Shown here: positions 1 to 64,000 of the stretch, piece after piece | Numbering within the stretch: position 1 is the stretch's first letter | Layout of the letters: every line of letters begins with the position of its first letter | Source: Pyrinomonadaceae bacterium | Lineage (GTDB): Bacteria > Acidobacteriota > Blastocatellia > Pyrinomonadales > Pyrinomonadaceae | NCBI GenBank assembly: GCA_036392495.1 | Contig: DASVXV010000163.1 | Coordinates: 2,951-66,950, forward strand | Direction of reading: 5' to 3' | Length of the DNA: 64,000 nucleotides | The notes under the pieces: generated by a model | The model's database searches: none | What the model was told of the DNA's origin: nothing | What the model saw: only the letters and a program-made list of their open reading frames with translations | Translations under genes and position numbers: made by a program

Positions 1-1321
1 CGACGCCGATAATCAAGGCGAAGAACATCAGGTGAAGCATGTTCGGGTTGTAATCGGGCGGAGTGCCGACGAGTGTCGCAATCGGATTCGATGGGACGGC
101 TGATTTGACGACCTGCATGAGCGCTGAGTCGGTCGGGGCGGCGGGGACAGTGGCCGTCATCAGAGTCGGGGATTCGACTTTGGCTGTCGCGCTCAGGCCA
201 TTGAACTTGAGGGTCGTGTCTTCGGTAAAATTCGTCCCGGTAATCGAGACCGTGCTGCCGATCTCAGCGGTGGCGGGAGAAATGCCGGTAATCGTCGGCG
301 CTATATCTTTCGGCGCATCCAGCGTCAGCGTAAAACTACCCGTCGTGCCAGGGTTGAAAGAAGAGACTTCGACGAGGTAAAGCCCGTTCTCGGGCAAACG
401 ATAGAAGCCCTCACCCGCAGGTATTCTTGATCCGTTATCGCCTGCGCCGTCCTCGTCGCGGGCGATTACCGATCCGCTGGGGCCGATTAAGTAGAGAGCT
501 GAATTGAAGTCCGTTGCCGCGAGCGCGATTGCCAACTGCTGGTCCGTGCCCGCCGTGAAAGAGTAGCGCCGCACGTAAAACCCGCTCTCCTTGAAGAGAG
601 AATGGCACTTGTTGGCCGCGAGCGCGCCAGTCACCGTTTGTCCCACCTGGATAGTTTCGGACGCACACTCATCTTTCGCCGCAGACTCGGTTTTCGCCGC
701 GGGCTTTGCGCCCGGCGCAACGGCTGTGAAGTTGGCGGGGCTTGTGGCAGTGCCTTTTTTATTCGTGACGGTGACAGGACCGCTGGCCGTAGCGCCTATT
801 GCGTCGCCGACGCGCTTTTTGGCATCAGAGGCGAAGCGCTGGTCGTCTCTGATCTTGTCGGCAGTATCCTTATCAATCCGCTTGCCGGGCCGAATGGTGT
901 TGGCGAGCGTGAGACCGATGACGACGGAGATGGCCGAGATGATGAGGCAGTAGGCGAAAGACTTGAAGCCGATGCGACCGAGCTTGCGGATGTCGCCGAT
1001 GCCGGCGACGCCGACGACCAGAGAAGAGAAGACCAGCGGCACGACGATCATCAGGAGCAACTGGAGGAAAAGCTTGCCGATTGGCTCCGTGACGTGGTAG
1101 ATGACGCTTTCGACCGTCTTGTTGCTATCGCCGAAGATGGCGTTGACCGTGAGCCCCGCAACGACGCCGACGGCCAGCCCGATCAGGATGCGCGTGTGGA
1201 GCGGCATTCCCTTAGGCTTGTCCGGCGTCTCCTCGTCGAGATCGGTCGTTACCTCTCGCTCGAAAGCGTCCCGTTCTATCTCGGGTTCCTTCCCGCGCTT
1301 CTTATCTTTTTCGTCAGCCAT
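1..1321 (-). CDS. dicarboxylate/amino acid:cation symporter (DAACS/GltP family), C-terminus cut by window edge, with large inserted extracytoplasmic region
   Basis: Not in the ORF track because it runs off the window. I checked the minus frame by hand: ATG at 1321, SD GAGGAAG upstream, open through position 2 (440 codons, no stop). N-terminus MPLHTRILIGLAVGV...EPIGKLFLQLLLMIVVPLVFSSLVVGVAGIG and ...NMLHLMFFALIIGV are typical GltP TM1-3 and TM4. About 270 aa between them look like PPC plus IPT/TIG domains. Confidence 0.8.
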   Translation of the reverse strand, partial: MADEKDKKRGKEPEIERDAFEREVTTDLDEETPDKPKGMPLHTRILIGLAVGVVAGLTVNAIFGDSNKTVESVIYHVTEPIGKLFLQLLLMIVVPLVFSSLVVGVAGIGDIRKLGRIGFKSFAYCLIISAISVVIGLTLANTIRPGKRIDKDTADKIRDDQRFASDAKKRVGDAIGATASGPVTVTNKKGTATSPANFTAVAPGAKPAAKTESAAKDECASETIQVGQTVTGALAANKCHSLFKESGFYVRRYSFTAGTDQQLAIALAATDFNSALYLIGPSGSVIARDEDGAGDNGSRIPAGEGFYRLPENGLYLVEVSSFNPGTTGSFTLTLDAPKDIAPTITGISPATAEIGSTVSITGTNFTEDTTLKFNGLSATAKVESPTLMTATVPAAPTDSALMQVVKSAVPSNPIATLVGTPPDYNPNMLHLMFFALIIGV

Positions 1322-1329
1322 CTCTTCCT

Positions 1330-1405
1330 CGTAAATCGTGAATCGTAAATCGTGAATCGTCGAACGGTTTTCCTCTATTTACGATTCACGATTTACGATT
1401 TACGA
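1330..1405. repeat. heptad-stem hairpin, family A (CGTAAAT/CGTGAAT units)
   Basis: Left arm cgtaaatcgtgaatcgtaaatcgtgaatcgt, loop cgaacggttttcctct, right arm atttacgattcacgatttacgatttacga. Several pairing registers are possible because of the 7-nt periodicity. Confidence 0.9.
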
Positions 1406-1407
1406 CT

Positions 1408-2292
1408 TCATTTCCCCCATCGCAGTTTTTCGCGCAGGACCTCGAAGTAGTTTCTGTTCTTGGGCTGCACGATCTTAAACGTCGTCAGACTTTTTCTGAT
1501 GTGGACATGATCTTCGATGCGGATCGGCACGCCGACCTGTCCGTCTAAGGTCAGGACCACTTCCTCTCTTGGCGTCCTGAGACGCAGTTCGATCAAGGCA
1601 TCGTCGGGAACCACGAGCGGGCGGTCCGAGAGCGTGAAGGGGCAGATCGGCGTGATCACCAGCGCGTTCATCGAAGGATAGATGACGGGACCGCCCGCCG
1701 AAAGATTGTAGGCGGTCGAGCCCGTCGGCGTGGAGATGATCAGGCCGTCGGCGCGAAAGCCGCTGATGAGCTGCCCGTTCATACTCGCTTCGATCTCGAT
1801 GATGCGGGCCAGGGCAGACTTGTTGATGACGACGTCGTTGAGCACACGACTGTGCATCAGGATCTCTTCTCCGCGGTAGAGGTCAACTGTGAGGCGGACG
1901 CGCGTGTCTATCCGATAGTCCCCATTGAGAATTGATTCGAGCGCCGCCTCCATCTCTTCGACGCGGAACTCCGCCAGATAGCCGAGCGTTCCGTAGTTGA
2001 TGCCGACCACGGGCACGTCGTAATCGCCCATCATGCGCGAAGTGCCGATCATCGTCCCGTCGCCGCCGAGCACGACGATTAAGTCAACCTTGGCGGCCAG
2101 TTTTTCGGGCTCCACGATCTCAAGCGCGCAGCCGGTTTCGCCCTCGATGCGCTCGCGGTCGAGATCAGGGGTGCCGACCAGTGTGATTCCGTGCGCGTTG
2201 AGCCACTCGACTAAGTGGCAGGTAGTCTTCAGCGCCTCCGGGTGATTCGGTTTGACGACCACACCGACGCGACCGATAGCTGAGTGTTCCAT
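1408..2292 (-). CDS. nadK: NAD(+) kinase
   Basis: GGDGTMIG and STPTGSTAYNLSAGGPV motifs over the full length. ATG at 2292 preferred over the TTG at 2295. Confidence 0.93.
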   Translation of the reverse strand: MEHSAIGRVGVVVKPNHPEALKTTCHLVEWLNAHGITLVGTPDLDRERIEGETGCALEIVEPEKLAAKVDLIVVLGGDGTMIGTSRMMGDYDVPVVGINYGTLGYLAEFRVEEMEAALESILNGDYRIDTRVRLTVDLYRGEEILMHSRVLNDVVINKSALARIIEIEASMNGQLISGFRADGLIISTPTGSTAYNLSAGGPVIYPSMNALVITPICPFTLSDRPLVVPDDALIELRLRTPREEVVLTLDGQVGVPIRIEDHVHIRKSLTTFKIVQPKNRNYFEVLREKLRWGK

Positions 2293-2426
2293 CAATCAAC
2301 CTGTGCTCGTGGAAAACGATTGGGCGCGCTTCACTTCGGATTAAAAGCCGCGTCCGGTTCGCTGCTCGCCAAAGTTAGGGCCAACATCTTTAATTACTTG
2401 TGATTACTTTAAAAGAGACGGCTCGG

Positions 2427-2456
2427 ATGATACTCGCCCGCGCTTTTCAGTGTCAA
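2427..2456 (-). promoter_or_regulatory. sigma70-like promoter upstream of nadK
   Basis: Minus strand reads TTGACA (2456-2451), 18-nt spacer, TATCAT (2432-2427), about 130 nt upstream of the nadK ATG. Confidence 0.4.
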
Positions 2457-2522
2457 CGGAGAGAAATTCTGAAAGTTTGAGAGGCGACGCAGGCTGTGAG
2501 TGCCCGCGCCAGTTTTCGGTCC

Positions 2523-2563
2523 AAAAAGATTGCGCCGCTTCCAACGAGTGAAAGCGGCGCAAC
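2523..2563 (-). terminator. intrinsic terminator (minus strand)
   Basis: Minus strand reads UUGCGCCGCUU-loop-AAGCGGCGCAA (11-bp GC-rich stem) followed by UCUUUUU. Confidence 0.7.
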
Positions 2564-3045
2564 CTTTAATCCCTAAAACTGCCGAAGCAATTCAGGGGAT
2601 AATTTGGCAACAACGCATGTACACGCAAGTTGTTGCCGATTTATATTCCGGACAAGAGGCTGGCGGTCAGCCGGACTTCCGGTCGGCACGCGATCCGTTT
2701 TCACGAACCTCGCTCGGCCCTTGCGGGCCAGCGGTGCCATTTGGTTTTTGTTGTGGTGGCTTTTCCTCCACCGCCGGTTACGTCCCCGGCAACGAGGCTC
2801 AAGTCCGAAGACTCAAGCGACTTGCTACTTCAAGGCTGATCATTTCCTCGAAAGCGCGACTGCGTTTTTATCCGCTGCCGCTCAAGATGAGAGCCTTGCG
2901 ACCCTCACTTGAAGCCAAGCCTTTCGGCTTCAGCGCGAGGTGTAAAAGCTGCAACAGCCGCCTGTTGCCACTCTCAAACGGCGCGTCACCGCACCGCTTG
3001 CCTCTCCTCTCGCTGGTCACGATGCCCGTGAGCACCGCGACGAGG
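2523..3045 (-). ncRNA. candidate ~520-nt structured non-coding RNA, family unknown
   Basis: Lies between its own promoter (3080-3052) and terminator (2563-2523) in a ~950-bp gap without a credible ORF. Multiple helices are capped by UUCG or GNRA tetraloops only when read on the minus strand. One 9-bp stem (2797-2818) has two G.U pairs on minus that would be A.C mismatches on plus. Confidence 0.45.
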
Positions 3046-3051
3046 GTGTGG

Positions 3052-3080
3052 GTTATACGCTGGCGCGCCGAACAAGTCAA
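3052..3080 (-). promoter_or_regulatory. near-consensus sigma70 promoter (minus strand)
   Basis: Minus strand reads TTGACT (3080-3075), exactly 17 nt, TATAAC (3057-3052). Confidence 0.55.
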
Positions 3081-3249
3081 GCAGAAAATACTTTAAGAGT
3101 TGAAGCGAGTGGTTGTGGAAAAATCTGTGGAAAACTTGGACCGTTTGAAACCCTCAGTAAAACCGCAGCGGACGTGAGAACAGGAAGAGATTTGTCCTGG
3201 AAAAGGCGGCCGAAAATCAGAAAAAATTTTCGCCTCTCTGCCGATATTT

Positions 3250-3723
3250 CTAAACCAGCGACAGCTCGAAGCCGTATTCGACCGTATTGTTGGAATCCTT
3301 CAGCTCGCGTATTCCTGTTTCCCTGAAGCCCATGTTGCGATACAGGCGGTGCGCGTCCGTAAAGCGCGTATCGCTCCAGAGGATCATCCTGGATTTACCC
3401 TGCGCGCGCGCCCGCTCCATCGCCAGGTCCGTCAGCCTGCGTCCCCAACCCTGACGCCGCAGACGCGGATGGACGTAAAGCGACTTCAATTCGCCCGTAT
3501 CCCCATGCAAAATCACTGCAACTGTCGCCAGAATGTCGCCCCCGTCTTCGACGACCCAGAACTCGCCCCCGCCCGGACGAAAATAAGCTCCGGGTTCGAG
3601 CAGATGACGCTCTTCATTCTCGGCGTCGAGCACACAATCATATTCGGCATAAATGCCGGAGATTAACTTCAGGATGCCGGGCACATCCTCTGCGATGGTC
3701 GGACGAAGCTGCATCGGATTCAT
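3250..3723 (-). CDS. GNAT family N-acetyltransferase
   Basis: 157 aa. Acetyl-CoA binding motif RRQGWGRRL, typical GNAT length. Confidence 0.85.
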   Translation of the reverse strand: MNPMQLRPTIAEDVPGILKLISGIYAEYDCVLDAENEERHLLEPGAYFRPGGGEFWVVEDGGDILATVAVILHGDTGELKSLYVHPRLRRQGWGRRLTDLAMERARAQGKSRMILWSDTRFTDAHRLYRNMGFRETGIRELKDSNNTVEYGFELSLV

Positions 3724-3747
3724 CTGTCCAGCGGTCTTATCGAATCG

Positions 3748-4431
3748 TTATCTAACGTAGATGACGGGCAGGCTCGCGCGCGCCTTGCGGGGCGTGCCGC
3801 CCTTTCCGGCTTGATTCGGCGAATTATTCCCTCTTCCTTTGCGCCGCTTGCTCCACTGACGCGCCAGGCGCTCCAACTCCGATTTACTGGATTCCGGATC
3901 AACGAGCGTGAGCCAGAGCGGGATGGGAAGCCACGCCCACGCTGCGCCGTAAACCTCCTCATTCAACTGCTCTGTGCGGTGCTCGGCGCGCGCCTGCAAG
4001 CTCGCGGGCGGCAAGTCCTCCCAACGCTCATAACAGGCATGCTGAATGCACGGGGCGGGCTTGGCGCGGGCATGCACCAGACAGCCGATTGAGGGTTCGT
4101 AGAGCGGGCAGGAATATGTCTGCCCAAAGGTATCTCCAGAGGCGCTCAGCTGGAAACGCGACACGGCTTCCCGCGCCCGTTGATAAACGGCACGCTTCGC
4201 AGCCTGGCTCAAACGGGGCGTGCGCGCTAAGGTTTCGCGGATGGCGACGGCCTCAAGCCTCGTGACGTTCACGTTGACGAAATGCGCGTCCGTACAGCAG
4301 ACGCCGCGCGTCGGACAGGTCTTGCAATCGGAGGCCGCGTGCTCGTAGTTGACTTTAATGAAGCGCTGGTAAGAGGTCTTCAAACGCTGCAACCGCGCCA
4401 GCGCTTTCGGTTCGGACAGTTTTCGGCTCAT
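3748..4431 (-). CDS. YkgJ-family cysteine-cluster (CxxCxxxGxCC) protein
   Basis: CKTCPTRGVCC motif plus downstream Cys residues. The start overlaps the tlyA stop as ATGA. Confidence 0.7.
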   Translation of the reverse strand: MSRKLSEPKALARLQRLKTSYQRFIKVNYEHAASDCKTCPTRGVCCTDAHFVNVNVTRLEAVAIRETLARTPRLSQAAKRAVYQRAREAVSRFQLSASGDTFGQTYSCPLYEPSIGCLVHARAKPAPCIQHACYERWEDLPPASLQARAEHRTEQLNEEVYGAAWAWLPIPLWLTLVDPESSKSELERLARQWSKRRKGRGNNSPNQAGKGGTPRKARASLPVIYVR

Positions 4432-5177
4432 TTCTCGGCGCGCTCGTAGAGCGCAAGGAATTCCACGTTACCGTCTCCCCCGCGAATCGGAGATTCAATC
4501 GTCCCGCACGCGCGAAGGCCCATTTTTTCCGCCGCCCGATTCACCTCCTCGATGACGCGCGCGTGCTTCGCAGGGTCCTGGACGATGCCGCCACGCCCGA
4601 CCTCACCGCGCCCTACTTCAAACTGAGGCTTGATGAGCGTAACGAGCCGCGCCCCTTCAGTCAACAGCGGAACAATAGCGGGCATGACTTTCGTCGCCGA
4701 GATGAAAGAGACATCCATCACAGCCAGGTCAAATCTCTCTTCGAAATCGTCCGGGGTTAAATACCGTGCGTTGACGCCCTCCCTCACTTCGACGCGCGGG
4801 TCATTTCGCAGACGCCAATCTATCTGATTGTGCCCGACGTCCACAGCGACGACGCGTCGCGCGCCGTGCTGCAACAGGCAATCCGTAAAGCCTCCCGTCG
4901 AAGCGCCGACGTCCAGGCAGAGCAGGCCCGTCACGTCCAGACCGAATTCTCGCAGAGCCGCCTCCAATTTCAGGCCGCCGCGCCCGACGTAGCGTGACGC
5001 CGGATCATCCGCGCCTTTCAAGCGAATCACGGCATCTGGGCCGAACATCTCCGAAGGTTTTAGCACGCGCTGCTCATCGGCCAGCACCACGCCCGCCATC
5101 ACGAGCGCCTGCGCCTTTGTCCGCGACGAGGCCAGCCCACGCTCCACCAGAAGCTTGTCAATGCGCTCACGCTTCAT
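4428..5177 (-). CDS. tlyA: TlyA family 16S/23S rRNA (cytidine-2'-O)-methyltransferase
   Basis: N-terminal S4 domain (RIDKLLVERGLASSRTKAQALV) plus FtsJ-type methyltransferase (LDVGASTGGFTD). Confidence 0.9.
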   Translation of the reverse strand: MKRERIDKLLVERGLASSRTKAQALVMAGVVLADEQRVLKPSEMFGPDAVIRLKGADDPASRYVGRGGLKLEAALREFGLDVTGLLCLDVGASTGGFTDCLLQHGARRVVAVDVGHNQIDWRLRNDPRVEVREGVNARYLTPDDFEERFDLAVMDVSFISATKVMPAIVPLLTEGARLVTLIKPQFEVGRGEVGRGGIVQDPAKHARVIEEVNRAAEKMGLRACGTIESPIRGGDGNVEFLALYERAEK

Positions 5178-5270
5178 AAAAAGAGCGTAAATCGTAAATC
5201 GTGAATCGTAAATAGAGAAAAGCCGCTCTCGTCTATTTACGATTCACGATTTACGATTTACGCTCTTTTT
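5178..5270. repeat. heptad-stem hairpin, family A, 38-bp perfect stem
   Basis: aaaaagagcgtaaatcgtaaatcgtgaatcgtaaatag / 17-nt loop / exact reverse complement. A5 and T5 flanks. Directly abuts the tlyA ATG (5177). Confidence 0.95.
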
Positions 5271-5272
5271 AC

Positions 5273-5986
5273 TTACGGCTGCCTGCCTTCAAAGATGTCC
5301 CGGATACGGTCAATCTCCCTCTGGGCGCGCTCGATCCCGCGTGGGACGTCTATGGCCTCATCATCATCCCTCTGGCGACGGCGGCGCTCTCTTCTCTCTT
5401 CTCGCCTGCGCTCTCTTTCAGCCTGCCTCTCTTCAAGGACTTCGTCCGCGTCATCGTCCTTCTCCGCTTTCTCCTGCTTTTTATCGCGGACCACCGGAGG
5501 AGGAGGCGGCGGCGTGACTTCATCCCTCTTCTTTTCGTTGCGCGCGGTGCGCTCAAGCTCCTCGTCCTTCTCCACGGCGGCAGTCTCCGCAGGTTTCTCC
5601 GGGACGGAAGCGCTGGGTTGCGGCACAGGCGTCGGCTCGACTGTTGGTCCGGAGCCCACACTTTCAACCGGAGCCGCCGGCGCGCTCGCGGCCGGAACGG
5701 TCGTCGCCGCCGCGCTGCGGTTCCTGTAAATGCCTATTACGAGCCCAGCCGCGGCGCCAACGCCGACGGCGGTCAGAACAATCAGGGCGAGCAGGGCGTG
5801 CCGTTTCCAGAAGGGTCTTGTAGCGTGCCCGGCATAATCGCCGTGGCGTATTTGGGAGGTCTGTTGTTCCGCGAGCGGAATGACAGGTCGGGCCGTCATC
5901 GTCGCCTCAGCATCGAAGTGCGGCGACCGCAGAGGCTCGTTCGGATCAACTCCGGTGGGGATGATAATTCTTCGTCTTTCGTTCAT
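5273..5986 (-). CDS. hypothetical single-pass membrane protein with Pro/Ala-rich and highly charged C-terminal region
   Basis: One hydrophobic segment (ALLALIVLTAVGVGAAAGLVIGI), then a PAxP-rich stretch and an E/R/K/D-rich tail. No family recognised. Confidence 0.6.
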   Translation of the reverse strand: MNERRRIIIPTGVDPNEPLRSPHFDAEATMTARPVIPLAEQQTSQIRHGDYAGHATRPFWKRHALLALIVLTAVGVGAAAGLVIGIYRNRSAAATTVPAASAPAAPVESVGSGPTVEPTPVPQPSASVPEKPAETAAVEKDEELERTARNEKKRDEVTPPPPPPVVRDKKQEKAEKDDDADEVLEERQAERERRREERRERRRRQRDDDEAIDVPRGIERAQREIDRIRDIFEGRQP

Positions 5987-6541
5987 CTCTTTTCCGCTGT
6001 CCGATTATTGCAAACAAATTATGGCCCGGGTTCCGCCGTCCTGATTGCAAGATCAAGGCCACACGCGCGCTTGAATTTTCCGCGGGAGAGTTAACTATTG
6101 AGAAGTCAACGCGCCTGCCCGACAGATTTTTGATGCGGACAGAACCCGAGACGTCCGCCCGTCGTCCCCAAATTGAACGATACGGTGCATAAAAGCGATG
6201 CGCCCGCCCATATCAAACGCTAGGACGGGCACACTCCTAAGCTTCGGCGGAAACCTAATTAACGGAAACCTCCGCCATCTTTGCGCCAATGCCTGGTAAT
6301 CGGATGTATTTTCCGGCCCCATCGCGGACTGTTACTTTGTATGCTCCGTGTGTATTTCCGGGTAGGCCAAAATCTTTTGGGTAACATGCGCTAAATTGCA
6401 CGCGCTCGCTGCCTTAGGTTTACTACTGAGGGGCTCGGTGCTCGACGCAGAGATTTTATGGTAAGCTCTGCGCCCAGGGCTAAAGCTTGCCGGTGAAAGG
6501 AAGCTCAACACGCCTGCCCCGCCTCGTTTCGGCTTTAGAGT

Positions 6542-7282
6542 ATGAATAGTCCTTCCATACAGCCCCCCGGAGCGACCCATTCCAGGGCCTCCACGCCTGT
6601 GAATCGCATCCTGGAGGCCCTGCCCCGGGAGGAGTACGCGCGCCTGCTACCACTGCTATCGCCTGTGCGACTTCAGAAGGGCAGGGTGCTGTGGGAGGCG
6701 GGAGGCGAAATCCGCCACGCCTACTTTCTGACCGGCGGCATGGTCGCAATGCTCTCCGTCACATATGATCAGGAGACCGTAGAGGTCGGTATGATCGGCA
6801 GCGAAGGGATTGCCGGGGTCGCCGCCCTTCTCAGGTGCGAGTCGGCGCCCTATCGGGTGGTGGTTCAGCTTTCGGCCGGCGCCCTTAGGATAAGCGTCCG
6901 GGCGCTGCGGGCGGAGTTCTCCAGGGGCGGGCGGTTACAGGACTTGACGCTACGCTACACGCACGCCCTGCTCACGCAGGTCGCGCAGTCGGCCTCCTGC
7001 CACCGCTTTCACACGGCTGAGCAGAGACTCTGCCGCTGGCTCCTCACGAGCGCAGACCGCGCCGGGAGCTATACCCTCCCGCTCACGCAGGAGTTCCTGG
7101 CCCAGATGATCGGCGTCCCGCGCACGAGCGTCACGTCGGCTGCCGTCAAGCTCCAAGACCGAAGGCTCATCGGCTACCGGCGCGGCAGAATAACCCTGCT
7201 CGACCGGCGCGGGCTGGAGTCTACCTCGTGCGAGTGCTATCGTGCTGTCACCGCCATTCTCGACTGCCACTTGGCCGCTTAA
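6542..7282 (+). CDS. Crp/Fnr family transcriptional regulator
   Basis: Cyclic-nucleotide-binding-like N-terminal domain plus C-terminal HTH (EFLAQMIGVPRTSVTSAAVKLQDRRLI). Confidence 0.85.
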   Translation: MNSPSIQPPGATHSRASTPVNRILEALPREEYARLLPLLSPVRLQKGRVLWEAGGEIRHAYFLTGGMVAMLSVTYDQETVEVGMIGSEGIAGVAALLRCESAPYRVVVQLSAGALRISVRALRAEFSRGGRLQDLTLRYTHALLTQVAQSASCHRFHTAEQRLCRWLLTSADRAGSYTLPLTQEFLAQMIGVPRTSVTSAAVKLQDRRLIGYRRGRITLLDRRGLESTSCECYRAVTAILDCHLAA

Positions 7283-7578
7283 CTCCCCTCCCGAAAAAAT
7301 CTTCAGTAATGTCGAATCTTGACAGACGGTGAGGTGAGCATCGTGTATTCTGATTAGATTTATTCTCCCCGCGCGGCACGGCTGTGCGGTTGGCAAGGCG
7401 GTAGGCGGCAAGTGCCTTACTCACGCCCCCGCCGCCGCAACCCCGGACCGCATGTAACGGGCTGGTAGTTTGATCCTGCGAAACCTCGCACGGCCCATCT
7501 ACCATTGCCTTCAAGTAAAACCCTCGCGCACGTGCCCTACAGGGCGCTGTGCTTTACCTACAAGGAGATTTATTCGCA

Positions 7579-8112
7579 ATGAAACGTTTTCTAGCAGCAG
7601 TTCTCTTCGCTGCCGCCGTCTCGCTCTTGTTCAGCATCCCGGCCGCGGCACAGGGCACGCGCACCTTCTCGCTCACTCGGGGTGACACGATGGCCCCGGC
7701 TTCCCCTGGCCTCGTCGACGCCAGCGGCGCGACTACGTACCACGGCGGCCTCGTCGCCGGCCAGGTGGACGGCGTCGCCGGCAACACGTTCACCCTCTCG
7801 CTCACCTTTCGGAGCACGGGCGTAATCGACCCGGTGGCAGGCATCTACGGCGGGGAGATCGTTTCCCCGTTTAGCAGTTTCGTAGTGTCCCAGGTGTCAG
7901 GGCGCAAGAGCGTCTCGACCTCGGGGATGATTGACGCTGGCACAGTCACCTATCGCCTCACGTCGTATGGTATGGCCGATATCATCAGCGTCACCTCAGG
8001 AAACCTGACCGTCTGGGAAGGCAAGAATAAGAGTCGCAGAGCGGTCGGCTACGGCACGCTCAACTACGGCACGGCCGCAGAGGGCTCGGGCACGATGGTG
8101 CTCTACTTCTGA
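7579..8112 (+). CDS. secreted hypothetical protein
   Basis: ATG at 7579 after AGGAGA. Signal peptide MKRFLAAVLFAAAVSLLFSIPAAAQ. No family recognised. Confidence 0.65.
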   Translation: MKRFLAAVLFAAAVSLLFSIPAAAQGTRTFSLTRGDTMAPASPGLVDASGATTYHGGLVAGQVDGVAGNTFTLSLTFRSTGVIDPVAGIYGGEIVSPFSSFVVSQVSGRKSVSTSGMIDAGTVTYRLTSYGMADIISVTSGNLTVWEGKNKSRRAVGYGTLNYGTAAEGSGTMVLYF

Positions 8113-8143
8113 CGCGGGCCGCACGCCGATTAAGAGGGTAACT

Positions 8144-8182
8144 GAGGGCGGGGGCTTTGTGAGCCACCCGCCCTCTTACTTT
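8144..8182 (+). terminator. intrinsic terminator-like hairpin
   Basis: gagggcggg-loop-cccgccctc followed by ttactttc, downstream of the 8112 stop. Confidence 0.5.
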
Positions 8183-8289
8183 CGGCAGCTGCGAGAATAG
8201 GTCGGCCTAAATGAGGCGGAGCCGAATCCAGAAATCGTCCGACTTCTGATTTACGTAGTTACTATAAAAGATGCGATTGCCCTGGTCGC

Positions 8290-10224
8290 TTATGCCTTCT
8301 CCGAAAAACGCCTTGAGGAGACTGGGGCGAATCCGAGGTTACTTTGTTCCACACAACTTTTGACACGCGTATAAATGCCGTCGGCATCGAGGCCGTATTT
8401 GGCGAGCAGGAGCTTCGCGTCCCCATGTGTGACGAGGCGGTCGGGAATACCCATCCGAATGACTCTGACCTGATCGAGCAGGCCGTTCTCTTCCAAAAGC
8501 TCCATCACGGCCGAGCCGAAGCCGCCCGCAAGATAAGCTTCTTCGATTGTGACGATCAGACGCTTCGTGCGCGCCAGCGCCAGCAGCAAGCTGGCATCCA
8601 ACGGTTTGACGAAACGCGCGTTAACGACCGTCGTTTCGATTCCATCTTTTGACAAATTCTCGGCCGCCTGTAGCGACGGATGCACCATCGCCCCGTAGGC
8701 TACAATTGCCACGTCGCCGCCGCTATCGCGCAGGATTTCGCCCTTGCCTATTTCCAGGAGCTGCGGCTCGCGGCTGATGTCCACGCCGATACCATTCCCG
8801 CGCGGATAGCGTAGAGCCGCAGGCCCGTTGTGCTCGATTGCCGTCCACAGCATGTCGCGCAACTCCCCCTCGTCCTTCGGGGCCATCAAGATCATGTTCG
8901 GCATCGGCCTGAGATAAGCTATGTCCAGGAGCCCGTGATGCGTCGGCCCGTCAGGCCCGGCTACGCCCCCGCGGTCCAGAGCGAAGGTGACGTCCAGGTT
9001 CTGGATGCAGATGTCGTGCATCACCTGGTCGAAGCCGCGTTGCAGGAAAGTCGAATAGATCGCCGCGACTGGCTTCAAGCCTTCGCAGGCCATGCCGCCC
9101 GAGAACGTGACGGCGTGCTGCTCCGCTATCCCGACGTCAAACGCCCGCTCCGGAAATTTCTCCAGAACCGTATCCACGCCCGTCCCGTCTGGCATCGCCG
9201 CCGTCAGCGCGACGATACGCTCATCTTTCTCCATCAACTCACACATGGTCCTGCCAAAAACGGCGGTGTAAGTCGGAACTTTCGTGGACGACTTGATGGG
9301 TTTACCGGTTTTAATGTCGAAGGGCCCCGTGGCGTGCCAGGCGTAATAATTTTTTTCTAAGGCCGGATAGCCTTTGCCTTTGGTCGTCAGCGCGTGGACG
9401 ATGACGGGTCCATCCTTGACCTGCTGCGCCTCGCGCAGAGCGGCCACCAGAGCGCGCGGGTTGTGACCGTCAACATAGCCTATGTACTTGAAGCCGAGCT
9501 CGCTGGTCAGCGCGCCCGGCAAGACCGCGGCGGCGAGCGCGTCCTTGACCGTCTTGGCGGCTAGATGAAGGCGTTCGCCTAAGGCCGGAATCGAAAGCAG
9601 TGTTTCCCCCACCTCGTCCTTGAAGCGGTGATAACCTTGTGCCTGCCGCAGGCGGTTGAGATAGCCCGTGAGCGCGCCGACGGCGGGCGCGATAGACATC
9701 TCGTTGTCGTTCAAGAGCACGATCAGGCGCGTCTTCAAGTGCCCGGCCTGATTGATCGCCTCCATTGCCATGCCGCCGGCCAAGCTGGCGTCGCCGATGA
9801 CGGCGCAGACGTGGTGCTTCTCTTTTTTGCGATCACGCGCCACGGCCATCCCCAGCGCAGCAGAAATTGAAGTCGAAGCGTGTCCCGCGCCGAAGGTGTC
9901 GTACTCAGACTCGTCGCGCTTGAGAAATCCGCTGATCCCGCCGTACTGCTTGATTGTCGGCAAAGCGTCGCGCCGCCCCGTCAGGATTTTATGCGTGTAG
10001 GCCTGATGACCCACATCCCAAACAATGCGATCAGTCGGCGTGTCGAAAGCGTAATGCAACGCCACGGCCAATTCGACCGCGCCGAGGCTGGCCCCCGTGT
10101 GACCGCCCACGCGCGACATCGTTTCCAGAATGTACTCGCGAATCTCGTCAGCGACTGTCTGCAACTGTTGCGGCGCAAGGCGGCGCAAATCTGTGGGCGA
10201 GTTAATATCTTGTAGGAGTTTCAT
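8290..10224 (-). CDS. dxs: 1-deoxy-D-xylulose-5-phosphate synthase
   Basis: 644 aa, full-length match to the DXS pattern (GGHTGASLG, HQAYTHKILTGR, GDASLAGGMAMEA). Confidence 0.95.
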   Translation of the reverse strand: MKLLQDINSPTDLRRLAPQQLQTVADEIREYILETMSRVGGHTGASLGAVELAVALHYAFDTPTDRIVWDVGHQAYTHKILTGRRDALPTIKQYGGISGFLKRDESEYDTFGAGHASTSISAALGMAVARDRKKEKHHVCAVIGDASLAGGMAMEAINQAGHLKTRLIVLLNDNEMSIAPAVGALTGYLNRLRQAQGYHRFKDEVGETLLSIPALGERLHLAAKTVKDALAAAVLPGALTSELGFKYIGYVDGHNPRALVAALREAQQVKDGPVIVHALTTKGKGYPALEKNYYAWHATGPFDIKTGKPIKSSTKVPTYTAVFGRTMCELMEKDERIVALTAAMPDGTGVDTVLEKFPERAFDVGIAEQHAVTFSGGMACEGLKPVAAIYSTFLQRGFDQVMHDICIQNLDVTFALDRGGVAGPDGPTHHGLLDIAYLRPMPNMILMAPKDEGELRDMLWTAIEHNGPAALRYPRGNGIGVDISREPQLLEIGKGEILRDSGGDVAIVAYGAMVHPSLQAAENLSKDGIETTVVNARFVKPLDASLLLALARTKRLIVTIEEAYLAGGFGSAVMELLEENGLLDQVRVIRMGIPDRLVTHGDAKLLLAKYGLDADGIYTRVKSCVEQSNLGFAPVSSRRFSEKA

Positions 10225-10314
10225 TTCGGTTTCGTATTGTAGCGCGGGAACAGCGGTTTTGCCATCTCACGAAATATTCACAATTCGAGAGCATTTGCTT
10301 CTCCTTCAGCACAT

Positions 10315-10716
10315 TCAACGGTGTGTGAAATTTTCCAGAATGCCGTAGACAGTGATGGTCGCCAAAAGCAGCGAACTCAACACCACGACAGACACGTTCC
10401 AGCCATGCACCCTTTTATCAGGGCTGCTTAAGGTGACGTCGGCGTCCCCTCTGGCCTTGAGCCTGAAGATGGCGTACAGGTTCAAGGCCAGGGCTGCGAG
10501 CAACCCGCCAAAAAAGAGAAGCGGCGTGATGACCAGGTTGAGTATTCGTAGACGCAGCGGGTCCGCAAAGAAGACCGCGAGCGGATCAAAGAGCAGCCCC
10601 CAGCCGAAACCGTACTTCAAGGCGGCGGCGCTCACGAAGTACAAAGGGGGCAGGCTGAGAATGAGGCCGAGAACCGCCAGCCTTTTCGACGAAGACCGCT
10701 TCACAGATGCCCTCAT
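10315..10716 (-). CDS. hypothetical integral membrane protein
   Basis: 133 aa with 3-4 hydrophobic segments. Confidence 0.55.
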   Translation of the reverse strand: MRASVKRSSSKRLAVLGLILSLPPLYFVSAAALKYGFGWGLLFDPLAVFFADPLRLRILNLVITPLLFFGGLLAALALNLYAIFRLKARGDADVTLSSPDKRVHGWNVSVVVLSSLLLATITVYGILENFTHR

Positions 10717-11018
10717 AGCAAAACCTCCCGCGAATCTCTTTCAGATAACCTTAGATTTCTCTTCTTGCTTTGTCATATAAAGCGCTTTATACAGCCAAAC
10801 CAGGGAAGAGTCAATCGAATTCTGGCCGTTGAAGTCGGGCGGGCCCGTTTTCGGATCGCGCGCGAGATTAATTCAGACCGCGGGCGCCGGGCGCGCGTCT
10901 AAAGGGCTGAGGTTACGGATAGCGATTTAACCGAAAGGCGCGGGGCGCTGGGAAAACTCTTTGGACGCACGCGCAACTCATAATTCAATCAGAATCCATT
11001 CAAGGAGTAGCGGAAATA

Positions 11019-11540
11019 ATGTCTTCGCAAAGAAAACTGAGGGGCACGAGCCTGTTGCTCGGCCTCATCTTCATCCTGAGCACGGCTGCCTTTGCGCAGC
11101 AATCGTCTCCTGCCCCACAGCAGGAAGGCGGGACACAGCAACAACCACTGGGGCGCAGAAAAGGGATGCGTCACGGTCCGGGCAAAAGAGGTCACGGCGG
11201 AGTCCTCAGACTGATGAGCCGGCTCAACCTGACGGACGCCCAGCAACAGCAGCTTCGCGCCATCGAAGAGCGCTTCGAGGCGAGCATTAAGCCTCAGCGC
11301 GAGGAGATGCGCAGGCTTTTTGAGAGCAGTCAGGGCACGCCATTGAGCGCCGACGCGGAAGCTCGCGCTCGCGCCCTGCGCGCAGAGATGGGCCAAGCCA
11401 TGCGTGGGATGCGCGAGGAGATGCAAAACGTCCTGACATCCGAGCAGCGCGCGCAGCTTGAGCAACTCGTCAAAGAGCGCAAAGCCTTACACCAGGAGAG
11501 GCGTGGCCGTCGGCTGAACCGGCAGAACGACGATCAGTAG
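11019..11540 (+). CDS. Spy/CpxP-family periplasmic protein (LTxxQ repeats)
   Basis: Signal peptide plus LNLTDAQQQQL and LTSEQRAQL motifs. Confidence 0.7.
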   Translation: MSSQRKLRGTSLLLGLIFILSTAAFAQQSSPAPQQEGGTQQQPLGRRKGMRHGPGKRGHGGVLRLMSRLNLTDAQQQQLRAIEERFEASIKPQREEMRRLFESSQGTPLSADAEARARALRAEMGQAMRGMREEMQNVLTSEQRAQLEQLVKERKALHQERRGRRLNRQNDDQ

Positions 11541-11627
11541 AAAACTGCCATCATCAGCTTAAATCAGAAGCGGCATGGAAGGAGTTCACTTCCATGCCGC
11601 TTCTCTTCACCAACACCCCTCCGGTTC

Positions 11628-12053
11628 TTACCTTTTCTCAAAGCCTTCGACGAACTCACGTAACCGGTCCTCTATCTCGTCCCGCACGCGGCGAAAGACC
11701 ATTAGACGTGCCTCTTCATTCCCTGCTGCCGTCGCAGGGTCTTCAAAGCTCCAGTGAATGCGCTCAGTCTTTCCAGGAAAGACCGGGCACCTGTCGCGCG
11801 CGTTGTCGCAGACAGTAATCACGTAATCGAACTCCTGCCCCGCAAACTCGTCCACGGATTTCGAGCGGTGGCCCGAAATATCTATACCTCGCTCGCGCAT
11901 CGCTTCGATGGCCTGGGAACGAACATGGCTCGGCTCAACGCCCGCGCTCAAGACTTCAAAGCGCTCACCAGCCATGTGGCGCAACAAGCCCTCAGCCATC
12001 TGGCTGCGCGCGGAGTTTCCAGTGCAGAGGATCAGCACGCGCTTTTTCTTCAT
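11628..12053 (-). CDS. arsC: arsenate reductase, LMW-PTP (thioredoxin-coupled) type
   Basis: MKKKRVLILCTGNSARSQMAEG (CX5R P-loop). True ATG at 12053; the track ORF to 12341 is over-extended. Confidence 0.9.
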   Translation of the reverse strand: MKKKRVLILCTGNSARSQMAEGLLRHMAGERFEVLSAGVEPSHVRSQAIEAMRERGIDISGHRSKSVDEFAGQEFDYVITVCDNARDRCPVFPGKTERIHWSFEDPATAAGNEEARLMVFRRVRDEIEDRLREFVEGFEKR

Positions 12054-12763
12054 TTGTTTTCTCTCTTTCCCTCGTGCGGCATGACGACCGCCGACGCTTC
12101 TTTCGGTAACCGTGGAACGAGCCAGCGAAAGAGCGCCGTCGCAGCCGCCGCACCCGCAAGTTGCGCTATGATGAAGGCGGGCGCGTCCGCTGGCCTGATT
12201 CCAGCGAAAGTATCGCTCATCGTGCGTGCCAGAGTCACAGCAGGATTGGCAAACGAAGTTGATGAAGTGAACCAGTAGGCCGCCACTATGTACGCGGCGA
12301 CGGCGAAAGGTACTATTGATGCTCGTTGGCGTCGCGCGCATCCCCAGATCACAGCCAACAACCCGAACGTGGCGACAAACTCGCTCAACAGTTGAGAGGG
12401 GCCTGCGCGCACACGCTTTGACGCGAAGAAGATCGGCAACTCGAACATCAGATTCGCGCAGGCCACGCCGACAAATGCGCCTATAACCTGCGCGCCTACG
12501 TATGCTGGCACATCGCTCCAGGGAAGGCCGCCCTGCGAAGCGTCCGCCAATGTCACGGCCGGATTGAAATGCGCGCCCGAAATCGGCCCGAAGGTGAGAA
12601 TCAGGGCGCAGAGCGCAGCGCCGGTGGCAATCGTGTTAGCCAGTAAAGCTATTGCGACATTGCCACCGGCGAGCCGCTCGCCCATGATCCCGGAGCCGAC
12701 GACCGCAGCCAGCAGCATCATTGTCCCTAAGGCTTCTGCGGTCGCGCGCCGCGCCAGATCCAT
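12050..12763 (-). CDS. MIP/aquaporin family channel (AqpS-like, arsenic-locus associated)
   Basis: Two NPA boxes (HFNPAVT, FANPAVT). Overlaps the arsC start by 4 nt. Confidence 0.88.
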   Translation of the reverse strand: MDLARRATAEALGTMMLLAAVVGSGIMGERLAGGNVAIALLANTIATGAALCALILTFGPISGAHFNPAVTLADASQGGLPWSDVPAYVGAQVIGAFVGVACANLMFELPIFFASKRVRAGPSQLLSEFVATFGLLAVIWGCARRQRASIVPFAVAAYIVAAYWFTSSTSFANPAVTLARTMSDTFAGIRPADAPAFIIAQLAGAAAATALFRWLVPRLPKEASAVVMPHEGKRENK

Positions 12764-12797
12764 CTCCCTTTTCTCTTTCGACGGGAAAGTTCAATAC

Positions 12798-13322
12798 TTA
12801 TGGCGTGACTGAGACGGGCGCGGTCGCCCCGCAACAGGACGCGGCCACTCCGGCTGTCTCCACGGCTTCCGCGATTTCAGTTTCCGCCACCTTCGTCCCG
12901 CACTCGCAGGGCGCGGTCTCTGGCAGGTTGTCTTCCAGGACCACGAAGACCTCCCACTCGTTGCCGTCCGGGTCACGCACCCAGGTCTTGTCCTGCACGG
13001 CATAGCAGCAGTTGGTCTGCATCTCGTCGCGCGTCTTGAGGCCAGACTCCATCCACTTCTGACGAGTCCTTAGCACATCCTCCGTGGAGGCGACCTGAAT
13101 CCCCAGGTGCGAGAGCGCGCCTCGCTCTCCGAACGGGACTTCGTTGAGCGTTAAGTTGAGCGGCGGGTTCTCGACATTAAACTTGGTGTACCCGTTGCGC
13201 ACCTTGCTCGGCTCAATCCCCAACATCTTCCTGTAAAACTCCGTGCTGCGCTCGACGTCACGGACATTCAAGGCCAGATGCGCCTTCAGCGCCTGCACCG
13301 TTTTTGCCTCTGTCTTCTCCAT
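12798..13322 (-). CDS. arsI: ArsI/CadI-family VOC metalloenzyme (putative C-As lyase)
   Basis: Glyoxalase/VOC fold with vicinal cysteines (QTNCCYAVQDK) and a Cys-rich tail. ATG at 13322 after GAGGAG. Confidence 0.8.
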   Translation of the reverse strand: MEKTEAKTVQALKAHLALNVRDVERSTEFYRKMLGIEPSKVRNGYTKFNVENPPLNLTLNEVPFGERGALSHLGIQVASTEDVLRTRQKWMESGLKTRDEMQTNCCYAVQDKTWVRDPDGNEWEVFVVLEDNLPETAPCECGTKVAETEIAEAVETAGVAASCCGATAPVSVTP

Positions 13323-13351
13323 TTCGAATCTCCTCAAACCGACCGATTTTT

Positions 13352-13373
13352 CATATTCGTTAAAGCGAATATG
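13352..13373. promoter_or_regulatory. candidate ArsR operator palindrome
   Basis: catattcg-ttaaag-cgaatatg (8-bp perfect arms) in the divergent arsI/arsR intergenic region. Confidence 0.4.
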
Positions 13374-13426
13374 AGCACACAATACACCTGCCAGACATAT
13401 CTGTCAAGGCATATTTGTTCCAGGTG

Positions 13427-13435
13427 TGCTAGAAT
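13427..13435 (+). promoter_or_regulatory. extended -10 element (TGcTAGAAT) implying a leaderless arsR mRNA
   Basis: TAGAAT ends 6 nt before the arsR ATG (13442). No SD and no good -35. Confidence 0.35.
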
Positions 13436-13441
13436 GCGCGC

Positions 13442-13843
13442 ATGAGTCGAGCTAAGGGCACTTTTGGCGATGAGCTGCTGTTTTTTCGTGCGCTGGCGGA
13501 TCACACGCGGCTGCGGCTTCTCAATCTGATGGGCGAGACGGAGGTCTGCGTCTGCTTCTTCGTAGCGGTCCTGGGGATTAATCAGCCGAAGATTTCTCGC
13601 CATCTGGCTTACCTGCGACGCGCAGGGATGGTCGCCGTCAGGCGCGAAGGCAAGTGGATGCACTACCGCATCACAGAGCCCGCTGCGCCGCACGCGGCGC
13701 GAATCTTCAGCGAGGTGCGCGCCTGGCTCAAAGAGGATGCGGACATGCGGCGCGACCGCGAGCGCCTGATCAAAGTCTGCTGCGCGCCGCAGCCGCCCGT
13801 CCAACTGCGCGGAGCGCCACGACCCGTGAGTCTCTCGGTCTAA
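13442..13843 (+). CDS. arsR: ArsR/SmtB family metalloregulator
   Basis: ALADHTRLRLLNLM...EVCVCFF...NQPKISRHLAYLRRAG winged HTH with a CVC metal site. Confidence 0.9.
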   Translation: MSRAKGTFGDELLFFRALADHTRLRLLNLMGETEVCVCFFVAVLGINQPKISRHLAYLRRAGMVAVRREGKWMHYRITEPAAPHAARIFSEVRAWLKEDADMRRDRERLIKVCCAPQPPVQLRGAPRPVSLSV

Positions 13844-13862
13844 ACCCCCGGGGTTTTGCGCC

Positions 13863-13890
13863 TTGACAATCTCGCCTCGCAGATTAGAAT
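13863..13890 (+). promoter_or_regulatory. sigma70-like promoter for tRNA-Ser
   Basis: TTGACA (13863-13868), 16 nt, TAGAAT (13885-13890). The tRNA starts at 13909. Confidence 0.5.
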
Positions 13891-13908
13891 AACTCTTCGC
13901 ACGCTCGC

Positions 13909-13999
13909 GGAGATGTGGCCGAGTGGCTGAAGGCGGCGGTTTGCTAAACCGTTATGGGTCAAAAGCCCATCACAGGTTCGAATCCTGTCATCTCCGCCA
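13909..13999 (+). tRNA. tRNA-Ser (anticodon GCU), encoded CCA
   Basis: Acceptor GGAGATG/CATCTCC, anticodon stem GCGGT/ACCGT with loop TTGCTAA, long variable arm, T-arm ACAGG-TTCGAAT-CCTGT, then GCCA. Confidence 0.92.
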
Positions 14000-14007
14000 G
14001 AATTTGA

Positions 14008-14080
14008 AACGATGAACGCGGAACGATGAACGATGAATGTGGGATTAGAATTCATCGCTCATCGTTCCGCGTTCATCATT
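14008..14080. repeat. heptad-stem hairpin (GAACGAT units), 31-bp stem with 2 mismatches
   Basis: aacgatgaacgcggaacgatgaacgatgaat / gtgggattaga / attcatcgctcatcgttccgcgttcatcatt, between tRNA-Ser and gltX. Confidence 0.9.
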
Positions 14081-14088
14081 AGAAGAAC

Positions 14089-15657
14089 ATGTCTATTCGC
14101 GTCCGCTTCGCACCGTCACCGACGGGTTACCTGCACATCGGCTCGGCCCGCTCAGCGCTCTTTAACTGGCTGTATGCGCGTAAAACCGGGGGTCTCTTTC
14201 TGCTCCGCATTGAAGACACGGACTTGCAGCGCTCGACCGAAGCCTCCACGCGCTCGATCATAGAGGGCCTGGAATGGCTCGGCCTGAACTACGACGAGGA
14301 GATAGTCTTTCAGTCCGACAACGCGCCCAAGCATCGCGCGGCTGCGCTCAAACTCATGGAGGAGGGCAAAGCCTATCGCGATTTCACGCCGAAAGAGGAG
14401 CGCGCCGACGCAACCATCAAAGAGGGCATAGCCGAGCGGGCGCGCGCTCAGGCAGCCGAAGGCGGACAGGACCATAGAAGCAATCCCTACCGTGATCTTC
14501 CGAAAGAAGAGTCAGACCGTCGCGCCGCGGCGGGTGAGCCTTTCGCCGTTCGCCTGAAAGTTGCTCGCGAAGGCAAGACACACTTCGAAGACGCTGTCTA
14601 CGGCACGCAGGAGCGCGACTACGCGGAGATCGAAGACCTCGTCCTGCTGCGCTCGGACGGCCATCCTCTCTACAACCTCTCGGTAGTTCTTGACGACATC
14701 GAGATGCAGATTACGGACGTGATTCGCGGCCAGGACCATCTGACGAATACGCACAAGCAGATTCTTCTCTACGAGGCTCTGGGCGCAACTCCCCCGCGCT
14801 TCGCGCACCTGCCTCTGATACTCGCGCCGAACAAAGGCAAGCTCTCCAAGCGCAAGCACGGCGAGGTCGTCAGCCTCACCACTTATCGTGACCGAGGGTT
14901 CGTGCCCGCGGCGTTCCGCAATTTCCTGGCGCTTTTAGGCTGGTCGCCGGACACTACGCAGTACCCTGCCCAGATAGTTAGCGACCATAATGCGGTTGAA
15001 CTGAATCCCGATCCTAAAACCGAGATTTTTTCTCTCGAAGAATTGAAGAGCTTATTCTCGCTTGAGCGGATTCACAAATCGAACGCCGTCTTCAATTTCA
15101 GCGAGACAGATCCGCGACAGTGGACGGACGCTAAAGCGCTCTGGATGAACGCCGAGTACATTCGGACGATGCCGCTCGACGAATTGACCCCGATGGTGAA
15201 AGCGGAGCTTCGCGCCAACAGGCTCTGGCGCGAGGAATACGAGGAAGAAGAGCGCGTGTGGTTCGAGAAGACCGTTGACCTGATTCGCCAGCGATTCTTT
15301 ACGCTCAAGGATTTTTCGGCGCAGGGGCGCGCCTATTTCTCGGACGACTTCGATTTCGACGACGCGGCCGTTAAAAAGAACCTGCTCAAGGAGCCACGCC
15401 TGAAAGAACTGCTGCCCGCGCTGGCCGACAGGCTTGAGGAGGTCGAGCCCTTTAATGCCGAGACGAGTGAGGTTGCGCTGCGTGCCTTCAGTGAGGAAGT
15501 CGGCGTTAAGGCTGGCCTTTTAATCAATGCCTCGCGCACAATGCTCACGGGCCAGTCGGTCGGCCCCTCCATGTTCGAGGTCTTCGACGTCATCGGGCGG
15601 GAGCGCTCCGTGCAGCGGCTCCGCAGCCAGGTGCCCTGGGCCGGAACTGAATCATGA
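14089..15657 (+). CDS. gltX: glutamate--tRNA ligase
   Basis: PSPTGYLHIGSAR (HIGH) and KLSKRK (KMSKS) motifs, 522 aa. Confidence 0.95.
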   Translation: MSIRVRFAPSPTGYLHIGSARSALFNWLYARKTGGLFLLRIEDTDLQRSTEASTRSIIEGLEWLGLNYDEEIVFQSDNAPKHRAAALKLMEEGKAYRDFTPKEERADATIKEGIAERARAQAAEGGQDHRSNPYRDLPKEESDRRAAAGEPFAVRLKVAREGKTHFEDAVYGTQERDYAEIEDLVLLRSDGHPLYNLSVVLDDIEMQITDVIRGQDHLTNTHKQILLYEALGATPPRFAHLPLILAPNKGKLSKRKHGEVVSLTTYRDRGFVPAAFRNFLALLGWSPDTTQYPAQIVSDHNAVELNPDPKTEIFSLEELKSLFSLERIHKSNAVFNFSETDPRQWTDAKALWMNAEYIRTMPLDELTPMVKAELRANRLWREEYEEEERVWFEKTVDLIRQRFFTLKDFSAQGRAYFSDDFDFDDAAVKKNLLKEPRLKELLPALADRLEEVEPFNAETSEVALRAFSEEVGVKAGLLINASRTMLTGQSVGPSMFEVFDVIGRERSVQRLRSQVPWAGTES

Positions 15658-15689
15658 GTTCGTACTAATTTTGTTTGAGGAGCACAGCA

Positions 15690-16340
15690 ATGCTGAAAAG
15701 ATCTTTCTTCATCATCACGCTCTCCTGCGTTTTCGCCGCAGCGGGTCTCGCGCAAAACTCCAATTCATCCGAGACTACGCGCCAGCGCACGTCAACCCCG
15801 AAGACTACCGCTCAGGGCACCGGCACGCCGCAAGCTGAGCCAACGCCGACGCCGCGCGCTGGGAACCGTGGCCGCGCGGGCAATCCGACGGCGAAAGACG
15901 TGCTCGCGGCCTTCAACACTTTGCTCGAAGGAATCCGCCATGCGGACATCGGCGCCGTCACGGGCGTTTACTGGAACTCGCCCCAACTGGTTCTCTTCAA
16001 CAACAACGGCACGGTCACGAAGGGCTGGGAGCAGATGCGTCTTAACCGCGAGAGCTCTTACCCGAACTTAAAGGACGTGAATCTTGAGGTGCGCGACATA
16101 CGCGTGCAGATGCTCGGGCGCGACGGCGCGGTCGTCACCTGTCTCTGGACGCAATCGCAAACTTACAAGGGCACGCCCGAGACGGCGACGGGTCGGATGA
16201 CGCTCGTTTTTCGTCGCGTCGGCACAGCCTGGAAAGCGGTCCACCTGCACACGTCTCCAGACGCCCCGGACCCCTCGCGCGTGCTTCCTTCGGAACAGAC
16301 GACGCCGACGCCCAAGCCGACACCGAAAGCTACCCCGTAA
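15690..16340 (+). CDS. secreted NTF2-like (DUF4440/SnoaL-like) protein
   Basis: ATG at 15690 after GAGGAG. Signal peptide, Thr/Pro-rich linker, then an NTF2-like core (VTCLWTQ...MTLVFRRVGTAWKAVHLHTS). Confidence 0.65.
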   Translation: MLKRSFFIITLSCVFAAAGLAQNSNSSETTRQRTSTPKTTAQGTGTPQAEPTPTPRAGNRGRAGNPTAKDVLAAFNTLLEGIRHADIGAVTGVYWNSPQLVLFNNNGTVTKGWEQMRLNRESSYPNLKDVNLEVRDIRVQMLGRDGAVVTCLWTQSQTYKGTPETATGRMTLVFRRVGTAWKAVHLHTSPDAPDPSRVLPSEQTTPTPKPTPKATP

Positions 16341-16461
16341 GGCAAGCGCACACAATTTGACGCCCCTTTGATTTTGAAGACGGCAAGCGCGACGGCAAGT
16401 CAGTGAAGGGACGAGCCGGCCGTCGTACTCTCAGACACAACTATTCGGAAAGGTAGCGAAC

Positions 16462-17031
16462 ATGGACCTAATGAAAGAGCTCGGCGGACTTTTGCAACAA
16501 TACGACGGGGCGCAGCCCGGCCAGGCGCCCGACACTGTTGACGACGACTTTGATCAGGTGGCGCAAGTGGCGCCGCAACCGGCCCTCGCCGACGGGCTGT
16601 CGGCCGCTTTTCGTTCCGACCAGACGCCGGAGTTCGGTCAGATGACCGCCAACCTCTTCGGCAATTCTGATCCGCAACAACGGGCGGGCCTGCTGAACAC
16701 GCTGCTCAAAAGCGTCGGTCCGGGGATTCTCTCGAAAATTCTGTCGGGCGGTGGCGCGGGCGGCGGCAGTAGCAGCGGGGGCGGAGGCGGTCTCTCGGAC
16801 CTCATCAACATCTTCAAAGGCGGCCAGCAACAGGTATCGCCCGAAGAGGCCGAACAGATTCCGCCGGAGACGGTCGGGCAGGTCGCCAACCAGGCAGAGA
16901 AGCATGACCCTTCGATCATTGACACGATCAGCAACTTCTACGCGGAGCATCCGACGCTCGTCAAAACGCTCGGCACGGCGGCTCTGACCATAGCCTTATC
17001 CAAGATCGCCCAGAAACAGTTCGGTAAGTAA
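16462..17031 (+). CDS. hypothetical protein with central Gly/Ser-rich linker
   Basis: 189-aa ORF with GC3-rich codon usage like its neighbours. No family recognised. Confidence 0.55.
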   Translation: MDLMKELGGLLQQYDGAQPGQAPDTVDDDFDQVAQVAPQPALADGLSAAFRSDQTPEFGQMTANLFGNSDPQQRAGLLNTLLKSVGPGILSKILSGGGAGGGSSSGGGGGLSDLINIFKGGQQQVSPEEAEQIPPETVGQVANQAEKHDPSIIDTISNFYAEHPTLVKTLGTAALTIALSKIAQKQFGK

Positions 17032-17035
17032 TAGC

Positions 17036-17114
17036 GCGTAAATCGTAAATCGTGAATCGTAAATGGATGAAGACCGCTTTTCTCTATTTACGATTCACGA
17101 TTTACGATTTACGC
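17036..17114. repeat. heptad-stem hairpin, family A, 29-bp perfect stem
   Basis: gcgtaaatcgtaaatcgtgaatcgtaaat / ggatgaagaccgcttttctct / exact reverse complement, between convergent genes. Confidence 0.95.
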
Positions 17115-17510
17115 ACTAAACGATTGCAGGTATTCAGTAAAGCGCGCGCGGTCTTCATCGCTGATTCTTGTGATGCGCGCGCCTATCAGGGTGCGCGCTC
17201 CCGCAGGCGAGCCGCCCTCGTTGATCTGCTCGTAGCGCGCGGGCGTGACCTCTAATTCGACCGGCCCGGCCGGAAGCGTCAACACGAGTTGCAGCGTATA
17301 TCCCTGCCCCAGGCTGGAGAGCATGCTCGCGTTTTTGGCCGCTACCACCAGGGCCACGCCCGTTTCGCTGATGTCGCGCGTGTAGCCCATCAGTGGCAGC
17401 GTATGCTCCGCGCCTCCGGAATCTATCTTCGTGACCATGAGCAGCACTCTGAACTCCACATTGACTCTGCGTCTCGGAGTTGCCCGCCGCTCTTCTGTAG
17501 GTTCCCACAT
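17109..17510 (-). CDS. PilZ domain protein
   Basis: RRRVN (RxxxR) and DISETGVAL (D/NxSxxG) c-di-GMP-binding motifs. Confidence 0.75.
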   Translation of the reverse strand: MWEPTEERRATPRRRVNVEFRVLLMVTKIDSGGAEHTLPLMGYTRDISETGVALVVAAKNASMLSSLGQGYTLQLVLTLPAGPVELEVTPARYEQINEGGSPAGARTLIGARITRISDEDRARFTEYLQSFSA

Positions 17511-17627
17511 TGGAGTTAAGCAGCGTTTGCCGCCGCTTGCGATGAATGGCTTAAGGAGCGAGGACGTGAAAGAAGCGAGGCATCAAAGGCGTTTTTGCGT
17601 TCAGGACCTTTGACGCCCGCCGGTTCT

Positions 17628-17669
17628 TAAAGAGAAAGGCCACTCACAGCATAATTATGAGCGGCCTTT
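17628..17669 (-). terminator. intrinsic terminator (minus strand)
   Basis: Minus strand reads AAAGGCCGCUCA-loop-UGAGUGGCCUUU followed by CUCUUUAAG. Confidence 0.55.
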
Positions 17670-17847
17670 CCGGTGTACTGCTGGGATTGCCCTGCGTGCC
17701 GTTCGTGCGCCATTTGACAGGCGCGACTCACGATACTACCGGACGAAAATCCTGATGCATCCTGACTCTCTATCCGGTCTTCAGGACTCAGCCACCTCAC
17801 TGTGATTAGAACTCATAATTTTTAGGATCACCTCCTTCCCAGTGTTG
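17628..17847 (-). ncRNA. candidate ~220-nt small RNA or leader-peptide transcript carrying a 13-nt perfect anti-16S-3'-end sequence
   Basis: Promoter TTGACG-17-TATTAT at 17882-17854. The RNA contains AAGGAGGUGAUCC (complement of 17825-17837) followed by an 11-codon mini-ORF (MSSNHSEVAES, 17816..17781) and ends at the terminator 17669-17628. Confidence 0.35.
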
Positions 17848-17853
17848 GGCCGC

Positions 17854-17882
17854 ATAATAGAGGACAATAAGTTGTGCGTCAA
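17854..17882 (-). promoter_or_regulatory. sigma70-like promoter (minus strand)
   Basis: TTGACG (17882-17877), 17-nt spacer, TATTAT (17859-17854), just downstream of the hutI stop. Confidence 0.5.
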
Positions 17883-17927
17883 GCATCTTTTTCGCCCATT
17901 ATCTTGCGGCTTTACTTTAAGCCTGCC

Positions 17928-19187
17928 TCAACGCCGAAACGCTACGCGCCCGCCGATGTAAACGGCATGCGCGTGCTCCACCCCGAAGAAGTAGGCGACC
18001 TCACGATAATCTGCACAATCATGGATGACGAAATCCGCGCGCTTGCCCGCTTCGAGCGACCCCACTTCATGCCCGCGCCCCAGACTGTAGGCGGCGTTGA
18101 CGGTCGCCGCCGTGAGCGCTTCGGCGGGCGTCATTCTCATGTGGGTCGAGGCGAGCGACAGGACCATAGGCATCGAGGGTGTGGGGCTGGAGCCGGGGTT
18201 GAAGTCCGTCGCGAGGACGACCGCGAGCCCAGCGTCAATCATCTCGCGTGCCGCGGGGTAGCGCGCGGAGCCGAGCGCATAGACGGAGCCGGGCAGAAGC
18301 ACAGGCTGCACGCCGGCCTTCTTCAAGGCGGCGATTCCCCCGGCGTCTGTGTGCTCCAGGTGGTCCGCAGTCGCGGCTTTCAGCTCCGCGGCCAAAAGGG
18401 CGCCGCCCGTCAGCGACAACTGATCGGCGTGAACGCGCAATCGCAATCCTGCTGATTGCGCGGCCGTCAGGATGCGCCGCGACTCCTCGACCGTAAAGAC
18501 GCGGTCTTCGCAGAAGACGTCCGCATACTCGGCCAGCCCCTCTTCGGCGATGCGAGGCAGCATCTCTTTGATGATGAGACTGATGTAATCTTCACTGCGC
18601 CCGCGATACTCTTCGGGGATGTCGTGCGCGCCCAGGAACGTCGGGACATAACGAAGCAGCGTTTCATCATTCAGCCTCTTAATCGCGCGCAGGATTTTCA
18701 GCTCGTCCTGGACCGTCAAGCCGTATCCGGATTTCGCCTCGATGGTCGTCGTGCCGCCTCTGAGAAACCAGCGGCTGTACCGCTTCCCAGCCTCGACCAG
18801 CTCTTCGAATGTTGCGGCGCGTGTGCGGCGGACAGTGGAGCGGATGCCGCCGCCGCGCGCGGCGATCTCCTGGTAGGTCGCGCCCAGAGCGCGCTGTTCG
18901 TACTCATCCGCGCGCGTGCCAGCGAAAACAGGGTGCGCGTGCGCGTCAACGAAGCCAGGCAGGACGGCGCGCCCGCCTGCCTCGACGATCTCGCTGCCCG
19001 TTTCGATGAGGGGCTCTATTTGACTTCGCGCGCCGACACGCTCGATACGCCCGTCGCGCACGAACATCGCCCCGTCTTCGATGATGGAAAGCTCGCTCAT
19101 CCACGCGCCCGTGCGCGGGCCTTCTCCCCCGTTTGCGAGCGTGACGAGTTGTGAGCAGCCGACGACGGCCAGAGTTTGGGACATCAT
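17928..19187 (-). CDS. hutI: imidazolonepropionase
   Basis: Amidohydrolase fold, [11 protein letters not shown], full-length HutI-like pattern (419 aa). Confidence 0.9.
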
Positions 19188-19275
19188 AAAAGTCTGGAGT
19201 CTGGAGTCTGGAGTCTGGAGTCAAAAGACAGAAACCATTCTTTGGCTTCGGACTCCAGACTCCAGACTCCAGACT
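19188..19275. repeat. heptad-stem hairpin, family B (GGAGTCT units)
   Basis: aaaagtctggagtctggagtctggagtctggagtc / loop / gactccagactccagactccagact. Abuts the hutI ATG. Confidence 0.93.
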
Positions 19276-19283
19276 CGCTAGAC

Positions 19284-21266
19284 TTATTTCATATATCGGT
19301 CAAGGAAGTCTGCCATGAGCGGGTAGACGATCAGGCGATTCGAGAGTTTGACGACGCCATGCCCTTCATCGTCGAAGAGCTTGTACTCGACCGGGGCGTT
19401 GCGCGCACGCAGGGCTTTGACTATCTGCTCGGCCTCAGTGTAAGGCACGCGCGGGTCGTTCTTGCCCTGAATGACCATCAGCGGCGTCTTGATGCGTTCG
19501 ACGCGCCCGAGCGGCGAAATGGAGCGCAGGAAATCAAGGTCGCGCTCAAGCGAGCCGTACTCCACCTCGCGCAGCTTCCGTCGGTAGCCCGAAGTGTTCT
19601 GTAGAAAACTCTCGAAGTTGGCGATGCCGACCGTGTCAACGGCCGCCGCCCACAGGTCCGGGTAGAGCGTGATGGCGGCGAGCGTCATGTAGCCGCCGTA
19701 AGAGCCGCCCATCACGGCGATGCGTCGCGGGTCCGCCCCGCCCGCGGTCTTTAACCACTCGACTGCCGCCGCCAGGTCTTTGACCGAATCCTCGCGCTTG
19801 CGTACGTCGTCCAGGTGCGTGTAGGTCTTGCCGTAGCCCGTGCTCCCGCGCACGTTCGGCGCGAGAATGGCGTAGCCGCGAGAGAGAAAGTATTGATAGA
19901 TGGCATTAAAATTGGGCTGTTCCTGTCCTTCGGGCCCGCCATGCACGCTGACGATCACCGGCAGGTTAAAGAACGTCCCTCCGATAGAGTTCGGCCCCGA
20001 AGTGAAAGTGATTTGTTGCCTGCCCCGGGCACTCGCCTCGGCATGTTGCGGCCTGTAATACCAAGCAGGAATCTCGCGTCCGTCAAAACTCTTGTAGTGA
20101 ATCAACTGCGGCTCAACAAAAGATTCGCGCGGAATCCCTGCCGTCGAGCTACGTGTCACCTGCGTGAGCTTGCGCGTCTTCAGGTCATAGAGCCAGACGT
20201 CCGCGTTGTAGCGCGAGCCGTTGAAGGTGAAGGCGAGCTTGCTATTATCTTTCGAGAACTGTAGCGCGCCGATGACGCCTTTGCCCGGAAGCTGGACGGG
20301 CGCGTCCTTTTTTCCCATGACGGTAATCAAAGGTTTGCCGTCCGTGTCCAATCGGCGTATGTAAAGCTCGTTGAACCCGTCGCGGTTGATCGTGTAAGCG
20401 AAAAGGCTTCCGTCGTCCGACATCCCTGTGTCGTCCAGGTCCCATTCGGTGTCGTCAATGATGCTGACCTTCTTGCTCGCCAGATTCATCTGCGCGAGCG
20501 AGTAGAACTCACGCTTGTCGTTCGTGCCGAAAAAGATCGAGTGGCCGTCGGGCGCGAAATAGACGTCGCCGAACTGCGCCGCGCCCTCGTGCGGCGTCAG
20601 GTGCGTCGCCTGCTGCGTTTGCGTGTCAACGAGATAGAGATCGTTATCCAGGCTTAAGCCTTCGTTGGCGTGAGAGACGATCAGGTAGCGGTTGTCGAAG
20701 GACCAGGCCACTGGGCTGTTCGAGCCGTCCTGCTGATAGACCAGCACCTCATGCCCGGTCGCCACGTCCATGAGATAGACGTCGAAGTAGTCTTTGTTGC
20801 GCTTGTTCGAAGCGTAGCTAATCTTTTTGCCGTCGTGCGACCAATCGCCGAAGTTGTGGCGGACCGCCGTCGCGTTGGTCAGAGCCCTGATCTCAGAGCC
20901 GTCCGGGGAGAGCCAGAAAAGCTGCGCGTTCTCGTCGCCGCCGCGCGACTTTGCGAAGACGAGTCCAGAGCCGTCTGGCGACCAGCGGACGAAATCAACT
21001 CGGTCCGTATAAAAGGTCAGCTGCTCGGGCCAGCCGCCCTGCGCGCCGACCATCCAGACTTGCGGCGTGCCTGTGATGTTGGTCAGAAACGCCACGCGGT
21101 CGCCCGCTGGCGAGAGCGCAGGGCTCGTCGCGCTGCGGATATTGAGGTAACGATCAACTCCGTAGCGCTCTTTAGTGACGCCCGCGCCGGAAGCTTGTGC
21201 GTGCGCGATGGCGAGCGGAAAAGAGAGCGCCAGAATAAGGAACGTGCCGAGCAAGGTTTTTCGCAT
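19284..21266 (-). CDS. S9 family serine peptidase with N-terminal beta-propeller
   Basis: ATG at 21266 gives signal peptide MRKTLLGTFLILALSFPLAIAHA. Propeller repeats, then C-terminal GGSYGGYM nucleophile elbow with downstream D and H. Confidence 0.88.
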   Translation of the reverse strand: MRKTLLGTFLILALSFPLAIAHAQASGAGVTKERYGVDRYLNIRSATSPALSPAGDRVAFLTNITGTPQVWMVGAQGGWPEQLTFYTDRVDFVRWSPDGSGLVFAKSRGGDENAQLFWLSPDGSEIRALTNATAVRHNFGDWSHDGKKISYASNKRNKDYFDVYLMDVATGHEVLVYQQDGSNSPVAWSFDNRYLIVSHANEGLSLDNDLYLVDTQTQQATHLTPHEGAAQFGDVYFAPDGHSIFFGTNDKREFYSLAQMNLASKKVSIIDDTEWDLDDTGMSDDGSLFAYTINRDGFNELYIRRLDTDGKPLITVMGKKDAPVQLPGKGVIGALQFSKDNSKLAFTFNGSRYNADVWLYDLKTRKLTQVTRSSTAGIPRESFVEPQLIHYKSFDGREIPAWYYRPQHAEASARGRQQITFTSGPNSIGGTFFNLPVIVSVHGGPEGQEQPNFNAIYQYFLSRGYAILAPNVRGSTGYGKTYTHLDDVRKREDSVKDLAAAVEWLKTAGGADPRRIAVMGGSYGGYMTLAAITLYPDLWAAAVDTVGIANFESFLQNTSGYRRKLREVEYGSLERDLDFLRSISPLGRVERIKTPLMVIQGKNDPRVPYTEAEQIVKALRARNAPVEYKLFDDEGHGVVKLSNRLIVYPLMADFLDRYMK

Positions 21267-21499
21267 GGGCTTAGTCTCCGAGTTTTCTACGCGGCGGATG
21301 AAATAATGCCTGCCTCTTGCGCGTGTTTGGCCGTGGCTTTCCGGCTGGCAATAACTAGAGACACGAGAGAAGAGGCGGCGTGCGCTTGTGGGGCGCACGC
21401 CGCCTCTTTTCATCAGAATCCGTCCTTTGATGGAATTAAATTGTAACGCAGGCGGAGGCATCCAGCCGCCCTGTAGGATATTAAGGTCACTGATTAGCC

Positions 21500-22066
21500 C
21501 TAAGGCGCTTCTATCACGGATTTTTGAGAATTAACGCCTTCCGTGAACAGTCTCGCAGTTTCGAGGTAATCGGCTTGCCGCTTCTGGTATTCGCTGTCGC
21601 TGGACGGGACTTGTTTGCCGCCCGCGCCGACCCACCTGATTAACTGCCCGTCATTGAAGTAGAAGCGTTCTTCTTCAACTCTAACTACCCGCCCCGATAG
21701 AGGCTTGCTGTACTTTGAATCTTTCCGATAAACGAAGATCAGCTTTCCGTCCCGATAATAGTACTCTTCAAACGCCTTGCCGCTTTCGCCGTAGTAGTTC
21801 GCAGCTATCTTCACGATGTTAGGGCCGTCCAGATAAGCGGTCATCTCCCCGCCTTCAGCCGAGAAGCCGGACAACTCCTTTTTTACTCTCCTGTATTTGC
21901 GGAGGTTTTTATTAATAGCCGCATAACTCTGCCGTATGGATTGGATTGCATCTTGAGCCGGAGGATTATAGGCGGAGGCCAGGGAGGGGACGCTGACCGA
22001 ACAATTGATTGCCGTGAGTAGCGCCAATGTGACTATGAAGCTTCCTTTGCCGGTTAACCTTTTCAA
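21500..22066 (-). CDS. secreted hypothetical protein
   Basis: Signal peptide, 188 aa, AT-richer codons than neighbours. No family recognised. Confidence 0.55.
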   Translation of the reverse strand: MKRLTGKGSFIVTLALLTAINCSVSVPSLASAYNPPAQDAIQSIRQSYAAINKNLRKYRRVKKELSGFSAEGGEMTAYLDGPNIVKIAANYYGESGKAFEEYYYRDGKLIFVYRKDSKYSKPLSGRVVRVEEERFYFNDGQLIRWVGAGGKQVPSSDSEYQKRQADYLETARLFTEGVNSQKSVIEAP

Positions 22067-22260
22067 GATGGAGTCCTTTTAGCTGGCAAGCTGGTGTAGA
22101 GCGCGAGGAAGATAAGCTTGTTATCGAATGATTGTCAATTATTGAAGAACGATTTTTAATAACTCTTCAAAAAGCATGCTCCGTTAAAAAATTGAATGGG
22201 CGCGAGCAGCTCATGGCCGCTCAGCGCCTACTCCTAAGAAATTTCCCTTCGGTAAATTTC

Positions 22261-22332
22261 AGGGGTCGGGTGTCAGGGGTTGGGGATCGGTAAAAGCATT
22301 TACTGACCCCCGGCCCCTGACCCCTGACCCCC
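22261..22332. repeat. heptad-stem hairpin, family F (GGGGTCR units), imperfect
   Basis: aggggtcgggtgtcaggggttggggatcgg ... ctgacccccggcccctgacccctgaccccc. Confidence 0.75.
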
Positions 22333-22352
22333 GCTTTTTGCGTGGTCCTTCG

Positions 22353-22844
22353 TCAAGAGGCGGATGAAGTGTGGTCATGCACGATGCGCCAGCCCTGCGA
22401 GGTTTTGCGGAAGATGAGCGTGAAGCGTCCGTGCTGCTGCGGATCATATGCGAACGTCAATTGCCAGCGACCGAACGCGACGGCTGTATCTTTGCCGATG
22501 AGTTTAATCTCTATTTCGGAGAACGCGAGCGTGCCCATCCTCTCGCGCGTGGCATAGCCCTTCTTGTAACCCTCAAGCACCACGTCCCAGCCACGTCTCA
22601 GCGTGTCGCCGGAAATAAAGATGGTCTCGTTTGAACGCCAGTAACCATTCATGAAGCCTTCTATGTCGCCGCGATTCCAGGCAGCCGTTTGCGCGTCGAG
22701 CACTGCGCGAATGGGCGCAATCGCTTTCGCAGAGGACTCATCAGGTTTCTGCAAATTAGTCTGCTGCCCGTATGTGGCGGACGAGTTGATTCCCATTGCC
22801 GTCAGGATAAGGGCGCTGAAAAGTAGGATGCGTTTCATATTCAA
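22353..22844 (-). CDS. secreted NTF2-like (DUF4440) protein
   Basis: Signal peptide plus AAWNRGDIEGFMNGYW ... FRKTSQGWRIVHDHTS. Confidence 0.7.
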   Translation of the reverse strand: MNMKRILLFSALILTAMGINSSATYGQQTNLQKPDESSAKAIAPIRAVLDAQTAAWNRGDIEGFMNGYWRSNETIFISGDTLRRGWDVVLEGYKKGYATRERMGTLAFSEIEIKLIGKDTAVAFGRWQLTFAYDPQQHGRFTLIFRKTSQGWRIVHDHTSSAS

Positions 22845-22939
22845 GTCTCACTTTCTGAACTGGCAGTATTAGGAGAACAATATACTCGCGCTCGGCTCAC
22901 AGCTTCAACCTTATCGCGCGCGATATAGCTCTTCCATCA

Positions 22940-23650
22940 TTATACGCGGGCGTGCGCCCTCAACCACTCAAAAACGTCTTCGCGCATCGGCTGCGTGATC
23001 TCATGTGCGGCATCATAGGCTTTGACTTCGACTTCCTGCGCCCGCGCGCGAAGCCGCCGAGCATACTCAGCGGTGCGCGACGGTGGATAGAACTCATCGC
23101 GCACGCCGTGAAGGTGAAGAACGGAAGCATCGGTCCGCTTGTAACTCTCGCTTGTTTCCCAATCGCCAGGCAATCCGCCGCAGATGCCTATGACGCCATG
23201 TAAGACTTTCGGGTGCGTGAAACTGAAGCGATAGTTGAGGGCGCAGGACTGTGAAAAGCCCAGCAGAAAGACGCGGTCACGGTCCGCTACATTTTCGTCA
23301 ACGAGCGCGTCAATCAAATCCAGCAGCGCGCGATGGTGGACCGCAACCGAATCTTCCGGGTGAAAGTTCGTCAGCCAGCCGAAACCATAACGCAGCGGCC
23401 CGCCCTCTTCCTTAGGCTCTTTCATGTGTTGGTGGAAACCCTGTAGCGATGCGATGGCGAAATCATCGGGCGCTATCTGCGCGGCCTCGCGCATCATCTG
23501 TCTTTTGTTCGCCCCGTATCCGTGCAGCGCGATGAGTAAAGGCGCAGAGGTGCTTTTCCCCGTCGGCGTGCGCAGCGCGTAATACATCCTGATCTGTGCG
23601 ACGAGCGTGCGCTCGGAGTGCGTGTCAGGGCCGCTTTCCATATCAGACAT
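22940..23650 (-). CDS. alpha/beta hydrolase (phospholipase/carboxylesterase family)
   Basis: LHGYGAN..., GFSQSC nucleophile motif, C-terminal D/H. Start placed at the internal ATG 23650; the upstream part of the track ORF looks non-coding. Confidence 0.75.
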   Translation of the reverse strand: MSDMESGPDTHSERTLVAQIRMYYALRTPTGKSTSAPLLIALHGYGANKRQMMREAAQIAPDDFAIASLQGFHQHMKEPKEEGGPLRYGFGWLTNFHPEDSVAVHHRALLDLIDALVDENVADRDRVFLLGFSQSCALNYRFSFTHPKVLHGVIGICGGLPGDWETSESYKRTDASVLHLHGVRDEFYPPSRTAEYARRLRARAQEVEVKAYDAAHEITQPMREDVFEWLRAHARV

Positions 23651-23953
23651 CACTGGGGTTATACCGCGCCGCGCCGGGAATTGCCAGCCCCGCCCTGACA
23701 ACCTTCCGCCGAAGGCACAGGACCGATGACAAGTTTGTTGACAAGGAATCATGGCGGGTATATTTTTAGCGCCGCTCGCGCCTTTAACCATGGCTGTCAG
23801 GCGTTCTCTTCAGCCTCATCGTTCCTAATTTCTTAGCGTCCGGCCCTCAAACGTCGCGCGCGCGGGTTTTACTAGCCTTAAACGTCCGCGCATTTCCGTT
23901 AAAGCCATCGCCGACGCCAGCAGCTTCCGACGCCCCTCTGCAAAGGAGTCAAG

Positions 23954-26293
23954 ATGCAAAAAAAATTCTTCCCGCCCAAACGAGACTTCAGCTCACTGTC
24001 CCTGAAAGATCTGCTGGAAGCGCGCGACGCTTACCACACACACTTAGCCCATCTGGACAACGTCATCGCCACGGCCATCGGACGCTACCGCATCCGTGTG
24101 AAAGACCCGGACTCCAAAGAAGCCAGAGGACCCAAGGCCTGGCGCGACCGCATGCAGTCGCCCGAACGCACGCTCGGCAACACGGTCATCAAGGCATGGT
24201 CATGGCCGAGCCTGCTGGTCTTCGTCAAGGAGTGGTTTACGCTGGAAGAGATGGTGCGACAGGACCCGGAGCAGGTCGTGCCGCGCTTTCTCTATCTTTC
24301 GGACGGAAGGGTCGTGCCGACCTGCGTCATCCTCGCCGAGCGGCAGGAGAAAGCGCCGCCCCCGCTCCAGAACATAACTTTTCCAGAGCACCTGGTCGGG
24401 GGCGGATACCCCGTCTTCACGGAGAATCAGGGCCAGCAGCACATCGGCTCCATCGGCTGTCTGGTGAGCGACGGCGATTCCGTCTACGCGCTCACCAACC
24501 GCCACGTGACGGGCGAGCTGGGCCGCGAGGTCTTTTCGTTCATCGGCGGCAAAAAGATGCGCGTTGGCATCTCGTCCAGAAGCCGGCTGGACGACCGTGT
24601 CGCGCTGGGCAAGCGGCTGTTCCAGGACGTATATCCAGGCTGGCCCGGCCAGCGGTCCTACGTCAACATCGACGCCGGCCTCATTCACGTGGAGGACCTC
24701 GAATACTGGACCTCACAGGTCTTCGGCATCGGCGAGCTCGGCGACCCCGTTGACCTCAACACGGACACGCTCTCGCTTGACCTCATCGGCTGCCCCGTGC
24801 GCGCCTTCGGCGCAGCCTCCGGCGAGATGGTCGGCGAGATCAGCGCCCTTTTCTACCGCTACAAGTCAGTCGGCGGCTTCGATTACATCAGCGACCTGCT
24901 GATAGGTCCGCGCACAGAATCGTGCAGCGGCTTCTGGGAGGCGGAGCACGACGAAGGTGAGCACGAGGTGGAGTACTGCGAGCCGAATTACGGGACGGTC
25001 GGAGAGAGCGGGGTGCTGAAGACGCGCCCGGGAGATTCCGGCACACTCTGGTTCTTCGACCAGAATATGACTGTCGAGACGGCGCGCTCTAAAGGATACG
25101 CCGGCGCGCGTGCTCGTCGCCTGCGGCCCATCGCGCTTCAATGGGGCGGCCACACGCTGCTCGACGAAAAGAGTGAATCCAAAGCGGAATTCGCTCTCGC
25201 CACCTGTCTGAGCACCATCTGCCGCGAGCTCGATCTGGACGTCATCCCGGACTTCGACATCGGCCACAGCGAATACTGGGGGAAGACCGGTCACTACAAA
25301 ATCGCCGCCAAAGCCTGTGAGCTGGTCGCGGACCCGAAGCTCAAAAAGCTGCTGCTCGCCAACGTCAGTAACATCGCCTTCGGAGATGAGGCGATAGAGC
25401 AGGGCGAGTTGCAGAAGGTCAAGCCGGTCAGCCCGAGCAAGCCGAATCAGCCGTTCGTCCCGCTGGCTGACGTGCCTGACATCGTCTGGCGCGCCTCGCG
25501 CAAGCTGGACGACGCCAACCACTTCGCGGACATGGATCAGGAGGGCGAGGGTGATTTCGCTGGCAAGACTCTTCTGCGCCTCTGCCAGAACCCGGACAAC
25601 GTGGACATCTCTGTCTGGAACGGCTTCTACGACAGCCTCGGCATTGGCCGTAAACGCGGCGCAGCCCCTTTCCGCGTCTGGCAGATCTATAAGCTGATGG
25701 TCGAGTTCGTCAGGAAGAAGAAGGTGGCCGAGTTCGTCTGCGCCGGCGGCATCGTCTCGCATTACGTCGGCGACTCCTGCCAGCCGCTGCACGTCTCATT
25801 CCTGCATCACGGCCGGGAAGGGCATCCTGAAGAGGAGAAGGTGCATTCGGTTTACGAGACTCAGATGATAGATAAAAAAGCGACGGAGATCATCGTGGGC
25901 ATCAACGAGGCGTTGAAGAACACGAAGGCGAAGGCGGACGTCACTGGCGGCCACGCTGCCGCGGTCTCGGTCGTCGAGTTGATGCGCCAGACCGTCAAGA
26001 CGCTCAAGCCCATTAAGGTCATAGAGGCTTTCAACGACGCGCAACAGAATAACCGCATCCCGGACATGTGGAATGCATTGGGTGCGAAGACGATCACCTG
26101 CATGGCCGGCGGCTGTCTGCGCATGGCGTCAATCTGGGCGAGCGCCTGGAAAGAGGGAGGCGGAGGCAATATCGCCAACAGCAAGCTCGTCGCCATCGAA
26201 CACGATGAGCTGATGTCCCTTTATAACGACAAGAACTTTCTCCCGGCCTTCCGCCTGCAAGACGAGGAGTTCGCAGAGGCGCTCCAGGAGTAG
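23954..26293 (+). CDS. fusion protein: trypsin-like serine protease domain plus S1/P1-nuclease/PLC-like zinc domain, no signal peptide
   Basis: Triad candidates TNRHV (His), NIDAGLIHV (Asp), RPGDSGTLWF (Ser). C-terminal YWGKTGHYKIAAKA, NHFADMD, HYVGDSCQPLHVSF and KVHSVYE match the S1-P1 nuclease metal-ligand pattern (WGxxGH, HFxD, GDxxQPLH, HSxWD). Confidence 0.7.
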   Translation: MQKKFFPPKRDFSSLSLKDLLEARDAYHTHLAHLDNVIATAIGRYRIRVKDPDSKEARGPKAWRDRMQSPERTLGNTVIKAWSWPSLLVFVKEWFTLEEMVRQDPEQVVPRFLYLSDGRVVPTCVILAERQEKAPPPLQNITFPEHLVGGGYPVFTENQGQQHIGSIGCLVSDGDSVYALTNRHVTGELGREVFSFIGGKKMRVGISSRSRLDDRVALGKRLFQDVYPGWPGQRSYVNIDAGLIHVEDLEYWTSQVFGIGELGDPVDLNTDTLSLDLIGCPVRAFGAASGEMVGEISALFYRYKSVGGFDYISDLLIGPRTESCSGFWEAEHDEGEHEVEYCEPNYGTVGESGVLKTRPGDSGTLWFFDQNMTVETARSKGYAGARARRLRPIALQWGGHTLLDEKSESKAEFALATCLSTICRELDLDVIPDFDIGHSEYWGKTGHYKIAAKACELVADPKLKKLLLANVSNIAFGDEAIEQGELQKVKPVSPSKPNQPFVPLADVPDIVWRASRKLDDANHFADMDQEGEGDFAGKTLLRLCQNPDNVDISVWNGFYDSLGIGRKRGAAPFRVWQIYKLMVEFVRKKKVAEFVCAGGIVSHYVGDSCQPLHVSFLHHGREGHPEEEKVHSVYETQMIDKKATEIIVGINEALKNTKAKADVTGGHAAAVSVVELMRQTVKTLKPIKVIEAFNDAQQNNRIPDMWNALGAKTITCMAGGCLRMASIWASAWKEGGGGNIANSKLVAIEHDELMSLYNDKNFLPAFRLQDEEFAEALQE

Positions 26294-26325
26294 AAGGACT
26301 CACGAACGGCCTTTATCGCCGCAGC

Positions 26326-28437
26326 TCAGTTGACGTAGCCGTCGTTACCGTCCTCGCCGTCGCCGCCGCCATCCTCTCCGCCCGCGTCTGTCGTCTCCTC
26401 TGTCAGGACCGCATACGCGGGCGGAGCGCTCTCCTCTTCGAGACTCCAAATCTCGTATAGCTCGGGCGGGACTTCAGTGACAAAGCGCGACGGTTTTTGA
26501 AGGACCGTCTGGCGATTGTAGTCCGTGACCATCAAAGGATAGGTGATGTAAAGCTGCTCTGCGGCGCGCGTCAGTGCGACGTACCAGAGGCGGCGCTCCT
26601 CCTCTTCGCCCTCCGCGTCACGAAGCGAGCGCGGGCTGGGGAATTTGCCGTCGGCCGCCCAGAGGATGAAGACCGCGCGCCACTCCAGGCCCTTCGCCTG
26701 GTGCACGGACGTTAAGGTCAGCATCTCGTCCTCGTCGCTTCCCAGAACGACGTCTTCGCCCGTCAGGGCCTGCGGCGCGCTGTAACGCTCGGTCGAGAGC
26801 AACGCGAGCTCGCCCAGGAACTCTTCCGTAGAGTTGTAGCGCGCGCTGTAGAGCGCCAGCTGCCGCAAATCTTCGAGGCGCGCCTCTGCATTTTCGTAGT
26901 TGCTCGCCAGATACGATTCGTAGCCGCGCGCGAGAATCATCTCGATCTGCCGCGAAGGCGCGTTGCGCGTCTCGTCCCCCACCAGTGCTTCAAGCAGCGC
27001 GAGGAACTCCGTCCACCCGCCCCCGCGTTTCGGAGCGGCCTGGAAATCTGCGCGCCTGACGAGCGCGAGCGGGTCCGGCGCGTAGGCCAATTGCTCCCAG
27101 ATTCTGCCGGCGGTCGCCGGACCGACGTTCGGAATCAGGCGCAGGACGCGCTTCCAGGCCAGCTCGTCGCGTGGGTTTGTGACGAGGCGCAGGTACGAGA
27201 CGACGTCCTTGATGTGCGCCTGCTCGAAGAAACGCACGCCGCTGCGGACGCGATACGGGATACCGCGCCGCGTCAGCTCCAGTTGCAGTTCGAGCGAATG
27301 ATAGTGAGAGCGGTAGAGCACTGCCGTCTCTTCGAGCGGGATGCCTTCGTCCCGTAGCTCAAGAATGCGCGCGGCTGTAAAGGCTGCCTGCTGGTCCGCG
27401 TCGCGGCAAGGGATGAGAGCCGGGGGCTGCCCCTTCGAGTCGCGCGCCGGACGCAGGGTTTTGGGAAACTGTTTGCGGTTCGAACTGATTGAGACGTTGG
27501 CGAGCGCCAGGATTTCGGGCGTGGAGCGATAGTTGGTCTCCAGGCGATAGACGCGCGCCTCCGGGTAGCGCGACGGAAACTCGTAGATGTTCGTAAACTC
27601 CGCGCCGCGCCAGGCGTAAATGCTCTGCGCGTCGTCGCCGACGACCATCACGTTGCGGTGTTTGATGCCCAGCAAATCAACAATCTCCGCCTGGAGCTTG
27701 TTCGTATCCTGGTATTCGTCAACCAGGATGTGCTGGAACTGGTCCGCATAAAGCGCCGCGATGTCCGCCTTCTCCATCAAGAGGCGTTTCCAGTTGAGCA
27801 GCAGGTCGTCATAGTCCATCACGTTGCGCTCACGCTTGCGCGCCATGTAGATCGCGTCAACGCGCTTGATAGCTTGCGTCAGCGGCTCGAAATGCGGGTA
27901 GCGGCGCGCGACCACGTCTTCCAGGGGACGGTCCGTATTGTTGGCGAAGCTGATCAGGTCCTGCAAGATTTCCGCCTTCGGAAAACGGCGCGCCTTTGTG
28001 TCAATGCCCGCTTCGTCCACGCAGGCCGAGAGGAAATCTTTCGAGTCTTCCGAATCGAGAATCGAGTAGTTGGACTCAAAACCGATTGACGCGGCGTGGC
28101 GACGCAGGATGAGATTGGCGATGCGGTGGAACGTCCCGCCCCAGACACGGCGCACGTCGCCGCCGCTCGTCAGAGTTTCGACGCGGCGGAGCATCTCGCG
28201 CGCCGCCCGGTTAGTGAAGGTCGCGAGCATGATGCGCGCGGGAGCGACCCCCTGCTCAATGAGGTAAGCGACGCGGTAGGTGACGGCGCGCGTCTTGCCG
28301 GAGCCAGCGCCCGCGACGACCAGGGCAGCCCCCGGCGACCCCGTGGCGACCGCGAACTGCTCCTCGTTGAGTTCCGCGCGATAGCGGGCCAAACGGTCCG
28401 GCTGCACTGCGCCGCGTTTGATGACGTAGCGTGTCAT
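26326..28437 (-). CDS. UvrD/PcrA/Rep-type SF1 DNA helicase
   Basis: AGAGSGKT Walker A, TFTNRAAREM, VDEYQDTN and VGDDAQSIYAWRGA motifs. Acidic Gly/Asp tail. Confidence 0.9.
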   Translation of the reverse strand: MTRYVIKRGAVQPDRLARYRAELNEEQFAVATGSPGAALVVAGAGSGKTRAVTYRVAYLIEQGVAPARIMLATFTNRAAREMLRRVETLTSGGDVRRVWGGTFHRIANLILRRHAASIGFESNYSILDSEDSKDFLSACVDEAGIDTKARRFPKAEILQDLISFANNTDRPLEDVVARRYPHFEPLTQAIKRVDAIYMARKRERNVMDYDDLLLNWKRLLMEKADIAALYADQFQHILVDEYQDTNKLQAEIVDLLGIKHRNVMVVGDDAQSIYAWRGAEFTNIYEFPSRYPEARVYRLETNYRSTPEILALANVSISSNRKQFPKTLRPARDSKGQPPALIPCRDADQQAAFTAARILELRDEGIPLEETAVLYRSHYHSLELQLELTRRGIPYRVRSGVRFFEQAHIKDVVSYLRLVTNPRDELAWKRVLRLIPNVGPATAGRIWEQLAYAPDPLALVRRADFQAAPKRGGGWTEFLALLEALVGDETRNAPSRQIEMILARGYESYLASNYENAEARLEDLRQLALYSARYNSTEEFLGELALLSTERYSAPQALTGEDVVLGSDEDEMLTLTSVHQAKGLEWRAVFILWAADGKFPSPRSLRDAEGEEEERRLWYVALTRAAEQLYITYPLMVTDYNRQTVLQKPSRFVTEVPPELYEIWSLEEESAPPAYAVLTEETTDAGGEDGGGDGEDGNDGYVN

Positions 28438-28444
28438 GACAACA

Positions 28445-28534
28445 CAGAATTCAGGAGCCAGAATCCAGAATCCAGAATTTTAAAGCGGAAGCCACTTTAG
28501 CAGATTTTCTTTTCTTCTGGCCTCCGGATTCTGA
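28445..28534. repeat. heptad-stem hairpin (CAGAATC units), imperfect
   Basis: cagaattcaggagccagaatccagaatccagaa ... ttctggcctccggattctg. The loop ends in a T-rich tract. Confidence 0.7.
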
Positions 28535-28541
28535 CTTTCAG

Positions 28542-28697
28542 CAGGGTCTATTCATTTTCGGAGATTGAGGAAAGTAGAGCAATAGGACTGTCCACGAAGC
28601 CACACGAAACGACACTAAATTGTCGTGGTTTGTTTCGTGTCGTTTCGTGTGGCGCGCGTGGATTGTTCCTTGTTCCGCCGAGTATGAATAGACCCTG
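28542..28697. repeat. 156-bp nested inverted-repeat element (MITE-like or structured RNA)
   Basis: 14-bp perfect terminal IR cagggtctattcat / atgaatagaccctg. Inner hairpin gccacacgaaacgacac...gtgtcgtttcgtgtggc. CTTTCAG direct repeats at 28535-28541 and 28700-28706 (2-nt offset on the right). Confidence 0.55.
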
Positions 28698-28785
28698 GGC
28701 TTTCAGAATTCCGCCTTTTCTTGTTAGGATGAATGGCGTACCAACTTTCAAACTTTCATCCAATCCGGAAGAGAGGTTAAGCGAG

Positions 28786-29091
28786 ATGAAATTCCCAGGC
28801 GGGCTGAACATTCAGCAGATGATGAAGCAGGCGCAACAGATGCAGGAGAAGATGGCGCGCGAGATGGAGGAGCTGGTCGTCGAGGCTTCCTCGGGCGGAG
28901 GCGTCGTCACGGTCCAGATGAAGGGCACGCACGAGGTCGTGGGACTCAAGATTGACCCGGAGGCCGTCAAGGAAGACGACATCGAGATGCTTCAGGACAT
29001 GATCGTCGCCGCCGTCAACGAAGCGAACCGCAAGATTGATGAAGCCATGAAAGGCAAACTGGGCGGCATGCTCCCGCCAGGACTTCTCTAA
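28786..29091 (+). CDS. ybaB: YbaB/EbfC family nucleoid-associated protein
   Basis: [23 protein letters not shown]..., 101 aa. The track ORF start at 28630 is over-extended. Confidence 0.9.
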
Positions 29092-29575
29092 AAAAGGGGT
29101 CGGGGGCCAGGGGTCGGGGGCCGGAAAGCGTGGAGGCGTGTATGGCTATCAATAGTTTCCGCGATCTCAGGGTCTGGCAGGCAGGGATGGAGTTAGTAGA
29201 ACAGGTATATCTTCTAACGCAGGCATTCCCTAAACAGGAGATTTATGGATTAACCAGTCAGATTCAGCGCGCTGCCGTTTCCGTCCCTTCAAATATTGCT
29301 GAAGGACACACGAGAGAACATAGCAAAGAATTCTTACACCACTTGTCAATGGCTCAAGCGTCCTTGGCTGAGCTAGAAACTCAATTGGAAATAGCGGCGC
29401 GCTTGAAGTATATCTTACCCGATAAGCTTGAGCGGACTCTTCAGCAAGTTGCTTCATTAGGCAAGCAACTTTATGCCCTGCGGAATGCTTTAATGAGAGG
29501 ATACAAAGAATAGTGGTCGGATGTTAATAGAAGCCTTTCACCGGCCCCTGGCCCCTGGCCCCCGACCCCTTTTTA
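29091..29575. repeat. 34-bp heptad inverted repeat (family F) enclosing the four-helix-bundle gene
   Basis: Left arm aaaaaggggtcgggggccaggggtcgggggccgg (29091-29124). Right arm ccggcccctggcccctggcccccgaccccttttt (29541-29574). 31 of 34 positions complementary, 416-nt 'loop'. Confidence 0.9.
29142..29513 (+). CDS. four-helix-bundle protein (23S rRNA intervening-sequence protein family, TIGR02436-like)
   Basis: FRDLRVWQ..., YGLTSQIQRAAVSVPSNIAEG, EFLHHLSMAQASLAELETQL are hallmark motifs. ATG at 29142 after GGAGG. Clearly AT-richer codon usage than the flanking genes. Confidence 0.85.
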   Translation: MAINSFRDLRVWQAGMELVEQVYLLTQAFPKQEIYGLTSQIQRAAVSVPSNIAEGHTREHSKEFLHHLSMAQASLAELETQLEIAARLKYILPDKLERTLQQVASLGKQLYALRNALMRGYKE

Positions 29576-29578
29576 ATC

Positions 29579-30192
<614 letters not shown>

Positions 30193-30193
<1 letters not shown>

Positions 30194-30288
30194 AAGGCAA
30201 AAGGGAAAAGGTAAAAGGCAAAAGGGAAGACCAGAGAGCGCATCTTTCGTCCTCACTTTTGCCTTTTTACTTTTTCCTTTTGCCTTTC
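30193..30288. repeat. heptad-stem hairpin, family C (AAAAGGN units)
   Basis: gaaggcaaaagggaaaaggtaaaaggcaaaaggg / loop / cttttgcctttttactttttccttttgcctttc, between convergent recR and the PRTase gene. Confidence 0.88.
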
Positions 30289-30898
30289 AGAATCTGACGT
30301 GCTCCTCTTTCACGCCCTCTTTGCAGTCCTTGCAATCTTCCGAGGTGTCGTACATGGGCGACTCGAAATCTATCAGCGACTTGATGGGGACGTCGCCGAT
30401 GCGGTCCGGCGCGGAGGTGAAGCGAACGATGGTGCCGCAGCCGATGATCTGCGCGCCGAGTTCCTGAACCAGTCCGACCGTCTCCTCGATCGCGTGGCCG
30501 CTGCGGATGATGTCGTCAACGATGATGCAGGGGTTGACTTCGCCCTGGTTGACGTACTGGCGAAACATGCGCTTGCCGTCCACCTCCCGCTCGGCCCAGT
30601 AAATCTGTTCGGCGTTCAAGGCCTCGCGCACCCCGAAGGCGACGGGGATGCCGCCGGAGCTGGGGGAGATGATGGCGACTTTGGGCAGCTGGCTGGAGAT
30701 GTCTCGGTCCACGCGAAACTTGCGCGAGAGCGCGACGGCCAGCACGCGCGCCGTGTCGTAGTAACGGAAGGCGAGCGGCATCTGAAAGTAGTGCGGCGTG
30801 TGTTTGCCGGACGGATAAACGAAGTGGCCCTCGCGGTAAGCGCCGGTGCGCTTCAGAATCTGCATCACGGCTTCGGGCGTCGGAATCAGGTTTACCAT
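30287..30898 (-). CDS. phosphoribosyltransferase family protein (PyrE-like)
   Basis: PRPP-binding motif CIIVDDIIRSGHA, 203 aa. Confidence 0.75.
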   Translation of the reverse strand: MVNLIPTPEAVMQILKRTGAYREGHFVYPSGKHTPHYFQMPLAFRYYDTARVLAVALSRKFRVDRDISSQLPKVAIISPSSGGIPVAFGVREALNAEQIYWAEREVDGKRMFRQYVNQGEVNPCIIVDDIIRSGHAIEETVGLVQELGAQIIGCGTIVRFTSAPDRIGDVPIKSLIDFESPMYDTSEDCKDCKEGVKEEHVRF

Positions 30899-30913
30899 TG
30901 TCGGTCTCCTGTA

Positions 30914-31007
30914 AGAAAAGTGATGAGTGATGAGTGATGAGTGATGAGTGATGAGTATTTTCGGTCGTCACTCATCACTCATCACTCATTACTCATCACT
31001 TCTTTTC
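30914..31007. repeat. heptad-stem hairpin (GATGAGT units)
   Basis: agaaaagtgatgagtgatgagtgatgagtgatgagtgatgagt / attttcggtcgt / cactcatcactcatcactcattactcatcacttctttt. Confidence 0.92.
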
Positions 31008-31022
31008 GTCCCACAGCATACA

Positions 31023-31496
31023 TCAATCGGCCCGTTTTGCTCCATCTTTGAGAGCGCGTTTGATGAGCTCGCGCTGGTCTTGGCTTAGTCCCTGCGGGAG
31101 GTGGTCGGGCGCAAACCATTCGATGCTTTCGATCTCTGCGTTGGGCCTCCCGGTCGGCCCTCGGGCGCGGCAGCGAAAGATGATCTCTATCTGCGTGGGC
31201 GTCTTCAGCGTCCGCACGAAGGCAATCTCGGCGCGCTCTATTTCCAGCTCAACCTCTTCGCGCAGCTCGCGCCTGAGGGCTTCTTCGGGCTGCTCGCCCT
31301 TTTCGATGAAGCCGCCGGGGATGCCCCAGCCCGAGCCCACGCGAAAACGATGTTCGAGCAGGAGCACGCGCCCCTCCTCGTCCGTGACGACCGCGCCCGC
31401 CGTCACAGTAAATCGCGGCTCGACCAGGCGCACGCTCCACCGCCGCAAACTCCTCGGCGCGCGACGCCACAGAGCACCGAGCATCTTCTTAAACAT
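31023..31496 (-). CDS. NUDIX hydrolase
   Basis: Nudix box GGFIEKGEQPEEALRRELREEVEL. Confidence 0.88.
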   Translation of the reverse strand: MFKKMLGALWRRAPRSLRRWSVRLVEPRFTVTAGAVVTDEEGRVLLLEHRFRVGSGWGIPGGFIEKGEQPEEALRRELREEVELEIERAEIAFVRTLKTPTQIEIIFRCRARGPTGRPNAEIESIEWFAPDHLPQGLSQDQRELIKRALKDGAKRAD

Positions 31497-31508
31497 GCGC
31501 CAGTCAAT

Positions 31509-31565
31509 ATAAAGGCAAAAGGAAAAAGGTAAAAGGCAAAACCGGGTGTTGGGCGCTTGCCTTTA
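31509..31565. repeat. family C heptad arm with truncated partner
   Basis: ataaaggcaaaaggaaaaaggtaaaaggcaaaa followed only by ttgccttt. Also about 85% complementary to the solo arm at 35371-35403. Confidence 0.7.
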
Positions 31566-31597
31566 ACGTTGGCAGAAAATCTCGTGAGGAATATAAT

Positions 31598-31840
31598 TTG
31601 AGCACCATGAAAGCCTATGAAGAGATTGTAGAGTTTATCGCACGTGGCACTACTCCTAACAACGTCGCTGCGTTCCGTCCTTCTGAGAGCGCCAAAGAGC
31701 GCGTGGCCGACTTGATACAGCGGGAGAAGAGCTCCAGCATTTCGCCCGAAGAAGAATCAGAGTTGAATCATTATCTTCAGCTAGAACATCTCATGAGATT
31801 GGCGAAAGCCCGCGCTCGTCAACATATCGCTAATGGCTGA
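31598..31840 (+). CDS. small hypothetical protein (antitoxin-like architecture)
   Basis: 80 aa, AT-rich. C-terminal LQLEHLMRLAKARARQ helix. TTG start 7 nt after GAGGA (alternative ATG at 31607). Confidence 0.5.
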   Translation: MSTMKAYEEIVEFIARGTTPNNVAAFRPSESAKERVADLIQREKSSSISPEEESELNHYLQLEHLMRLAKARARQHIANG

Positions 31841-31957
31841 TCGCGTAGGTTCAGAGCTGAGGCGACGCCTCGATAGCATTCTTTTTCATCCTTGCTTTAT
31901 TCTTCTCACCTTGAATGCTCGCGCGGGTCAATTCTGAGCGTTGGGCGGCATCGTTGA

Positions 31958-32401
31958 ATGATTGAGATGGAGAGCTTGCTTAAACATTGTCCGGTGGTCA
32001 TTGAAACACCTGTCGCCTGGGGAGAAATGGATGCTTTCCGTCATCTCAATAATACCGTTTACTTTCGCTTTTTCGAGAGCGCCAGAATCGCATACTTCGA
32101 GAGGTTGAATCTTTTGGACTATATGGAGGCGACAGGAGTTGGACCTATTCTGGCCTCGACCAGTTGCAGATTTAAGATACCGCTGACTTACCCGGATAAA
32201 GTTTCCATCGGGGCGCGCGTCTCAACAATCGAGGATGATCGCTTTACGATGGAGTATTACGTAGTCAGTCATAAGTACCGGAAAGTTGCCGCCGAAGGGA
32301 GTGGCTTAATAGTTACCTTCAACTACAAGGAGAACAAGAAGGCACCGCTTCCCGTGGAATTGAAACAGCGGATTGAAGAATTGGAAGCTTCAATCCGCTA
32401 A
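31958..32401 (+). CDS. acyl-CoA thioesterase (4HBT/YbgC-like hotdog fold)
   Basis: WGEMDAFRHLNNTVYFRFFESARIAYF motif, 147 aa. Confidence 0.8.
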   Translation: MIEMESLLKHCPVVIETPVAWGEMDAFRHLNNTVYFRFFESARIAYFERLNLLDYMEATGVGPILASTSCRFKIPLTYPDKVSIGARVSTIEDDRFTMEYYVVSHKYRKVAAEGSGLIVTFNYKENKKAPLPVELKQRIEELEASIR

Positions 32402-32484
32402 ACGCGCCGCCCAACAACTCATCGAACCGGAGGCTTCCCTCTGGTGGTTCCGAAGCTCTTCAGAGACGCGTAGGTGATCAGGTT

Positions 32485-33177
32485 ATGACGCAACACATAG
32501 GCATCGTGGCTGGCAGCGCGGAGGGCGCTGCTCTCTGTTATCGCACGATCTGTCTGGAGGCCCCGGCCGTCATGGGCGAGCATAACCACCCGGAGATCAC
32601 CATGAACTCTGTGCCACTGGCCGAACACATGCGCCATATCCGTGCGAACGACTGGAAGGCGTTAGCAGAGGTCTTAGCGGCTTCCGCCCATAAGGTCGCG
32701 CAGGCCGGGGCTGACTTCGCCATCTGCCCTGACAACACTTATCACCAGGCGTTCGAGTACTTGATTCCGCAGTCCCCTATTCCCTGGATACATATTGCCG
32801 GGGCAGTCGCCGAAGAAGCAGACCGCTTCGGCTACGCGCGGCTTGGCATCTTAGGGACCAAGTATCTGATGGAGGGGGGTGTCTATCCGGAGGTCTTAAA
32901 GGAGTTCAGGATAGAGAGCGAAATACCTGACGAGGCGGATAGAGAAAAGATTAATGAGATTATCTTCAAGCAGCTGGTCAACGGAATTTTTCCGGAAGCC
33001 TCCCGGTTATATTTCAATGAAGTGGCGGACAAGTTGAAGGTGCGCGGGTGTGATGCTGTGGTCCTCGGCTGCACCGAGATACCTCTAATCGTGCGCCCGG
33101 ACGATACTCCGCTGCCCACACTGGATTCGACACGCTTGCTCGCGAGAGCGGCCTTAAGGAGGGCTCTTGAGCAATAA
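32485..33177 (+). CDS. aspartate/glutamate racemase family protein
   Basis: Two-Cys racemase pattern including VVLGCTEIPLIV. Confidence 0.8.
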   Translation: MTQHIGIVAGSAEGAALCYRTICLEAPAVMGEHNHPEITMNSVPLAEHMRHIRANDWKALAEVLAASAHKVAQAGADFAICPDNTYHQAFEYLIPQSPIPWIHIAGAVAEEADRFGYARLGILGTKYLMEGGVYPEVLKEFRIESEIPDEADREKINEIIFKQLVNGIFPEASRLYFNEVADKLKVRGCDAVVLGCTEIPLIVRPDDTPLPTLDSTRLLARAALRRALEQ

Positions 33178-33270
33178 GCAGGCACGCATCTTTGACATCT
33201 CAAACGCGAAGAGATAACCTCTTCAGACACTCACAAATTTTAATCTTGAAGGAGAGTTCTTTAAGAACTT

Positions 33271-33771
33271 ATGGCGAAGAGTGGACATAAGGGCATCAGC
33301 CGGATTGATTGCCCGCAGAGAAAGACAGTCGGCTGGTACGTCAGGGTCAGGCTCAAGAACGTTACTAAATCGAAGTTCATCAGCGACAGCACTCACGGTG
33401 GCAAAGAAGCGGCCCTGGAAAAAGCCGTCGAATGCCGCAACCGTTTGGAGGAAGAGCTGGGGAAACCGCGAACAGACTGGGTGGTCGTCGGCGATAACCC
33501 GCGCAACAAGAGCGGCGTCGTCGGCGTGCGCCGAGCGGTCAAGAAGTACAAAGGGAAAGACGGAAAGATTTACCTCAACGAAGTCTATCAGGTGTCCTGG
33601 CACGCCGGGAGAGAGAAGAAGGGGCAAACCTGCGTCTCAATCAGGAAGTATGGTGAAATGGGAGCTTTCCGTCGAGCGTGCGCGATTCGCAGGCAGAAAG
33701 AGGAAGAGATGTACGGGAAGGTCGTCGTGAGCAAGTGGGCGGAGGTCCTGGGCAAGGTGTGCGCCGCATAA
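33271..33771 (+). CDS. tandem AP2-domain DNA-binding protein
   Basis: Two AP2-like units: GISRIDCPQRKTVGWYVRV...GGKEAALEKAVECRN and SGVVGVRR...YQVSW...YGEMGAFRRACAIR. Confidence 0.6.
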   Translation: MAKSGHKGISRIDCPQRKTVGWYVRVRLKNVTKSKFISDSTHGGKEAALEKAVECRNRLEEELGKPRTDWVVVGDNPRNKSGVVGVRRAVKKYKGKDGKIYLNEVYQVSWHAGREKKGQTCVSIRKYGEMGAFRRACAIRRQKEEEMYGKVVVSKWAEVLGKVCAA

Positions 33772-33905
33772 CAACTCATTGAATCCGACCCGGCGCAGAT
33801 AGTATCCCGTTCATGCTGCTTCCTTGAGCTCAGGCGGTTATGATGTTGCCCGGCTGACTATAGGGAGTGAAACGGCAGCCCTCCGAAAAGAGGTGTTTCT
33901 CTATA

Positions 33906-34349
33906 ATGAGCAGCGCACATGAGAGCATGATGGGCATTCTCAAGCTGTATGAGTTGCGATCCGAAGCAAACATGCGGCGGGCCAGGGACTGGTTTGCCAC
34001 AGGCTTTTATCCCGAAAGCGCGCAGGACATTCTCAGCGTGCTCACGAGCGAACACAGCGCGGATTTTCGGATGGTCGCTTCATATTGGGACATGGCCGCG
34101 GCGTTCGTCGTCTTCGGGGCCATCAATGCGGAGATGTTCAATGCCATCAACACGGAGCACGTGGCCGTTTATGCCAAGCTTCAGCCTTTTCTTGAAGAGC
34201 TTCGCGCGATGCCGGGTATCCCGCCCTATCTCTATCTGAAGCATCTTGAGCCGGTGGTGCTGCGCATGAGTGACGCGGAAGAACGTGTGGCAGCGATGCG
34301 GCGGTATATGAAAAGCAGAAGAGCGTCCACGACAGAAGTGAAAGCATAA
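33906..34349 (+). CDS. hypothetical protein
   Basis: ORF 33867..34349. Start uncertain (ATG 33906 preferred). No family recognised. Confidence 0.5.
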
Positions 34350-34396
34350 AAGCCTGTGCCGCATCGGATGTCGCGTCGAATGACCTGTGTGAATCT

Positions 34397-35365
34397 ATGA
34401 AAGCAATCAGAGTTGAGGCTTACGGCGGGCCTGATGCGCTCGTCCTCCAGGAGGTTGACAAACCTGTGCCTGAACCCGGCGAAGCTCTGGTCCGGATAGA
34501 GGCCATCGGCGTCAACTACATTGACGTTTATCACCGCACGGGGCTTTATCCTCTGCCGCTCCCCTTCACGCCGGGGACGGAAGCAGCGGGCACAGTGGAA
34601 GCGGTCGGCGATGGTGTGACCGAGTTCAAAGCGGGAGACAGAGTCGCTTATGCGATGGCCGTCGGTTCCTACGCGGAGTACGCGAGCGTGCCAGCCGCGC
34701 GGCTCGTCAAGCTGCCTGACGGGGTGGATGCGAAGACTGCTGCGGCGGCGATGTTGCAGGGCATGACGGCGCACTATCTTGTCACCTCGACTTACATGCT
34801 CAAAGCTAAGGACACGGCCCTCGTCCATGCCGCAGCAGGGGGTGTCGGCCTCCTGCTCATTCAGATGGCGAAGCGCATAGGTGCGCGCGTCATTGGCACG
34901 GTTTCGACCGAAGAGAAGGCGCAACTGGCGCGTGAGGCTGGCGCGGACGAAGTAATCATTTACACCGAACAGGATTTTCAGGAAGAGACCAGGCGGTTGA
35001 CCTCGGGTCGTGGCGTCGAGGTCGTTTATGACTCCGTCGGCAAGACGACTTTTATGAAGAGCCTCGATTCGCTCGCGCCGCGCGGGATGCTAGCGCTCTT
35101 CGGTCAATCGAGCGGTCCGGTTCCGCCCTTTGACGCAGCGCTGCTGGCGCAGAAGGGTTCGCTCTTTTTAACCAGGCCGAGCCTGGCGCAGTACACTGCG
35201 ACGCGGGAAGAGTTGCTGTGGCGAGCCGGAGACGTTCTCGCGTGGGTCGGCGCGGGCGAGTTGAAACTGCGCGTTGGCAAGACCTTCCCTCTCTCCGAAG
35301 TTGCGGAGGCGCACAGGCAGCTTGAAGGCAGAGAGACCACAGGGAAAGTCCTGCTAATTCCCTGA
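34397..35365 (+). CDS. NADPH:quinone oxidoreductase (MDR/zeta-crystallin family)
   Basis: [26 protein letters not shown] Rossmann motif, 322 aa. Confidence 0.88.
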
Positions 35366-35370
35366 CCAAA

Positions 35371-35403
35371 CTTTTCCTTTTACGTTTTTCCGTTTACCTT
35401 TAT
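35371..35403. repeat. solo family C heptad arm
   Basis: cttttccttttacgtttttccgtttacctttat has no adjacent partner. 28 of 33 positions complementary to 31509-31541. Confidence 0.65.
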
Positions 35404-35473
35404 TATGAGCGGCAGTTCCCGAAAAGCTCTCTTTCTAGCCACGTGCGAACTCCTGTAAAAGGATAACGAGCCG

Positions 35474-36535
35474 ATGTCAGCCAACACCACAGATACAGTC
35501 ACAGAGAACGCCCAGGCGCCGGCGGCCGAACAACCCGGCGTGCCGAAGAAGATCACGAACGCGCAGACGGTCTGCAACGTGAAGAACGAGAAGGGCAAGC
35601 TCTGCAACGGTCACCTGAAGCAGTTGGGGACCGGAGGCGAGCCCGCGGAGATTCACCTGCGCGGCGACGACGTGCTCTTCAAGTGCCAGTCGTGCGGCAC
35701 GCTCTACATGGGGCCGCCCCTGGGGCACGTGCGCGATCCCTACAAGCAGCAACGATTCGTCGAGAACGAACTCGCGGCGCTTCTACAGGCCGCGGGCGGG
35801 ACGCTTCCGGCGATTGTGAAGAACGAGCGCGGCGTCTTCGTGCTGGCCGAAGAGACGGCGCACCACGCGCCCGCCCCGAAGTCCGCGGCGGCGAAACCGG
35901 CAGCGGCTCCAGCAGCCGAGAAGAAAGAGGAAAGTACTGCTGCGGCCAAGCCCGCACCCGCAGAGGCGAAGCCCGCCGCAGCGCCCGCCGCACAGCTGGC
36001 TCCGTCGCAGACTTCGCTCGGACCGATTCCGGGGGCGGATGGTCCTGTGCCCGGTGAGACCTTCGAGCAGAAGCTCGTGCGTTTGAGGGCAGTCGTCGCT
36101 GAGGCCAAGCGGCGTAAAGAACTGTTCGGCGGAGGCGAAGCTGCGGCGGGCGCGGAGGCGAAGCCCGCTGGGCAAACACGCCCGACGGCCGCCTCAACTT
36201 CGGGCACGGATTCATCCGCGCAGGCGGACGCGCATCGTCCGGCGGCGGAAGCGCAGGCCGCTACGGGCCAGGCTTCGGCAGCGCCTTTGAGCCCCGCTGC
36301 GGCGACAGCCTCGCCCGCTGCCGGAGCGGAGACGCCCGCAGATTTAGCGCCCGATGCCGCCCCTGCCGCGAAGCAACCAGCGCGCAAGGCAACGCCCGGC
36401 GGTACACTCTACCGCGCCCCCTTCGACACGGGCCCAGTGCCTGGCGAGACTCACGAGCAGAAGATCGAAAGGCTGCGTGGCGTCGTCGCCGCCGCCAAAG
36501 AGCGCGCGGAAAGAGAAGGAAGATCGAAGGAATAG
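35474..36535 (+). CDS. hypothetical protein: N-terminal zinc-ribbon-like Cys pairs, Ala/Pro-rich low-complexity region, duplicated C-terminal helix motif
   Basis: CNVKNEKGKLCNGH...CQSCG. Internal repeat GPVPGETFEQKLVRLRAVVAEAKRR / GPVPGETHEQKIERLRGVVAAAKER. Confidence 0.6.
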   Translation: MSANTTDTVTENAQAPAAEQPGVPKKITNAQTVCNVKNEKGKLCNGHLKQLGTGGEPAEIHLRGDDVLFKCQSCGTLYMGPPLGHVRDPYKQQRFVENELAALLQAAGGTLPAIVKNERGVFVLAEETAHHAPAPKSAAAKPAAAPAAEKKEESTAAAKPAPAEAKPAAAPAAQLAPSQTSLGPIPGADGPVPGETFEQKLVRLRAVVAEAKRRKELFGGGEAAAGAEAKPAGQTRPTAASTSGTDSSAQADAHRPAAEAQAATGQASAAPLSPAAATASPAAGAETPADLAPDAAPAAKQPARKATPGGTLYRAPFDTGPVPGETHEQKIERLRGVVAAAKERAEREGRSKE

Positions 36536-36572
36536 TTCGATTGCGGAATGCGGATTTCGGATTGCGGATTTA
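36534..36572. repeat. solo heptad arm (GCGGATT/TCGGATT units); 23-bp perfect inverted partner at 38785-38807
   Basis: agttcgattgcggaatgcggatt (36534-36556) is the exact reverse complement of 38785-38807. Confidence 0.9.
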
Positions 36573-36584
36573 AGAAAGCGGGAG

Positions 36585-36886
36585 CATAAGGTTTCAGCCG
36601 TCGAAGACGGCGGCGGCATAAAGCCCCGTGCGCGAGCACGGGGGTTGAGCACCCCAACAAAAAGAGAAAGCCCGCGCCAGCGGGCGGCAGCATAAAGCCC
36701 AGGGCGTCAGCCCTGGGTAACAAGTCCCGGTTTGAGACGCCAGCCCGCGTGAGCGGGCGACGGCCCTTGAAACGCGAGCGGGTGTGCGCGGGCTGCCGCC
36801 CATTTCATGGGCTGAATATTCCTCACTGCCTGTAACCCAGGGCTGACGCCCTGGGCTTTATGCCGTCGCCCGCTGGCGCGGGCTGG
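36585..36886. repeat. cluster of REP-like two-hairpin units
   Basis: Units of the form GCCCGC-N4-GCGGGC ... ATAAAGCC ... CCCAGGG-N5-CCCTGGG (or CCCCGTGC..GCACGGGG). 36669-36722 and 36831-36884 are inverted copies (about 50 of 54 positions). Confidence 0.85.
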
Positions 36887-36889
36887 TGG

Positions 36890-38569
36890 CTACATTGCGC
36901 GTAGCCTCTTCAACATCTGCACGGCGTTTCCGTTTGATGGGTCCAGTTCGAGCGACTTCTCGTAGTTCTTGATCGCCAGCTCCTTCATCCCCTTGTTCAT
37001 GTAGGCTTCGCCCAGGCTGTCCCAGACGTTTGAGGATTGCGGGTAGGCTTCCGTGTTCAGCTTGAAGATTTCGATGGCCTGATCCAGGCGCTTCATCCCC
37101 ATCAGACGATAGCCGAAGCTGTTCATAGTGTTCTCGACGTTGACGTATGCGTTGGCCGGGTCGGCCTTGAACTCCCGAAAGCGTTTGGCCGCCTGCGCGA
37201 CATCATTCGCGTCGAGCGCTTCCATCAACTGTTCGGTCAGCTCTTTTTTCGGGCTGTAGGCGAAGATGGCTTTCAGCGCCGGGTCGTTGTTTGAAAAGTA
37301 GTCTGTGGAAGTCAACTCGGCCGCAACCTGCGGCCCTGTCCAGATGCGGCGGTCACGCGGGTCAAGGTTCTGCCACCAGAGGGTCGAGGCGCGCACGACC
37401 AGTCCGCTGTTCGGCAACTCGATGCGCGCCGGGTCGCCGTAGAAGTTGACGTTCTCGCCCGTCGGCTCACCGACAAAAATCGTGTTCGTATATTTCTCAA
37501 GCTCGTTGACCAGGTTCTGCGCGGCGGAGTAGGTGTAGCGGCTGATGATGGTGAAGAGTTTCCCGCGCACGTCCACCTTCGACTTGATCAGGCCGACGAC
37601 GAGCGGCTTGTTGAGATAGTTGTTCCCGCCCCCGTTCCAGCGCAGGTCCAGGATGAAGCGCTCGACCGGGTTCTTCTCCACGAAGTCGAAGAGGCGGTGG
37701 CTGAACTGCGCGACCGTCTCATTCTCTTTGTCGGCCACGCCGTTGAATTGAACATAGACTGTCTTTGAATCCGCCAGGTATTCGAACCAGAAGAGGTTGT
37801 CTGTGTCTTTGAGCCACAGCGGCGTCGGGGCACGGGCTGCGTCGCGCGCATCAACCCAGCCGTCCGGCTTGATGTAGCGGCGAGTGTGCCCGGCCGTCGG
37901 CGCTGGCCGCACGAACGGCTTCAGCTCGACCGTCACCTGCTTGCCATCTTTTTCGACGACATACGTTGCGCTCTCCATGTTCTCGACAATACCGACGGTG
38001 TTGAGTACTTCCGGCGAGACCAGGTACATCATGGCCGCGCCCTTGAGGCCGAACTCGTTCTGCTGGTCGTGGAAGACCAGACCCTTAATCTTATCGAAAG
38101 CCTCGGCCGCGCTCGCGTTCCCGATTTTCAGGACGCGCCCGCCGACCACATCAGCGTGTTCGCGTGCGGCGGCGGTGACGAACAATCCGTCCTTGAAGAA
38201 ATAGAGGGTCAGTGGATAGGAGCGAAATCCTATCTTCGGGTCGAAGAGCAGGCCGTTGATGCCCGTGTGCCCGTCCTGCACTAAAGCCACGATGCGCGCC
38301 AGCTCGACGATGATCTGGTGGCGCGCCAGCGTCGGAATCCGCTCCTCCAGGTTTTTGACCGCCGCGTCAAACTGCTCGCGCTTCGCCGTGTGAAATAGAT
38401 TCTTGTGGCGCTGAGGCATCTCCGCGGCCAGGTGGCGCAAATCCGCGCGCCACTTCTCTGCCTCCGCGCTACTCACGGCCGAGATGACGGACCGGTTGCT
38501 CTGCGCCAGAAGCGATTGGGCGGAAAGAAGCAGACAGAAGATTAGAAATAATCTGTTAATTTTTGACAT
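36890..38569 (-). CDS. S41-like peptidase domain protein with C-terminal TPR repeats, secreted
   Basis: ATG at 38569 after GAGGAG gives signal peptide MSKINRLFLIFCLLLSAQSLLAQ. S41/tricorn-C1-like core (LDLRWNGGGN, YTYSAAQ). TPR tail (WDSLGEAYMNKGMKELAIKNYEKSLELDP). Confidence 0.75.
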   Translation of the reverse strand: MSKINRLFLIFCLLLSAQSLLAQSNRSVISAVSSAEAEKWRADLRHLAAEMPQRHKNLFHTAKREQFDAAVKNLEERIPTLARHQIIVELARIVALVQDGHTGINGLLFDPKIGFRSYPLTLYFFKDGLFVTAAAREHADVVGGRVLKIGNASAAEAFDKIKGLVFHDQQNEFGLKGAAMMYLVSPEVLNTVGIVENMESATYVVEKDGKQVTVELKPFVRPAPTAGHTRRYIKPDGWVDARDAARAPTPLWLKDTDNLFWFEYLADSKTVYVQFNGVADKENETVAQFSHRLFDFVEKNPVERFILDLRWNGGGNNYLNKPLVVGLIKSKVDVRGKLFTIISRYTYSAAQNLVNELEKYTNTIFVGEPTGENVNFYGDPARIELPNSGLVVRASTLWWQNLDPRDRRIWTGPQVAAELTSTDYFSNNDPALKAIFAYSPKKELTEQLMEALDANDVAQAAKRFREFKADPANAYVNVENTMNSFGYRLMGMKRLDQAIEIFKLNTEAYPQSSNVWDSLGEAYMNKGMKELAIKNYEKSLELDPSNGNAVQMLKRLRAM

Positions 38570-38657
38570 CGTAACTTCTCCTCGAATGAGTATGATTATT
38601 GCGCTTTGCAATTGAATGCGCCTGCTGCGCGAGAATTGTAGGGGCAGAGACTGTCCC

Positions 38658-38807
38658 ATTTCGGATTTCGGATTTCGGAATGAAAGAACAGAAGGCAGAA
38701 GGCACAAGGCAGAAGGCAGTCAAGGCAAAACGCTCCTGGTTTTTACTGCCTACTGCTTTCTGCCTTCTGCCTTCTGCTTTTCTCAATCCGCATTCCGCAA
38801 TCGAACT
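38658..38807. repeat. nested hairpins: CAGAAGG-unit hairpin inside the loop of a GGATTTC/GCGGAAT-unit hairpin
   Basis: Outer arms 38658-38682 / 38785-38807 (imperfect). Inner arms 38683-38720 / 38745-38782 (about 31 of 37), with loop ...ctcctggttttt. Confidence 0.8.
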
Positions 38808-38879
38808 GCGATCCCTTTATCTAGAGAACACCGCGAAGATATTTTTTGTGACACTTATTTGCGGCAACGACTGCGGCGC

Positions 38880-39368
38880 TTAACTTTGCCCGGCCACCCA
38901 GTAATCCGGCCGCTCCTGCGTCTGTGGATCGTGTCTCTCCATCCAGCGCTCCGGGCGTTTCAATTCGACGAATCCGAACCGGCGGTAAAGCTCGTGCGCG
39001 TCTTTCGTCGCCAGAACCCAGCGTCGAAACCCTTGCAGTTGAGGATGCCTGATGATTGTTTCGACGAGCCACGTCCCCAACCCTCGGCCGCGAAATTCTT
39101 CGAGGACGAATACGTCAGCCAGCCAGGCAAAAGTTGCATAATCCGTGATGACGCGCGCGAACCCTATCTGGCGCTCGCCTTCGTAGAGACCGAAAGCCAG
39201 AGAATTCTCTACCGAGCGCCTGATTGTTTCCAGGCTCCTGCCCGTAGCCCAGTACGAGGAGTTGCTCAGGTAATCGCGAACTACGTCCAGGTCCAGCAGC
39301 GCCCTGTCCGTGCTGATCAGATAATCCCCGCGCCTGTATTCTTCCATCTTCACCCTCCAGCCATTCAT
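38880..39368 (-). CDS. GNAT family N-acetyltransferase
   Basis: FRGRGLGTWLVE motif. ATG at 39368 overlaps the upstream gene's stop as ATGA. Confidence 0.8.
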   Translation of the reverse strand: MNGWRVKMEEYRRGDYLISTDRALLDLDVVRDYLSNSSYWATGRSLETIRRSVENSLAFGLYEGERQIGFARVITDYATFAWLADVFVLEEFRGRGLGTWLVETIIRHPQLQGFRRWVLATKDAHELYRRFGFVELKRPERWMERHDPQTQERPDYWVAGQS

Positions 39369-40366
39369 CCGCGCCTTAGTCTTCTGAGCGCAATCACGCC
39401 GATGCCGGACATGATGCACACTCCGCCTACGAAAATTCGCCAGGTCAACTCTTCGCCGCGCACGATCATACCCAAACTGACGGCCAGCAGCGGAGTCACC
39501 AGCGCGATCAGCATCGTTTTCGTCACTTCCATGTGCCCCACGAGCCAGTAGTACAAAAGAAACGCCACCGAAGACCCGACGAGCGCGAGGTAGAAAAGCG
39601 AGAAGACGGCCAGAGGGGTCCAGTGCAATTCCAGCGGGTTGCCCTCGAAGACGATTCCGATGATGAGGAGCGGAACAAGGCCGAAGAGCATCTGCCCGGC
39701 GGCGAGCGTCGCGTAGTCCAGACGACTCCCGCGCGCCTTAATCAAGACGTTCGAATAGGCCGCTCCGAACGCGCCGATGACGATTGCCGCGCTCCCCTGA
39801 AACGCAGACGTTCCCCCGGTCTCTATCTGATTCGAGAAGATCAATGCAACTCCGGCAATGCCCAGGACGACCCCGACGAGCTTCGGCATCGTGATGCGCT
39901 CGGCCGGGAGATGTAAATGAGCGAGGATGAGGCCGAAGACCGGAATCATCGTCTGCAAGATCGCGGCGAGCCCGGAAGAGGTGTGCCTTTCGCCCCAGAA
40001 GAGCAGGCCGTAGTTGAGCGTAAAAGCCAGCAATCCAGTCCCGGCGATCAAGACCCAGTCGCGCGCGTCGCGCGGCAGTGGCCTGCGCCGTATGAAGACA
40101 ACGAGCGAGAGGATGGCGACGGCGATGACGAAGCGTATGCCCGCGAACGTGAACGGCGGCAAATCCTCCAGGCCGAGCTTGATGAAGAGCCAGGTGGAGC
40201 TCCAGATGAGCGCCAGAATCAACCAGACCAGCACGGGCAGTTTCGACCGATGCGTCGCGGCTAGGCGTCGCGGCAAGCTCTTCGCTGCCCGTGCGTTCGG
40301 CTGCGGCGCTCCCGAAGCATTCGCCCCCGTCGCCTCAAGCTGTTGTTCAGCGGTCTCTCTGGACAT
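39365..40366 (-). CDS. EamA/DMT family transporter
   Basis: About 10 TM segments arranged as two EamA repeats, 333 aa. Confidence 0.85.
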   Translation of the reverse strand: MSRETAEQQLEATGANASGAPQPNARAAKSLPRRLAATHRSKLPVLVWLILALIWSSTWLFIKLGLEDLPPFTFAGIRFVIAVAILSLVVFIRRRPLPRDARDWVLIAGTGLLAFTLNYGLLFWGERHTSSGLAAILQTMIPVFGLILAHLHLPAERITMPKLVGVVLGIAGVALIFSNQIETGGTSAFQGSAAIVIGAFGAAYSNVLIKARGSRLDYATLAAGQMLFGLVPLLIIGIVFEGNPLELHWTPLAVFSLFYLALVGSSVAFLLYYWLVGHMEVTKTMLIALVTPLLAVSLGMIVRGEELTWRIFVGGVCIMSGIGVIALRRLRRG

Positions 40367-40469
40367 CGAGCCATCATAAACCGCACGCGCGCTCTTTGCT
40401 AAACAGGGCCGGGGGCTTGATGACTGAAAGAGTTTCTCAGGCTTTTTCGGACCGCCCGCGTCGCCATTG

Positions 40470-40513
40470 TTAACACAGATTTCGCATCGAGTTCAGACCG
40501 ATTTAACACCCAT
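40470..40513 (+). promoter_or_regulatory. Pho-box-like array (four 11-bp phased units)
   Basis: ttaacacagat | ttcgcatcgag | ttcagaccgat | ttaacacccat. Each unit is a 7-nt TT-initiated repeat plus a 4-nt spacer. The array ends 55 bp before the pstS ATG. Confidence 0.55.
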
Positions 40514-40568
40514 CCCTTACGCTTTTGTGCTCTGAATCCTGATAAAAACCTCGAAGGAGGGTCTTCCA

Positions 40569-41651
40569 ATGTCCCCTTTGAAAACGCTCGCCCGCAACGC
40601 TCTTGCGCCCCTGATTGTGACGCTCACCGCTTTATCGTTCGGTTGCAGCGGCGGCTCAGGCGCGGGCGGCGCGGGCACGGTCCGTCTGAACGGCATGGGT
40701 GCGACCTTCCCAAATCCTCTCTATCAGAAGTGGATGAGCGAGTACGGCAAGCTCAACCCGAACGCGCAGATTGACTACAGCTCGCAAGGCTCCGGCGCGG
40801 GCATTCAGGGCATTTTGAAGCAGACGGTGGATTTCGGCGCGTCGGACGGACCGATGACCGACGCCGAATTAAAATCTGCCCCCGGAGAGATTCTACATAT
40901 CCCGACCGTCCTCGGCGCTGTCGTGCTGACCTACAAGCTGCCCGGCGTGACGCAAACCCTGCGCTTCTCGCCGGACGTGATCGCGGACATCTTTCTAGGC
41001 AAGATTAAGAAATGGAACGACGAGCGGATCAGGAAAGATAACGAGGGCATCAATCTTCCGGACGCGGACATCACTGTCGTCCACCGGTCCGACGGCAGCG
41101 GCACGTCCGACGTCTTCACGGACTACCTGTCGAAAGTCAGCTCCGAGTGGAAAGAGAAGGTCGGAAGGAACAAGTCGCCGCAGTGGCCGACAGGCATCGG
41201 CGGCAAGGGAAACGAAGGGGTCACGGGCCAGATTAAAAATACGCCGAACACCATCGGCTACGTCGAGCTGGCCTACGCCGTGCAGAACAAGCTGCCCGTC
41301 GCGCTCATCAAGAATAAAGCAGGCAACTTCGTCGAGCCGTCGCTGGACGCCGTCACGGCCGCCGCAGCCGAAACCGTCGGAAGCATCCAGGAAGACCTGC
41401 GCGCTTCGATAACGGACGCGGACGGGGCGAACGTCTATCCGGTTTCGAGCTACACCTACATCCTCGTCTACAAAGAGCAGAAGGACGAGGCCAAAGGCAA
41501 AGTGCTGGTTGATTATCTCTGGTGGGGCATTCACGACGGCGAGAAGTTCGCCAAGGACTTGCTGTACGCGCCGCTCCCGCCCGAGATAGTGAAACGCGCC
41601 GAAGCGAAGATCAACTCGATCACCTACGGCGGCAAGCCGCTAAGGAAATAA
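40569..41651 (+). CDS. pstS: phosphate ABC transporter substrate-binding protein
   Basis: Lipoprotein-like signal (LSFGCSG), GATFPNPLYQKW, SGTSDVFT motifs. Confidence 0.93.
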   Translation: MSPLKTLARNALAPLIVTLTALSFGCSGGSGAGGAGTVRLNGMGATFPNPLYQKWMSEYGKLNPNAQIDYSSQGSGAGIQGILKQTVDFGASDGPMTDAELKSAPGEILHIPTVLGAVVLTYKLPGVTQTLRFSPDVIADIFLGKIKKWNDERIRKDNEGINLPDADITVVHRSDGSGTSDVFTDYLSKVSSEWKEKVGRNKSPQWPTGIGGKGNEGVTGQIKNTPNTIGYVELAYAVQNKLPVALIKNKAGNFVEPSLDAVTAAAAETVGSIQEDLRASITDADGANVYPVSSYTYILVYKEQKDEAKGKVLVDYLWWGIHDGEKFAKDLLYAPLPPEIVKRAEAKINSITYGGKPLRK

Positions 41652-41751
41652 AAGTCTGGAGTCTGGAGTCTCGGAGTCTGGAGTCAAAGGCTGTAAAAAC
41701 AATCTGCTTTTGACCTCGGACTCCAGACTCCAGACTCCAGACTCCAGACTT
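41650..41751. repeat. heptad-stem hairpin, family B
   Basis: aaaagtctggagtctggagtctcggagtctggagtc / loop / cggactccagactccagactccagactccagactt, between pstS and pstC. Confidence 0.93.
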
Positions 41752-41755
41752 AAAA

Positions 41756-42769
41756 ATGGTGAGTCCTCAGCCTAAAGCTCCATCTCCCGCGGATGAATTT
41801 GGCGCGCGGGCGCGCGTCTGGAACTGGCGGGCTCTGCTCTCCCCGACGGGAAGCCGCGGCGATGCCATCTTTCGCATCCTGCTCTTTCTGGCCGCGCTCG
41901 TCCTGCTCCTTCTGGTCTCCTCAATGATCCTCGCGATGTGGGCTAACTCGCGCCCCTCGATTGATCGTTTCGGCTGGGAGTTCGTGTCCGGGCAAGCCTG
42001 GAACCCCGTCACGGAGGAGTTCGGCGCGCTGCCCTTCATCTACGGCACTCTGGTTTCGTCGCTCATCGCGCTCGTCATCGCCGTCCCGCTCTCGCTCGGC
42101 ATCGCTATCTTTCTGGTCGAGCAAGCCCCGCGCGCGTTGGCGCGCCCCGTTGCATTTCTGGTCGAGCTGCTGGCTTCGATTCCTTCGGTCGTCTACGGCC
42201 TCTGGGGCATCTTCGTGCTTGCGCCTCTGCTGCGTGAGCACGTCGAGCCGTTCCTGGCGCGCTATTTCGGCTGGCTTCCGCTCTTTCGCGGCACGCCGAC
42301 AGGCATAGGGCTCTTCACGGGCGGAATCATCCTCGCCATCATGATCACGCCGATCATCTCCGCGGTCGTGCGCGACGTGCTGGCCGCAGTGCCCGTCTCG
42401 CAGCGCGAGGCCGCGCTCGCTTTAGGCGCGACCCGCTGGGAGACGACGCGCGTCGTTCTGGCGAACGCTTCGTCCGGAATCGCCGGCGCGATCATTCTCG
42501 GCCTCGGGCGCGCTATCGGAGAGACGATGGCCGTGACGATGGTCATCGGCAATCGCCCCGAAATCAGCGCCTCGCTTTTCGACCCGTCCTACACCATCGC
42601 CTCCGTCATCGCCAACGAGTTTACGGAAGCGACCGACAAGCTTTACCTGAGCGCGCTCGTCGAGATCGGGTTGATTCTCTTTCTGGTGACTTTCATCGTC
42701 AACGGCGCGGCCAAGCTGCTCGTCTGGAGCGTGACGCGCGGGACGAGCGGGACAGCGAGGGCTGCGTGA
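41756..42769 (+). CDS. pstC: phosphate ABC transporter permease PstC
   Basis: EAALALGATRWET permease EAA motif, 6+ TM segments. Confidence 0.92.
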   Translation: MVSPQPKAPSPADEFGARARVWNWRALLSPTGSRGDAIFRILLFLAALVLLLLVSSMILAMWANSRPSIDRFGWEFVSGQAWNPVTEEFGALPFIYGTLVSSLIALVIAVPLSLGIAIFLVEQAPRALARPVAFLVELLASIPSVVYGLWGIFVLAPLLREHVEPFLARYFGWLPLFRGTPTGIGLFTGGIILAIMITPIISAVVRDVLAAVPVSQREAALALGATRWETTRVVLANASSGIAGAIILGLGRAIGETMAVTMVIGNRPEISASLFDPSYTIASVIANEFTEATDKLYLSALVEIGLILFLVTFIVNGAAKLLVWSVTRGTSGTARAA

Positions 42770-43611
42770 TGGAGATAGCGGCTCATCTCAACAATCGTCG
42801 GCGGCTGACGAATACCATCATGACGAGCCTGACGGCGCTGTGCGCCCTCATCGCCGTCACGGTCCTCTTAATCATTCTCGGCTACATAGCCTATCAAGGC
42901 ATCACTTCGATCAACTGGCAGTTCCTGACAGACACGCCGAAGCCCGTCGGCGAAGGCGGCGGCATCGGCCACGCGATTACGGGCACGCTGCTGCTGCTAC
43001 TGGTGGCCTCTCTGATCGGGATGCCCATCGGCATCGCCGCCGGAATCTATCTGGCGGAGTTCGGCACTGGCTGGTTCGCGGGTGCTGTCCGCTTCGTCGC
43101 GGACACCCTGACGGGCGTCCCTTCGATCATCGTCGGCGTCTTCGTCTATACGTTGATCGTGCTCCCGATGAAGCATTACTCCGGTCTCGCAGGGGCGATT
43201 GCGCTGGCCGTCGTGATGATCCCGATTGTGACGCGCACGACCGAAGAGATGATCCGGCTCGTCCCACATTCCCTGCGCGAAGGTGCGCTCGCGCTCGGCG
43301 CCCCGCAATGGAGAGTGACGCTCGGCGTGGTGCTCCCGGCGGCCAGCTCCGGAATCGCTACGGGGGCGATGCTGGCCGTCGCGCGCGTCTCCGGCGAGAC
43401 CGCGCCGCTTTTGTTCACGGCCTTCGGCAGCCGTTTTTTCAACATCTACATGGATCAGCCGATGGCCTCGTTGACCGTGCAGATTTACACCTACGCCATC
43501 TCGCCTTACGACGAATGGCACGCGCAGGCATGGGCCGCCACGCTCGTCCTGATGGCCCTGATCCTCGCGATAAATATCATCGTGCGTTTCTTTACGAGGA
43601 AGAAATTTTAG
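42766..43611 (+). CDS. pstA: phosphate ABC transporter permease PstA
   Basis: EGALALGAPQWRV EAA motif. 4-nt overlap with pstC. Confidence 0.92.
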   Translation: MMEIAAHLNNRRRLTNTIMTSLTALCALIAVTVLLIILGYIAYQGITSINWQFLTDTPKPVGEGGGIGHAITGTLLLLLVASLIGMPIGIAAGIYLAEFGTGWFAGAVRFVADTLTGVPSIIVGVFVYTLIVLPMKHYSGLAGAIALAVVMIPIVTRTTEEMIRLVPHSLREGALALGAPQWRVTLGVVLPAASSGIATGAMLAVARVSGETAPLLFTAFGSRFFNIYMDQPMASLTVQIYTYAISPYDEWHAQAWAATLVLMALILAINIIVRFFTRKKF

Positions 43612-43688
43612 TCGTGAATCGTAAATCGTGAATCGTAAATCGAACAAAGCTGGTTTTCTCTATTCACGATTTACGATTCACGATTCAC
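43612..43688. repeat. heptad-stem hairpin, family A
   Basis: tcgtgaatcgtaaatcgtgaatcgtaaatcg / aacaaagctggttttctct / attcacgatttacgattcacgattcac, between pstA and pstB. Confidence 0.9.
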
Positions 43689-43696
43689 TAGCTTTT

Positions 43697-44551
43697 ATGT
43701 CCGTGCTAACTCCAATGACTGTACCGAAGCCGCTTGTGCCCGAAGCGCCTGCTGAACAACTGAGCCCGCCGGAGCGAAAGCAACCGGCCGCCCCCGAGGT
43801 CAAGGTCAGCGTGCGCAACCTGAATTTTTTCTACGGTCATGTGCCCGCACTGCACAACATCTCGCTGAGCATCCCCGAACGCCTGGTGATGGCTTTCATC
43901 GGCCCATCCGGCTGCGGCAAATCAACGTTCCTGCGCACGCTCAACCGTATGAACGACACGATTCCGGGCGCGCGTGCCAAAGGAGAGGTTTTGATTGACG
44001 GGCACGACATCTATGCGCCGGGAACAGATGTGGTCGAGCTGCGCCGCAAGGTCGGGATGGTCTTCCAGAAGTCGAACCCGTTTCCGAAATCCATCTTCGA
44101 CAATGTCGCCTACGGGCTCCGCATCAACCGCATGGCGGCGAGCAAGGCGGACCTGAGCGAGCGCGTCGAGAAGGCCCTTTCCGACGCAGCCCTCTGGCCT
44201 GAAGTGAAGGACCGGCTGAAAACTTCCGCGCTCGGACTCTCCGGCGGTCAGCAGCAGCGCCTCTGCATCGCGCGGGCGCTCGCGGTCCGCCCGGAAGTCA
44301 TCCTGATGGACGAGCCGGCGTCGGCGCTCGACCCGATTGCGACGCAGAAGATCGAAGAGCTGATCGTCAAGCTGAAGAAGGATTACACCATCATCATCGT
44401 CACGCACAACATGCAGCAGGCCGCGCGCGTCTCGGACCAGACGGCTTTCTTCTGGCTCGGCAAGCTCGTCGAAGTCAACAGCACCGAGAAGATTTTCACG
44501 GCCCCGCACGAGAAGCTGACGGAGGATTACATCACGGGGAGGTTTGGATAA
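43697..44551 (+). CDS. pstB: phosphate ABC transporter ATP-binding protein
   Basis: GPSGCGKST Walker [10 protein letters not shown] signature, ILMDEP Walker B. Start placed at ATG 43697, downstream of the hairpin. Confidence 0.93.
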
Positions 44552-44554
44552 GAA

Positions 44555-44634
44555 CAGTGGTCGGTGGTCGGTGGTCAGTAGTCAGTTAAAAACTGATTTC
44601 TCACTGACCACTGACCACCGACCACTGACCACTG
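44555..44634. repeat. heptad-stem hairpin (GTGGTCR units), 32-bp stem with 2 mismatches
   Basis: cagtggtcggtggtcggtggtcagtagtcagt / taaaaactgatttctc / actgaccactgaccaccgaccactgaccactg. Confidence 0.93.
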
Positions 44635-44638
44635 CTTT

Positions 44639-45298
44639 ATGGAACTACACAGATTGCTTGACCGCGAACTGGACGCTTTGCGCGACCGATTGCTGCTGCT
44701 GGGCGGCGAGACGGAGACGGCGCTCCGGCGCGCCATCTACGCCCTCGCCGAGCGCGACAGCGCGACGGCGCGCGCGGTGCTCGACGAGGACGACGCGATA
44801 GACACCCTGGAGGTCGAGATAGATCGGCTCTGCGTTGACATCATCGCGCTCCGGCAGCCGGCGGCCCGCGACCTGCGCTTTGTCATTTCGGTCGCGAAGA
44901 TCACGCCCATCCTGGAACGGATCGCCGACCACGCCTGCAACATCGCGCGCGCCGCCATTGACCTCAACGACGAGCCGCAGTTGAAGACTTACGTTGATCT
45001 GCCCGGCATGGCCGACCACGCCGCGGCCATGCTGCGCGCCGCGCTCGACGCCTTCACCTCGAACAACCCTGAGGCGGCGCGCGGCGTGATCGCACGCGAC
45101 GACGAGATAGATGAGATTTACAACCGCATCTTTCACGACCTGATTGACCTGATGACCGGAGACCCGACCACAACGACCCGTGCGGCGCGGCTGCTCTTTG
45201 TCGCCAAACACATCGAGCGCATCGCCGATTACGCCACGGACATCTGCGAACTGACGGTCTATATGACGGAAGCAAAGTTTATTAAGCACAGTAATTGA
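44639..45298 (+). CDS. phoU: phosphate signalling complex protein PhoU
   Basis: Two PhoU repeats (ERIADHACNIAR, ERIADYATDICE). Confidence 0.93.
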   Translation: MELHRLLDRELDALRDRLLLLGGETETALRRAIYALAERDSATARAVLDEDDAIDTLEVEIDRLCVDIIALRQPAARDLRFVISVAKITPILERIADHACNIARAAIDLNDEPQLKTYVDLPGMADHAAAMLRAALDAFTSNNPEAARGVIARDDEIDEIYNRIFHDLIDLMTGDPTTTTRAARLLFVAKHIERIADYATDICELTVYMTEAKFIKHSN

Positions 45299-45299
45299 T

Positions 45300-45395
45300 A
45301 GTCCGGAGTCTGGAGTCTTGGAGTCTGGAGTCAAAGGCCAAAACAATTTGCTTTTGACATCGGACTCCAGACTCTGAGACTCCGGACTCCAGACT
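45300..45395. repeat. heptad-stem hairpin, family B
   Basis: agtccggagtctggagtcttggagtctggagtc / loop / cggactccagactctgagactccggactccagact. Confidence 0.92.
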
Positions 45396-45401
45396 CATCT
45401 T

Positions 45402-46112
45402 ATGCCGAAGACTATCTTGATTATCGAGGATGACCCGGACATTGCGGAGAGCCTGCGCTACAACCTTGAGCGCGAGGGCCTGGCGGCGCAGGTTGCCGGG
45501 ACTGGCGAAAAGGGTTTGAGCGCTGCGCTCGATGCGAAGGGTCCACCCGCGCTCGTGATTCTGGACCTGATGTTGCCGGGCATGAGCGGCACGGAGCTTT
45601 GCCGCCGCTTGCGGCGCGAACCCGCCACTCGCCGCACGCCGATCATTATGCTGACGGCGCGCGTCTCGGAAGCAGACCGCATCGGAGGCTTCGATCTGGG
45701 CGCGGATGATTACATCACCAAGCCGTTCTCCGTCGGCGAGGTGCTGGCGCGCGTGCGCGCTGTCCTCAGGCGGGTTGACGAGAGCTCGCCGGCTCGCTAC
45801 GAGGACGGGCGACTCACGATTGATTTCGCGGACATGCACGTCGCCTGCGACGGAATGAACGTCAAGCTGACGCGCAAGGAGTTTGCGCTGCTCTCCGCGC
45901 TGGCACGCAGCGCGGGCCGCGTCGCCACGCGCCAACGCCTGCTCGACGACGTCTGGGGCCATCAATACTACGGTGACATGCGCACGCTGGACGTGCACAT
46001 CCGCCGCCTCCGCCAAAAGCTAGGCCCCTGCGGCGACTGCATCGAAACCTTCGTCGGCGTCGGCTACCGCTTCGTCGGCTGCACGGGGGAAACAGTAACA
46101 GGTGACGAGTGA
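45402..46112 (+). CDS. phoB: OmpR/PhoB-family response regulator
   Basis: Receiver domain (LVILDLMLPGMSG) plus winged-helix domain (LTRKEFALLSAL...VGVGYRF). No cognate kinase gene adjacent. Confidence 0.85.
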   Translation: MPKTILIIEDDPDIAESLRYNLEREGLAAQVAGTGEKGLSAALDAKGPPALVILDLMLPGMSGTELCRRLRREPATRRTPIIMLTARVSEADRIGGFDLGADDYITKPFSVGEVLARVRAVLRRVDESSPARYEDGRLTIDFADMHVACDGMNVKLTRKEFALLSALARSAGRVATRQRLLDDVWGHQYYGDMRTLDVHIRRLRQKLGPCGDCIETFVGVGYRFVGCTGETVTGDE

Positions 46113-46165
46113 CAAGTGACGAGCAGAGACGGTTTTTCTTGTCACCTGTCACTCGTCACCTGTTA
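46094..46165. repeat. heptad-stem hairpin (GTGACRA units) whose left arm overlaps the last codons of phoB
   Basis: gtaacaggtgacgagtgacaagtgacgag / cagagacggtttttcttg-type loop / cttgtcacctgtcactcgtcacctgttac. Confidence 0.85.
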
Positions 46166-46172
46166 CGGTTCT

Positions 46173-47858
46173 TCACCCTCTGGTCAAATGGCGGTACTTG
46201 ATGCGGTGCGGCTGGTCCGCGGCGGCGCCGAGACGCGCCTTGCGGTCCGCTTCGTACTCCGAGTAGTTGCCCTCGAACCAACGGACGCGGCTCTCGCCCT
46301 CGAAGGCCAGGATGTGCGTGGCGATGCGGTCCAGAAACCAGCGGTCGTGGCTGATGATCACGGCGCAGCCGGCGAACGCTTCGAGCGCCTCTTCGAGCGC
46401 GCGCATCGTGTTGACGTCCAGATCGTTGGTCGGCTCGTCCAGGAGGAGAACGTTGCCTCCCTCCTTCAGCGTCTTCGCCAGGTGGACGCGATTGCGCTCG
46501 CCGCCCGAGAGCCCCCCGATCCGTTTCTGCTGGTCCGAGCCCGAGAAGTTGAAGCGCGCCACATACGCGCGCGAGTTGATCTCGCGGCTCCCGAGTGCGA
46601 CCACGTCGAGGCCGCCGGAAATCTCTTCCCAGATGGTCTTCTCAGGATGAAGCGCATCGCGGCTCTGGTCAACGTAGGCGAGCTTCACGGTCTCGCCGAT
46701 CTTGATCGTGCCGGAGTCCGGCTGCTCCTGGTCCGTGATCATCCTGAAGAGGGTGGTTTTGCCCGCGCCGTTCGGTCCGATGACGCCGACGATGCCGCCC
46801 GGAGGAAGCGAGAAGGTCATCTCCTCTACGAGCAGGTTGTCGCCGTAAGCCTTGCTCACCTTGTCCGCTTCGATCACCTTCTGGCCGAGCCGGGGTCCGG
46901 GCGGAATGTAAATCTCCAAATCCTGCCGACGCCGCTCGCTCTCCTGATTGAGTAAGGATTCATAGGAGTTGATACGCGCCTTGCTTTTGGCGTGGCGGCC
47001 TTTCGGCGACATCCGAATCCACTCCAGCTCCCGCTCCAGTGTTCGCTGCCTTTCGCTCTCGGCCTTCTCCTCGCGGCGCAGGCGCTCCTGTTTCTGTTCG
47101 AGCCAGGACGAATAGTTACCTTTCCAGGGGATACCCTCACCGCGGTCCAGTTCCAGAATCCAGCCCGCCACATTGTCCAGGAAATAGCGGTCGTGTGTGA
47201 CGGCGATGACCGTGCCAGGATATTTCTGCAAGTGCTGTTCGAGCCAGGCGACGCTCTCCGCGTCCAGGTGATTCGTGGGCTCGTCCAGCAGCAGAATGTC
47301 AGGCTTCTTCAGCAGGAGACGGCAGAGCGCGACGCGGCGGCGCTCGCCGCCCGAAAGAACATGGACGGGAGTTTCGCCCGGCGGGCAGCGCAGGGCGTCC
47401 ATGGCCATTTCGAGGCGCGAATCCAGGTCCCAGGCGTCCGCAGCGTCCAGCTTCTCCTGCACAGCGCCCTGGCGTTCGAGGAGCGCAGACATTTCGTCGT
47501 CCGTCATCGGCTCGGCGAACCGCGCGTTGATCTCGTCAAACTCTTTGAGAAGATTGACGGTCTCAAGCGCTCCCTCCTCGACGATCTCGCGCACGGTCTT
47601 CGTCTCGTCGAGTCGCGGCTCCTGCTCAAGAAAGCCGACCGTGTGGCCCGGCGAAAGAATCGTCTCGCCGACGAACTCACGGTCTACGCCCGCGAGGATT
47701 CTTAAAAGAGAGCTTTTGCCGGAACCATTGAGGCCGATGACGCCGATCTTCGCGCCGTAGAAGTAAGAGAGATAGATGTCTTTGAGGACAGGCTTTTTGT
47801 CGTAATATTTGCTGACCCCGACCATAGAGTAGATAATTTTATTGGGAACAGTGCTCAT
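46173..47858 (-). CDS. ettA: energy-dependent translational throttle protein EttA (ABC-F)
   Basis: 561 aa from MSTVPNKIIYSM. Two ABC cassettes (GLNGSGKSS, GPNGAGKTT). ATG at 47858 after AGGAGAAC. The rest of track ORF 46173..49190 is artefactual. Confidence 0.95.
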   Translation of the reverse strand: MSTVPNKIIYSMVGVSKYYDKKPVLKDIYLSYFYGAKIGVIGLNGSGKSSLLRILAGVDREFVGETILSPGHTVGFLEQEPRLDETKTVREIVEEGALETVNLLKEFDEINARFAEPMTDDEMSALLERQGAVQEKLDAADAWDLDSRLEMAMDALRCPPGETPVHVLSGGERRRVALCRLLLKKPDILLLDEPTNHLDAESVAWLEQHLQKYPGTVIAVTHDRYFLDNVAGWILELDRGEGIPWKGNYSSWLEQKQERLRREEKAESERQRTLERELEWIRMSPKGRHAKSKARINSYESLLNQESERRRQDLEIYIPPGPRLGQKVIEADKVSKAYGDNLLVEEMTFSLPPGGIVGVIGPNGAGKTTLFRMITDQEQPDSGTIKIGETVKLAYVDQSRDALHPEKTIWEEISGGLDVVALGSREINSRAYVARFNFSGSDQQKRIGGLSGGERNRVHLAKTLKEGGNVLLLDEPTNDLDVNTMRALEEALEAFAGCAVIISHDRWFLDRIATHILAFEGESRVRWFEGNYSEYEADRKARLGAAADQPHRIKYRHLTRG

Positions 47859-47917
47859 CTTTTGTTCTCCTGAAATTTCCCGAATCCTAGCATAGAAATA
47901 GCGCACACGCTTCCTTC

Positions 47918-47968
47918 GCGGCTTTGCGTCTTTGCGAGATACAATTTCACGCCAAGACGCAAAGCCGC
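47918..47968. repeat. 15-bp perfect hairpin in the ettA / ATPase divergent intergenic region
   Basis: gcggctttgcgtctt / 21-nt loop / aagacgcaaagccgc. Confidence 0.85.
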
Positions 47969-48134
47969 TAAGAAAACCCGGCCCCTTTTGTTTCATGCGT
48001 GAAAAATTGTTCCATTCTCGTGTTAAGTGTGCTACACTGCCCGCGTTTTCGGGAAAGGGCCGAAGAGTTGGGCGGGTAACGGCTATGGTTTTACCCGTAA
48101 AAAATCGCAACCTAGCTGATGAGGAGTTTAAGTG

Positions 48135-49217
48135 ATGAGTACGACGAGACCGAAAGTGAATCCTTTGAGCCGCCGCCCGCGGCAGCAGCGGCTGGTGATG
48201 GCCGTGCGCGGCGGGGCCGGAACGGGCAAGAGCCACTTCATTCGCAGCATGGCCGACGCAGGCTTGGGACGCCTCTGCATCTTCGACGTCGAGCGCAAGG
48301 CGCGCCTCCTGAAGGGCGTCGGCACGAAGTTCGACGCGCTTGAGATCGAGCACGCGGACGAATTGCCGGAGTTCATAGACTGGGCGCTTTCGGGCGAGGG
48401 GCGGGAGCAAAACTACAGCTGCTTCGCACTGGATTCGTGGGCAGCCTATTTCTCCGCGAAGCACAGCGAGATGGTCGCCGCGGTCCGCGATAGGACTGGC
48501 GACCCGCTGGCGCAGCCTTCGGCCGAAGAGTTGGCCGCGGACCAGATGATCCTCCAGGGGGTCCTGCGCCGTCTCTGCATGGAGAGCGGGAAATCCGTCG
48601 TCATCAGTGACCAGATTCCGGCGAAGGGGAAAGAGGCGAAAGAGGACAACGAAGTGGGCCGCGTGCTGCCGATGACTGCGAGCGGCCTGGAATATTTCGT
48701 TGACATCATGGTCGAGGTCTCGGTCCAGGAGCGCGACGGCGAAGTGACGCGCGTCTTCCAGGTGGTCAAATCGAACAGCCCCGCTTTCGAGGTCGGCTTC
48801 GAGCTGACGGGCAGCGTGACTTTCAAGGACTTCCTGGATCACATGAAGCGCGAGCACGGCGAGGATTTGCCCTTGGAAGCCCCGAAGCCGCAGACCGTGC
48901 CGGAAGTCCTGGAGGAGAAGCCTTCGCCCGTGAGCATCGTCCCGCCGCAGATGACCATTCAGGAGCTGATCGCCAAGGCCGAGAGCCTGGGCTTCAAGCA
49001 GGCGGACATCGTGACGGGCGCGAAGGTCTATCACAATCAGCCGAACATCTACCGCCTCACGCCCGAAGAGATCGCGGACCTGGACCGTCGCATCACCGCG
49101 CGCGTCGAGAAACTGAAGGCGGAGCAGGCGGAAGCGACCACGCCCCTGAAGAAGGAGGCCGCCGCCGGCGAGACCGGAACGAGGACGCAACCCGCCCGCA
49201 ATCTCAAGCGCGCGTGA
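48135..49217 (+). CDS. RecA-fold P-loop ATPase (AAA_24 / Sak4-like) with C-terminal extension
   Basis: Walker A GGAGTGKS, Walker B-like CFALDSW. Overall pattern resembles phage Sak4-type single-strand-annealing ATPases. SD GAGGAG at 48121. Confidence 0.6.
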   Translation: MSTTRPKVNPLSRRPRQQRLVMAVRGGAGTGKSHFIRSMADAGLGRLCIFDVERKARLLKGVGTKFDALEIEHADELPEFIDWALSGEGREQNYSCFALDSWAAYFSAKHSEMVAAVRDRTGDPLAQPSAEELAADQMILQGVLRRLCMESGKSVVISDQIPAKGKEAKEDNEVGRVLPMTASGLEYFVDIMVEVSVQERDGEVTRVFQVVKSNSPAFEVGFELTGSVTFKDFLDHMKREHGEDLPLEAPKPQTVPEVLEEKPSPVSIVPPQMTIQELIAKAESLGFKQADIVTGAKVYHNQPNIYRLTPEEIADLDRRITARVEKLKAEQAEATTPLKKEAAAGETGTRTQPARNLKRA

Positions 49218-49227
49218 GCGAATACAA

Positions 49228-49290
49228 AATTAAAAAGCAAAATGGAAGACTGAGAGCAACGCTCGCTATCTTCCATTTTGCTTTTTAATT
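49228..49290. terminator. 22-bp perfect AT-rich hairpin (bidirectional terminator-like)
   Basis: aattaaaaagcaaaatggaaga / 19-nt loop / tcttccattttgctttttaatt. Confidence 0.7.
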
Positions 49291-49299
49291 TATCCCCTC

Positions 49300-49470
49300 T
49301 TAATTTTCTTTGATAAAAGCCTCTCTAAGTTTATCCGCGCGTTCAGGCAAAGAACGCATACGCTTAATCGTTTCTTCCGGAGAATTCTCCAATGTAATTG
49401 GATGCCGCTTAGAGCTACCGGAGCCTTCGGCCTGGTCTCCCGACCTGTCGGTAGGATTTTGAGTCTTCAT
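49300..49470 (-). CDS. small hypothetical protein (56 aa)
   Basis: AT-rich ORF. Internal ATG at 49470 preferred. No family recognised. Confidence 0.35.
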   Translation of the reverse strand: MKTQNPTDRSGDQAEGSGSSKRHPITLENSPEETIKRMRSLPERADKLREAFIKEN

Positions 49471-49545
49471 AATTAGCCCATCCTGCGGAGAGGAATTATA
49501 GCATAGTGACAGTAGTGCCGAATCATTGTAAGCTGCGGCATACTT

Positions 49546-50508
49546 ATGCAACAGACACTTCGAGATGATCGGGGTATCTTCCAGGCCCTAATCGGCGACG
49601 GACGCCCGTTCCTTATTTTTACGGGTCTCTGTCTCGTTCTTTCGGGCGCGTTCGCACTCTTTCTTTCGGCGACGGGCCACTTCCTCCCGCACGACGTTCA
49701 ATTCTTAGGCATCACCGCCGAACAGCTTTGCGCCCTCAACGGCTGCCGGATCGTGCACTTCATGTTCCACGACCGCGTCGCGTTCGGCGGCGCGCTCATC
49801 AGTACGGGCGCGCTCTACATGTGGCTGGCCGAATTCCCTTTGCGCAGAGGCAAGGCCTGGGCCTGGTGGCTCTTTGTGGTGACGGGCATCTTCGGCTTCG
49901 GGAGTTTTCTGGCTTACCTGAGTTACGGCTACCTGGATTCCTGGCACGGGGCGGCTACTCTCGGGCTCATTCCCTTCTTTCTCGTCGGATTGATTCGCTC
50001 GTATATCGAATTGCCAAAGCCCGCGCCTATACGCGCACTCCTGCGGCCGGCGGTCGCGTTCTCGTTAAAATCCTCTTTCGGTGTGGGGCGCGCCTGCCTG
50101 CTCGCGACCGCACTCGGCATGATCACGGGCGGGCTGACGATTATGTTGGTCGGGATGACGGGCGTTTTCGTGTCGCAGGATTTGGCGTTCATGGGGCTCG
50201 TGGTCTCGGACCTGCACGCCATCAACGCGCGCCTCGTGCCCCTGATAGCTCATGACCGTGCGGGCTTCGGCGGCGGCATAGCGTCATGCGGCATCGCAGT
50301 CTTTTTCTGCGTCTGGTGCGGGCGGCCCTCCAAGAGTCTCTGGCAGGTCCTCTGCGTGGCCGGAGTGGTCGGCTTTGCGACGGCAATCGGGATTCATCCG
50401 CTGGTGGGCTATCTGAGTTTCAGCCATCTGGCCCCGGCCATCCTGGGCGCGCTTGTCTTTCTCGTGGGGCTGCTCTTATGCTTCAAGCCGATGCACGCGG
50501 AGAAATAA
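49546..50508 (+). CDS. hypothetical integral membrane protein (about 8 TM)
   Basis: Multiple hydrophobic segments, 320 aa. No family recognised. Confidence 0.65.
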   Translation: MQQTLRDDRGIFQALIGDGRPFLIFTGLCLVLSGAFALFLSATGHFLPHDVQFLGITAEQLCALNGCRIVHFMFHDRVAFGGALISTGALYMWLAEFPLRRGKAWAWWLFVVTGIFGFGSFLAYLSYGYLDSWHGAATLGLIPFFLVGLIRSYIELPKPAPIRALLRPAVAFSLKSSFGVGRACLLATALGMITGGLTIMLVGMTGVFVSQDLAFMGLVVSDLHAINARLVPLIAHDRAGFGGGIASCGIAVFFCVWCGRPSKSLWQVLCVAGVVGFATAIGIHPLVGYLSFSHLAPAILGALVFLVGLLLCFKPMHAEK

Positions 50509-50533
50509 TCAAAACTCTATCGAGAGGGGAACG

Positions 50534-52819
50534 ATGATCTCAAGCAAATCGTTGATGAAGTTTGGCGCTCTCACGCTGCTCTTCAGCCTCACGATGATGG
50601 GGCGGGCCGGGGCAGTTGACGACAAACCGCTGCTCGGCTTCACGCGCGACGGGTCCGTGCGGCAACGCGAGTTGGAGGCGCGTTTCGACGCCCTCCTGAA
50701 AAAAGAGAACCTGCGCGAATGGATGAAGCGTTTGACGGCGCGTCCGCATCACCTGGGCTCAGCCTACGGCAAGGAGAACGCGGAGTTTATCGCCTCGCTC
50801 TTTCGGTCCTGGGGCTACGAGACTGAAATCGAGAGATTCGACGTTCTCTTCCCGACTCCGAAGACGCGTCTGCTTGAAATGGTCGCCCCGGAAAAATTCA
50901 CGCCCACGCTCACGGAGCCAGTGATTGACGAAGACGCGACGACGAATCAAACAGCCGAACAGCTTCCCGTATATAACGCCTATTCGGTTGACGGCGATGT
51001 GACGGGCCAGCTCGTCTATGTCAACTACGGCGTCCCCAGAGATTACGACGCTCTGGCGGAGCGCGGCATTGATGTCAAAGGCAAGATCGTGATTGCGCGT
51101 TACGGCGGCTCCTGGCGCGGCATCAAGCCTAAGGTCGCCGCTGAGCACGGTGCCATCGGCTGCCTCATCTATTCGGACCCGCGCGACGACGGCTACTTTC
51201 AGGGCGACGTCTATCCGAAAGGGGCCTGGCGCAATGAGCGCGGCGCGCAGCGCGGCTCCGTCGCGGACATGCCGCTCTATCCGGGCGACCCCTTAACGCC
51301 CGGCGCGGGCGCGACGAAGGATGCGAAGCGGCTGCCTGTCAAGAACGCGCCGACGTTGACGAAGATTCCGGTCATGCCCATCTCTTACGCAGACGCGCTC
51401 CCGCTCCTGCGCGCTCTGGGCGGTCCGATGGCGCCAGAAGATTGGCGCGGCGCTCTGCCCATCCCGTATCACCTGGGGCCGGGGCCCGCCACCGTTCACC
51501 TAAAACTCGAATTCGACTGGCAGATCGTCCCGACCTACGACGTCATCGCTAAACTTCGCGGAGGCGAGCGCCCGGACGAGTGGGTGATTCGTGGCAACCA
51601 TCATGACGCGTGGGTCAACGGCGCGGAAGATCCCATCAGCGGGCTCGTGGCCGAGATGGAAGAGGCGCGCGCCATAGGTGAGCTGGCAAAAACCGGATGG
51701 AAGCCGAAGCGGACGATTGTCTATGCGGCCTGGGACGGCGAGGAGCCAGGACTCCTGGGCTCGACCGAGTGGGCCGAGGCGCACGCCGACCTTTTGAAAA
51801 GAAATGCGGTCGCTTACATCAACACCGACAGCAACGGGCGCGGTTTTCTAGGCGTCGGCGGCTCGCACACTCTGGAAAAATTTATCAACGAGGTCGCGCG
51901 CGACGTCCGGGATCCGCAGACGAAGGTTTCCGTGCTGGACCGCACGCGCGCCGTCCGCATCGTCAGAGGCAACGCGGACGACAGGCGCGAGGCGCGTGAG
52001 CGCGCGGACCTGCGCATCAGCGCGCTCGGCTCCGGCTCAGACTACACGCCGTTCATACAGCACCTCGGCATCGCCTCGCTCAACATCGGCTACGGCGGCG
52101 AAGACGGCGGTGGCTCTTACCACTCGATCTACGATTCGTTCTACCACTACACGCGTTTCGGCGACCCGAACTTTGATTACGGGATCGCCCTGTCGCAAAC
52201 GGTCGGGCGCGCCGTCCTGCGTCTGGCGAACGCGGACGTGCTGCCGCTCTCCTTCGGCAATTTCACGGACGCTGTCGAAAGATACATCAGGGAAGTCGCG
52301 AAGCTGACGGACGACATGCGCGAGGAGACACAGCAGAAGAACCGCCAGATCAGCGACCGAGCGCTGGAGCTCATCGCCGACCCGACTCAGGTTTACATTG
52401 TGCCGAAGGCGGAAGCGCCCGTGCCCTTCCTCAACTTCGCGCCGCTGCAAAATGCTCTGGCGCGCCTGAAAGAGAGCGCGCGCCTCTACGATGCGGCGAT
52501 GGCGGAAGCTATGGCCGCCGGGCGCACGCTTCCGACCGGGGCGCAGAAGTCTCTGGACGAGGCGCTGGTGCGGACCGAGCGCGCCATGACGCGGGACCAG
52601 GGTCTGCCGCGCCGCCCGTGGTTCAAGCACCAGATTTATGCGCCGGGATTTTATACGGGCTACGGCGTCAAGACGCTGCCGGGCGCGCGCGAGGCCATTG
52701 AGCAGCGGAACTGGAAAGAGGCAGACGAGCAGGTGGGCGTCATCGCAGAGACCCTGGACCGCGTGGCCGCGCAGATTGACCGCGCGACGGATATCATCAA
52801 AGGGAGCGCACGCCAGTAA
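50534..52819 (+). CDS. M28 family metallopeptidase, glutamate carboxypeptidase II / transferrin-receptor-like (PA + M28 + dimerisation domains)
   Basis: ATG at 50534 gives a signal peptide. VIRGNHHDAW, WDGEEPGLLGSTEW, GSGSDYTPF zinc-ligand motifs. Confidence 0.88.
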   Translation: MISSKSLMKFGALTLLFSLTMMGRAGAVDDKPLLGFTRDGSVRQRELEARFDALLKKENLREWMKRLTARPHHLGSAYGKENAEFIASLFRSWGYETEIERFDVLFPTPKTRLLEMVAPEKFTPTLTEPVIDEDATTNQTAEQLPVYNAYSVDGDVTGQLVYVNYGVPRDYDALAERGIDVKGKIVIARYGGSWRGIKPKVAAEHGAIGCLIYSDPRDDGYFQGDVYPKGAWRNERGAQRGSVADMPLYPGDPLTPGAGATKDAKRLPVKNAPTLTKIPVMPISYADALPLLRALGGPMAPEDWRGALPIPYHLGPGPATVHLKLEFDWQIVPTYDVIAKLRGGERPDEWVIRGNHHDAWVNGAEDPISGLVAEMEEARAIGELAKTGWKPKRTIVYAAWDGEEPGLLGSTEWAEAHADLLKRNAVAYINTDSNGRGFLGVGGSHTLEKFINEVARDVRDPQTKVSVLDRTRAVRIVRGNADDRREARERADLRISALGSGSDYTPFIQHLGIASLNIGYGGEDGGGSYHSIYDSFYHYTRFGDPNFDYGIALSQTVGRAVLRLANADVLPLSFGNFTDAVERYIREVAKLTDDMREETQQKNRQISDRALELIADPTQVYIVPKAEAPVPFLNFAPLQNALARLKESARLYDAAMAEAMAAGRTLPTGAQKSLDEALVRTERAMTRDQGLPRRPWFKHQIYAPGFYTGYGVKTLPGAREAIEQRNWKEADEQVGVIAETLDRVAAQIDRATDIIKGSARQ

Positions 52820-52842
52820 TTTAGGGCGGCGCGTGCCTGCGG

Positions 52843-52912
52843 GTCAGTACCGCCTGCGGTAGCGGGCGGGTATTGCGCACCGGACCCGCCCGCTACCGCA
52901 GGCGGTACTGAC
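52843..52912. repeat. 29-bp perfect GC-rich palindrome
   Basis: gtcagtaccgcctgcggtagcgggcgggt / attgcgcaccgg / exact reverse complement. Each arm also contains an internal mini-palindrome (taccgc-ct-gcggta). Confidence 0.92.
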
Positions 52913-53023
52913 AAAGTTATTACCGGGTTAATCAGATGGCCGCTAGCGCGGCCGATTAATGTGCGGTCTTCGACAAACTTTTTGCTTTCAAATGTGAATA
53001 AATTTGCGGGAGCAACGACTACA

Positions 53024-54727
53024 ATGAAGTTATTAACTAAATTCTGTTCACTAACATTGATTCTCAGTTTCGCGTTAACCATGAGCGCTAACCCTACGAA
53101 GAAGAAGACGGCAATTCCCGAGACCACGCTCGGGGCCAAGATTCGCCGCTTCGCGCCGACCGTGATCACGGCGGACGTGTCGCGCCTCGCGCCCTCAGAG
53201 CGGCGCGCGCTAACGTACATCATAGAGGCCGCGCGCCTTCTCGACCCGCTTTTCCTGCGCCAGGTCTGGAGCGGCAACGAAGCCCTGCGAAAGAAACTGG
53301 AGCGGGACAAGACCGCCGCAGGGCGCGAGCGGCTCCATTATTTCAAGATCAATAACGGCCCCTGGTCGCGGCTTGACGAGAATGAGCCCTTCATCGAGGG
53401 CATGCCCGCACGGAAGCCGCCGGGGGCGAATTTCTACCCGGAAGACATGACGAAGGAGGAGTTCGAGTCCTGGGTGAAGGGCCTCGCGCCGGAGGAAAGA
53501 GAGAAAGCGACGGGCTTCTTCTACACGATCCGCCGCGACGCCAGCGGCAAGCTCAAAGCAGTCCCCTACAGTGAAGAGTACAGGGAATATCTGAAGCCAG
53601 CCGCCCAGCAGTTGCAGATGGCTGCGGGAATGACCGACAACCACTCGCTGAGGGGTTTCCTGCTCAGTCGCGCCCAGGCCTTCGAGACCAACGATTACTA
53701 CGAGAGCGACGTCTACTGGATGGACCTCAATTCGCCGATTGAGGTGACCATCGGACCTTATGAAACTTACGAGGACGAACTGTTCAGCTACAAGGCTTCG
53801 TTCGAGGCTTACGTCACCTTGCGCGATGAGGCGGAGACGGCGAAGCTCGAAAAGTTCAGCCAGTACTTGCAGGAGCTGGAAGACCATCTCCCGATTGACG
53901 CGCGCTACCGCAACCCGAAACTCGGCGCGGCATCGCCCATACGGGTCGTCAATGAAGTCTTCGCTTCCGGCGAGGGCAACAGCGGCGTGCAGACGGCTGC
54001 CTACAATCTGCCGAACGACGAGCGCGTCGTCCAGGAGAAGGGCTCGAAGCGCGTCATGCTCAAAAACGTGCAGGAGGCGAAGTTCAAGCAGACTTTGATT
54101 CCCATCTCGAAAGTCGTTCTGGCCGCCGCGGACCAGCGAGACGTCTCCTTTGACGCCTTCTTCACGCACATCCTCGCGCACGAGTTGATGCACGGGCTCG
54201 GGCCGCATAACATCAACGTCAACGGCGAGGCGACCACCGTGCGCAAGCAATTGAAAGAGCTCTCCTCTGCGTTCGAGGAGGCCAAGGCGGACATCACCGG
54301 GCTGTGGGCTTTGCAGTACTTGATGGACAAAGGTGTGGTTGATAAGCGCATGGAGCGCCGGCTCTACACGACGTTTCTGGCGAGCGCGTTTCGCAGCGTC
54401 CGCTTCGGCATCACGGAAGCGCACGGGCGCGGCATCGCCCTCCAGTTCAACTACCTTGTGGACGAAGGGGCGATTAAAGTTGACGAGCGCACGGGCACGT
54501 TCCAGATAAACCAGGCCAGGATCAAGGAGGCCGTGCGAAAATTGACGCACGACATCATGACCATCCAGGCCGAAGGCTCTTACGAGAAGGCCAAAGCGAT
54601 GCTGGACAAGTACGGGGTCATCCGCGCGCCGATGCGGAGCGCCCTGGACCGTCTCGGCAACGTCCCGGTTGACATCGAGCCGATCTTTCCTCTGGCGCAG
54701 GCGGCCCCGCCTCGTGGCAGGCGATGA
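53024..54727 (+). CDS. M49-like (dipeptidyl-peptidase III-like) zinc metallopeptidase, secreted/lipoprotein
   Basis: HELMHGLGPH plus EEAKAD second motif. ATG at 53024 gives a signal peptide. Confidence 0.7.
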   Translation: MKLLTKFCSLTLILSFALTMSANPTKKKTAIPETTLGAKIRRFAPTVITADVSRLAPSERRALTYIIEAARLLDPLFLRQVWSGNEALRKKLERDKTAAGRERLHYFKINNGPWSRLDENEPFIEGMPARKPPGANFYPEDMTKEEFESWVKGLAPEEREKATGFFYTIRRDASGKLKAVPYSEEYREYLKPAAQQLQMAAGMTDNHSLRGFLLSRAQAFETNDYYESDVYWMDLNSPIEVTIGPYETYEDELFSYKASFEAYVTLRDEAETAKLEKFSQYLQELEDHLPIDARYRNPKLGAASPIRVVNEVFASGEGNSGVQTAAYNLPNDERVVQEKGSKRVMLKNVQEAKFKQTLIPISKVVLAAADQRDVSFDAFFTHILAHELMHGLGPHNINVNGEATTVRKQLKELSSAFEEAKADITGLWALQYLMDKGVVDKRMERRLYTTFLASAFRSVRFGITEAHGRGIALQFNYLVDEGAIKVDERTGTFQINQARIKEAVRKLTHDIMTIQAEGSYEKAKAMLDKYGVIRAPMRSALDRLGNVPVDIEPIFPLAQAAPPRGRR

Positions 54728-54754
54728 GGAGAACAAGCAGAAAGGGTCAGAGGA

Positions 54755-55462
54755 ATGGACGAGGAAGAAATCAAACGTGCGGCCCTGGAGGCCGTAGGCG
54801 ACCTGCAACTCGATTGCGAGATCAAGAATCTCTGCCGCTCGCCGGGCGGCGATGAGTGGTGTCTTCAGTTTTCCGGCAAGTACGGCCAGTTTTGCGACAA
54901 GTTCGAGAATCAGTTCGGGCAGGAGAGCAGCCCCGAAGTGATTCGGGAGAAGGTCAAGAGTTATCTTCTCAAACAGGTGACTAAAATCAGTAGAACAACA
55001 GGCAGAAGAAGGACAGGAGGGAACAACATGGCAGATAAACGCAGATCCGGGGGCACGACGTTAACCGCTCCCCTCAAGATGGTCGAAGAAGTGGTGGATC
55101 AGGCGACGCAAATCGCCAGCCCGGTTATTGATCAGGCTTCCGCAGTCACCAAGACAGCGCTCGATACCATGTCCAGCGCGGCGCAAAGCGTCATGCCTGC
55201 GGCGGGCGGTGCGCGCCGCAGCCGGTCCGGCGGCTCTCGAAGGACACCTTCGACGGCGTCAGTGAAGAAGTCTGTGAAGAAGACAGTGAAGAGAGCCAAA
55301 GCGGCGACGACCCGGACCGCCAAAGCCGCAAAACGCGTCACGCGTCAGGCAAGTAAACAGACGAAGAAGGCCAGTAAGACGGCACGCAAAACTACGAATC
55401 GGGCCGTGAAGGCGGTCCGAAGCGCGACCAGAAGAGGGACGAAGGGAAAGAAAAGCAGATAG
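54755..55462 (+). CDS. hypothetical protein with histone-H1-like Lys/Arg/Ala/Thr-rich C-terminal tail
   Basis: C-terminus KKSVKKTVKRAKAATTRTAKAAKRVTRQASKQTKKASKTARK.... Confidence 0.6.
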   Translation: MDEEEIKRAALEAVGDLQLDCEIKNLCRSPGGDEWCLQFSGKYGQFCDKFENQFGQESSPEVIREKVKSYLLKQVTKISRTTGRRRTGGNNMADKRRSGGTTLTAPLKMVEEVVDQATQIASPVIDQASAVTKTALDTMSSAAQSVMPAAGGARRSRSGGSRRTPSTASVKKSVKKTVKRAKAATTRTAKAAKRVTRQASKQTKKASKTARKTTNRAVKAVRSATRRGTKGKKSR

Positions 55463-55484
55463 GAAAGCGAAAGCTGTATTATTC

Positions 55485-55556
55485 AGCCCGCGTGAGCGGG
55501 CGACAGACGATCATTTGTCAGCATCTGTCGCCCGCTCACGCGGGCTTTATTGTTTT
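55485..55556 (+). terminator. REP-like 23-bp perfect hairpin plus T-tract
   Basis: agcccgcgtgagcgggcgacaga / 16-nt loop / tctgtcgcccgctcacgcgggct followed by ttattgttttt. Confidence 0.65.
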
Positions 55557-55572
55557 TAACTGTTGGTGTGAC

Positions 55573-55629
55573 CCCGTGCTCGCCTGCGGCTTCGCACGGG
55601 GCTTTAGACGGTCGCCCGCATTCGCGGGC
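55573..55629. repeat. REP-like two-hairpin unit (minus orientation)
   Basis: ccccgtgc...gcacgggg and gcccgc-attc-gcgggc. Same architecture as the units at 36594-36760. Confidence 0.8.
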
Positions 55630-55643
55630 TGAAAATTTGCTCT

Positions 55644-55802
55644 TTAGAAGTTTCCGCTGCACGCCTCATGGCCGCAGTCGCAGTCCAGCTCTATGTAATT
55701 GCCGGTCCCCTCGCACGAGGGGCCGCAATACTTGCTGTCTTTAGTCGCCGGGCAGCCGCAGGGCGGGTTCTTACAGGTTTTCTCATCCTTCTTGTCAGCC
55801 AT
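55644..55802 (-). CDS. small Cys-rich metallothionein-like protein (52 aa)
   Basis: MADKKDEKTCKNPPCGCPATKDSKYCGPSCEGTGNYIELDCDCGHEACSGNF has 10 Cys and 1 His. ATG at 55802 after GGAGGAAG. Confidence 0.65.
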   Translation of the reverse strand: MADKKDEKTCKNPPCGCPATKDSKYCGPSCEGTGNYIELDCDCGHEACSGNF

Positions 55803-55932
55803 TGAATCTTCCTCCACTCGATTTTGAATTGCCTTAGATTTGCGCAGCACCTTAGCACACACCGCGACGAGATTAGAAGTCTGAAGAAAGCTGTTGCATT
55901 AATCCCAATCATCGTCCAAGCTAAAGAGCGTC

Positions 55933-57099
55933 ATGGCTGAGACCACTACAGCGGACGTCGTCATCATCGGCGGCGGCATCATCGGATCAAGCATCGCCTA
56001 CCACTTGTCTGAAGCAGGCTGTTCGAACGTCATCGTCATCGAAGGCGAAGCGCATCAGGGCAAAGGCTCTACGGGCAAGAGCATGGGCGGCGTGCGCGCG
56101 CAGTTCGCGACCGATGTCAACATTCAGATGTCGCTCTACTCGATCAACTTCTTCGCAAGCTTCGATGAAAGGGTCGGCCACCCGGCGGAATACCGCCCGC
56201 ACGGTTATCTCTTCGTCGCCACGAGCCCGAAACATCTGGAGTACCTGAAAGCGAACCGCGAGCGTCAAAGGGCTCTGGGATTGAAGAACGTCGAGCTGGT
56301 CTCAAGAGAAGAGATTCTTGAGATGGTGCCGCAGCTATATGCCGAAGACATCCTGGGCGGCACCTTCTGCCAGACCGACGGCTTCGTGGACCCTCATAGC
56401 GTGATGATGGGGTTTATGCTGCGCGCACGCGCGTGTGGTGTGCGCCTCCTGCTCGACACGCGCGTCACGGGCATAGAGGTCGAGAGGGGTCGCGTGACGG
56501 GCGTCGTCACCTCGCGCGGGCGCATCCACACAAATGTGGTCGTGAATGCCGCGGGGGCCTGGGCCGCCGAAGTGGCGCGCATGGCCGGGGAGACCTTGCC
56601 GGTCGAACCTTTGCGGCGTCAACTGGTGCCCACGGAACCTTTCAGCGAGTTGCCGGCGCGCTTTCCCATGGTGATAGACATGTCAACGGGCTTTCACTTC
56701 CGGCGTGAGGGCTTAAGAATATTGCTGGCCTGGAACGACCCTGAAGAAACAGTCGGATTCAAGACAGATTTCGATCCTTCATTCATCGAAAAGATTCTGA
56801 CGCGCGCGGCGGCGCGCGTGCCCTGTCTCGCAGAAGCGCAGGTGAATGCGGGCCGCGCCTGGGCAGGGCTCTACGAGATGACGCCGGACCATCACGCGAT
56901 CATCGGAGAATCGCCCACTTTGCGCGGCCTCTACTTCGCCAACGGCTTCAGCGGCCACGGCGTCATGCACTCGCCAGCAACCGGACGCCTCATCTCTGAA
57001 TTAATCATGCACGGAGAAACGCGCCTTTTAGACGTCACCACTCTCGGCCTCGAAAGATTCAAGGAAGGCCGCCTGCTGGAAGAGACCGCCGTTCTATAA
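55933..57099 (+). CDS. FAD-dependent oxidoreductase (DAO family; sarcosine/glycine oxidase-like)
   Basis: [17 protein letters not shown] dinucleotide-binding motif, 388 aa. Confidence 0.85.
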
Positions 57100-57233
57100 G
57101 AACTCCGCCGCACCGAATTCTACAGGGTTAAAATTCAACGTCTCGATAGCAATTCATCATGAATTATGCCTTCTGCTAGAATGCTGCTCGTCGAACACGA
57201 GCGTTGCGGCTTACCCCGCGCGAGGATCTAGAC

Positions 57234-58184
57234 GTGAAACCGCGCATCTTTCTCTTATTCGCCATCTACGCTTTTGTCATGCCGCTCTTCGCAAGCGCGC
57301 AGGACAGGCATGTCCATAGCCGGTATCGGAAAGATTCTAAGACGACCGTCATCGAAACCGACTGGATGTATGTCATCAACACCGCGCAGCAGTTCATGCA
57401 GTTCGGGTTAGTGGCCCGCCATCCAGGCGAACGCCTGGAGAAGACGCCCGAGAAGGTCAATCTGGTGCTGTGGTCGTTCTCCAGAGAGGTCATGTACCGC
57501 CAGGACAAAGGTCCGGAGCTGAATTTCGACCTCGACGGAGAGAGCCTGACCGTCAGGGCGCAAACTTATCTGGTCTTCAAGGGACAGACCAAAGACGGCC
57601 AGGACATCTTCTGGAGCGAGAAGAGGCCTGACCTGGGCCAGCCGAGTCTCCTGCCTGTAACCGCGCAGGTGAGAGACAAAGCGGGCATCAACGGTCTCTT
57701 CATGGAGCAGATCATTGTCGAACTCAACCCCGAGCAACTCCTCAAGCTCGCCGCGGCGAAAAAAGTAGAGTTGCAGTTGGGGGCGACCAAAATTCCGCTC
57801 ACGAAGGACTATCTGAATACGGTCCGCGAATTCAACAGCAGTCTGGTCCCCGGCGCGCAACCCGTAACAGCTGTTAAGGCAGAGCAACCAAGCCCAAAGG
57901 CCGGGGAACCCATTGATGTGGGCGTGGTCAACGGCAGGGCAATCAGTCTGCCCAGGCCCAATTATCCCAGTCTGGCAAAGGGAGCGGGCGCGTCCGGCAG
58001 CGTGAATGTTTTAGTGACGATAGACGAGACCGGGAAGGTGACTGCCGCCCGCGCCATCAGCGGCCATCCCCTGTTGCGTGAGGTCTCGGAAGCGGCGGCC
58101 AGAGAGGCGCGTTTCAAGCCGCCGATGATTTCGGGCAAGCCAGTGAAAGTCACAGGCATTATTGTTTACAACTTCGCGCCGTAA
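57234..58184 (+). CDS. secreted protein with C-terminal TonB-C domain
   Basis: GTG at 57234 after GAGGAT gives a signal peptide. C-terminus PNYPSLAKGAGASGSVNVLVTIDETGKV...KPVKVTGIIVYNF. Confidence 0.7.
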   Translation: MKPRIFLLFAIYAFVMPLFASAQDRHVHSRYRKDSKTTVIETDWMYVINTAQQFMQFGLVARHPGERLEKTPEKVNLVLWSFSREVMYRQDKGPELNFDLDGESLTVRAQTYLVFKGQTKDGQDIFWSEKRPDLGQPSLLPVTAQVRDKAGINGLFMEQIIVELNPEQLLKLAAAKKVELQLGATKIPLTKDYLNTVREFNSSLVPGAQPVTAVKAEQPSPKAGEPIDVGVVNGRAISLPRPNYPSLAKGAGASGSVNVLVTIDETGKVTAARAISGHPLLREVSEAAAREARFKPPMISGKPVKVTGIIVYNFAP

Positions 58185-58229
58185 ACTATCATTGCCGAGG
58201 TACGGATAAACAAATCAGGCCGCACATCA

Positions 58230-58835
58230 TTATCTGGCGCCGGAACTGACGACCAGATAGTAGCTGCACACGCCCTTGCCTGTATTGTCGAAGCGATGCG
58301 GCGCGTCCGCTTCAAAGTAGAGCGTGTCGCCTGCGTTCAGGATGTACTCCTGCCCTTCGATCACAACGCTCAGCCTGCCCTGTTCGACGACCAGATATTT
58401 TTCCGTGCCTCTCTTATACGCGGGCAATTCTCCTGAAGTCGCGCCTTTCGGGATGACGTGACGGACGAATTCCAGGTTTCTGCTCTCAAAAGCGGGCGAG
58501 AGCAGTTGACGCTCGAATCCTGTTTCCGGGTCCCGGAAAACCATGCGCCGACTCTTCCGAATTAAGATGACTGCCCGCCTTGCCTCCGCGACGCCCATCA
58601 GATCGGTCAGGCCGACGCGCAGCGCCTGGGCCACCTTCGCGGCCACAACCAGGGTCGGGTTCTTTTCCCCACGCTCAAGTTTCGAGAGCATGGCGCGGCT
58701 GACACCCGAAAGCTCCGCCAGGGCTTCGAGGGTCAGCCCACGCGCGGCGCGCAGTTCCTTGACTCTGCCCCCGACGTTGCGAGCGTGCGCCGCTTCTACC
58801 ATCGTAGAATTAATTCTTGCCTCATTCTCTCTCAT
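58230..58835 (-). CDS. XRE-family HTH regulator with C-terminal cupin domain
   Basis: LRAARGLTLEALAELSGVSRAMLSKLERGEKNP plus cupin (GDTLYFEADAPHRF). Confidence 0.85.
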   Translation of the reverse strand: MRENEARINSTMVEAAHARNVGGRVKELRAARGLTLEALAELSGVSRAMLSKLERGEKNPTLVVAAKVAQALRVGLTDLMGVAEARRAVILIRKSRRMVFRDPETGFERQLLSPAFESRNLEFVRHVIPKGATSGELPAYKRGTEKYLVVEQGRLSVVIEGQEYILNAGDTLYFEADAPHRFDNTGKGVCSYYLVVSSGAR

Positions 58836-58917
58836 ATGTTAGAACAGAGTCTACCATAATAGATTTCCGTTCGATAGCGAAAGTTAATCAACAAGATATT
58901 GAAAGGGGTCGTCCGTG

Positions 58918-60270
58918 ATGAAGAAAAACTATTTACACTCCGCTCTGCTGATCTTTTTGCTCGCTCTCTGTGCGCGGGGCGCGGAGGATTCCATAGAGGG
59001 CCACTGGCAGGGAGCGCTGGTGCGCGACGGGGCGGTGCAGGTAATCATGGTTGATTTCTTCAAAGATGCAGGGGCGCTCAAGGCCAGGATCAAGACGCCC
59101 GACCTGGTCACGGCCGAGCCGCCGCCCGTTCCCGCAGGCTTCGAGAGCGGGAAGGTCCAATTCGAGACTGCTTACGGCAAAGCCACCTTGACGCTTGACC
59201 CGGCGATGGGCGAAATGCGTGGAACCGTTGGCGAGATGACGCCTCCGGTCCTGATCCATCTGAAGCGCGCTTTCAAACCGTTCGAGATTCCGATTCTGTC
59301 TGAGGAGGTGCAGTTTCGTAACCGAGACGTAACGCTTTCCGGGACCATTGTCATGCCCGCCACGCCCGGTCCACACCCGGCGGTGGTCTGGATACACGGT
59401 CGCGGCAAGGCCGCAAGGGGCGGCTTTCGCGGCTTCGCGCGCCTGCTGGCTGAGCGCGGCATTGCGAGTCTCATCTATGACAAAAGAGGTGTGGGCAAAT
59501 CCACAGGCGATCATGATAAGTCCGGTATGTACGATTTCGCAGGTGACGCTCTGGCGGCTTTAGAGTTTCTGGCGATGCGCCCGGAGATTGACCGCAAGCA
59601 GATCGGAATACACGGCACGAGCGCTGGCGGCTGGGTGGCGGCAATCGTCGCCGGGCGCACGAAAATTCCGTTAGCTTTTATCATCACCAACGTCGGCCCG
59701 GCGGACAGCGTCAGGGACCAGCAGGTTCACGTGGCGGAATATTCGATGCGGCAATCCGGCATTAACTTCACGCCGGAGGAGTACGCCGCGGCAGCCGCGC
59801 ACATGAACCTCGTTGAGGATTTCGCCTACACGGGCAAAGGCTGGGAGGCCCTCAGCGCTTCCACTGTCAGGGCGAAACAGACGAGGTGGGGGCGCTTCGT
59901 GGACCTGCCGGAATCTGAAAATTATGAAGATATAGTCTGGGTGCGCCTCAACCAGTATGACCCTGGCCCGGACCTGAAGAAGATCACCGTTCCCTTCCTG
60001 GCTCTCTACGGCGGGAGTGATTATGTCGTCCCGCCCGAGGAGAATGTCAAGAAGCTCGAACGCTATCTGACCGAAGCGGGCAACCGTGATTTTAAGATAG
60101 TGGTCTTTGAGGGCGCAGATCATGGCCTCACAATCCAGAGTCAATTGAGACGTATGGGAGGCGAGCGGGCTGACCAGTATTACTGGCTGTGGAGGAAGCG
60201 CGCCCCGGGCGCAGTCGAGACAACGATTGATTGGCTGCTTCGACATGTTAACGTGAAACGCGCCTCATGA
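58918..60270 (+). CDS. secreted alpha/beta hydrolase (S9/dienelactone-hydrolase-like)
   Basis: Signal peptide, GIHGTSAGGW nucleophile elbow, C-terminal GADHGL. Confidence 0.78.
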   Translation: MKKNYLHSALLIFLLALCARGAEDSIEGHWQGALVRDGAVQVIMVDFFKDAGALKARIKTPDLVTAEPPPVPAGFESGKVQFETAYGKATLTLDPAMGEMRGTVGEMTPPVLIHLKRAFKPFEIPILSEEVQFRNRDVTLSGTIVMPATPGPHPAVVWIHGRGKAARGGFRGFARLLAERGIASLIYDKRGVGKSTGDHDKSGMYDFAGDALAALEFLAMRPEIDRKQIGIHGTSAGGWVAAIVAGRTKIPLAFIITNVGPADSVRDQQVHVAEYSMRQSGINFTPEEYAAAAAHMNLVEDFAYTGKGWEALSASTVRAKQTRWGRFVDLPESENYEDIVWVRLNQYDPGPDLKKITVPFLALYGGSDYVVPPEENVKKLERYLTEAGNRDFKIVVFEGADHGLTIQSQLRRMGGERADQYYWLWRKRAPGAVETTIDWLLRHVNVKRAS

Positions 60271-60420
60271 TGAGCCGGCTTCGCCCGGGCACGTGCGAGC
60301 AGATTGCTCATCGCATGACTATATCCTGCCGCCCGATTAAGGGCTAAGAGATTCTGGAACTCAGCGTCGCCTGAGGCGTCTTTCTAACGCCAGTATCTTT
60401 TTTCGAAAAGGGGTAAATAA

Positions 60421-60637
60421 CCCAAGTTGCCAGTTATCAATTGCCACTAGCTTCAGCTAGTGGTTCAGGGTGCTCTAGTTCTTTCGGCTTGAGCCGAACT
60501 GTGAGGCTCAAGCCGAAAGGAACTGGATGTTATGTGTCATTCGGCTCAAGCCGATCCTTTTCAACCATCTGTGTCCACTAGCTGAAGCTAGTGGCAATTG
60601 AAATGATTTCCAAACAGCTATAACTGGCAACTTGGGT
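60421..60637. mobile_element. MITE-like nested palindromic element with 45-bp terminal inverted repeats and 7-bp direct-repeat flanks
   Basis: TIRs are perfect 19 + 26 bp (aacccaagttgccagttat + caattgccactagcttcagctagtgg) against 60575-60638. TAAATAA occurs at 60414-60420 and 60638-60644. The interior carries three copies of tcggc-ttga/tcaa-gccga. Confidence 0.5.
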
Positions 60638-60645
60638 TAAATAAG

Positions 60646-60909
60646 ATGAAGAGATCTCTCTTGATTCTCTGTCTCATCGCTCTCGTGTCTCTGATCGGGT
60701 GGACAAGCTACGGGCAGAAACAGAAATCTTCCAGAACCTCCTGGGAATATTTAGTCGGACTGGAAGGGGGTGGGGCTAATAATCAGATAAACTTACGCGC
60801 GCTAGGAGCGGAGGGCTGGGAACTGACCGCTATAACGACAGAGGACGAGATCATCAATGGCGATCAACATATTCCTCTCAAGACCTACTACTTCAAGAGA
60901 CCGAAGTAG
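60646..60909 (+). CDS. small secreted DUF4177-like protein
   Basis: Signal peptide, then SWEYL...LRALGAEGWELTAI. Confidence 0.6.
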   Translation: MKRSLLILCLIALVSLIGWTSYGQKQKSSRTSWEYLVGLEGGGANNQINLRALGAEGWELTAITTEDEIINGDQHIPLKTYYFKRPK

Positions 60910-61079
60910 AAAGGGCGTAAACTCTCGCATGGGACCCTGGCGGTGGGAGCGACAAAAAGGGTCCTGCCGCCACGTATCAGCGTGTCCTAAACAAAGTTGC
61001 CGGGTCAATTCAAATCGCGCATAATGCGAGGTGCGCCGTAGGTTTTAAGCACCCTCTCTAAAATCAGAGGAGGATTTGA

Positions 61080-61253
61080 ATGCCAACAGAGACCCCACCG
61101 CCCTATTTCCCGCAGAACCAGCTCTCGCCCCCGGATGAGAGCCGGGCCAGAAAAACCAAGCTCGCGCTCCTCGGATGCCTCGTCCTGCTGCTGCTCTTCC
61201 TGGGCGGCACGGTTCTGGGGGTGTATTACCTGATTCGCTGGCTCTTCTTTTAA
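61080..61253 (+). CDS. small Pro-rich single-TM protein (57 aa), below the ORF-track size cut-off
   Basis: ATG 6 nt after GAGGAGG. MPTETPPPYFPQNQLSPPDESRARKTKLALLGCLVLLLLFLGGTVLGVYYLIRWLFF. Confidence 0.5.
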   Translation: MPTETPPPYFPQNQLSPPDESRARKTKLALLGCLVLLLLFLGGTVLGVYYLIRWLFF

Positions 61254-61304
61254 CGAAGCGGTCCTCCGCCCTGGCCTGGACCGGAGGCAGCTCAAGCACA
61301 ACCT

Positions 61305-61790
61305 TCACTCTGCGTCCTTCGTCGTCTCCAGCAGTCGCTTCATCGTGACGAGCACGCCCAGATGATAGGCGTTGTGGTCCGCGACGAGCAGCGCCTCGCG
61401 CAACACGGTCTGCCCGTCGCCGTGCGGGATTCGCGCGTAGAGGTCGGTCGCCGGGTCCATTACCAAAGCAATCATCTCTTTGAGGTCCCGGCGAAAAGCT
61501 TCGACGGTCTCATTCCAACCGGCAGCGTCCGGCGCAACGTCCTGAGCGGGCCAATAGCCCTCAGGCCACTTCGGCGAGACGTGACTGGCGTTGCGGCTGA
61601 ATTCGAGTATGTCCCACTGCGCGATCCTCATGTGTTCGACGACGGCCCACGCCGTATAAGGAAGGTTTTCAACCTTTTGATTGACAGCCTCAATGGGAAA
61701 GTCCTTGACGACCGACTCGAAATCTATATGCGCGCCGCCCCCGTCGAGCAAATAGAGTAGCTGCTCACGAAGCGCCTTGTCCTGATCCAT
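61305..61790 (-). CDS. DinB family protein
   Basis: Four-helix DinB_2-like protein with His triad candidates (EHMRIAQWD, DHNAYHLG). Confidence 0.78.
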   Translation of the reverse strand: MDQDKALREQLLYLLDGGGAHIDFESVVKDFPIEAVNQKVENLPYTAWAVVEHMRIAQWDILEFSRNASHVSPKWPEGYWPAQDVAPDAAGWNETVEAFRRDLKEMIALVMDPATDLYARIPHGDGQTVLREALLVADHNAYHLGVLVTMKRLLETTKDAE

Positions 61791-61822
61791 CTTTTCTCCT
61801 TCCCGGTTAGTAAATCAAGAGA

Positions 61823-61899
61823 TGCTAGCCACAGATAAGCGCAGATAAACGCAAATCCAATCATTTCTAATCTGCTTCCATCCGCGTTCATCTGTGGCT
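61823..61899. repeat. imperfect heptad-type hairpin
   Basis: ctagccacagataagcgcagataaacgc ... gcttccatccgcgttcatctgtggctaag (about 22 of 29 paired). Confidence 0.6.
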
Positions 61900-61976
61900 A
61901 AGATTTCCATTCTAACACTCAAGAGTTGTACTCTCTCAATTTCAAATTCCGGAACTAACGTGGGGAGATGACTGTG

Positions 61977-62696
61977 ATGTCAGGAAAAAGATTGCTGCTG
62001 TTGAGCAGCTCGATGGTTCAGGGCGCGGGCTATCTGGAATACTACAAGGGCGCGATTGAAGATTTTCTCGGCGTGGGGGTGAAGCGAGTTCTTTTCGTTC
62101 CCTTCGCGGTCGTTACTACAACGTTTGACGAATACGCAAGCAAGGTCCGAGAGGCGTTTGGGACGATGGGCTACGAGCTTGATTCCGTTCACGAGGCCGT
62201 GGATGCGAACGCCGCCGTCCGCCTCGCGGAGGCTGTGGTCGTCGGGGGCGGCAACACCTTTCACCTGCTGCGCGGCCTTTACGAGACGGGATTGATTGAG
62301 AGCATCCGGGAGAGTGTGATGAGAGGCGTGCCCTATGTCGGCTGGAGCGCCGGATCGAACGTCGCTTGCCCGACCATCAGGACGACGAACGACATGCCCA
62401 TCGTCGAGCCGCAGAGCTTTAACGCCCTGAACCTGGTCCCGTTTCAGATCAACCCGCACTACATGGACGAGCTGCCCGCGGGACATCAGGGCGAGACCAG
62501 AGCGCAGCGCATCGCGGAATTTACGAAAGCCAATCCGAATGTTTATGTCGTCGGGCTGAGGGAAGGCAGCACGCTGAGGATTGAAGATTCACGGATTCGT
62601 CTCATCGGGGAAAAGGAGGCGCGCGTCTTCCGGAGCGGCGAAGAGCCCGTGGAGTACAAGCCGGAGGATTCTCTCGAATTTCTTTTTCGGACCTGA
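61977..62696 (+). CDS. pepE: dipeptidase E (peptidase S51)
   Basis: VGGGNTFHLL, GWSAGSNV (Ser nucleophile), INPHY motifs. Confidence 0.85.
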   Translation: MSGKRLLLLSSSMVQGAGYLEYYKGAIEDFLGVGVKRVLFVPFAVVTTTFDEYASKVREAFGTMGYELDSVHEAVDANAAVRLAEAVVVGGGNTFHLLRGLYETGLIESIRESVMRGVPYVGWSAGSNVACPTIRTTNDMPIVEPQSFNALNLVPFQINPHYMDELPAGHQGETRAQRIAEFTKANPNVYVVGLREGSTLRIEDSRIRLIGEKEARVFRSGEEPVEYKPEDSLEFLFRT

Positions 62697-62729
62697 AATC
62701 AATCTTGAAGCATCCTCCACACGTCCGCG

Positions 62730-62903
62730 TCACCGCGCGCGACGCCCGCGCTTCCAGGTCTCTTTGAGATTAACGTGCTTCTCTTCGCGCGCCAGGCAAG
62801 ACCAGCAGATGTATTGCGGTGTATTGTCCGGCCCGACAAACTTGATTAAGCGCTCCGTCTCCTCGTCGCACCTCTCGCAGCGATTGACTGTCTCTTCCGT
62901 CAT
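62730..62903 (-). CDS. small zinc-ribbon-like protein (57 aa), below the ORF-track size cut-off
   Basis: ATG at 62903 after AGGGGGAAG. MTEETVNRCERCDEE...YICWSCLAREEK has CxxC...CxxC. Confidence 0.5.
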   Translation of the reverse strand: MTEETVNRCERCDEETERLIKFVGPDNTPQYICWSCLAREEKHVNLKETWKRGRRAR

Positions 62904-63183
62904 CAGTACTTCCCCCTAAATCCTTTAATCAGCTCGGGGCCGTAATTATAGAGCCATTCTCGCATAAGCGAAGGCGATTGGCGGACAAATCGTGCTGGCA
63001 TGGCAGAGACTGTTGCCCATTTTTGGCCTTCCATAGACTCTCCCCCTGCGAGTATAATGGGGCGCTTGATAGCCGGATGCATCCGCGATTAGCTGGTTGG
63101 CATCTCAATGTTTGCTCACTCGCCCAGGGTAGAAAGGCCAGGCGGGTTTCGAGTTTCAGGAACTAACAAAGGACTATCCCCTT

Positions 63184-63921
63184 ATGAACGAATTTCAATC
63201 TCAAAATCAACGCTATTCACAGCCTCCAACATGGTCGGAGCAGGGCGGGTGGGGCGGCATGCTGGCGCGCACAGCGGCAGAGGCGAGCCTCCCGGAGCGT
63301 CTGGCCTTTATCAGAAAGGTCTATGCGCTCTTTTTCGCGGCGACGCTCTTTGCTATCGGCGGCGTCCTGCTCGGCTTCGCTAACGAGGGCCTGATGCGCT
63401 TCGCTCTTGAGCATCCCATCATCATGCTGCTGCTGATGATCGGAGGCGTGATGGGTGCGACTGCCGTGCGCCACAAGCCCGGCATTAATCTGGTCGCGCT
63501 CTTCGGTTTCACGACGCTGACGGGCGTCATCATCTCGCCGCTGCTCTGGATCATCTCACTGTATAATCCCGCTTCGATTATTCAGGCGGGCGTGCTGACG
63601 GTGGGCATCTTCGGCGCGTTGACCGCTTACGTGTTCATCTCGAAAAAAGATTTCAGCTTCCTGCGCGGGCTGCTGGTGACGGGATTGGTCATCGTCATCC
63701 TGGCGGGCCTCCTGAACATGCTGATTATCGGTTCGAGCGCGCTCTACTTCGCGGGAGCGGTGGCGACGCTGCTGCTCTTCTCGGGTTTCGTGCTCTATGA
63801 CACCTCGAACATCATCCGGCGCTACCCGACCAACGAATACGTTTCGGGCGCGCTGTCGCTCTACCTGGATGCCTTCAACATCTTCCTAGCGCTGCTGCGA
63901 ATCTTGAACAGCCGCGATTAA
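63184..63921 (+). CDS. Bax inhibitor-1/YccA family membrane protein
   Basis: 7 TM segments, FIRKVYALF..., C-terminal LYLDAFNIFLALLRIL. Confidence 0.88.
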   Translation: MNEFQSQNQRYSQPPTWSEQGGWGGMLARTAAEASLPERLAFIRKVYALFFAATLFAIGGVLLGFANEGLMRFALEHPIIMLLLMIGGVMGATAVRHKPGINLVALFGFTTLTGVIISPLLWIISLYNPASIIQAGVLTVGIFGALTAYVFISKKDFSFLRGLLVTGLVIVILAGLLNMLIIGSSALYFAGAVATLLLFSGFVLYDTSNIIRRYPTNEYVSGALSLYLDAFNIFLALLRILNSRD

Positions 63922-63941
63922 GTAGCGCAATATGACAGTAG

Positions 63942-63961
63942 CCCAGGGCGTAAGCCCTGGG
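63942..63961. repeat. REP-like hairpin CCCAGGG-N6-CCCTGGG
   Basis: Same hairpin module as at 36700-36718 and 36836-36854. Confidence 0.7.
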
Positions 63962-64000
63962 TCATGAGCGCCAACAAAGCATTCAAGCCCCGGATGGGCG

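Follow-up and report, generated by a model that had tools for sequence, protein, structure and literature searches.

A bacterial single-chain fusion of a NAL1-type serine protease and a zinc phospholipase C/S1-P1-type domain, a probable self-processing cytoplasmic proenzyme

Enzymes of the S1/P1 nuclease and zinc phospholipase C (PLC) type are normally secreted. Throughout this superfamily one zinc is held by the free α-amino group and the carbonyl of a mature N-terminal tryptophan, and secreted members owe this terminus either to signal peptidase or to an activating protease encoded apart from them, such as Mpl in the case of Listeria PlcB. S1 nuclease begins at Trp21 once its signal peptide is removed, and the main chain of this N-terminus binds zinc (PMC5201275). 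LmPC-PLC is made in an inactive pro-form that Mpl cuts, and the addition of a single residue before Trp1 abolishes its activity (PMC10576769). On the side of the proteases, the plant protein NAL1 (rice NARROW LEAF 1; PDB 8hau, 7y77, 8pmg, 8pn2) has TPR2 and FZP as trans substrates, and its triad becomes active only within a hexameric cage; it is reported to cut FZP at His residues, not Tyr (PMC12012508). Bacteria are already known to possess pronucleases that a protease gates (bioRxiv 10.1101/2025.07.28.667249; PMC12642450). In the defence modules of this kind, which include those of HamM/protease-HamA, Avs, Lamassu and canu and the MBL, α/β-hydrolase, Pepco and EACC1 modules, a latent effector is activated by the site-specific cut of a dedicated trypsin- or caspase-like protease (10.1101/2025.07.28.667249; PMC12642450).

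Here we analyse a gene whose product joins two of these elements in one polypeptide. The DNA under study (the window) is 64,000 nucleotides long, and the gene lies in it near the housekeeping genes ybaB, recR and uvrD. [quoted passage not shown] The motifs it quoted are all present in the protease half (ALTNRHV 179-185, VNIDAGLIHV 237-246, RPGDSGTLWF 358-367) and in the zinc half (WGKTGH 442-447, NHFADMD 522-528, GDSCQPLH 606-613, VHSVYE 630-635), and the ORF positions bear out the divergent esterase and the convergent UvrD helicase that it had named as neighbours (Table 1). A promoter and terminator scan gave a single match, which lies inside the esterase gene; the interval from the esterase to the start codon contains no promoter-like site. 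The fusion is a single-chain form built of already known kinds, a NAL1-type protease and a PLC/P1 zinc enzyme, and the new point is its mechanistic reading.

Table 1. Position of the fusion gene, its parts and its neighbours in the window (residue numbers refer to the 779-residue product)
Feature	Position	Strand	Basis or remark
Whole gene, NAL1-like protease fused to PLC/P1-type zinc domain, 779 aa	23954..26293	+	stop codon counted in
Shine-Dalgarno GGAG	23945..23948	+	5 nt spacing to ATG at 23954; read from sequence
Abhydrolase_2 esterase, divergent neighbour	22940..23791	-	
UvrD helicase, convergent neighbour, 32 bp off	26326..28437	-	
N-terminal region, residues 1-150	23954..24403	+	from about residue 83 aligns with the NAL1 part preceding the protease domain; NAL1 limits from PMC12012508
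Chymotrypsin-fold serine protease domain (NAL1-like), residues 151-430	24404..25243	+	profile and Foldseek
Catalytic His184 (LTNRHV)	24503..24505	+	aligned to NAL1 LTNRHV (H234)
Catalytic Asp240 (NIDAGL)	24671..24673	+	aligned to NAL1 RADGAF (D291)
Acidic low-confidence insertion, residues 320-356	24911..25021	+	in closest relatives only
Catalytic Ser362 (GDSGT)	25037..25039	+	aligned to NAL1 GDSGS (S385)
Q396-W-G-G399 motif, proposed substrate-cleft wall	25139..25150	+	Gly399 co-evolves with the residue preceding Trp442
Flexible linker, residues 431-441, ending E440-Y441 (proposed P2-P1)	25244..25276	+	pLDDT <50 for 433-443
All-helical PLC/P1-nuclease-fold zinc domain, residues 442-779	25277..26290	+	AF2 pLDDT 92, pTM 0.92
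W442-G-K-T-G-H447, first zinc ligands	25277..25294	+	equivalent of S1/P1 Trp1...His6
Asp509 (LADVPD), invariant	25478..25480	+	proposed equivalent by motif: P1 nuclease Asp45 / PLC Asp55
N-H523-F-A-D526-M-D528, HF.D(.D) ligand motif	25517..25537	+	by motif: H60 (P1) / H69 (PLC)
H603-YVG-D607-SCQPL-H613 ligand motif	25760..25792	+	aligned to ENDO2 HFMGDIHQPLH
H631-SVY-E635 ligand motif	25844..25858	+	aligned to ENDO2 H..WD

Structure prediction and profile alignment identify residues 1-430 as a chymotrypsin-fold (PA clan) serine protease of the NAL1 branch with the predicted triad H184/D240/S362. In a Foldseek search with the full AF2 model, ranks 1-34 are all NAL1 structures (E 2e-18, TM-target 0.60-0.73), followed by α-lytic protease and SGPB at E about 1e-5, and all of these share the double β-barrel of the PA clan. 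The best 50 matches listed in this search are all proteases, and the zinc domain goes unseen there. The assignment is further supported by HMMER, with which the family profile reaches NAL1 among PDB sequences at E 2.5e-11 with LTNRHV, D-G and GDSG aligned; the match starts ahead of the protease domain and extends far enough to include the catalytic Ser, and the NAL1 constructs (36-458) superpose on residues 1-430. Among 78 full-length representatives with a mutual identity of at most 50% the triad is essentially invariant (H184 78/78, D240 77/78, S362 78/78). The window protein scores 24.1 bits with Pfam Nal1_C (PF25819), below the gathering threshold of 26.1, and many relatives of the fusion have precomputed PF25819 matches. 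The protease proposed earlier is supported and can be refined to the NAL1 type. Both proteins are intracellular, and the region of the ATP-stabilised upstream domain of NAL1 can be aligned with the fusion. In contrast to the fusion, NAL1 lacks a zinc domain, its part after residue 458 being outside the described domains. A literature search for bacterial NAL1 homologues found nothing.

Residues 442-779 are predicted, from a structural model and motif alignment, to belong to the zinc PLC/S1-P1 nuclease superfamily and to hold a three-zinc site. The fold was taken from a separate AF2 model of this domain and Foldseek, because the full-length profile gave nothing in the zinc domain among PDB sequences at E up to 10 and a zinc-domain-only profile gave a marginal ENDO2 match (E 0.11), which served for alignment and not as statistical proof. 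With the separate model, ranks 1-34 are all of the PLC/P1 fold (probability 0.80-1.00; noise from rank 35 on) and include B. cereus PLC, Listeria PlcB (TM 0.70), P1, S1, SmNuc1, ENDO2/TBN1 and α-toxin. Foldseek with the AlphaFold models, which the earlier note had suggested as a check, thus supports both folds, and the catalytic residues align.

In the HMMER alignment profile position 1 (W442) falls on Trp1 of mature Arabidopsis ENDO2 (WGKEGH), so that WGKxGH corresponds to residues 1-6 of that enzyme, and H..GD..QPLH...H...D/E is aligned as well, covering H603, D607, H613, H631 and E635. We assigned the two remaining ligands from motif knowledge, D509 presumably corresponding to P1 Asp45/PLC Asp55 and H523 to P1 H60/PLC H69. 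With D509 and H523 placed by motif in this way, all nine positions of a three-zinc site (Trp, His, Asp, His, His, Asp, His, His, Asp/Glu) are kept. They are nearly invariant in the 78 representatives (W442 77/78, H447, D509 and H523 78/78, H603, D607, H613 and H631 each 77/78, E or D at position 635 78/78), as is Gly443.

The substrate class can be read in two ways. PLC structures (B. cereus PC-PLC 1ah7, Listeria PlcB 8cqm, clostridial α-toxin 1ca1) are the best matches to the model (E 1.7e-3, TM-target 0.66-0.70), slightly ahead of the S1/P1 nucleases of the same fold (P1 1ak0, S1 5fba, AtENDO2/BFN2 3w52 and 4cxo, TBN1, SmNuc1; TM-target 0.5-0.63). The Trp1 ligand is common to PLC and the fusion, and the HSxYE and HF.D.D motifs of the fusion resemble PLC; the last ligand is Glu in 65/78 and Asp in 13/78 representatives, and we take Glu here to be PLC-like. 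The HF.D motif cannot tell nuclease from PLC because it is common to both. On the other hand, the Trp-to-His spacing (WGxxGH) is nuclease-like, HxxGDxxQPLH and H...D align with S1/P1 enzymes, and in length the domain exceeds PLC by about 90 residues. Pfam S1-P1_nuclease (PF02265; 21.0 against 29.5 bits; residues 442-648 on profile positions 1-168/258) and Zn_dep_PLPC (PF00882; 21.1 against 26.8 bits; residues 577-659 only) match equally well, both below threshold, and the median net charge of -1 does not separate lipid from nucleic-acid substrates. Of the S1/P1-nuclease-like domain claimed earlier, the superfamily fold and the ENDO2-aligned ligands are supported, whereas nuclease specificity is not established: PLC structures outrank nucleases, and the modelling is compatible with both a nuclease and a phospholipase.

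The protein is cytoplasmic. No signal peptide was found in its N-terminus, with a Kyte-Doolittle maximum of 1.28 (12-residue window, first 45 residues), and no TM-like segment. Among 274 full-length relatives the conserved DLLEAR helix begins 13-22 residues from the N-terminus, and none carries a hydrophobic N-terminus or signal peptide, the lone exception being an artefact of ORF extension. This bears out the cytoplasmic location stated in the earlier note and sets the fusion apart from PLCs, which are secreted with signal peptide and propeptide, and from S1/P1 nucleases, in which signal peptidase exposes Trp1 and which, besides being secreted, have one domain, disulfide bonds and in many cases glycosylation. 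With clustering at 50% identity, the whole fusion is kept in at least 1342 clusters, from 344 species, mostly soil bacteria, including the genera Bradyrhizobium, Archangium, Ktedonobacter and Cupriavidus. Both halves are under purifying selection family-wide; the phyletic distribution is patchy over many phyla, and some copies are decaying or interrupted by an IS element. For short relatives that start with 'MQWGG' or within the zinc domain we considered natural split genes but attribute them to fragmentary gene calling.

In the gene product the tryptophan that is N-terminal elsewhere in the superfamily is internal, at residue 442. Neither signal peptidase, for which the protein and its 274 relatives lack the signal peptide, nor methionine aminopeptidase, which leaves Met in place before a bulky residue such as Trp, would expose it. 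The residue preceding Trp442 (P1) is Tyr in 252/303 members (83%) and Phe in 7/303, with Thr (23), Ser (9), Arg (5) and Val (4) among the exceptions; P2 is Glu in 222/303, and Trp-Gly follows P1. P1 changes together with the protease domain. On a quick NJ tree of 251 members, analysed by parsimony with binary traits, the aromatic P1 changed in 11 events and Gly399 in 10, and the two changed jointly on 7 of the 500 branches (P about 3e-11), one of these joint events being a reversal. Position 399 ranks first of 697 in co-change with P1, with 357 and 396 next among the conserved positions, and the three fall in the motifs T357-x-P-G-D-S362 and Q396-W-G-G399. One alphaproteobacterial 'PET|W' clade has a changed P1 and an unchanged Gly399. 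Comparison with the motifs 189-195 and 214-217 of chymotrypsin suggests, by analogy, that residues 357, 396 and 399 may form the lining of the S1/substrate cleft and that the linker may sit in the active site. In the AF2 model interdomain confidence is low (pTM 0.54), and docking of the linker is not confidently predicted.

Because Trp442 is internal, is preceded by Tyr in most members and undergoes changes at its P1 that coincide with those of Gly399, we infer that the protein is a single-chain cytoplasmic proenzyme whose own protease domain probably cleaves between Tyr441 and Trp442. Cleavage would be needed to complete the metal site. It could take place in cis, or one subunit of a NAL1-like oligomer could cut another, and it would free a 338-residue enzyme that begins with WGKTGH. 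A precedent is Listeria PlcB, an inactive proenzyme activated by proteolytic loss of its N-terminal propeptide (PMC10576769). Its propeptide has 26 residues and is removed by the separate metalloprotease Mpl, whereas the corresponding 'propeptide' of the fusion would comprise 441 residues and itself be the serine protease. The protease activation suggested in the earlier note thus gains support from the free N-terminal Trp of the superfamily (PMC10576769, PMC5201275) and from the co-evolution of P1 and cleft. The cut may represent either constitutive maturation or a triggered switch; we identified no further control of the kind expected for a free cytoplasmic nuclease or phospholipase.

The same chemistry could serve a single-gene anti-phage or abortive-infection system, in which cleavage is withheld until infection and the effector then kills or arrests the cell; for example, an infection cue might lead to assembly of a NAL1-like cage and to release of the nuclease or phospholipase. 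The PADLOC-DB model PDLC03017 ('trypsin-like'), to which no system name is attached, matches the window protein at E 3.7e-26 (profile positions 12-370) and the relatives P0208 (E 1.4e-66, positions 12-609/611), P0209 and P0166 over the full length. Over the second half of the zinc domain the window protein no longer follows the model, and PDLC03017 represents a sister clade. The architecture is thus already on record, although the system behind the model could not be traced in the literature, where we found only related concepts (retron type XI, Hachiman/Avs pronucleases, a CARD-NLR-like system) and nothing that links a PLC/S1-P1 domain and a protease to defence. Protease-gated death effectors are common in defence (10.1101/2025.07.28.667249; PMC12642450), trypsin-NucA fusions are predicted in conflict systems (PMC7159879), and the patchy distribution with decaying and IS-disrupted copies would also fit.

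The gene neighbourhoods point the other way. Neighbour genes were called with a codon-usage-trained caller, since longest-ORF calling gave antisense shadow ORFs at high-GC loci. The flanks of about 38 non-redundant loci supplied 143 proteins, in which PADLOC matches at 1e-10 are confined to two generic UvrD helicases, and Pfam families recur in at most 4 neighbours. Over 83 loci, with three genes on each side, no neighbour family is common beyond genus-level synteny, and no conserved partner, immunity or sensor gene was found. Locus synteny is stable over many Bradyrhizobium and Archangium species, and the window gene itself has a housekeeping setting. There are 0 copies in 50,697 phage records and 5 in 72,556 plasmids, all megaplasmids, and the protein has no recognisable sensor domain. 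The described modules consist of two genes with sensors (STAND, Hachiman, RT) and use other effector folds from which blocking insertions or tails are removed, while in the fusion, which has neither sensor nor partner gene, a metal-binding N-terminus would be created. Examination of phyletic spread and neighbourhood, as the earlier note had advised, thus reveals patchiness over many phyla but no defence-gene enrichment. Its defence context is not supported, and we consider this reading unlikely.

We regard it as quite improbable that self-cleavage does not occur at all, with the protease acting on other proteins and the zinc domain either working with an internal Trp and a modified site or having a binding or regulatory role. 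Such a role would match NAL1 as a trans-acting protease with the defined protein substrates TPR2 and FZP (PMC12012508), the linker that AF2 does not dock confidently and the variation of P1 in about 15% of members. The nine ligand positions, Trp442 among them, and Gly443 are nearly invariant, however, and therefore argue for a catalytic, canonical metal site, while in the studied enzyme one residue before Trp1 is enough to kill activity (PMC10576769). A zinc domain unrelated to the specificity of the protease would leave unexplained why the residues before Trp442 are conserved and why they co-evolve with the motifs of the protease cleft. Finally, it is hardly credible that the start was mis-called and the product is a secreted enzyme of the S1/P1 type, or that the motifs match by chance. 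Nothing was found in favour of this reading, and it is refuted by 23954 being the first possible start after the upstream in-frame stop and having a Shine-Dalgarno sequence, by an N-terminal MxxxFPPxRDFxSLS that is alignable across phyla, by the lack of signal peptides in the 274 relatives, among which the earlier note had proposed to look for them, and by the architecture kept in full length throughout the clusters.

If the proenzyme model holds, an enzyme class regarded as secretion-dependent has been made workable in the cytoplasm by fusion to its own maturation protease, which would at the same time keep a potentially lethal phosphodiesterase under the control of an inbuilt zymogen switch. 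Both the effector fold and the principle of activation, in which a metal ligand is created, would be new among bacterial protease-gated effectors, a group recognised only recently. Speculatively, and with little probability in our view, the fusion could act as a stand-alone one-polypeptide 'latent executioner', in which NAL1-type cage assembly is the switch, self-cleavage between Tyr and Trp follows and the freed enzyme destroys lipid or nucleic acid; if true, cell-suicide or defence modules that are protease-gated and encoded by one gene would form a new class. The plant growth regulator NAL1 might also descend from this bacterial fusion, with the protease kept and the effector lost. The model, if true, would provide a bacterial biochemical context for the NAL1 family, studied so far solely as a rice yield gene, in a protein family that is large, occurs in well-studied soil genera and is uncharacterised as a whole.

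The fusion protein (779 aa) is encoded by an ATG-initiated ORF whose start codon is the earliest possible one past the upstream stop and is preceded by a Shine-Dalgarno sequence. The motifs quoted in the earlier note were all found at the residues claimed, and its divergent esterase and convergent UvrD helicase indeed flank the gene, with ybaB and recR downstream. We detected neither a hydrophobic N-terminus nor a TM-like segment. The same holds for 274 full-length relatives, in which a conserved DLLEAR helix starts 13-22 residues from the N-terminus; homologues with signal peptides were thus not found among them, consistent with the claim that the protein has none.

The esterase belongs to the 'phospholipase/carboxylesterase' family Abhydrolase_2 (E = 1e-18). 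A lipid-related esterase beside the fusion gene hints at a PLC-like enzyme, although the pairing is kept only in the closest relative, locus L001. In this syntenic locus ybaB directly adjoins recR. In the window the two are separated by the gene for a 127-aa four-helix protein of the bAvd-like or '23S rRNA intervening sequence' type (PF05635, E = 7e-38); a small insert specific to the lineage thus splits a conserved ybaB-recR pair.

Features of the fusion gene and its surroundings in the window
Feature	Position	Strand
Abhydrolase_2 esterase, divergent	22940..23791	-
Shine-Dalgarno GGAG	23945-23948	
Fusion protein ORF	23954..26293	+
Insertion in protease half	24911-25021	
UvrD helicase, convergent	26326..28437	-
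ybaB	28630-29091	
Four-helix protein	29130-29513	+
recR	29579-30193	

Single-protein Pfam and PDB sequence searches gave weak matches to Nal1_C and to rice NARROW LEAF 1 (NAL1). A 28-sequence family profile matches NAL1 with an E-value of 2.5e-11 over profile positions 83-335, and its LTNRHV, the Asp of D-G and GDSG line up with the NAL1 triad, H234/D291/S385 (PMC12012508). With the AF2 model of the fusion protein (mean pLDDT 74), Foldseek places NAL1 chains at ranks 1-34 (E = 2e-18, ~440 aligned columns), followed by alpha-lytic protease and SGPB. Residues 1-430 are a NAL1-type protease; based on the profile and Foldseek matches the previous designation as 'trypsin-like' was correct and can be narrowed accordingly. 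An acidic, Cys-containing insertion (SCSGFWEAEHDEGEHEVEYCEPNYG...; residues 320-356) just upstream of GDS362 is confined to the closest relatives and is predicted to be disordered (pLDDT <50).

A separate AF2 model begun at Trp442 has a pLDDT of 92 and a pTM of 0.92. Its Foldseek ranks 1-34 all belong to the PLC/P1-nuclease superfamily, with noise from rank 35 onward: B. cereus PC-PLC comes first (E = 1.7e-3, TM-target 0.66), followed by Listeria PlcB (TM-target 0.70), SmNuc1, P1 nuclease (0.62), S1 nuclease (0.63), plant ENDO2/TBN1 and then clostridial alpha-toxin. In HMMER alignments profile position 1 coincides with Trp1 of mature Arabidopsis ENDO2 (WGKEGH), and HYVGDACQPLH...VHSVYE of the family profile pairs with HFMGDIHQPLH...LHHIWD of ENDO2. 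Residues 442-779 are therefore members of the zinc PLC/P1-nuclease superfamily, as the earlier note had it. The S1/P1 nuclease branch that it named is not established, as the Pfam families S1-P1_nuclease and Zn_dep_PLPC score equally on the fusion protein (E = 3e-4, both under threshold). The WGxxGH spacing looks nuclease-like, while the HSxYE and HF.D.D motifs look PLC-like. Given the tied scores and mixed motifs we call the domain a distinct family within the superfamily, with nuclease and phospholipase both candidate activities.

Enzymes of this superfamily bind zinc through the main chain of the Trp at their mature N-terminus (PMC5201275, PMC10576769). Listeria PC-PLC stays an inactive proenzyme as long as it carries its propeptide, which the protease Mpl takes off, and a single residue added before W1 turns the enzyme off (PMC10576769). 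The equivalent Trp of the fusion protein is residue 442, internal to a cytoplasmic polypeptide, so that no signal peptidase is available to expose it. Methionine aminopeptidase would not expose it either. A protease domain is fused directly upstream of Trp442, and in the simplest reading it would generate the N-terminal Trp of the zinc domain. Overall, we regard such self-cleavage as moderately probable.

Of 303 sequences, 252 have Tyr and 7 have Phe before the Trp (P1), and 222 have Glu at P2. The linker 433-443 is predicted to be disordered by AF2; in secreted relatives the positions matching P1 and P2 fall outside the mature enzyme. Two motifs predicted to line the substrate cleft of a chymotrypsin-fold protease, the region preceding GDS362 and the QWGG strand 396-399, were named before the data were viewed. 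Position 399 sets members with an aromatic P1 apart from those lacking one more strongly than any other position of the protease domain. Among representatives at most 50% identical, those with an aromatic P1 (n = 51) carry Gly (49) or Ala (2) at 399, and those with Y/F-[S/T/V/I]-W junctions carry Gln, Glu, Arg or Lys in 11/11. The aromatic P1 has also been lost in other, separate lineages, alongside Ser, Ala, Arg or Leu at 399, while in one 'PET|W' clade P1 changed and Gly399 did not. On a quick neighbour-joining tree of 251 members, built with the P1 and 399 columns left out, parsimony assigns 11 changes to the P1 class and 10 to position 399; among the 500 branches, 7 carry both changes, one of them a joint reversal (hypergeometric P ~3e-11). 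Against an empirical null of 697 alignment positions 399 ranks first, with 357 and 396 next among the conserved ones; by analogy with other chymotrypsin-fold proteases, all three may line the cleft.

The family is large and conserved, with a fixed architecture. A word-indexed search returned >1947 matches; among the best 120 of these, 115 have a coverage of 96-100%, identities are 48-80%, and annotations read 'hypothetical' or occasionally 'S1/P1 nuclease'. An exhaustive search of 50%-identity representatives yielded 1342 clusters at E <=1e-3 and 338 at E <=1e-30. Scanning one genome per species, we found the family in 344 species, the closest relatives being Acidobacteriota (79% identity). 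Carriers include Chloroflexota such as Ktedonobacter, Myxococcota (Archangium, Hyalangium), many Bradyrhizobium species, Rhizobium, Cupriavidus basilensis, Sphingomonas, Verrucomicrobiota, Bacteroidota and Ignavibacteria. Across 78 full-length members chosen to be mutually divergent, each triad residue and each proposed zinc ligand is kept by 77 or more, and both halves are under purifying selection.

One Ktedonobacter sp. SOSP1-85 genome holds two paralogues on different contigs (L021 and L032; 49% and 52% identity to the query). A full-length, 52% identical copy (L011, 231-2417) lies on a 5-kb contig binned as a Nitrososphaeraceae archaeon (MAG), reflecting inter-domain transfer or a binning error. 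The metagenomic protein P0230 (906 aa) is like the other members through the protease and on to NHFADMD, one third of the way into the zinc domain; beyond this point it diverges, and its C-terminal part is longer and has a faint match to PADLOC mad2 (E = 9e-5).

A dedicated defence role, towards which the earlier note leaned, is unlikely. In its favour, the PADLOC-DB model PDLC03017 'trypsin-like' covers relatives of the fusion protein end to end; a sister clade has thus already been flagged by someone, but we looked for the system to which this model belongs and did not find it. The best-matching relative has an uninformative context of a GntR regulator, a binding protein and a PLD-like gene. 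At this one locus (L084) the relative, P0208, lies downstream of the GntR regulator, and the small PLD-like gene (PLDc_2; 4651-5274, -) is convergent to it. Against such a role, the only PADLOC matches at 1e-10 among 143 flanking proteins (~38 non-redundant loci) are two generic UvrD helicases. Pfam families recur there 4 times at most, and we found no neighbour families common to the loci beyond genus-level synteny. The gene is absent from the phage records searched, only five plasmid copies were found, on megaplasmids or chromids and two of them broken, and locus synteny is stable in many Bradyrhizobium and Archangium species. The fusion gene does not resemble the genes typical of defence islands.

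The two broken plasmid copies, in Neorhizobium galegae (CP090555.1) and Sinorhizobium sp. B11 (CP091033.1), align as 4 and 2 separate segments, respectively. Each is annotated as several hypothetical proteins, and both appear to be decaying or frameshifted. The Ktedonobacter racemifer DSM 44963 copy (L023, 7001-10416) is a pseudogene, broken by ~1.2 kb with two ORFs carrying DDE_3 and HTH_32/HTH_29 domains, i.e. an IS630-like transposase.

Taken as a whole, the observation in the earlier note is confirmed, while its interpretation is only partly supported. We found no paper describing the fusion family. Trypsin-NucA nuclease fusions were predicted earlier (PMC7159879), and zinc PLC zymogens switched on by a protease are classical (PMC10576769). 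In those zymogens the activating protease is separate, whereas here it would reside in the same chain; the new element is that a NAL1-type protease is combined with a PLC/P1-type enzyme within a single cytoplasmic chain. Activation by self-cleavage would create a metal-binding N-terminus, as opposed to removing a blocking segment. In the cell such cleavage may either mature the protein constitutively, for instance into an enzyme that turns over intracellular lipids or nucleic acids, or serve as a switch that responds to a trigger.

Follow-up and report, generated by a model that had tools for sequence, protein, structure and literature searches.

The 484-bp segment at positions 29091-29574 of the window, by which we mean the whole 64,000-nucleotide stretch of Pyrinomonadaceae DNA analysed here, resembles the ORF-bearing intervening sequences (IVSs) of 23S rRNA genes and is probably a mobile cassette occupying an inter-cistronic 'hairpin slot'. 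The first-pass annotation had described a four-helix-bundle (4HB) gene inside a heptad hairpin that splits ybaB from recR, and profile matches, a repeat search and TRF confirmed this arrangement, which comprises the following features:

28786-29091, forward strand: ybaB, encoding a YbaB/EbfC nucleoid-associated protein (PF02575, E=1e-28; TIGR00103, E=1e-26)
29091-29124, forward strand: left arm of the inverted repeat, A5 followed by GGGGTCG GGGGCCA GGGGTCG GGGGCCGG (repeat search; TRF period 7/14)
29125-29141, forward strand: leader of the 4HB gene with the Shine-Dalgarno (SD) sequence GGAGG at 29132-29136 (sequence; fold)
29142-29513, forward strand: 4HB gene, 123 amino acids, of the 23S-rRNA-IVS-protein/S23p/Avd-like family (PF05635, E=6e-38; TIGR02436, E=1e-36)
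29514-29540, forward strand: trailer from the 4HB stop codon to the right arm, whose 3' bases GCCTTTCA pair with the leader (fold)
29541-29574, forward strand: right arm, CCGGCCCC TGGCCCC TGGCCCC CGACCCC followed by T5 (repeat search; TRF period 7)
29579-30193, forward strand: recR (TIGR00615, E=9e-76)

The three genes are collinear, and the arms and the 4HB gene fill the interval from the ybaB stop to the recR start exactly. The ybaB stop codon TAA (29089-29091) abuts the left arm with an overlap of one base, while the two arms, of 34 nt each, are separated by 416 nt that hold the 4HB gene as the only gene, with its GGAGG located 5 nt upstream of the ATG; spacing, gene content and SD are as described before. 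The recR ATG follows the right arm by 4 nt and has no purine-rich SD upstream, again as noted earlier. The same is true of relatives with an empty hairpin at this junction, so the missing SD is not special to the filled state. In the junction alignments the recR start position is kept in all relatives.

The 4HB protein matched PF05635 over residues 7-111 with 129.7 bits (cut-off 33.8) and TIGR02436 with 125.2 bits (cut-off 24), and by sequence similarity its residues 8-119 correspond to the solved pentameric XCC0516 (PDB 2GSC, E=3.6e-28). A protein with 100% identity is encoded in a Pyrinomonadaceae MAG (P0001), about 8,000 homologs were obtained in each of two database searches, and ybaB orthologs were found in 78 relatives. 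An Rfam scan of 28000-31500 detected no rRNA and nothing above the gathering score; sub-threshold matches to miRNA precursors fell on empty hairpins at ~30190-30290 and 30915-31005 and none on 29091-29574, and a known RNA family was rejected for the unit. The promoter and terminator scan inside 29091-29574 returned nothing relevant, including no sigma-70-like promoter on the sense strand. A viral origin of the gene and membership in a defence system were likewise rejected, as neither 4HB subfamily (see below) had relatives in IMG/VR or a match in the PADLOC search.

The length of the inverted repeat and its A5/T5 flanks had been given correctly, whereas the complementarity of the arms is 32 of 34 positions (94%) instead of the 31 of 34 counted previously. 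On direct reading, each of the two mismatches turns out to be a G·U pair in the sense RNA, which brings the pairing to 34 of 34 if these are counted, and TRF confirmed the heptad periodicity on both arms. The predicted fold has a minimum free energy (MFE) of -200.5 kcal/mol (z=-7.1) and contains the long-range stem, as does the centroid structure, with the start of the leader, AAAGC, pairing with 29534-29540 and thereby lengthening the stem. Across the modules, G·U and A·C mismatches in the arms numbered 137 and 110 (p=0.10), while the empty hairpins at ybaB|recR showed the opposite bias (52 versus 80, p=0.018). We therefore dropped the mismatch spectrum as a sign of selection on the sense RNA and claim no selection at the RNA level; it may be at the DNA level that the arms are kept complementary. 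The position of the G-rich arm upstream of the gene was also rejected as a sign of fixed gene polarity, as an inverted repeat is identical on both strands and hence uninformative in this respect. The left arm contains four G-runs, a potential G-quadruplex motif.

The specificity of the association between gene and arms was evaluated in a control set consisting of the window and 80 further loci (L001-L080), with 1,170 called genes in 1.33 Mb of Pyrinomonadaceae DNA. A gene was scored as splitting a hairpin if its flanks contained arms that pair solely across the gene with a score of at least 16. This was found for the six intact 4HB genes and for 0 of the ~1,164 other genes, and a seventh 4HB copy, which is frameshifted (L037), has the arms too. 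With seven of seven 4HB genes and none of the others splitting a hairpin, chance is excluded. That an unrelated foreign gene merely happened to split an ordinary terminator hairpin is accordingly very improbable. Heptad hairpins occupy most intergenic spaces in Pyrinomonadaceae, which offers a fair chance of insertion into one, and the 4HB gene is compositionally foreign; the count in the control set, however, effectively refutes this explanation, and the pattern recurs in other phyla, among them genomes and plasmids with other repeat units, as well as in the rRNA IVS of Coxiella, with the arm type following the 4HB subfamily across loci. A 77-aa ORF at 31607-31840 was considered as a second gene in a hairpin and rejected, as it has a lone left arm whose best right-arm match scores 8.

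Beyond the control set, complementary flanks scoring at least 12 were present in 72% and at least 16 in 58% of the metagenomic relatives (n=74 testable), compared to 8% and 3.6% of other genes at the same scores. The arms are kept in relatives that are filled at ybaB|recR (L013, ~25 metagenomic loci and L174-L180), and paralogs at other loci are flanked as well (L036, L055, L175, L176, many of L081-L160, and plasmids), both in line with the earlier proposal. Tandem-repeat inverted arms were found at 10 of the 13 plasmid-borne 4HB genes, the hosts of the plasmid copies being Nostoc, Anabaena, Calothrix, Picosynechococcus, Leptolyngbya, Geminocystis, Gemmatirosa and Riemerella. About 20-25% of the relatives have no detectable arms (e.g. 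L090, L093, L099, L123), one plasmid copy has direct instead of inverted heptad arrays (L173), and two others have an array on one flank only (L165, L166); the arms are thus not obligatory. The data support a long stem with a 4HB ORF as a recurrent, family-specific architecture and, as the gene and its arms lie between operon genes in several phyla, the unit looks portable rather than a local oddity.

The sequence of the arms depends on the protein that they enclose. Subfamily B genes always have GATTGCG/GAATGCG arms, be it at ybaB|recR, hypC|SIS-hypD or TPP-enzyme|CBS, while subfamily A is associated with G-rich GGGGTCN/GGGTGTC arms in at least 25 contexts; both subfamilies are found at ybaB|recR, and the subfamily B proteins of L056 and L036 match PF05635 with E values of about 1e-16. 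This tracking across unrelated junctions means that the arms and the gene act as one unit, which is inherited as such, is specific to the S23p family and occupies many unrelated operon junctions in several phyla. The upstream neighbour is co-oriented with the 4HB gene in at least 22 of 26 distinct contexts, and intra-operon sites include ABC permease|ATPase, MoxR|DUF58, PDH E1alpha|E1beta, cas6|cas4 and cas10|cmr3. Copies at different loci share ~81% protein identity, and no recent identical copy was found at another locus. No transposase was seen among the called genes and Pfam labels beside ~100 modules, except for an ISL3 element by one Nostoc plasmid copy, and inspection of the flanks outside the arms, in the window and in modules at four loci, revealed no consistent target-site duplication. 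Without a mobility enzyme, a duplication or an identical copy, we infer movement from the distribution of the units only.

These observations also bear on the idea that the segment is a non-autonomous DNA transposon, i.e. a MITE with a passenger gene, whose arms would be terminal inverted repeats (TIRs) for a transposase encoded elsewhere and whose miniatures would be the empty hairpins. It would account for the TIRs, for the abundance of hairpins, some of them nested, and for the differing presence of the whole cassette among sister genomes. We nevertheless regard it as unlikely: a MITE should combine TIRs with a fixed-length target-site duplication, the dozens of unrelated heptads would each need a cognate transposase, none of which lies in or beside the modules apart from the ISL3 case, and the arm length varies by whole heptads, which is slippage-like and unlike fixed ends. 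An integron gene cassette was rejected as well, since the ORF is flanked by two repeats that pair with each other, in place of one 3' attC, and since integron cassettes form an array by intI/attI, whereas 29091-29574 is a single cassette in a housekeeping operon.

Hairpins of the same type without a gene are common. About 20 comparable hairpins lie in the window, which alone contains at least 10 unrelated heptad sequences, and 379 were counted in 1.33 Mb of relatives (~1 per 3.5 kb), with a median arm of 28 nt and a median loop of 20 nt; the loops of ~20 nt described in the first-pass annotation were thus recovered. Two empty hairpins of the window are of particular relevance here:

22259-22335, no strand: ORF-less counterpart of 29091-29574, a hairpin with heptads of the same GGGGTCN/GGGTGTC type and a loop of 12-25 nt (sequence and hairpin scan)
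30194-30286, no strand: empty heptad hairpin (AAGGCAA) from the recR stop to the stop of the convergent gene (repeat search)

In L055, the slot equivalent to the second of these is occupied by a decayed 4HB gene with GGGGCAG arms on its two sides, which together with L037 makes two loci with 4HB pseudogenes. Nested hairpins occur in the window (38658-38807) and in L026 and L068. A conserved motif at the loop apex of all hairpins was rejected; there is a loose A-rich...T-rich tendency (AAAAG...CTTTT), which has no power to tell insertion from deletion.

At ybaB|recR itself, close relatives vary: some are filled, others have a hairpin unlike that of the window and others have none, and most of them are without a 4HB gene at this site. 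Filled, empty and hairpin-less states are interleaved on the recR tree, a single-gene NJ tree without support values; an apparent series of insertions could also result from homologous exchange of the entire ybaB-recR region. Between sister genomes the whole segment from the ybaB stop to the recR start is replaced. The slot therefore undergoes rapid turnover between no hairpin, an empty hairpin of one of many heptad types and a filled hairpin. The junction comparison suggested earlier bore out the filled and empty states; sister genomes do not differ by the entry of the gene into a hairpin with matching heptads that was already present. The notion of a cassette that targets hairpin loops is not borne out as worded, given the replacement of whole stop-to-start segments and arm sequences that move with the subfamily, though the existence of nested hairpins leaves room for loop targeting. 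Overall, the interpretation of the first-pass annotation is partly supported, and none of the refuting outcomes that it listed was observed for the architecture of stem and ORF.

The 4HB gene differs from its neighbours in codon usage. Its GC3 of 0.46 is the lowest in the window (0.72 +/- 0.07 for 59 window genes, z=-3.6; ybaB 0.80, recR 0.81), as is its codon-fit score (z=-3.85), and at 23 of 23 filled loci the GC3 of the 4HB gene is ~0.2 below that of ybaB and recR. The AT-richness pointed out initially hence remains non-native when quantified. A dN/dS of ~0.11 among 4HB orthologs shows that the protein is, as judged from sequence comparison, under purifying selection; the 4HB gene also has the lower dS, from which recent exchange is predicted. 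The low GC3 persists across lineages and one deep clade is uniformly filled, as would fit a long period of vertical inheritance and perhaps domestication. In the latter case, the 4HB gene and the stem would together act as a regulated cistron, the third in the ybaB-recR operon, and would no longer be selfish. For example, the protein might be a nucleoid or repair accessory, with the stem setting translation or mRNA stability; as an account of the locus, either the general or the specific version appears improbable. The purifying selection, the retention of the gene at ybaB|recR by the entire deep clade, the presence of two different subfamilies at this junction and the exact stop-to-start placement, which preserves the operon layout, would fit such a role. 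On the other hand, the same subfamilies and arms are found in unrelated operons (ABC transporter, MoxR-DUF58, hyp, PDH, CRISPR-cas), most close relatives do without the gene at this site, pseudogenes exist, and the codon usage is still foreign.

Among the known systems closest to the segment are the 23S rRNA IVSs. RNase III cleavage has been demonstrated for the Leptospira IVS. The IVS of Coxiella burnetii forms a 28-bp stem from terminal repeats with tandem GACAGAT heptamers, has an S23p ORF in the loop and is cut by RNase III within the stem, and ORF-bearing 23S IVSs have long been suspected to be mobile (PMC4990558). The link to IVSs drawn in the first-pass annotation from the topology is strengthened by these heptamers. 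Both kinds of element are similar in size (428-444 nt for IVSs, 484 nt for 29091-29574), have terminal inverted repeats that form a stem of ~28-34 bp around the whole element with a PF05635 ORF in the loop and, in the case of Coxiella, share tandem heptamers in the arm adjoining the start codon. IVSs, however, reside in helix 25 or 45 of the 23S rRNA gene and are excised by RNase III, whereas the segment lies between the protein-coding ybaB and recR in an mRNA operon; in addition, its ORF has a good SD and is under purifying selection, while the Coxiella ORF is decaying and apparently untranslated.

Other elements share single properties with the segment. Inverted-repeat elements in transcribed intergenic regions are also known from Neisseria (Correia/NEMIS) and from enterobacteria (ERIC); their RNA folds into long hairpins that RNase III or RNase E processes, and they affect how stable the adjacent mRNA is. 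Unlike 29091-29574, they are ORF-less, have one conserved sequence per genus and are flanked by target duplications (TA for Correia); neither a heptamer periodicity nor a link to a protein family is known for them. Intergenic heptamer repeat arrays are known as STRR in heterocystous cyanobacteria. Similar arrays have been described for GGGAATC in Xanthomonas, where about 70 form convergent (inverted) pairs (PMC4692102), and for TAACTGA in Beggiatoaceae (PMC4679880). The heptamer arrays resemble the arms in having a 7-nt tandem unit, in their intergenic location close to the upstream ORF and in a conserved position with length and sequence varying among close relatives. They differ in that the Xanthomonas and Beggiatoaceae papers describe the repeats alone, with no link to PF05635: the term 'S23' is absent from both, and 'four helix' from PMC4679880. 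REP/REPIN sequences, which are associated with RAYT transposases, are likewise hairpin-forming repeats present in large numbers between genes, and they evolve as mobile units inside their genomes (PMC3116915). An identity with REP/REPIN-RAYT was rejected, as each RAYT has one conserved sequence family of palindromes, whereas at least 10 unrelated heptads occur in the window and dozens overall, which have only periodicity and architecture in common and whose cargo is a 4HB gene; no RAYT was noticed. The Avd protein of diversity-generating retroelements has a homologous fold and family (PF22296 bAvd, E=3e-10; NF033474, E=3e-10). With a score of 40.5 against a cut-off of 80 for NF033474, no reverse transcriptase or TR/VR nearby, and ybaB and recR as neighbours, such a retroelement was rejected too.

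Taking the evidence together, we favour the IVS-like mobile cassette and propose that 29091-29574 is one unit, an S23p/Avd-like gene with its own RBS and tandem-heptamer inverted arms, that it and the ORF-bearing 23S IVSs are elements of one kind, and that it fills the interval between ybaB and recR in sense orientation. The 4HB gene, for which no promoter is predicted, would depend on read-through transcription from ybaB. Within this RNA the arms would close into a stem of ~34-41 bp with the cargo looped out, bringing the ybaB stop and the recR start together, which may explain why the insertion is tolerated. By analogy with the Coxiella and Leptospira IVSs, a stem of this length would be a substrate of RNase III, and processing of the transcript by this enzyme is to be expected. 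The unit would spread or be exchanged as a whole cassette, most likely by recombination or gene conversion between slots that share a heptad or with the help of a trans-acting factor, and the conserved 4HB protein probably serves the maintenance or spread of the cassette.

A wider generalisation is conceivable, if doubtful: PF05635/TIGR02436 genes with heptamer arms may be pan-bacterial portable cassettes, with the 23S IVSs as the rRNA-resident case, the ORF-less hairpins as derived forms or landing pads, and the 4HB protein as the cassettes' own factor. The ORF-less set would then include the Pyrinomonadaceae hairpins, the cyanobacterial STRR and the Xanthomonas GGGAATC pairs, and the conserved, presumably pentameric 4HB protein would copy or maintain the cassette in the way Avd assists its retroelement.

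The origin and function of the 23S IVSs and of the large S23p family have been questions since the early 1990s, and those of the heptamer repeats that are over-represented in cyanobacteria, Xanthomonas and other bacteria are likewise a standing question. The ybaB|recR locus and its relatives tie IVSs, S23p proteins and heptamer repeats together, with an ORF-in-stem architecture outside rRNA, between co-transcribed genes, in which the arm sequence co-varies with the protein subfamily. For genome annotation, 4HB genes are to be expected as splits in conserved operons, including those for CRISPR-cas and ribonucleotide reductase. With hundreds of filled, empty and hairpin-less alleles, ybaB|recR offers a tractable comparative system in which one can ask how the cassettes move, whether RNase III insulates the host operons and what role the 4HB protein plays.

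Between ybaB and recR, the window holds an IVS-like cassette (29091-29574) that occupies an inter-cistronic hairpin slot and consists of a four-helix-bundle (4HB) gene and two arms of heptad repeats.

Features of the ybaB-recR segment (window coordinates)
28786-29091: ybaB
29091-29124: left arm, 34 nt; A5, then GGGGTCG GGGGCCA GGGGTCG GGGGCCGG
after the left arm: leader, 17 nt, with GGAGG at 29132-29136
29142-29513: 4HB gene, 123 aa; PF05635 "23S rRNA-intervening sequence protein" (E=6e-38), TIGR02436 "four helix bundle protein" (E=1e-36)
between the 4HB gene and the right arm: trailer, 27 nt
29541-29574: right arm, complementary to the left, T5 at its end
29579-30193: recR, four bases after the right arm

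The layout agrees with the first-pass annotation, which had counted 31 of 34 complementary arm positions as against 32 here; read directly, the remaining two positions would pair as U·G and G·U in the sense RNA. Both arms have a period of 7 (TRF). The window is DNA of a Pyrinomonadaceae bacterium (Acidobacteriota, Blastocatellia). In the best tblastn segment its RecR shares 83-95% identity with 80 genomes of the family, and P0001, a protein of a Pyrinomonadaceae MAG, is 100% identical to the 4HB protein. The closest structure to the latter is the pentameric four-helix bundle XCC0516 (PDB 2GSC, E=4e-28), while its score with the DGR Avd profile lies below the cut-off. Upstream of ybaB, the segment 28535-28706 resembles an inserted MITE with target duplication: a 20-nt inverted repeat (28542-28561 / 28678-28697, CAGGGTCTATTCATTTTCGG...) surrounds an inner hairpin (28599-28653), and CTTTCAG is found on both outer sides.

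The AT-richer codon usage of the 4HB gene, noticed earlier, is borne out quantitatively. Its GC3 of 0.46, compared with 0.72 +/- 0.07 for 59 called window genes, is the lowest of all (z=-3.6), as is its synonymous-codon fit score (z=-3.85), and ybaB and recR are among the best-adapted window genes. As all 23 ybaB-4HB-recR loci show a 4HB GC3 of 0.40-0.57, about 0.2 below the neighbours, the low value is not simply due to recent acquisition. The gene is under purifying selection, with a median dN/dS of 0.11 versus 0.02 for ybaB and 0.04 for recR. For the same genome pairs (window, L013, L081, L088 ... L157), the median dS was 0.30 for 4HB versus 0.48 for ybaB and 0.63 for recR, which may reflect a more recent common ancestry or exchange of the cassette, or synonymous-site constraint, and is not leaned on here. 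Elsewhere in the window, an isolated heptad arm of the left type, AAAGGCA (31511-31541), matches the hairpin at 30194-30286 and precedes a 77-aa ORF (31607-31840) with a GC3 of 0.51 (z=-2.9); this ORF has no Pfam or PADLOC match, no homolog among the fetched loci and no convincing right arm (best score 8).

Hairpins were counted in the 1.33 Mb formed by the window and the loci of 80 relatives (L001-L080). The window itself contains about 20 intergenic hairpins, mostly built from heptads that vary by site (TCGTAAA, AGTCTGG, AAGGCAA, AGTGATG, CAGAAGG, CAGTGGT, AGTGACA and others), including, at 22259-22335, an empty hairpin of the GGGGTCN type seen in the 4HB arms. Overall, 379 hairpins with arms of at least 18 nt were found, 253 of them heptad-periodic (median arm 28 nt, median loop 20 nt), typically spanning from directly after a stop codon to the next start or stop codon. 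At 38658-38807 the loop of an ATTTCGG / AATCCGC hairpin contains a CAGAAGG hairpin (38684-38781), and such nesting also occurs at the ybaB-recR junction of L026, L068 and L031, which suggests that new hairpins can enter existing hairpin loops. The outer ATTTCGG / AATCCGC arm is present a third time, 2.2 kb away (36534-36579). A second, non-heptad family of GC-rich palindromes (GCCCGCG..CGCGGGC type; 36669-36884, 36609-36643, 52843-52912, 55485-55546), one copy of which pairs two 54-nt arms at 94% complementarity across 108 nt, resembles REP elements. In many relatives (among them L058, L047 and L012, recR at 10001-10615, and L054, recR at 8172-8786) one heptad builds the hairpins on both sides of recR; neighbouring slots tend to share their hairpin type, suggesting local copying or conversion.

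In the 1.33 Mb, iterated HMM searching over every ORF, together with a fragment found separately in L055, yielded seven 4HB genes or pseudogenes, and all seven lie between complementary heptad arms. They include a copy at an unrelated locus in L036 (GATTTTC/GATTTGC arms) and the decayed copy of L055, located in a hairpin slot downstream of recR (GGGGCAG arms). As a control, 1,170 called genes were scored for complementarity between their two flanks of 200 nt each. High scores at genes other than 4HB, such as recR in L058, L047, L012 and L054, always traced back to a pair of complete, same-heptad hairpins, one per side. Arms pairing solely across the gene, with no local partner and a score of at least 16, were observed only for the six intact 4HB genes.

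At the junction itself, about 62 of 78 relatives with both ybaB and recR carry an empty heptad hairpin of 64-153 nt that fills the space from stop to ATG, its heptad varying widely among genomes. Nine have no hairpin and a stop-to-start gap of 0-9 nt. L013 contains an orthologous 4HB gene (87% amino acid identity) between GGGGNCN arms, and L037, L056 and L064 another 4HB subfamily, here called B (MNxxEMKxRTRxFALR..., PF05635 E about 1e-16), with GATTGCG/GAATGCG arms. Two further relatives have other inserts, a 534-nt one with an ORF and without hairpin arms (L045, 9467-10000) and a 2.5-kb one with a heptad hairpin at its beginning (L061, 7499-10000). On a neighbour-joining tree of recR DNA, a single-gene tree without support values, filled, empty and hairpin-less states are interleaved. 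Filled L081 is sister to empty L001 (TTCAAGG) and filled L013 to empty L012 (GGTGATA), L064 is placed among TTTCAAG and AGTGACA hairpins, and one deep clade is entirely filled. In alignments of the sister pairs, the exchanged segment is the entire interval between the ybaB stop and the recR ATG. Homologous allele exchange between strains accounts for the interleaving as well as repeated insertion does.

Wider sampling covered 80 metagenomic loci encoding relatives 66-89% identical to the window 4HB protein. Among the 74 with enough flank, complementary flanks scored at least 12 in 72% (control genes 8%) and at least 16 in 58% (control genes 3.6%). Their arms are G-rich heptads, GGGGTCN at ybaB-recR and GGGTGTC/GGGTATC/AGGTGTC elsewhere. 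These loci represent at least 25 genomic contexts. In most, the 4HB gene lies between two co-oriented members of a recognisable operon (labelled by reading the neighbour proteins, not from Pfam results), and in at least 22 of the 26 distinct contexts its upstream neighbour points the same way.

Flanking genes of 4HB loci in metagenomes and on plasmids
ybaB and recR: about 25 metagenomic loci
ABC permease and ABC ATPase: about 16 metagenomic loci
glycosyltransferase and SelB-like GTPase: 8 metagenomic loci
MoxR ATPase and DUF58: 5-6 metagenomic loci
PDH E1alpha and E1beta: among the metagenomic loci
cas6 and cas4: plasmids of Anabaena sp. 90 and Pseudanabaena galeata
cas10/cmr2 and cmr3: plasmid of Picosynechococcus PCC 7003
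ribonucleotide reductase beta and alpha: plasmid of Nostoc edaphicum, antisense
(plasmid rows are among loci L161-L163 and L173)

Contig look-ups for subfamily B added five ybaB-recR modules, one at hypC-SIS/hypD and one flanked by genes for a TPP enzyme and a CBS protein; GATTGCG-type arms are common to all of them, and the proteins are 81% identical across loci. As these arms stay constant over different loci, the arm type follows the protein subfamily and not the locus. By tblastn, plasmid copies were found in Nostoc, Anabaena, Calothrix, Picosynechococcus, Leptolyngbya, Geminocystis, Pseudanabaena, Gemmatirosa and Riemerella. Of 13 inspected copies, 10 lie between arms of inverted tandem repeats (for example TAGGGAG x7, ACAGGTG, GGGTGTA, TCAGGAG, GGGAAAA and GGTTCAA, with an 8-mer in Gemmatirosa); the other three have direct heptad arrays on both sides (one copy) or a one-sided array (two). 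The Pseudanabaena arrays, AAAAGCT/AAAAGCC, are direct and not inverted. Cyanobacterial plasmid copies split conserved operons (cas, ribonucleotide reductase).

At the RNA level, the segment 29080-29590 (511 nt) folds with -200.5 kcal/mol (z=-7.1 versus shuffles); MFE and centroid structures alike enclose the whole 4HB gene in a long-range stem of about 41 bp. Double-stranded RNA stems of this length are the kind of substrate cleaved by RNase III, so by analogy the unit is likely to be processed by this enzyme. A scan called no sense-strand promoter-like site or simple terminator inside the unit, and Rfam gave no match to it. Arm mismatches were sorted into G·U, tolerated in the sense RNA, and A·C. 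Both window mismatches are G·U; 63 non-identical modules had 137 G·U versus 110 A·C (p=0.10), and 51 empty ybaB-recR hairpins had 52 versus 80 (p=0.018), in the opposite direction. The counts therefore give no sign that selection on the sense transcript keeps the arms complementary; arm homogenisation or another process at the DNA level, or selection on both strands, is equally possible.

The recR start close behind the right arm and lacking a Shine-Dalgarno sequence, noted earlier, is real but common to the relatives: wherever a hairpin is present, 0-9 nt separate its right arm from the conserved recR ATG. recR may be translationally coupled to ybaB. A stem set exactly from stop to start would hold the ybaB stop and the recR start next to each other in space, and ribosomes finishing ybaB would open the base of the stem and expose the recR start. 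Such coupling would account for the tolerance of empty and filled hairpins alike at precisely this site.

The 23S IVS of Coxiella burnetii (428-444 nt) has a 28-bp terminal inverted-repeat stem with an S23p ORF in its loop, and the start codon of the ORF closely follows tandem GACAGAT heptamers of strain-variable copy number (Warrier et al. 2016, PMC4990558); the same paper cites the old idea that the IVS was once a mobile element with the ORF encoding a mobility component (Ralph and McClelland 1993). Heptamer arrays have been described in Xanthomonas (about 70 convergent GGGAATC array pairs) and Nostoc (GGGGA(C/T)T; Rehm et al. 2015, PMC4692102), and as TAACTGA arrays (MacGregor 2015, PMC4679880). 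Neither PMC4692102 nor PMC4679880 mentions S23p genes, and nothing further on the protein family together with heptamer or tandem repeats was found in the searched full-text literature, within which, subscription-only articles being outside its scope, a general 4HB-heptamer association appears unreported.

The window unit shows no target duplication of the MITE kind, and by the features tested it is not a REPIN, an integron cassette or a DGR. From a 23S IVS it differs in the defining location, as it is not in rRNA, and is alike in every other tested feature. The distribution over many loci and phyla, patchy at one junction, points to a probably mobile cassette; we favour recombination via the arms or the neighbouring genes as the route by which cassettes would be exchanged among hairpin slots. 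A plausible broader reading would make the PF05635 family as a whole and the heptamer hairpins of bacteria two sides of a single class of element.

Follow-up and report, generated by a model that had tools for sequence, protein, structure and literature searches.

The window, that is, the whole 64-kb stretch of DNA that was analysed, contains a gene for an S41-family peptidase with C-terminal TPR (559 aa, 36890-38569, minus strand, assigned by Pfam), which lies between a GNAT gene and a convergent gene encoding a 353-aa protein. Pfam comparison of seven neighbouring ORFs returned ADH, S41/TPR, GNAT, EamA and PBP domains, two ORFs being without a match; none of the seven carries a recombinase domain, and no transposase was found among the ORFs adjoining the arms described below. 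A scan of 36300-39000 for sigma-70 promoters and terminators gave nothing above shuffled expectation.

An earlier note on this DNA had reported an exact reverse-complement match between AGTTCGATTGCGGAATGCGGATT (36534-36556) and 38785-38807, with a REP cluster and the peptidase gene bracketed by these arms. Both observations are correct, the REP-like cluster (36596-36889) and the peptidase gene lying between the two. Each 23-nt arm is made up of a degenerate first unit, AGTTCGA, the full heptads TTGCGGA and ATGCGGA, and TT, and no further copy was found in the window with up to three mismatches allowed. There is no target-site duplication outside the arms, as the flanks (GATCGAAGGAAT immediately before the left arm and GCGATCCCTTTA immediately after the right one) do not contain a direct repeat.

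The left arm begins within the stop codon, TAG (36533-36535), of the 353-aa gene upstream and forms the first 23 nt of a longer head arm of a CGGATT-type heptad hairpin (36534-36575, plus strand, delimited by TRF and unit comparison), "head" being used here for the conserved outer end of such an element. Its units are AGTTCGA, TTGCGGA, ATGCGGA, TTTCGGA, TTGCGGA and TTTAAGA, with period 7 called by TRF at 36539-36570; the order of the second to fifth units is seen again in complete hairpins from other Pyrinomonadaceae genomes (L007 and L031) and of metagenome contigs (L136 and L143). By-eye comparison with the loop starts of complete copies identified 36576-36595, on the same strand, as a putative loop-start remnant, which together with the last unit reads TTTAAGAAAGCGGGAGC and fits the loop-proximal motif of the family, [TG]ARGARAGC. 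A search for complementary units gave no partner ahead of 38785, and the left element is best read as a truncated copy, apparently consisting of a head arm and a loop start and followed by the REP-like cluster. The cluster, delimited by repeats, folding and Rfam comparison and not assigned to a strand, fills the remaining convergent spacer. It is itself a 54-nt inverted repeat (36669-36722 versus 36831-36884) with a fold z of -10.9; its units resemble Rfam Acido-Lenti-1 (RF01687) at sub-threshold scores of 33.4 and 29.8 bits (gathering score 37), and a related unit is present at 55484-55546.

The right arm (38785-38807, minus strand, assigned by sequence match) lies 73 nt downstream of the GNAT stop (38880) and is the head arm, 5' on the minus strand, of a second element. 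The non-head arm, 3' on the minus strand, occupies 38655-38682; on the plus strand it reads CCC, three ATTTCGG units and AATG (TRF and fold, with period 7 at 38658-38679), and it is abutted by a small GTAG-headed palindrome (38638-38657). Between these arms lies a CAGAAGG-unit hairpin (38684-38781, not assigned to a strand), whose own arms (38684-38723 and 38742-38781, TRF period 7 at 38689-38719 and 38746-38777) are 85% complementary and separated by an 18-nt loop. The earlier description of one hairpin nested in the loop of another is thus right as to the position of the CAGAAGG hairpin between 38658-38682 and 38785-38807, but the outer arms pair imperfectly: their complementarity is no more than about 75%, each heptad having one mismatch (TTTCGGA versus TTGCGGA), and the repeat finder did not list them as a pair. 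The RNA minimum-free-energy fold (-84.2 kcal/mol, z -8.8) does pair them, with bulges, and the DNA centroid fold does not. At locus L140 (3213-3295), a sequence about 95% identical to the right composite covers the inner hairpin with both of its junctions; the surrounding DNA is unrelated to the window, comprising a Mur ligase gene and giving no tblastn match to the window's genes. The right element is best read as a complete, minus-oriented copy that carries a second hairpin at its apex, and this composite has probably propagated as a unit. Past the 23-mer, a MAFFT alignment of the left element with the right one (minus strand) gave scattered matches only. A likeness between TAAGAAAGCGGGAGC and GAGAAAAGCAGAAGG was considered as a sign of a shared nested hairpin and rejected, since the loop-start motif common to the family accounts for it.

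A dispersed family of heptad hairpins

The 23-nt match is far above chance for random sequence, with no such inverted match in 100 shuffles, and it is within the background of the heptad-hairpin family in the window. There, 24 inverted matches that are exact, 18 nt or longer and more than 200 nt apart were counted, nearly all of them between heptad hairpins of the same unit, the longest being 39 nt. The earlier note had held that its reading would be refuted if many solo arms made a 23-bp match within the family unsurprising, and long exact matches within the family and solo arms are both common. Chance or an assembly artefact has a negligible probability as the source of the match: it has nothing in its favour beyond the short length of the repeat, and it is opposed by the shuffles, by the membership of the repeat in a well-populated family, by a gene order that matches that of relatives and by the length itself, 23 nt being presumably too short for collapse at usual assembly k-mer sizes.

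About 20 heptad hairpins of some ten unit types are present in the window, all between rough gene calls, and in the pst-pho operon a heptad hairpin occupies every intercistronic gap. TRF called about 30 period-7 arrays in addition to the four arms at the 23-nt locus, ten hairpins of the window were paired automatically, and folds in the window span -37 to -84 kcal/mol. The elements follow a plan like that of the STRR sequences of cyanobacteria (see below), with four to five tandem 7-nt units, a loop of 15-35 nt and the same units inverted. Rfam holds no family for these hairpins and returned only generic sub-threshold matches to miRNA-precursor models.

As judged from sequence comparison, near-identical copies of these elements have been dispersed to unrelated flanks, and same-unit copies at unrelated loci share exact matches of 18-39 nt, both direct and inverted. 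Exact matches to the 22-mer GTTCGATTGCGGAATGCGGATT were found in 25 metagenome contigs whose flanks are unrelated, and in every case the 22-mer forms the outer end of a CGGATT array; complete copies bear this head on one side only. The 20 distinct loci with the 22-mer comprise 8 simple hairpins, 2-3 nested or longer ones, 1 that contains a four-helix-bundle (4HB) gene and about 7 that are partnerless, so that roughly one third of these arrays do not have a partner arm. CGGATT-type arrays as such were found in more than 120 genome contigs from many phyla, for an estimated 9 or so chance matches.

One of the two head arms might have been copied recently from the other between the neighbouring spacers, by gene conversion, template switching during replication or short-range transposition, instead of the two having arrived independently. 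This is conceivable because the heads are identical at 23 of 23 positions, which exceeds the roughly 75% match of the right element's own arms, and because the window's three CGGATT-type arms all lie inside 2.3 kb. In the same direction, two heptads (14 nt) ahead of the loop-start motif are the only difference between the two head arms, and for 9 of 20 elements another element of the same unit lies no more than 4 kb away (by permutation, the count has p 0.012 and the median distance p 0.10). However, as the same head is present in 25 unrelated contigs, a local event need not be invoked on the ground of identity alone. Likewise, the AGTCTGG copies clustered in the pst operon are orthologously old, being at the same positions in L003, and clustering therefore need not mean recent copying. 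Local copying is thus considered unlikely.

The peptidase gene in orthologous loci

The peptidase has 2318 homologues, named as Acidobacteriota or Pyrinomonadaceae, the best non-self one being 78% identical. The gene order PstS-EamA-GNAT-peptidase, followed by a convergent gene for a 340-aa protein, is kept in seven orthologous loci (L001, L002, L003, L149, L150, L151 and L165), where peptidases 74-78% identical to that of the window are encoded at the same place and in the same orientation between the GNAT gene and the convergent gene. CGGATT-type arrays are absent from the whole of these seven loci (12-22 kb each), in a comparison that covered relatives of up to about 80% amino acid identity and thus does not reach recent rearrangements in the lineage. 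The orthologous spacers instead carry GTTCAAC, CAGAATC, TTTGCGC or CACGAA-type units, REP-like palindromes, or nothing; a CGGATT hairpin, L031, is found elsewhere in the genome of L003 (OY969111.1), away from the peptidase locus. Turnover of heptad elements at orthologous spacers is established by these sequence comparisons.

The synteny check proposed in the earlier note, i.e., whether the peptidase gene is present without either arm, gave a positive answer in all seven loci. Because the gene is always at the locus, it is a resident gene rather than inserted cargo, and an empty site, in which relatives would lack the enclosed segment, was not found among the seven. The idea that hairpin arms were parted here by kilobase-scale cargo consequently fails, and that of a mobile or invertible block between the arms is not supported, the place and orientation of the peptidase gene being unchanged throughout.

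The first of these ideas amounts to a single CGGATT hairpin between the GNAT gene and the 353-aa gene, split by entry of the peptidase gene, the REP cluster and the second hairpin into its loop, which would have left its arms 2.2 kb apart. The complementarity of 23 of 23 positions, better than that with the local partner arm, would fit such a history, and cargo between heptad arms does exist, as seen with 4HB genes of about 400 bp and with the variable gene island flanked by AAAGGNA arrays at 31511 and 35372. Nonetheless, given the seven orthologous peptidases, the insertion would have to predate their divergence, and yet the arms still match at 23 of 23 positions, when the demonstrably old AAAGGNA arrays match at only about 24 of 31 (hand count). 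In addition, both 23-mers are heads, whereas complete elements bear one head, and the right arm is already accounted for as part of a complete element, one that is seen again in its composite form in L140. We therefore regard a split hairpin as exceedingly improbable; a possible true case of kilobase-scale cargo is the AAAGGNA island next door rather than the peptidase gene.

That recombination between the 23-bp inverted repeats, whether homologous or site-specific, flips the peptidase block is also very unlikely. The repeats do enclose a gene and the region upstream of it, and for RecA-dependent recombination in E. coli the minimal length is close to 23 bp. However, the scanned neighbouring ORFs do not include a recombinase, the orientation is that of all seven syntenic relatives, and the 23 other comparable inverted matches in the window would be equal candidates. 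A metagenome scan, moreover, returned neither a contig carrying the two arms, however arranged, nor any contig of the locus.

Taken together, these data make it probable that each 23-nt arm is the head of a copy of its own, both copies being of one dispersed heptad-hairpin subfamily and lying in opposite orientation in the intergenic spacers to the left and right of a peptidase gene that is ancestrally resident. The right copy (38655-38807, minus strand) would be complete, comprising the head arm, the loop-start motif and the non-head arm with the CAGAAGG hairpin exactly at its apex, and the left copy would retain the head and the loop start only, its 3' arm having perhaps been lost by deletion or through REP insertion. 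The enclosed 2.2 kb is then best read as ordinary chromosome that happens to lie between two repeat copies. This finding carries little weight in itself, apart from removing the gene-capture and invertible-switch readings and showing long exact inverted matches in such genomes to be by-products of a dispersed repeat family.

Nesting, inserted genes and possible spread

The family is of more interest, as it takes up entire intercistronic gaps, shows rapid turnover at orthologous sites and nests within itself. The suggestion that the loops of these hairpins take up inserted sequence is supported, since nesting recurs in four other loci and since 4HB genes are found between heptad arms. The nested loci include L140, with the same inner hairpin as in the window, L129, with a different inner hairpin, and L151, with yet another pair; at L124/L127, a heptad hairpin lies inside a REP-like palindrome. 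An automatic nesting screen found none of these cases, the short outer arms being below the array threshold; a screen for flank complementarity picked up L140 and L124/L127 and placed the window at its borderline, and L129 and L151 were recognised by eye. PF05635 4HB genes (23S rRNA intervening-sequence protein) of about 400 bp are located between inverted heptad arms in 9 of 11 loci of one sample and 9 of 12 of another, across phyla. These genes are widespread and functionally unexplained, and their association with the family is tight in both independent samples.

The distribution of the elements suggests that they spread by inserting at the ends of genes and into the apices of hairpins already present; an empty/filled pair of closely related strains bearing on their mobility was not found. 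By analogy with STRR sequences and rRNA intervening sequences (IVSs), near-perfect stems of 28-35 bp would, once transcribed, form intercistronic RNA stem-loops and might act as RNase III-type substrates, stabilisers or terminators. The right composite would fold as one stem with about 57 predicted pairs, and predicted stem lengths of 28-57 pairs are compatible with RNase III cleavage. For 11 hairpins of known transcription direction, sense and antisense folding showed no consistent energy asymmetry, and selection could therefore act on the DNA instead of the RNA.

Comparison with known systems

The closest known elements are the STRR (short tandemly repeated repetitive) sequences of cyanobacteria, tandem 7-bp repeats that lie between genes or cistrons, come in several unit types per genome and are capable of forming hairpins, for instance between hupS and hupL, for which roles in transcript stability or translational coupling have been proposed (PMC2670836). 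Tandem 7-nt arms, an intergenic or intercistronic location, multiple copies, several unit types and hairpin formation are all seen in the window. STRRs were defined in heterocystous cyanobacteria, whereas the elements described here belong to an acidobacterium and use other units; they would thus be the same kind of element in a new lineage. STRR sequences are reportedly also found within the gene for RNase P RNA. In the literature searched, there was no report of nesting, composite propagation, conserved head motifs or a 4HB link for STRRs.

Other heptamer arrays are more distant. The GGGAATC arrays of Xanthomonas and GGGGAYT arrays of Nostoc are intergenic, mostly of four units, and form 70-75 close convergent pairs per genome, i.e., inverted repeats (Rehm et al., 2015, PMC4692102); they vary in length and sequence among close relatives at the same intergenic sites (PMC4692102). 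In contrast to those arrays, which consist of a single G-rich unit and were studied as G-quadruplex formers, the elements of the window are of many unit types, most of them not G4-prone, and their arms mirror each other's variant units. The TAACTGA arrays of Beggiatoaceae are likewise abundant, intergenic, near gene boundaries and common to distant lineages, but they are direct repeats upstream of start codons, with one inverted case in 170 sets (PMC4679880).

REPs with GTAG or CGTC tags have also been described (PMC3733652). REP and BIME sequences resemble the present elements in being dispersed intergenic palindromes that cluster at gene ends and serve as landing sites for other elements, but REPs are single imperfect palindromes of 20-40 nt, with a tetranucleotide tag and mobilised by RAYTs. 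Insertion into REP loops is known for IS1397-type elements. Neither a GTAG nor a CGTC tag was found on the heptad arms, and the REP-like (Acido-Lenti-1-like) units are a separate family in the same spacer.

IVSs consist of a 4HB gene of about 120 aa between terminal inverted repeats, with a stem of about 28 bp that is cut by RNase III, and are regarded as selfish and horizontally moving (PMC4990558). The window element at 29091-29574, with its PF05635 gene at 29130-29513 (E 7e-38), shares this architecture of a 4HB gene between arms. By contrast, the elements at the 23-nt locus sit in mRNA spacers rather than in rRNA helices and do not contain an ORF: there is no 4HB ORF between the 23-mers, where the peptidase gene and the REPs lie, and the nested loop is only 18 nt long. 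Short IVSs without an ORF, as in Salmonella, would be the counterpart of such ORF-less hairpins. To our knowledge, a heptad make-up of IVS arms has not been described, and the literature searched did not describe heptad arms around 4HB genes or such hairpins in Acidobacteria. As a tentative proposal, with less than even chances, heptad hairpins (STRRs, the Xanthomonas heptamer pairs and the elements described here) could be ORF-less miniatures of one cross-phylum selfish family, whose full-length form carries a PF05635 4HB gene and which colonises the apices of existing hairpins in mRNA, in other heptad elements, in rRNA, giving rise to IVSs, and in RNase P RNA, the 4HB protein being the family's own factor, e.g., a binder of heptad stems. 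If the 4HB link holds genome-wide, STRR heptamers, the intervening sequences of 23S rRNA and the "S23p" family would be joined, each with a testable mechanism.

The inverted 23-mers and the CGGATT-type family

As the earlier note had reported, positions 38785-38807 are the exact reverse complement of positions 36534-36556 (AGTTCGATTGCGGAATGCGGATT). Each 23-nt arm is made of the 7-nt units AGTTCGA (degenerate), TTGCGGA, and ATGCGGA, followed by TT, and the two arms do bracket clustered REP-like palindromes (36596-36889) together with an S41/TPR peptidase gene of 559 aa on the minus strand (36890-38569). At the right end, a second partner arm (38658-38682, three ATTTCGG units and AATG) and the arm at 38785-38807 enclose a hairpin of CAGAAGG units (38684-38781); one hairpin is thus present within the arms of another, as had been claimed. 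Complementarity between these outer arms is only about 75%, each heptad having one mismatch. As RNA, the region 38650-38812 is predicted to fold into a single long stem (-84.2 kcal/mol, z -8.8), and in the DNA centroid fold of the right element the robust part is the inner hairpin only.

The exact 22-mer GTTCGATTGCGGAATGCGGATT was found in 25 metagenome contigs with unrelated flanks, in one copy each and always at the outer edge of an array of the CGGATT type, i.e., the subfamily of heptad hairpins (inverted tandem 7-nt units around a loop) that owns the 23-nt arms. Complete copies consist of a GTTCGA head, present on one side only, the units TTGCGGA, ATGCGGA, TTTCGGA, TTGCGGA, and TT, a loop starting with [TG]ARGARAGC, and then AATCCGC-type units. 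Because the 22-mer marks the outer edge of the array and the head occurs on one side only, both 23-mers of the window are best read as the head ends of two CGGATT-type elements facing each other. The right element (38655-38807), read on the minus strand, is canonical except for its nested hairpin; the left one (36534-36595, plus strand) has a canonical head arm, two units longer than that of the right element, and the loop-start motif. The REP cluster then takes over, and up to the stop codon of the peptidase no 3' arm follows.

Among 20 distinct loci with the 22-mer, 8 are simple hairpins, two are nested (L129 and L140), one has a distant irregular partner arm (L138), one carries a gene for a PF05635 four-helix bundle protein (4HB) with the partner arm 477 nt away (L133), and about seven lack a partner arm; L138 and L140 were classified by eye from the sequence. 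A degenerate three-unit CGGATT pattern occurs in more than 120 contigs among the matches listed for GTDB genomes, with an estimated 9 or so expected by chance, and the phyla concerned include Acidobacteriota, Planctomycetota, Verrucomicrobiota, Bacteroidota, Chloroflexota, Nitrospirota, and Desulfobacterota.

The left-element head overlaps the TAG stop of the upstream gene (36533-36540, TAGTTCGA). The same TAG-head sequence, whatever its reading frame, is seen in four unrelated contigs (L126, L131, L139, and L141), and the head adjoins an opposite-strand start codon in L130, L144, and L145. The gene upstream of the left element (35474-36535, 353 aa, no Pfam match) contains a 68-nt direct repeat (36041-36108 and 36431-36498, 71% identical), and its final ~19 residues are unalignable to orthologues. 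A small GTAG-headed palindrome (GTAGGGGCAGAGACTGTCCC, 38638-38657) adjoins the non-head arm of the right element; TGTAGGGGCAGGG, at about 3810-3830 of L129, resembles it and lies beside the CGGATT head of that locus. Finally, REP-like units at 36679-36717, 36836-36874, and 63932-63961 score 29.8-33.4 bits against Rfam Acido-Lenti-1 (RF01687), just under its gathering score of 37, so that the "REP cluster" may consist of Acido-Lenti-1-like repeats.

The peptidase locus in relatives and nesting at hairpin apices

The earlier note had suggested that the arms of such a hairpin can be separated by kilobase cargo, and had proposed a synteny comparison with related genomes to see whether the block is present, absent, or inverted. 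Judged by the homologues of the peptidase, the window belongs to Acidobacteriota, close to Pyrinomonadaceae. Eight orthologue loci of 12-22 kb were compared, seven of them 74-78% identical (L001, L002, L003, L149, L150, L151, and L165) and one 68% (L152). The seven closer loci share the order pst operon, (EamA), GNAT, peptidase, and convergent ~340-aa gene, in the same relative orientations as in the window, L151 having one additional gene after the peptidase. No CGGATT-type array occurs anywhere in the eight loci: the peptidase gene is at the same place in the seven without either arm, which is what the earlier note had named as a refutation, and the cargo, inversion, and split-hairpin readings find no support at this locus. 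The GNAT-peptidase spacer holds a TTTGCGC hairpin in L165, a CACGAA-type hairpin in L149, and REP-like palindromes in L001/L002, and is empty in L003, L150, and L151. The spacer between peptidase and convergent gene holds a CAGAATC hairpin in L165, a GTTCAAC hairpin in L001/L002, REP-like palindromes in L003, L149, and L150, and a plain terminator-like hairpin in L151. The contents of both spacers differ in nearly every genome compared; the peptidase gene is a resident, next to which repeats are gained and lost. The genome of L003 also has a complete CGGATT hairpin at a different site (L031).

The proposal that loops are favoured insertion sites is supported. In the right element of the window, the inner hairpin substitutes exactly for the apex, the outer stem running via GAAAGAA/TTTTCTC up to it. 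L140 follows a Mur ligase gene and resembles none of the genes of the window, yet its CGGATT arms surround the same CAGAAGG hairpin, loop and junctions included, at ~95% identity. Since this near-identical composite lies at an unrelated locus, it has been propagated in one piece. Nesting with different partners is seen in L129, where CGGATT arms enclose a TTTGCGC hairpin, in L151, with a GCAGAGG hairpin within another palindrome, and in L124/L127, where a REP-like palindrome encloses a CGGATT hairpin.

Heptad hairpins and the genes between their arms

The window contains about 20 heptad elements, each with 4-5 tandem heptads, a loop of 15-35 nt, and inverted heptads. The roughly ten unit types include CGTAAAT (1329, 5186, 17037, 43612), AGTCTGG (19191, 41653, 45300), AAGGCAA (30194, 31511, 35372), AGTGATG (30919), CAGTGGT (44555), AGTGACA (46094), CAGAAGG (38689), AGGGGTC (29095/29543), and AACGATG (14008). 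On a rough gene map, the elements are intergenic and often span the entire gap from stop to next start. Same-unit copies carry variant units in the same order, with exact matches of 18-39 nt. The elements being palindromes, such copies also match one another in inverted orientation: 24 exact inverted matches of 18 nt or longer connect sites separated by more than 200 nt. Among them is the reported 23-mer pair, which is not the longest and is an ordinary consequence of the repeat family. In the pstSCAB-phoU-response regulator operon (41653-46163), a heptad hairpin fills every intercistronic gap; the L003 operon has hairpins at the same gaps, with the same unit in three (AGTCTGG twice, CAGTGGT once) and a different unit in the others.

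Same-unit elements tend to cluster within 4 kb (permutation p 0.012 for the count, 0.10 for the median distance), which may point to spread over short distances or to ancient duplications in place. A tRNA-Ser(GCU) is directly followed by the AACGATG-unit hairpin (13909-14085). By eye, the 5' arm in the window and in L153-L163 seems G/A-rich, with at most one C per heptad, and the 3' arm C-rich; in a palindrome, the 5' arm is identical whichever strand is read. A non-heptad exact 20-nt inverted repeat (TAACCCAAGTTGCCAGTTAT) lies at 60418-60437 and 60620-60639, with 182 nt between its arms.

A possible case of kilobase-scale cargo lies away from the peptidase locus, in an island of five genes (thioesterase, racemase, two ORFs without confident Pfam assignment, and ADH) between inverted AAAGGNA arrays. 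One array (31511-31541, plus) adjoins a -10-like box of the divergent NUDIX gene, the other (35372-35401, minus) that of the divergent 353-aa gene. The latter array is present in L003, L149, L150, L151, and L165, and the NUDIX-side array in the same loci except L165, where it is degenerate; the island genes vary by genome, and L001/L002 have neither arrays nor island. The AAAGGNA arms are identical at about 24/31 positions (own count) versus 23/23 at the peptidase, and such divergence is how old separated arms should look, unlike the peptidase 23-mers.

Genes of the 4HB type, whose PF05635 family is named for the 23S rRNA intervening-sequence protein, recur between heptad arms. The window has one (29130-29513, E 7e-38) between inverted AGGGGYC arms, the whole element (29091-29574) exactly filling the ybaB-recR gap. 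This gap holds the same element in L001 and L003, simple hairpins of three other unit types in L149, L150, and L165, and no spacer at all in L151. Inverted heptad arrays of various units flank 9 of 11 4HB genes in loci fetched for other reasons. In an independent sample (12 loci from 32 plasmid records with tblastn matches), inverted heptad or heptad-like arrays were found in 9, direct arrays in 2, and a single array in 1; the hosts are mostly Nostocales, the classical STRR organisms, with Riemerella, Azospirillum, and Gemmatirosa. Units are in part common to the window (CAGAAGG/CAGAGGG, in Stanieria and PCC 7120) or to its relative L001 (GGTTCAA, in Riemerella), and in the sampled loci purines predominate in the arm that precedes the gene, judged by eye. 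Taken together, the PF05635 genes of plasmid loci L153-L164 and of L011, L017, L022, L083, L115, and L133 nearly always lie within short tandem arrays, mostly heptad and usually inverted, across Cyanobacteriota, Bacteroidota, Chloroflexota, Alphaproteobacteria, and Acidobacteriota, and often between genes of one operon (nrdB/nrdA, cas6/cas4, cas10/cmr3).

Proposed spread of the family and known heptamer systems

The heptad hairpins form a dispersed palindromic family at gene boundaries that turns over fast, accepts insertions at its apices, and leaves solo arms. From this distribution, we propose that the family spreads by inserting itself into hairpin apices or at the ends of genes; the ORFs scanned next to the 23-mer pair include no transposase. 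Once transcribed, the stems could act as RNase III-type processing sites or as stabilising stem-loops; RNA folds of the heptad hairpins had no sense/antisense asymmetry, and an Rfam search with them matched no family.

The interest rests with the heptad family rather than with the 23-mer pair. A 4HB gene between heptad arms has the same architecture as the intervening sequences of 23S rRNA, such as that of Coxiella (428 nt, with an S23p 4HB ORF and a 28-bp stem at its ends that RNase III cleaves; PMC4990558), and no description of the link between heptad arms and PF05635 genes was found in the searchable literature. The window elements are of the same kind as the STRR heptamer hairpins of cyanobacteria (PMC2670836) and the convergent GGGAATC heptamer pairs of Xanthomonas, which number 70-75 per genome and vary in length and sequence between close relatives (PMC4692102). 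Compared with these systems, what is new is that the host is an acidobacterium, that the head motif is conserved, that a nested composite has been propagated, and that the elements are associated with PF05635 genes.
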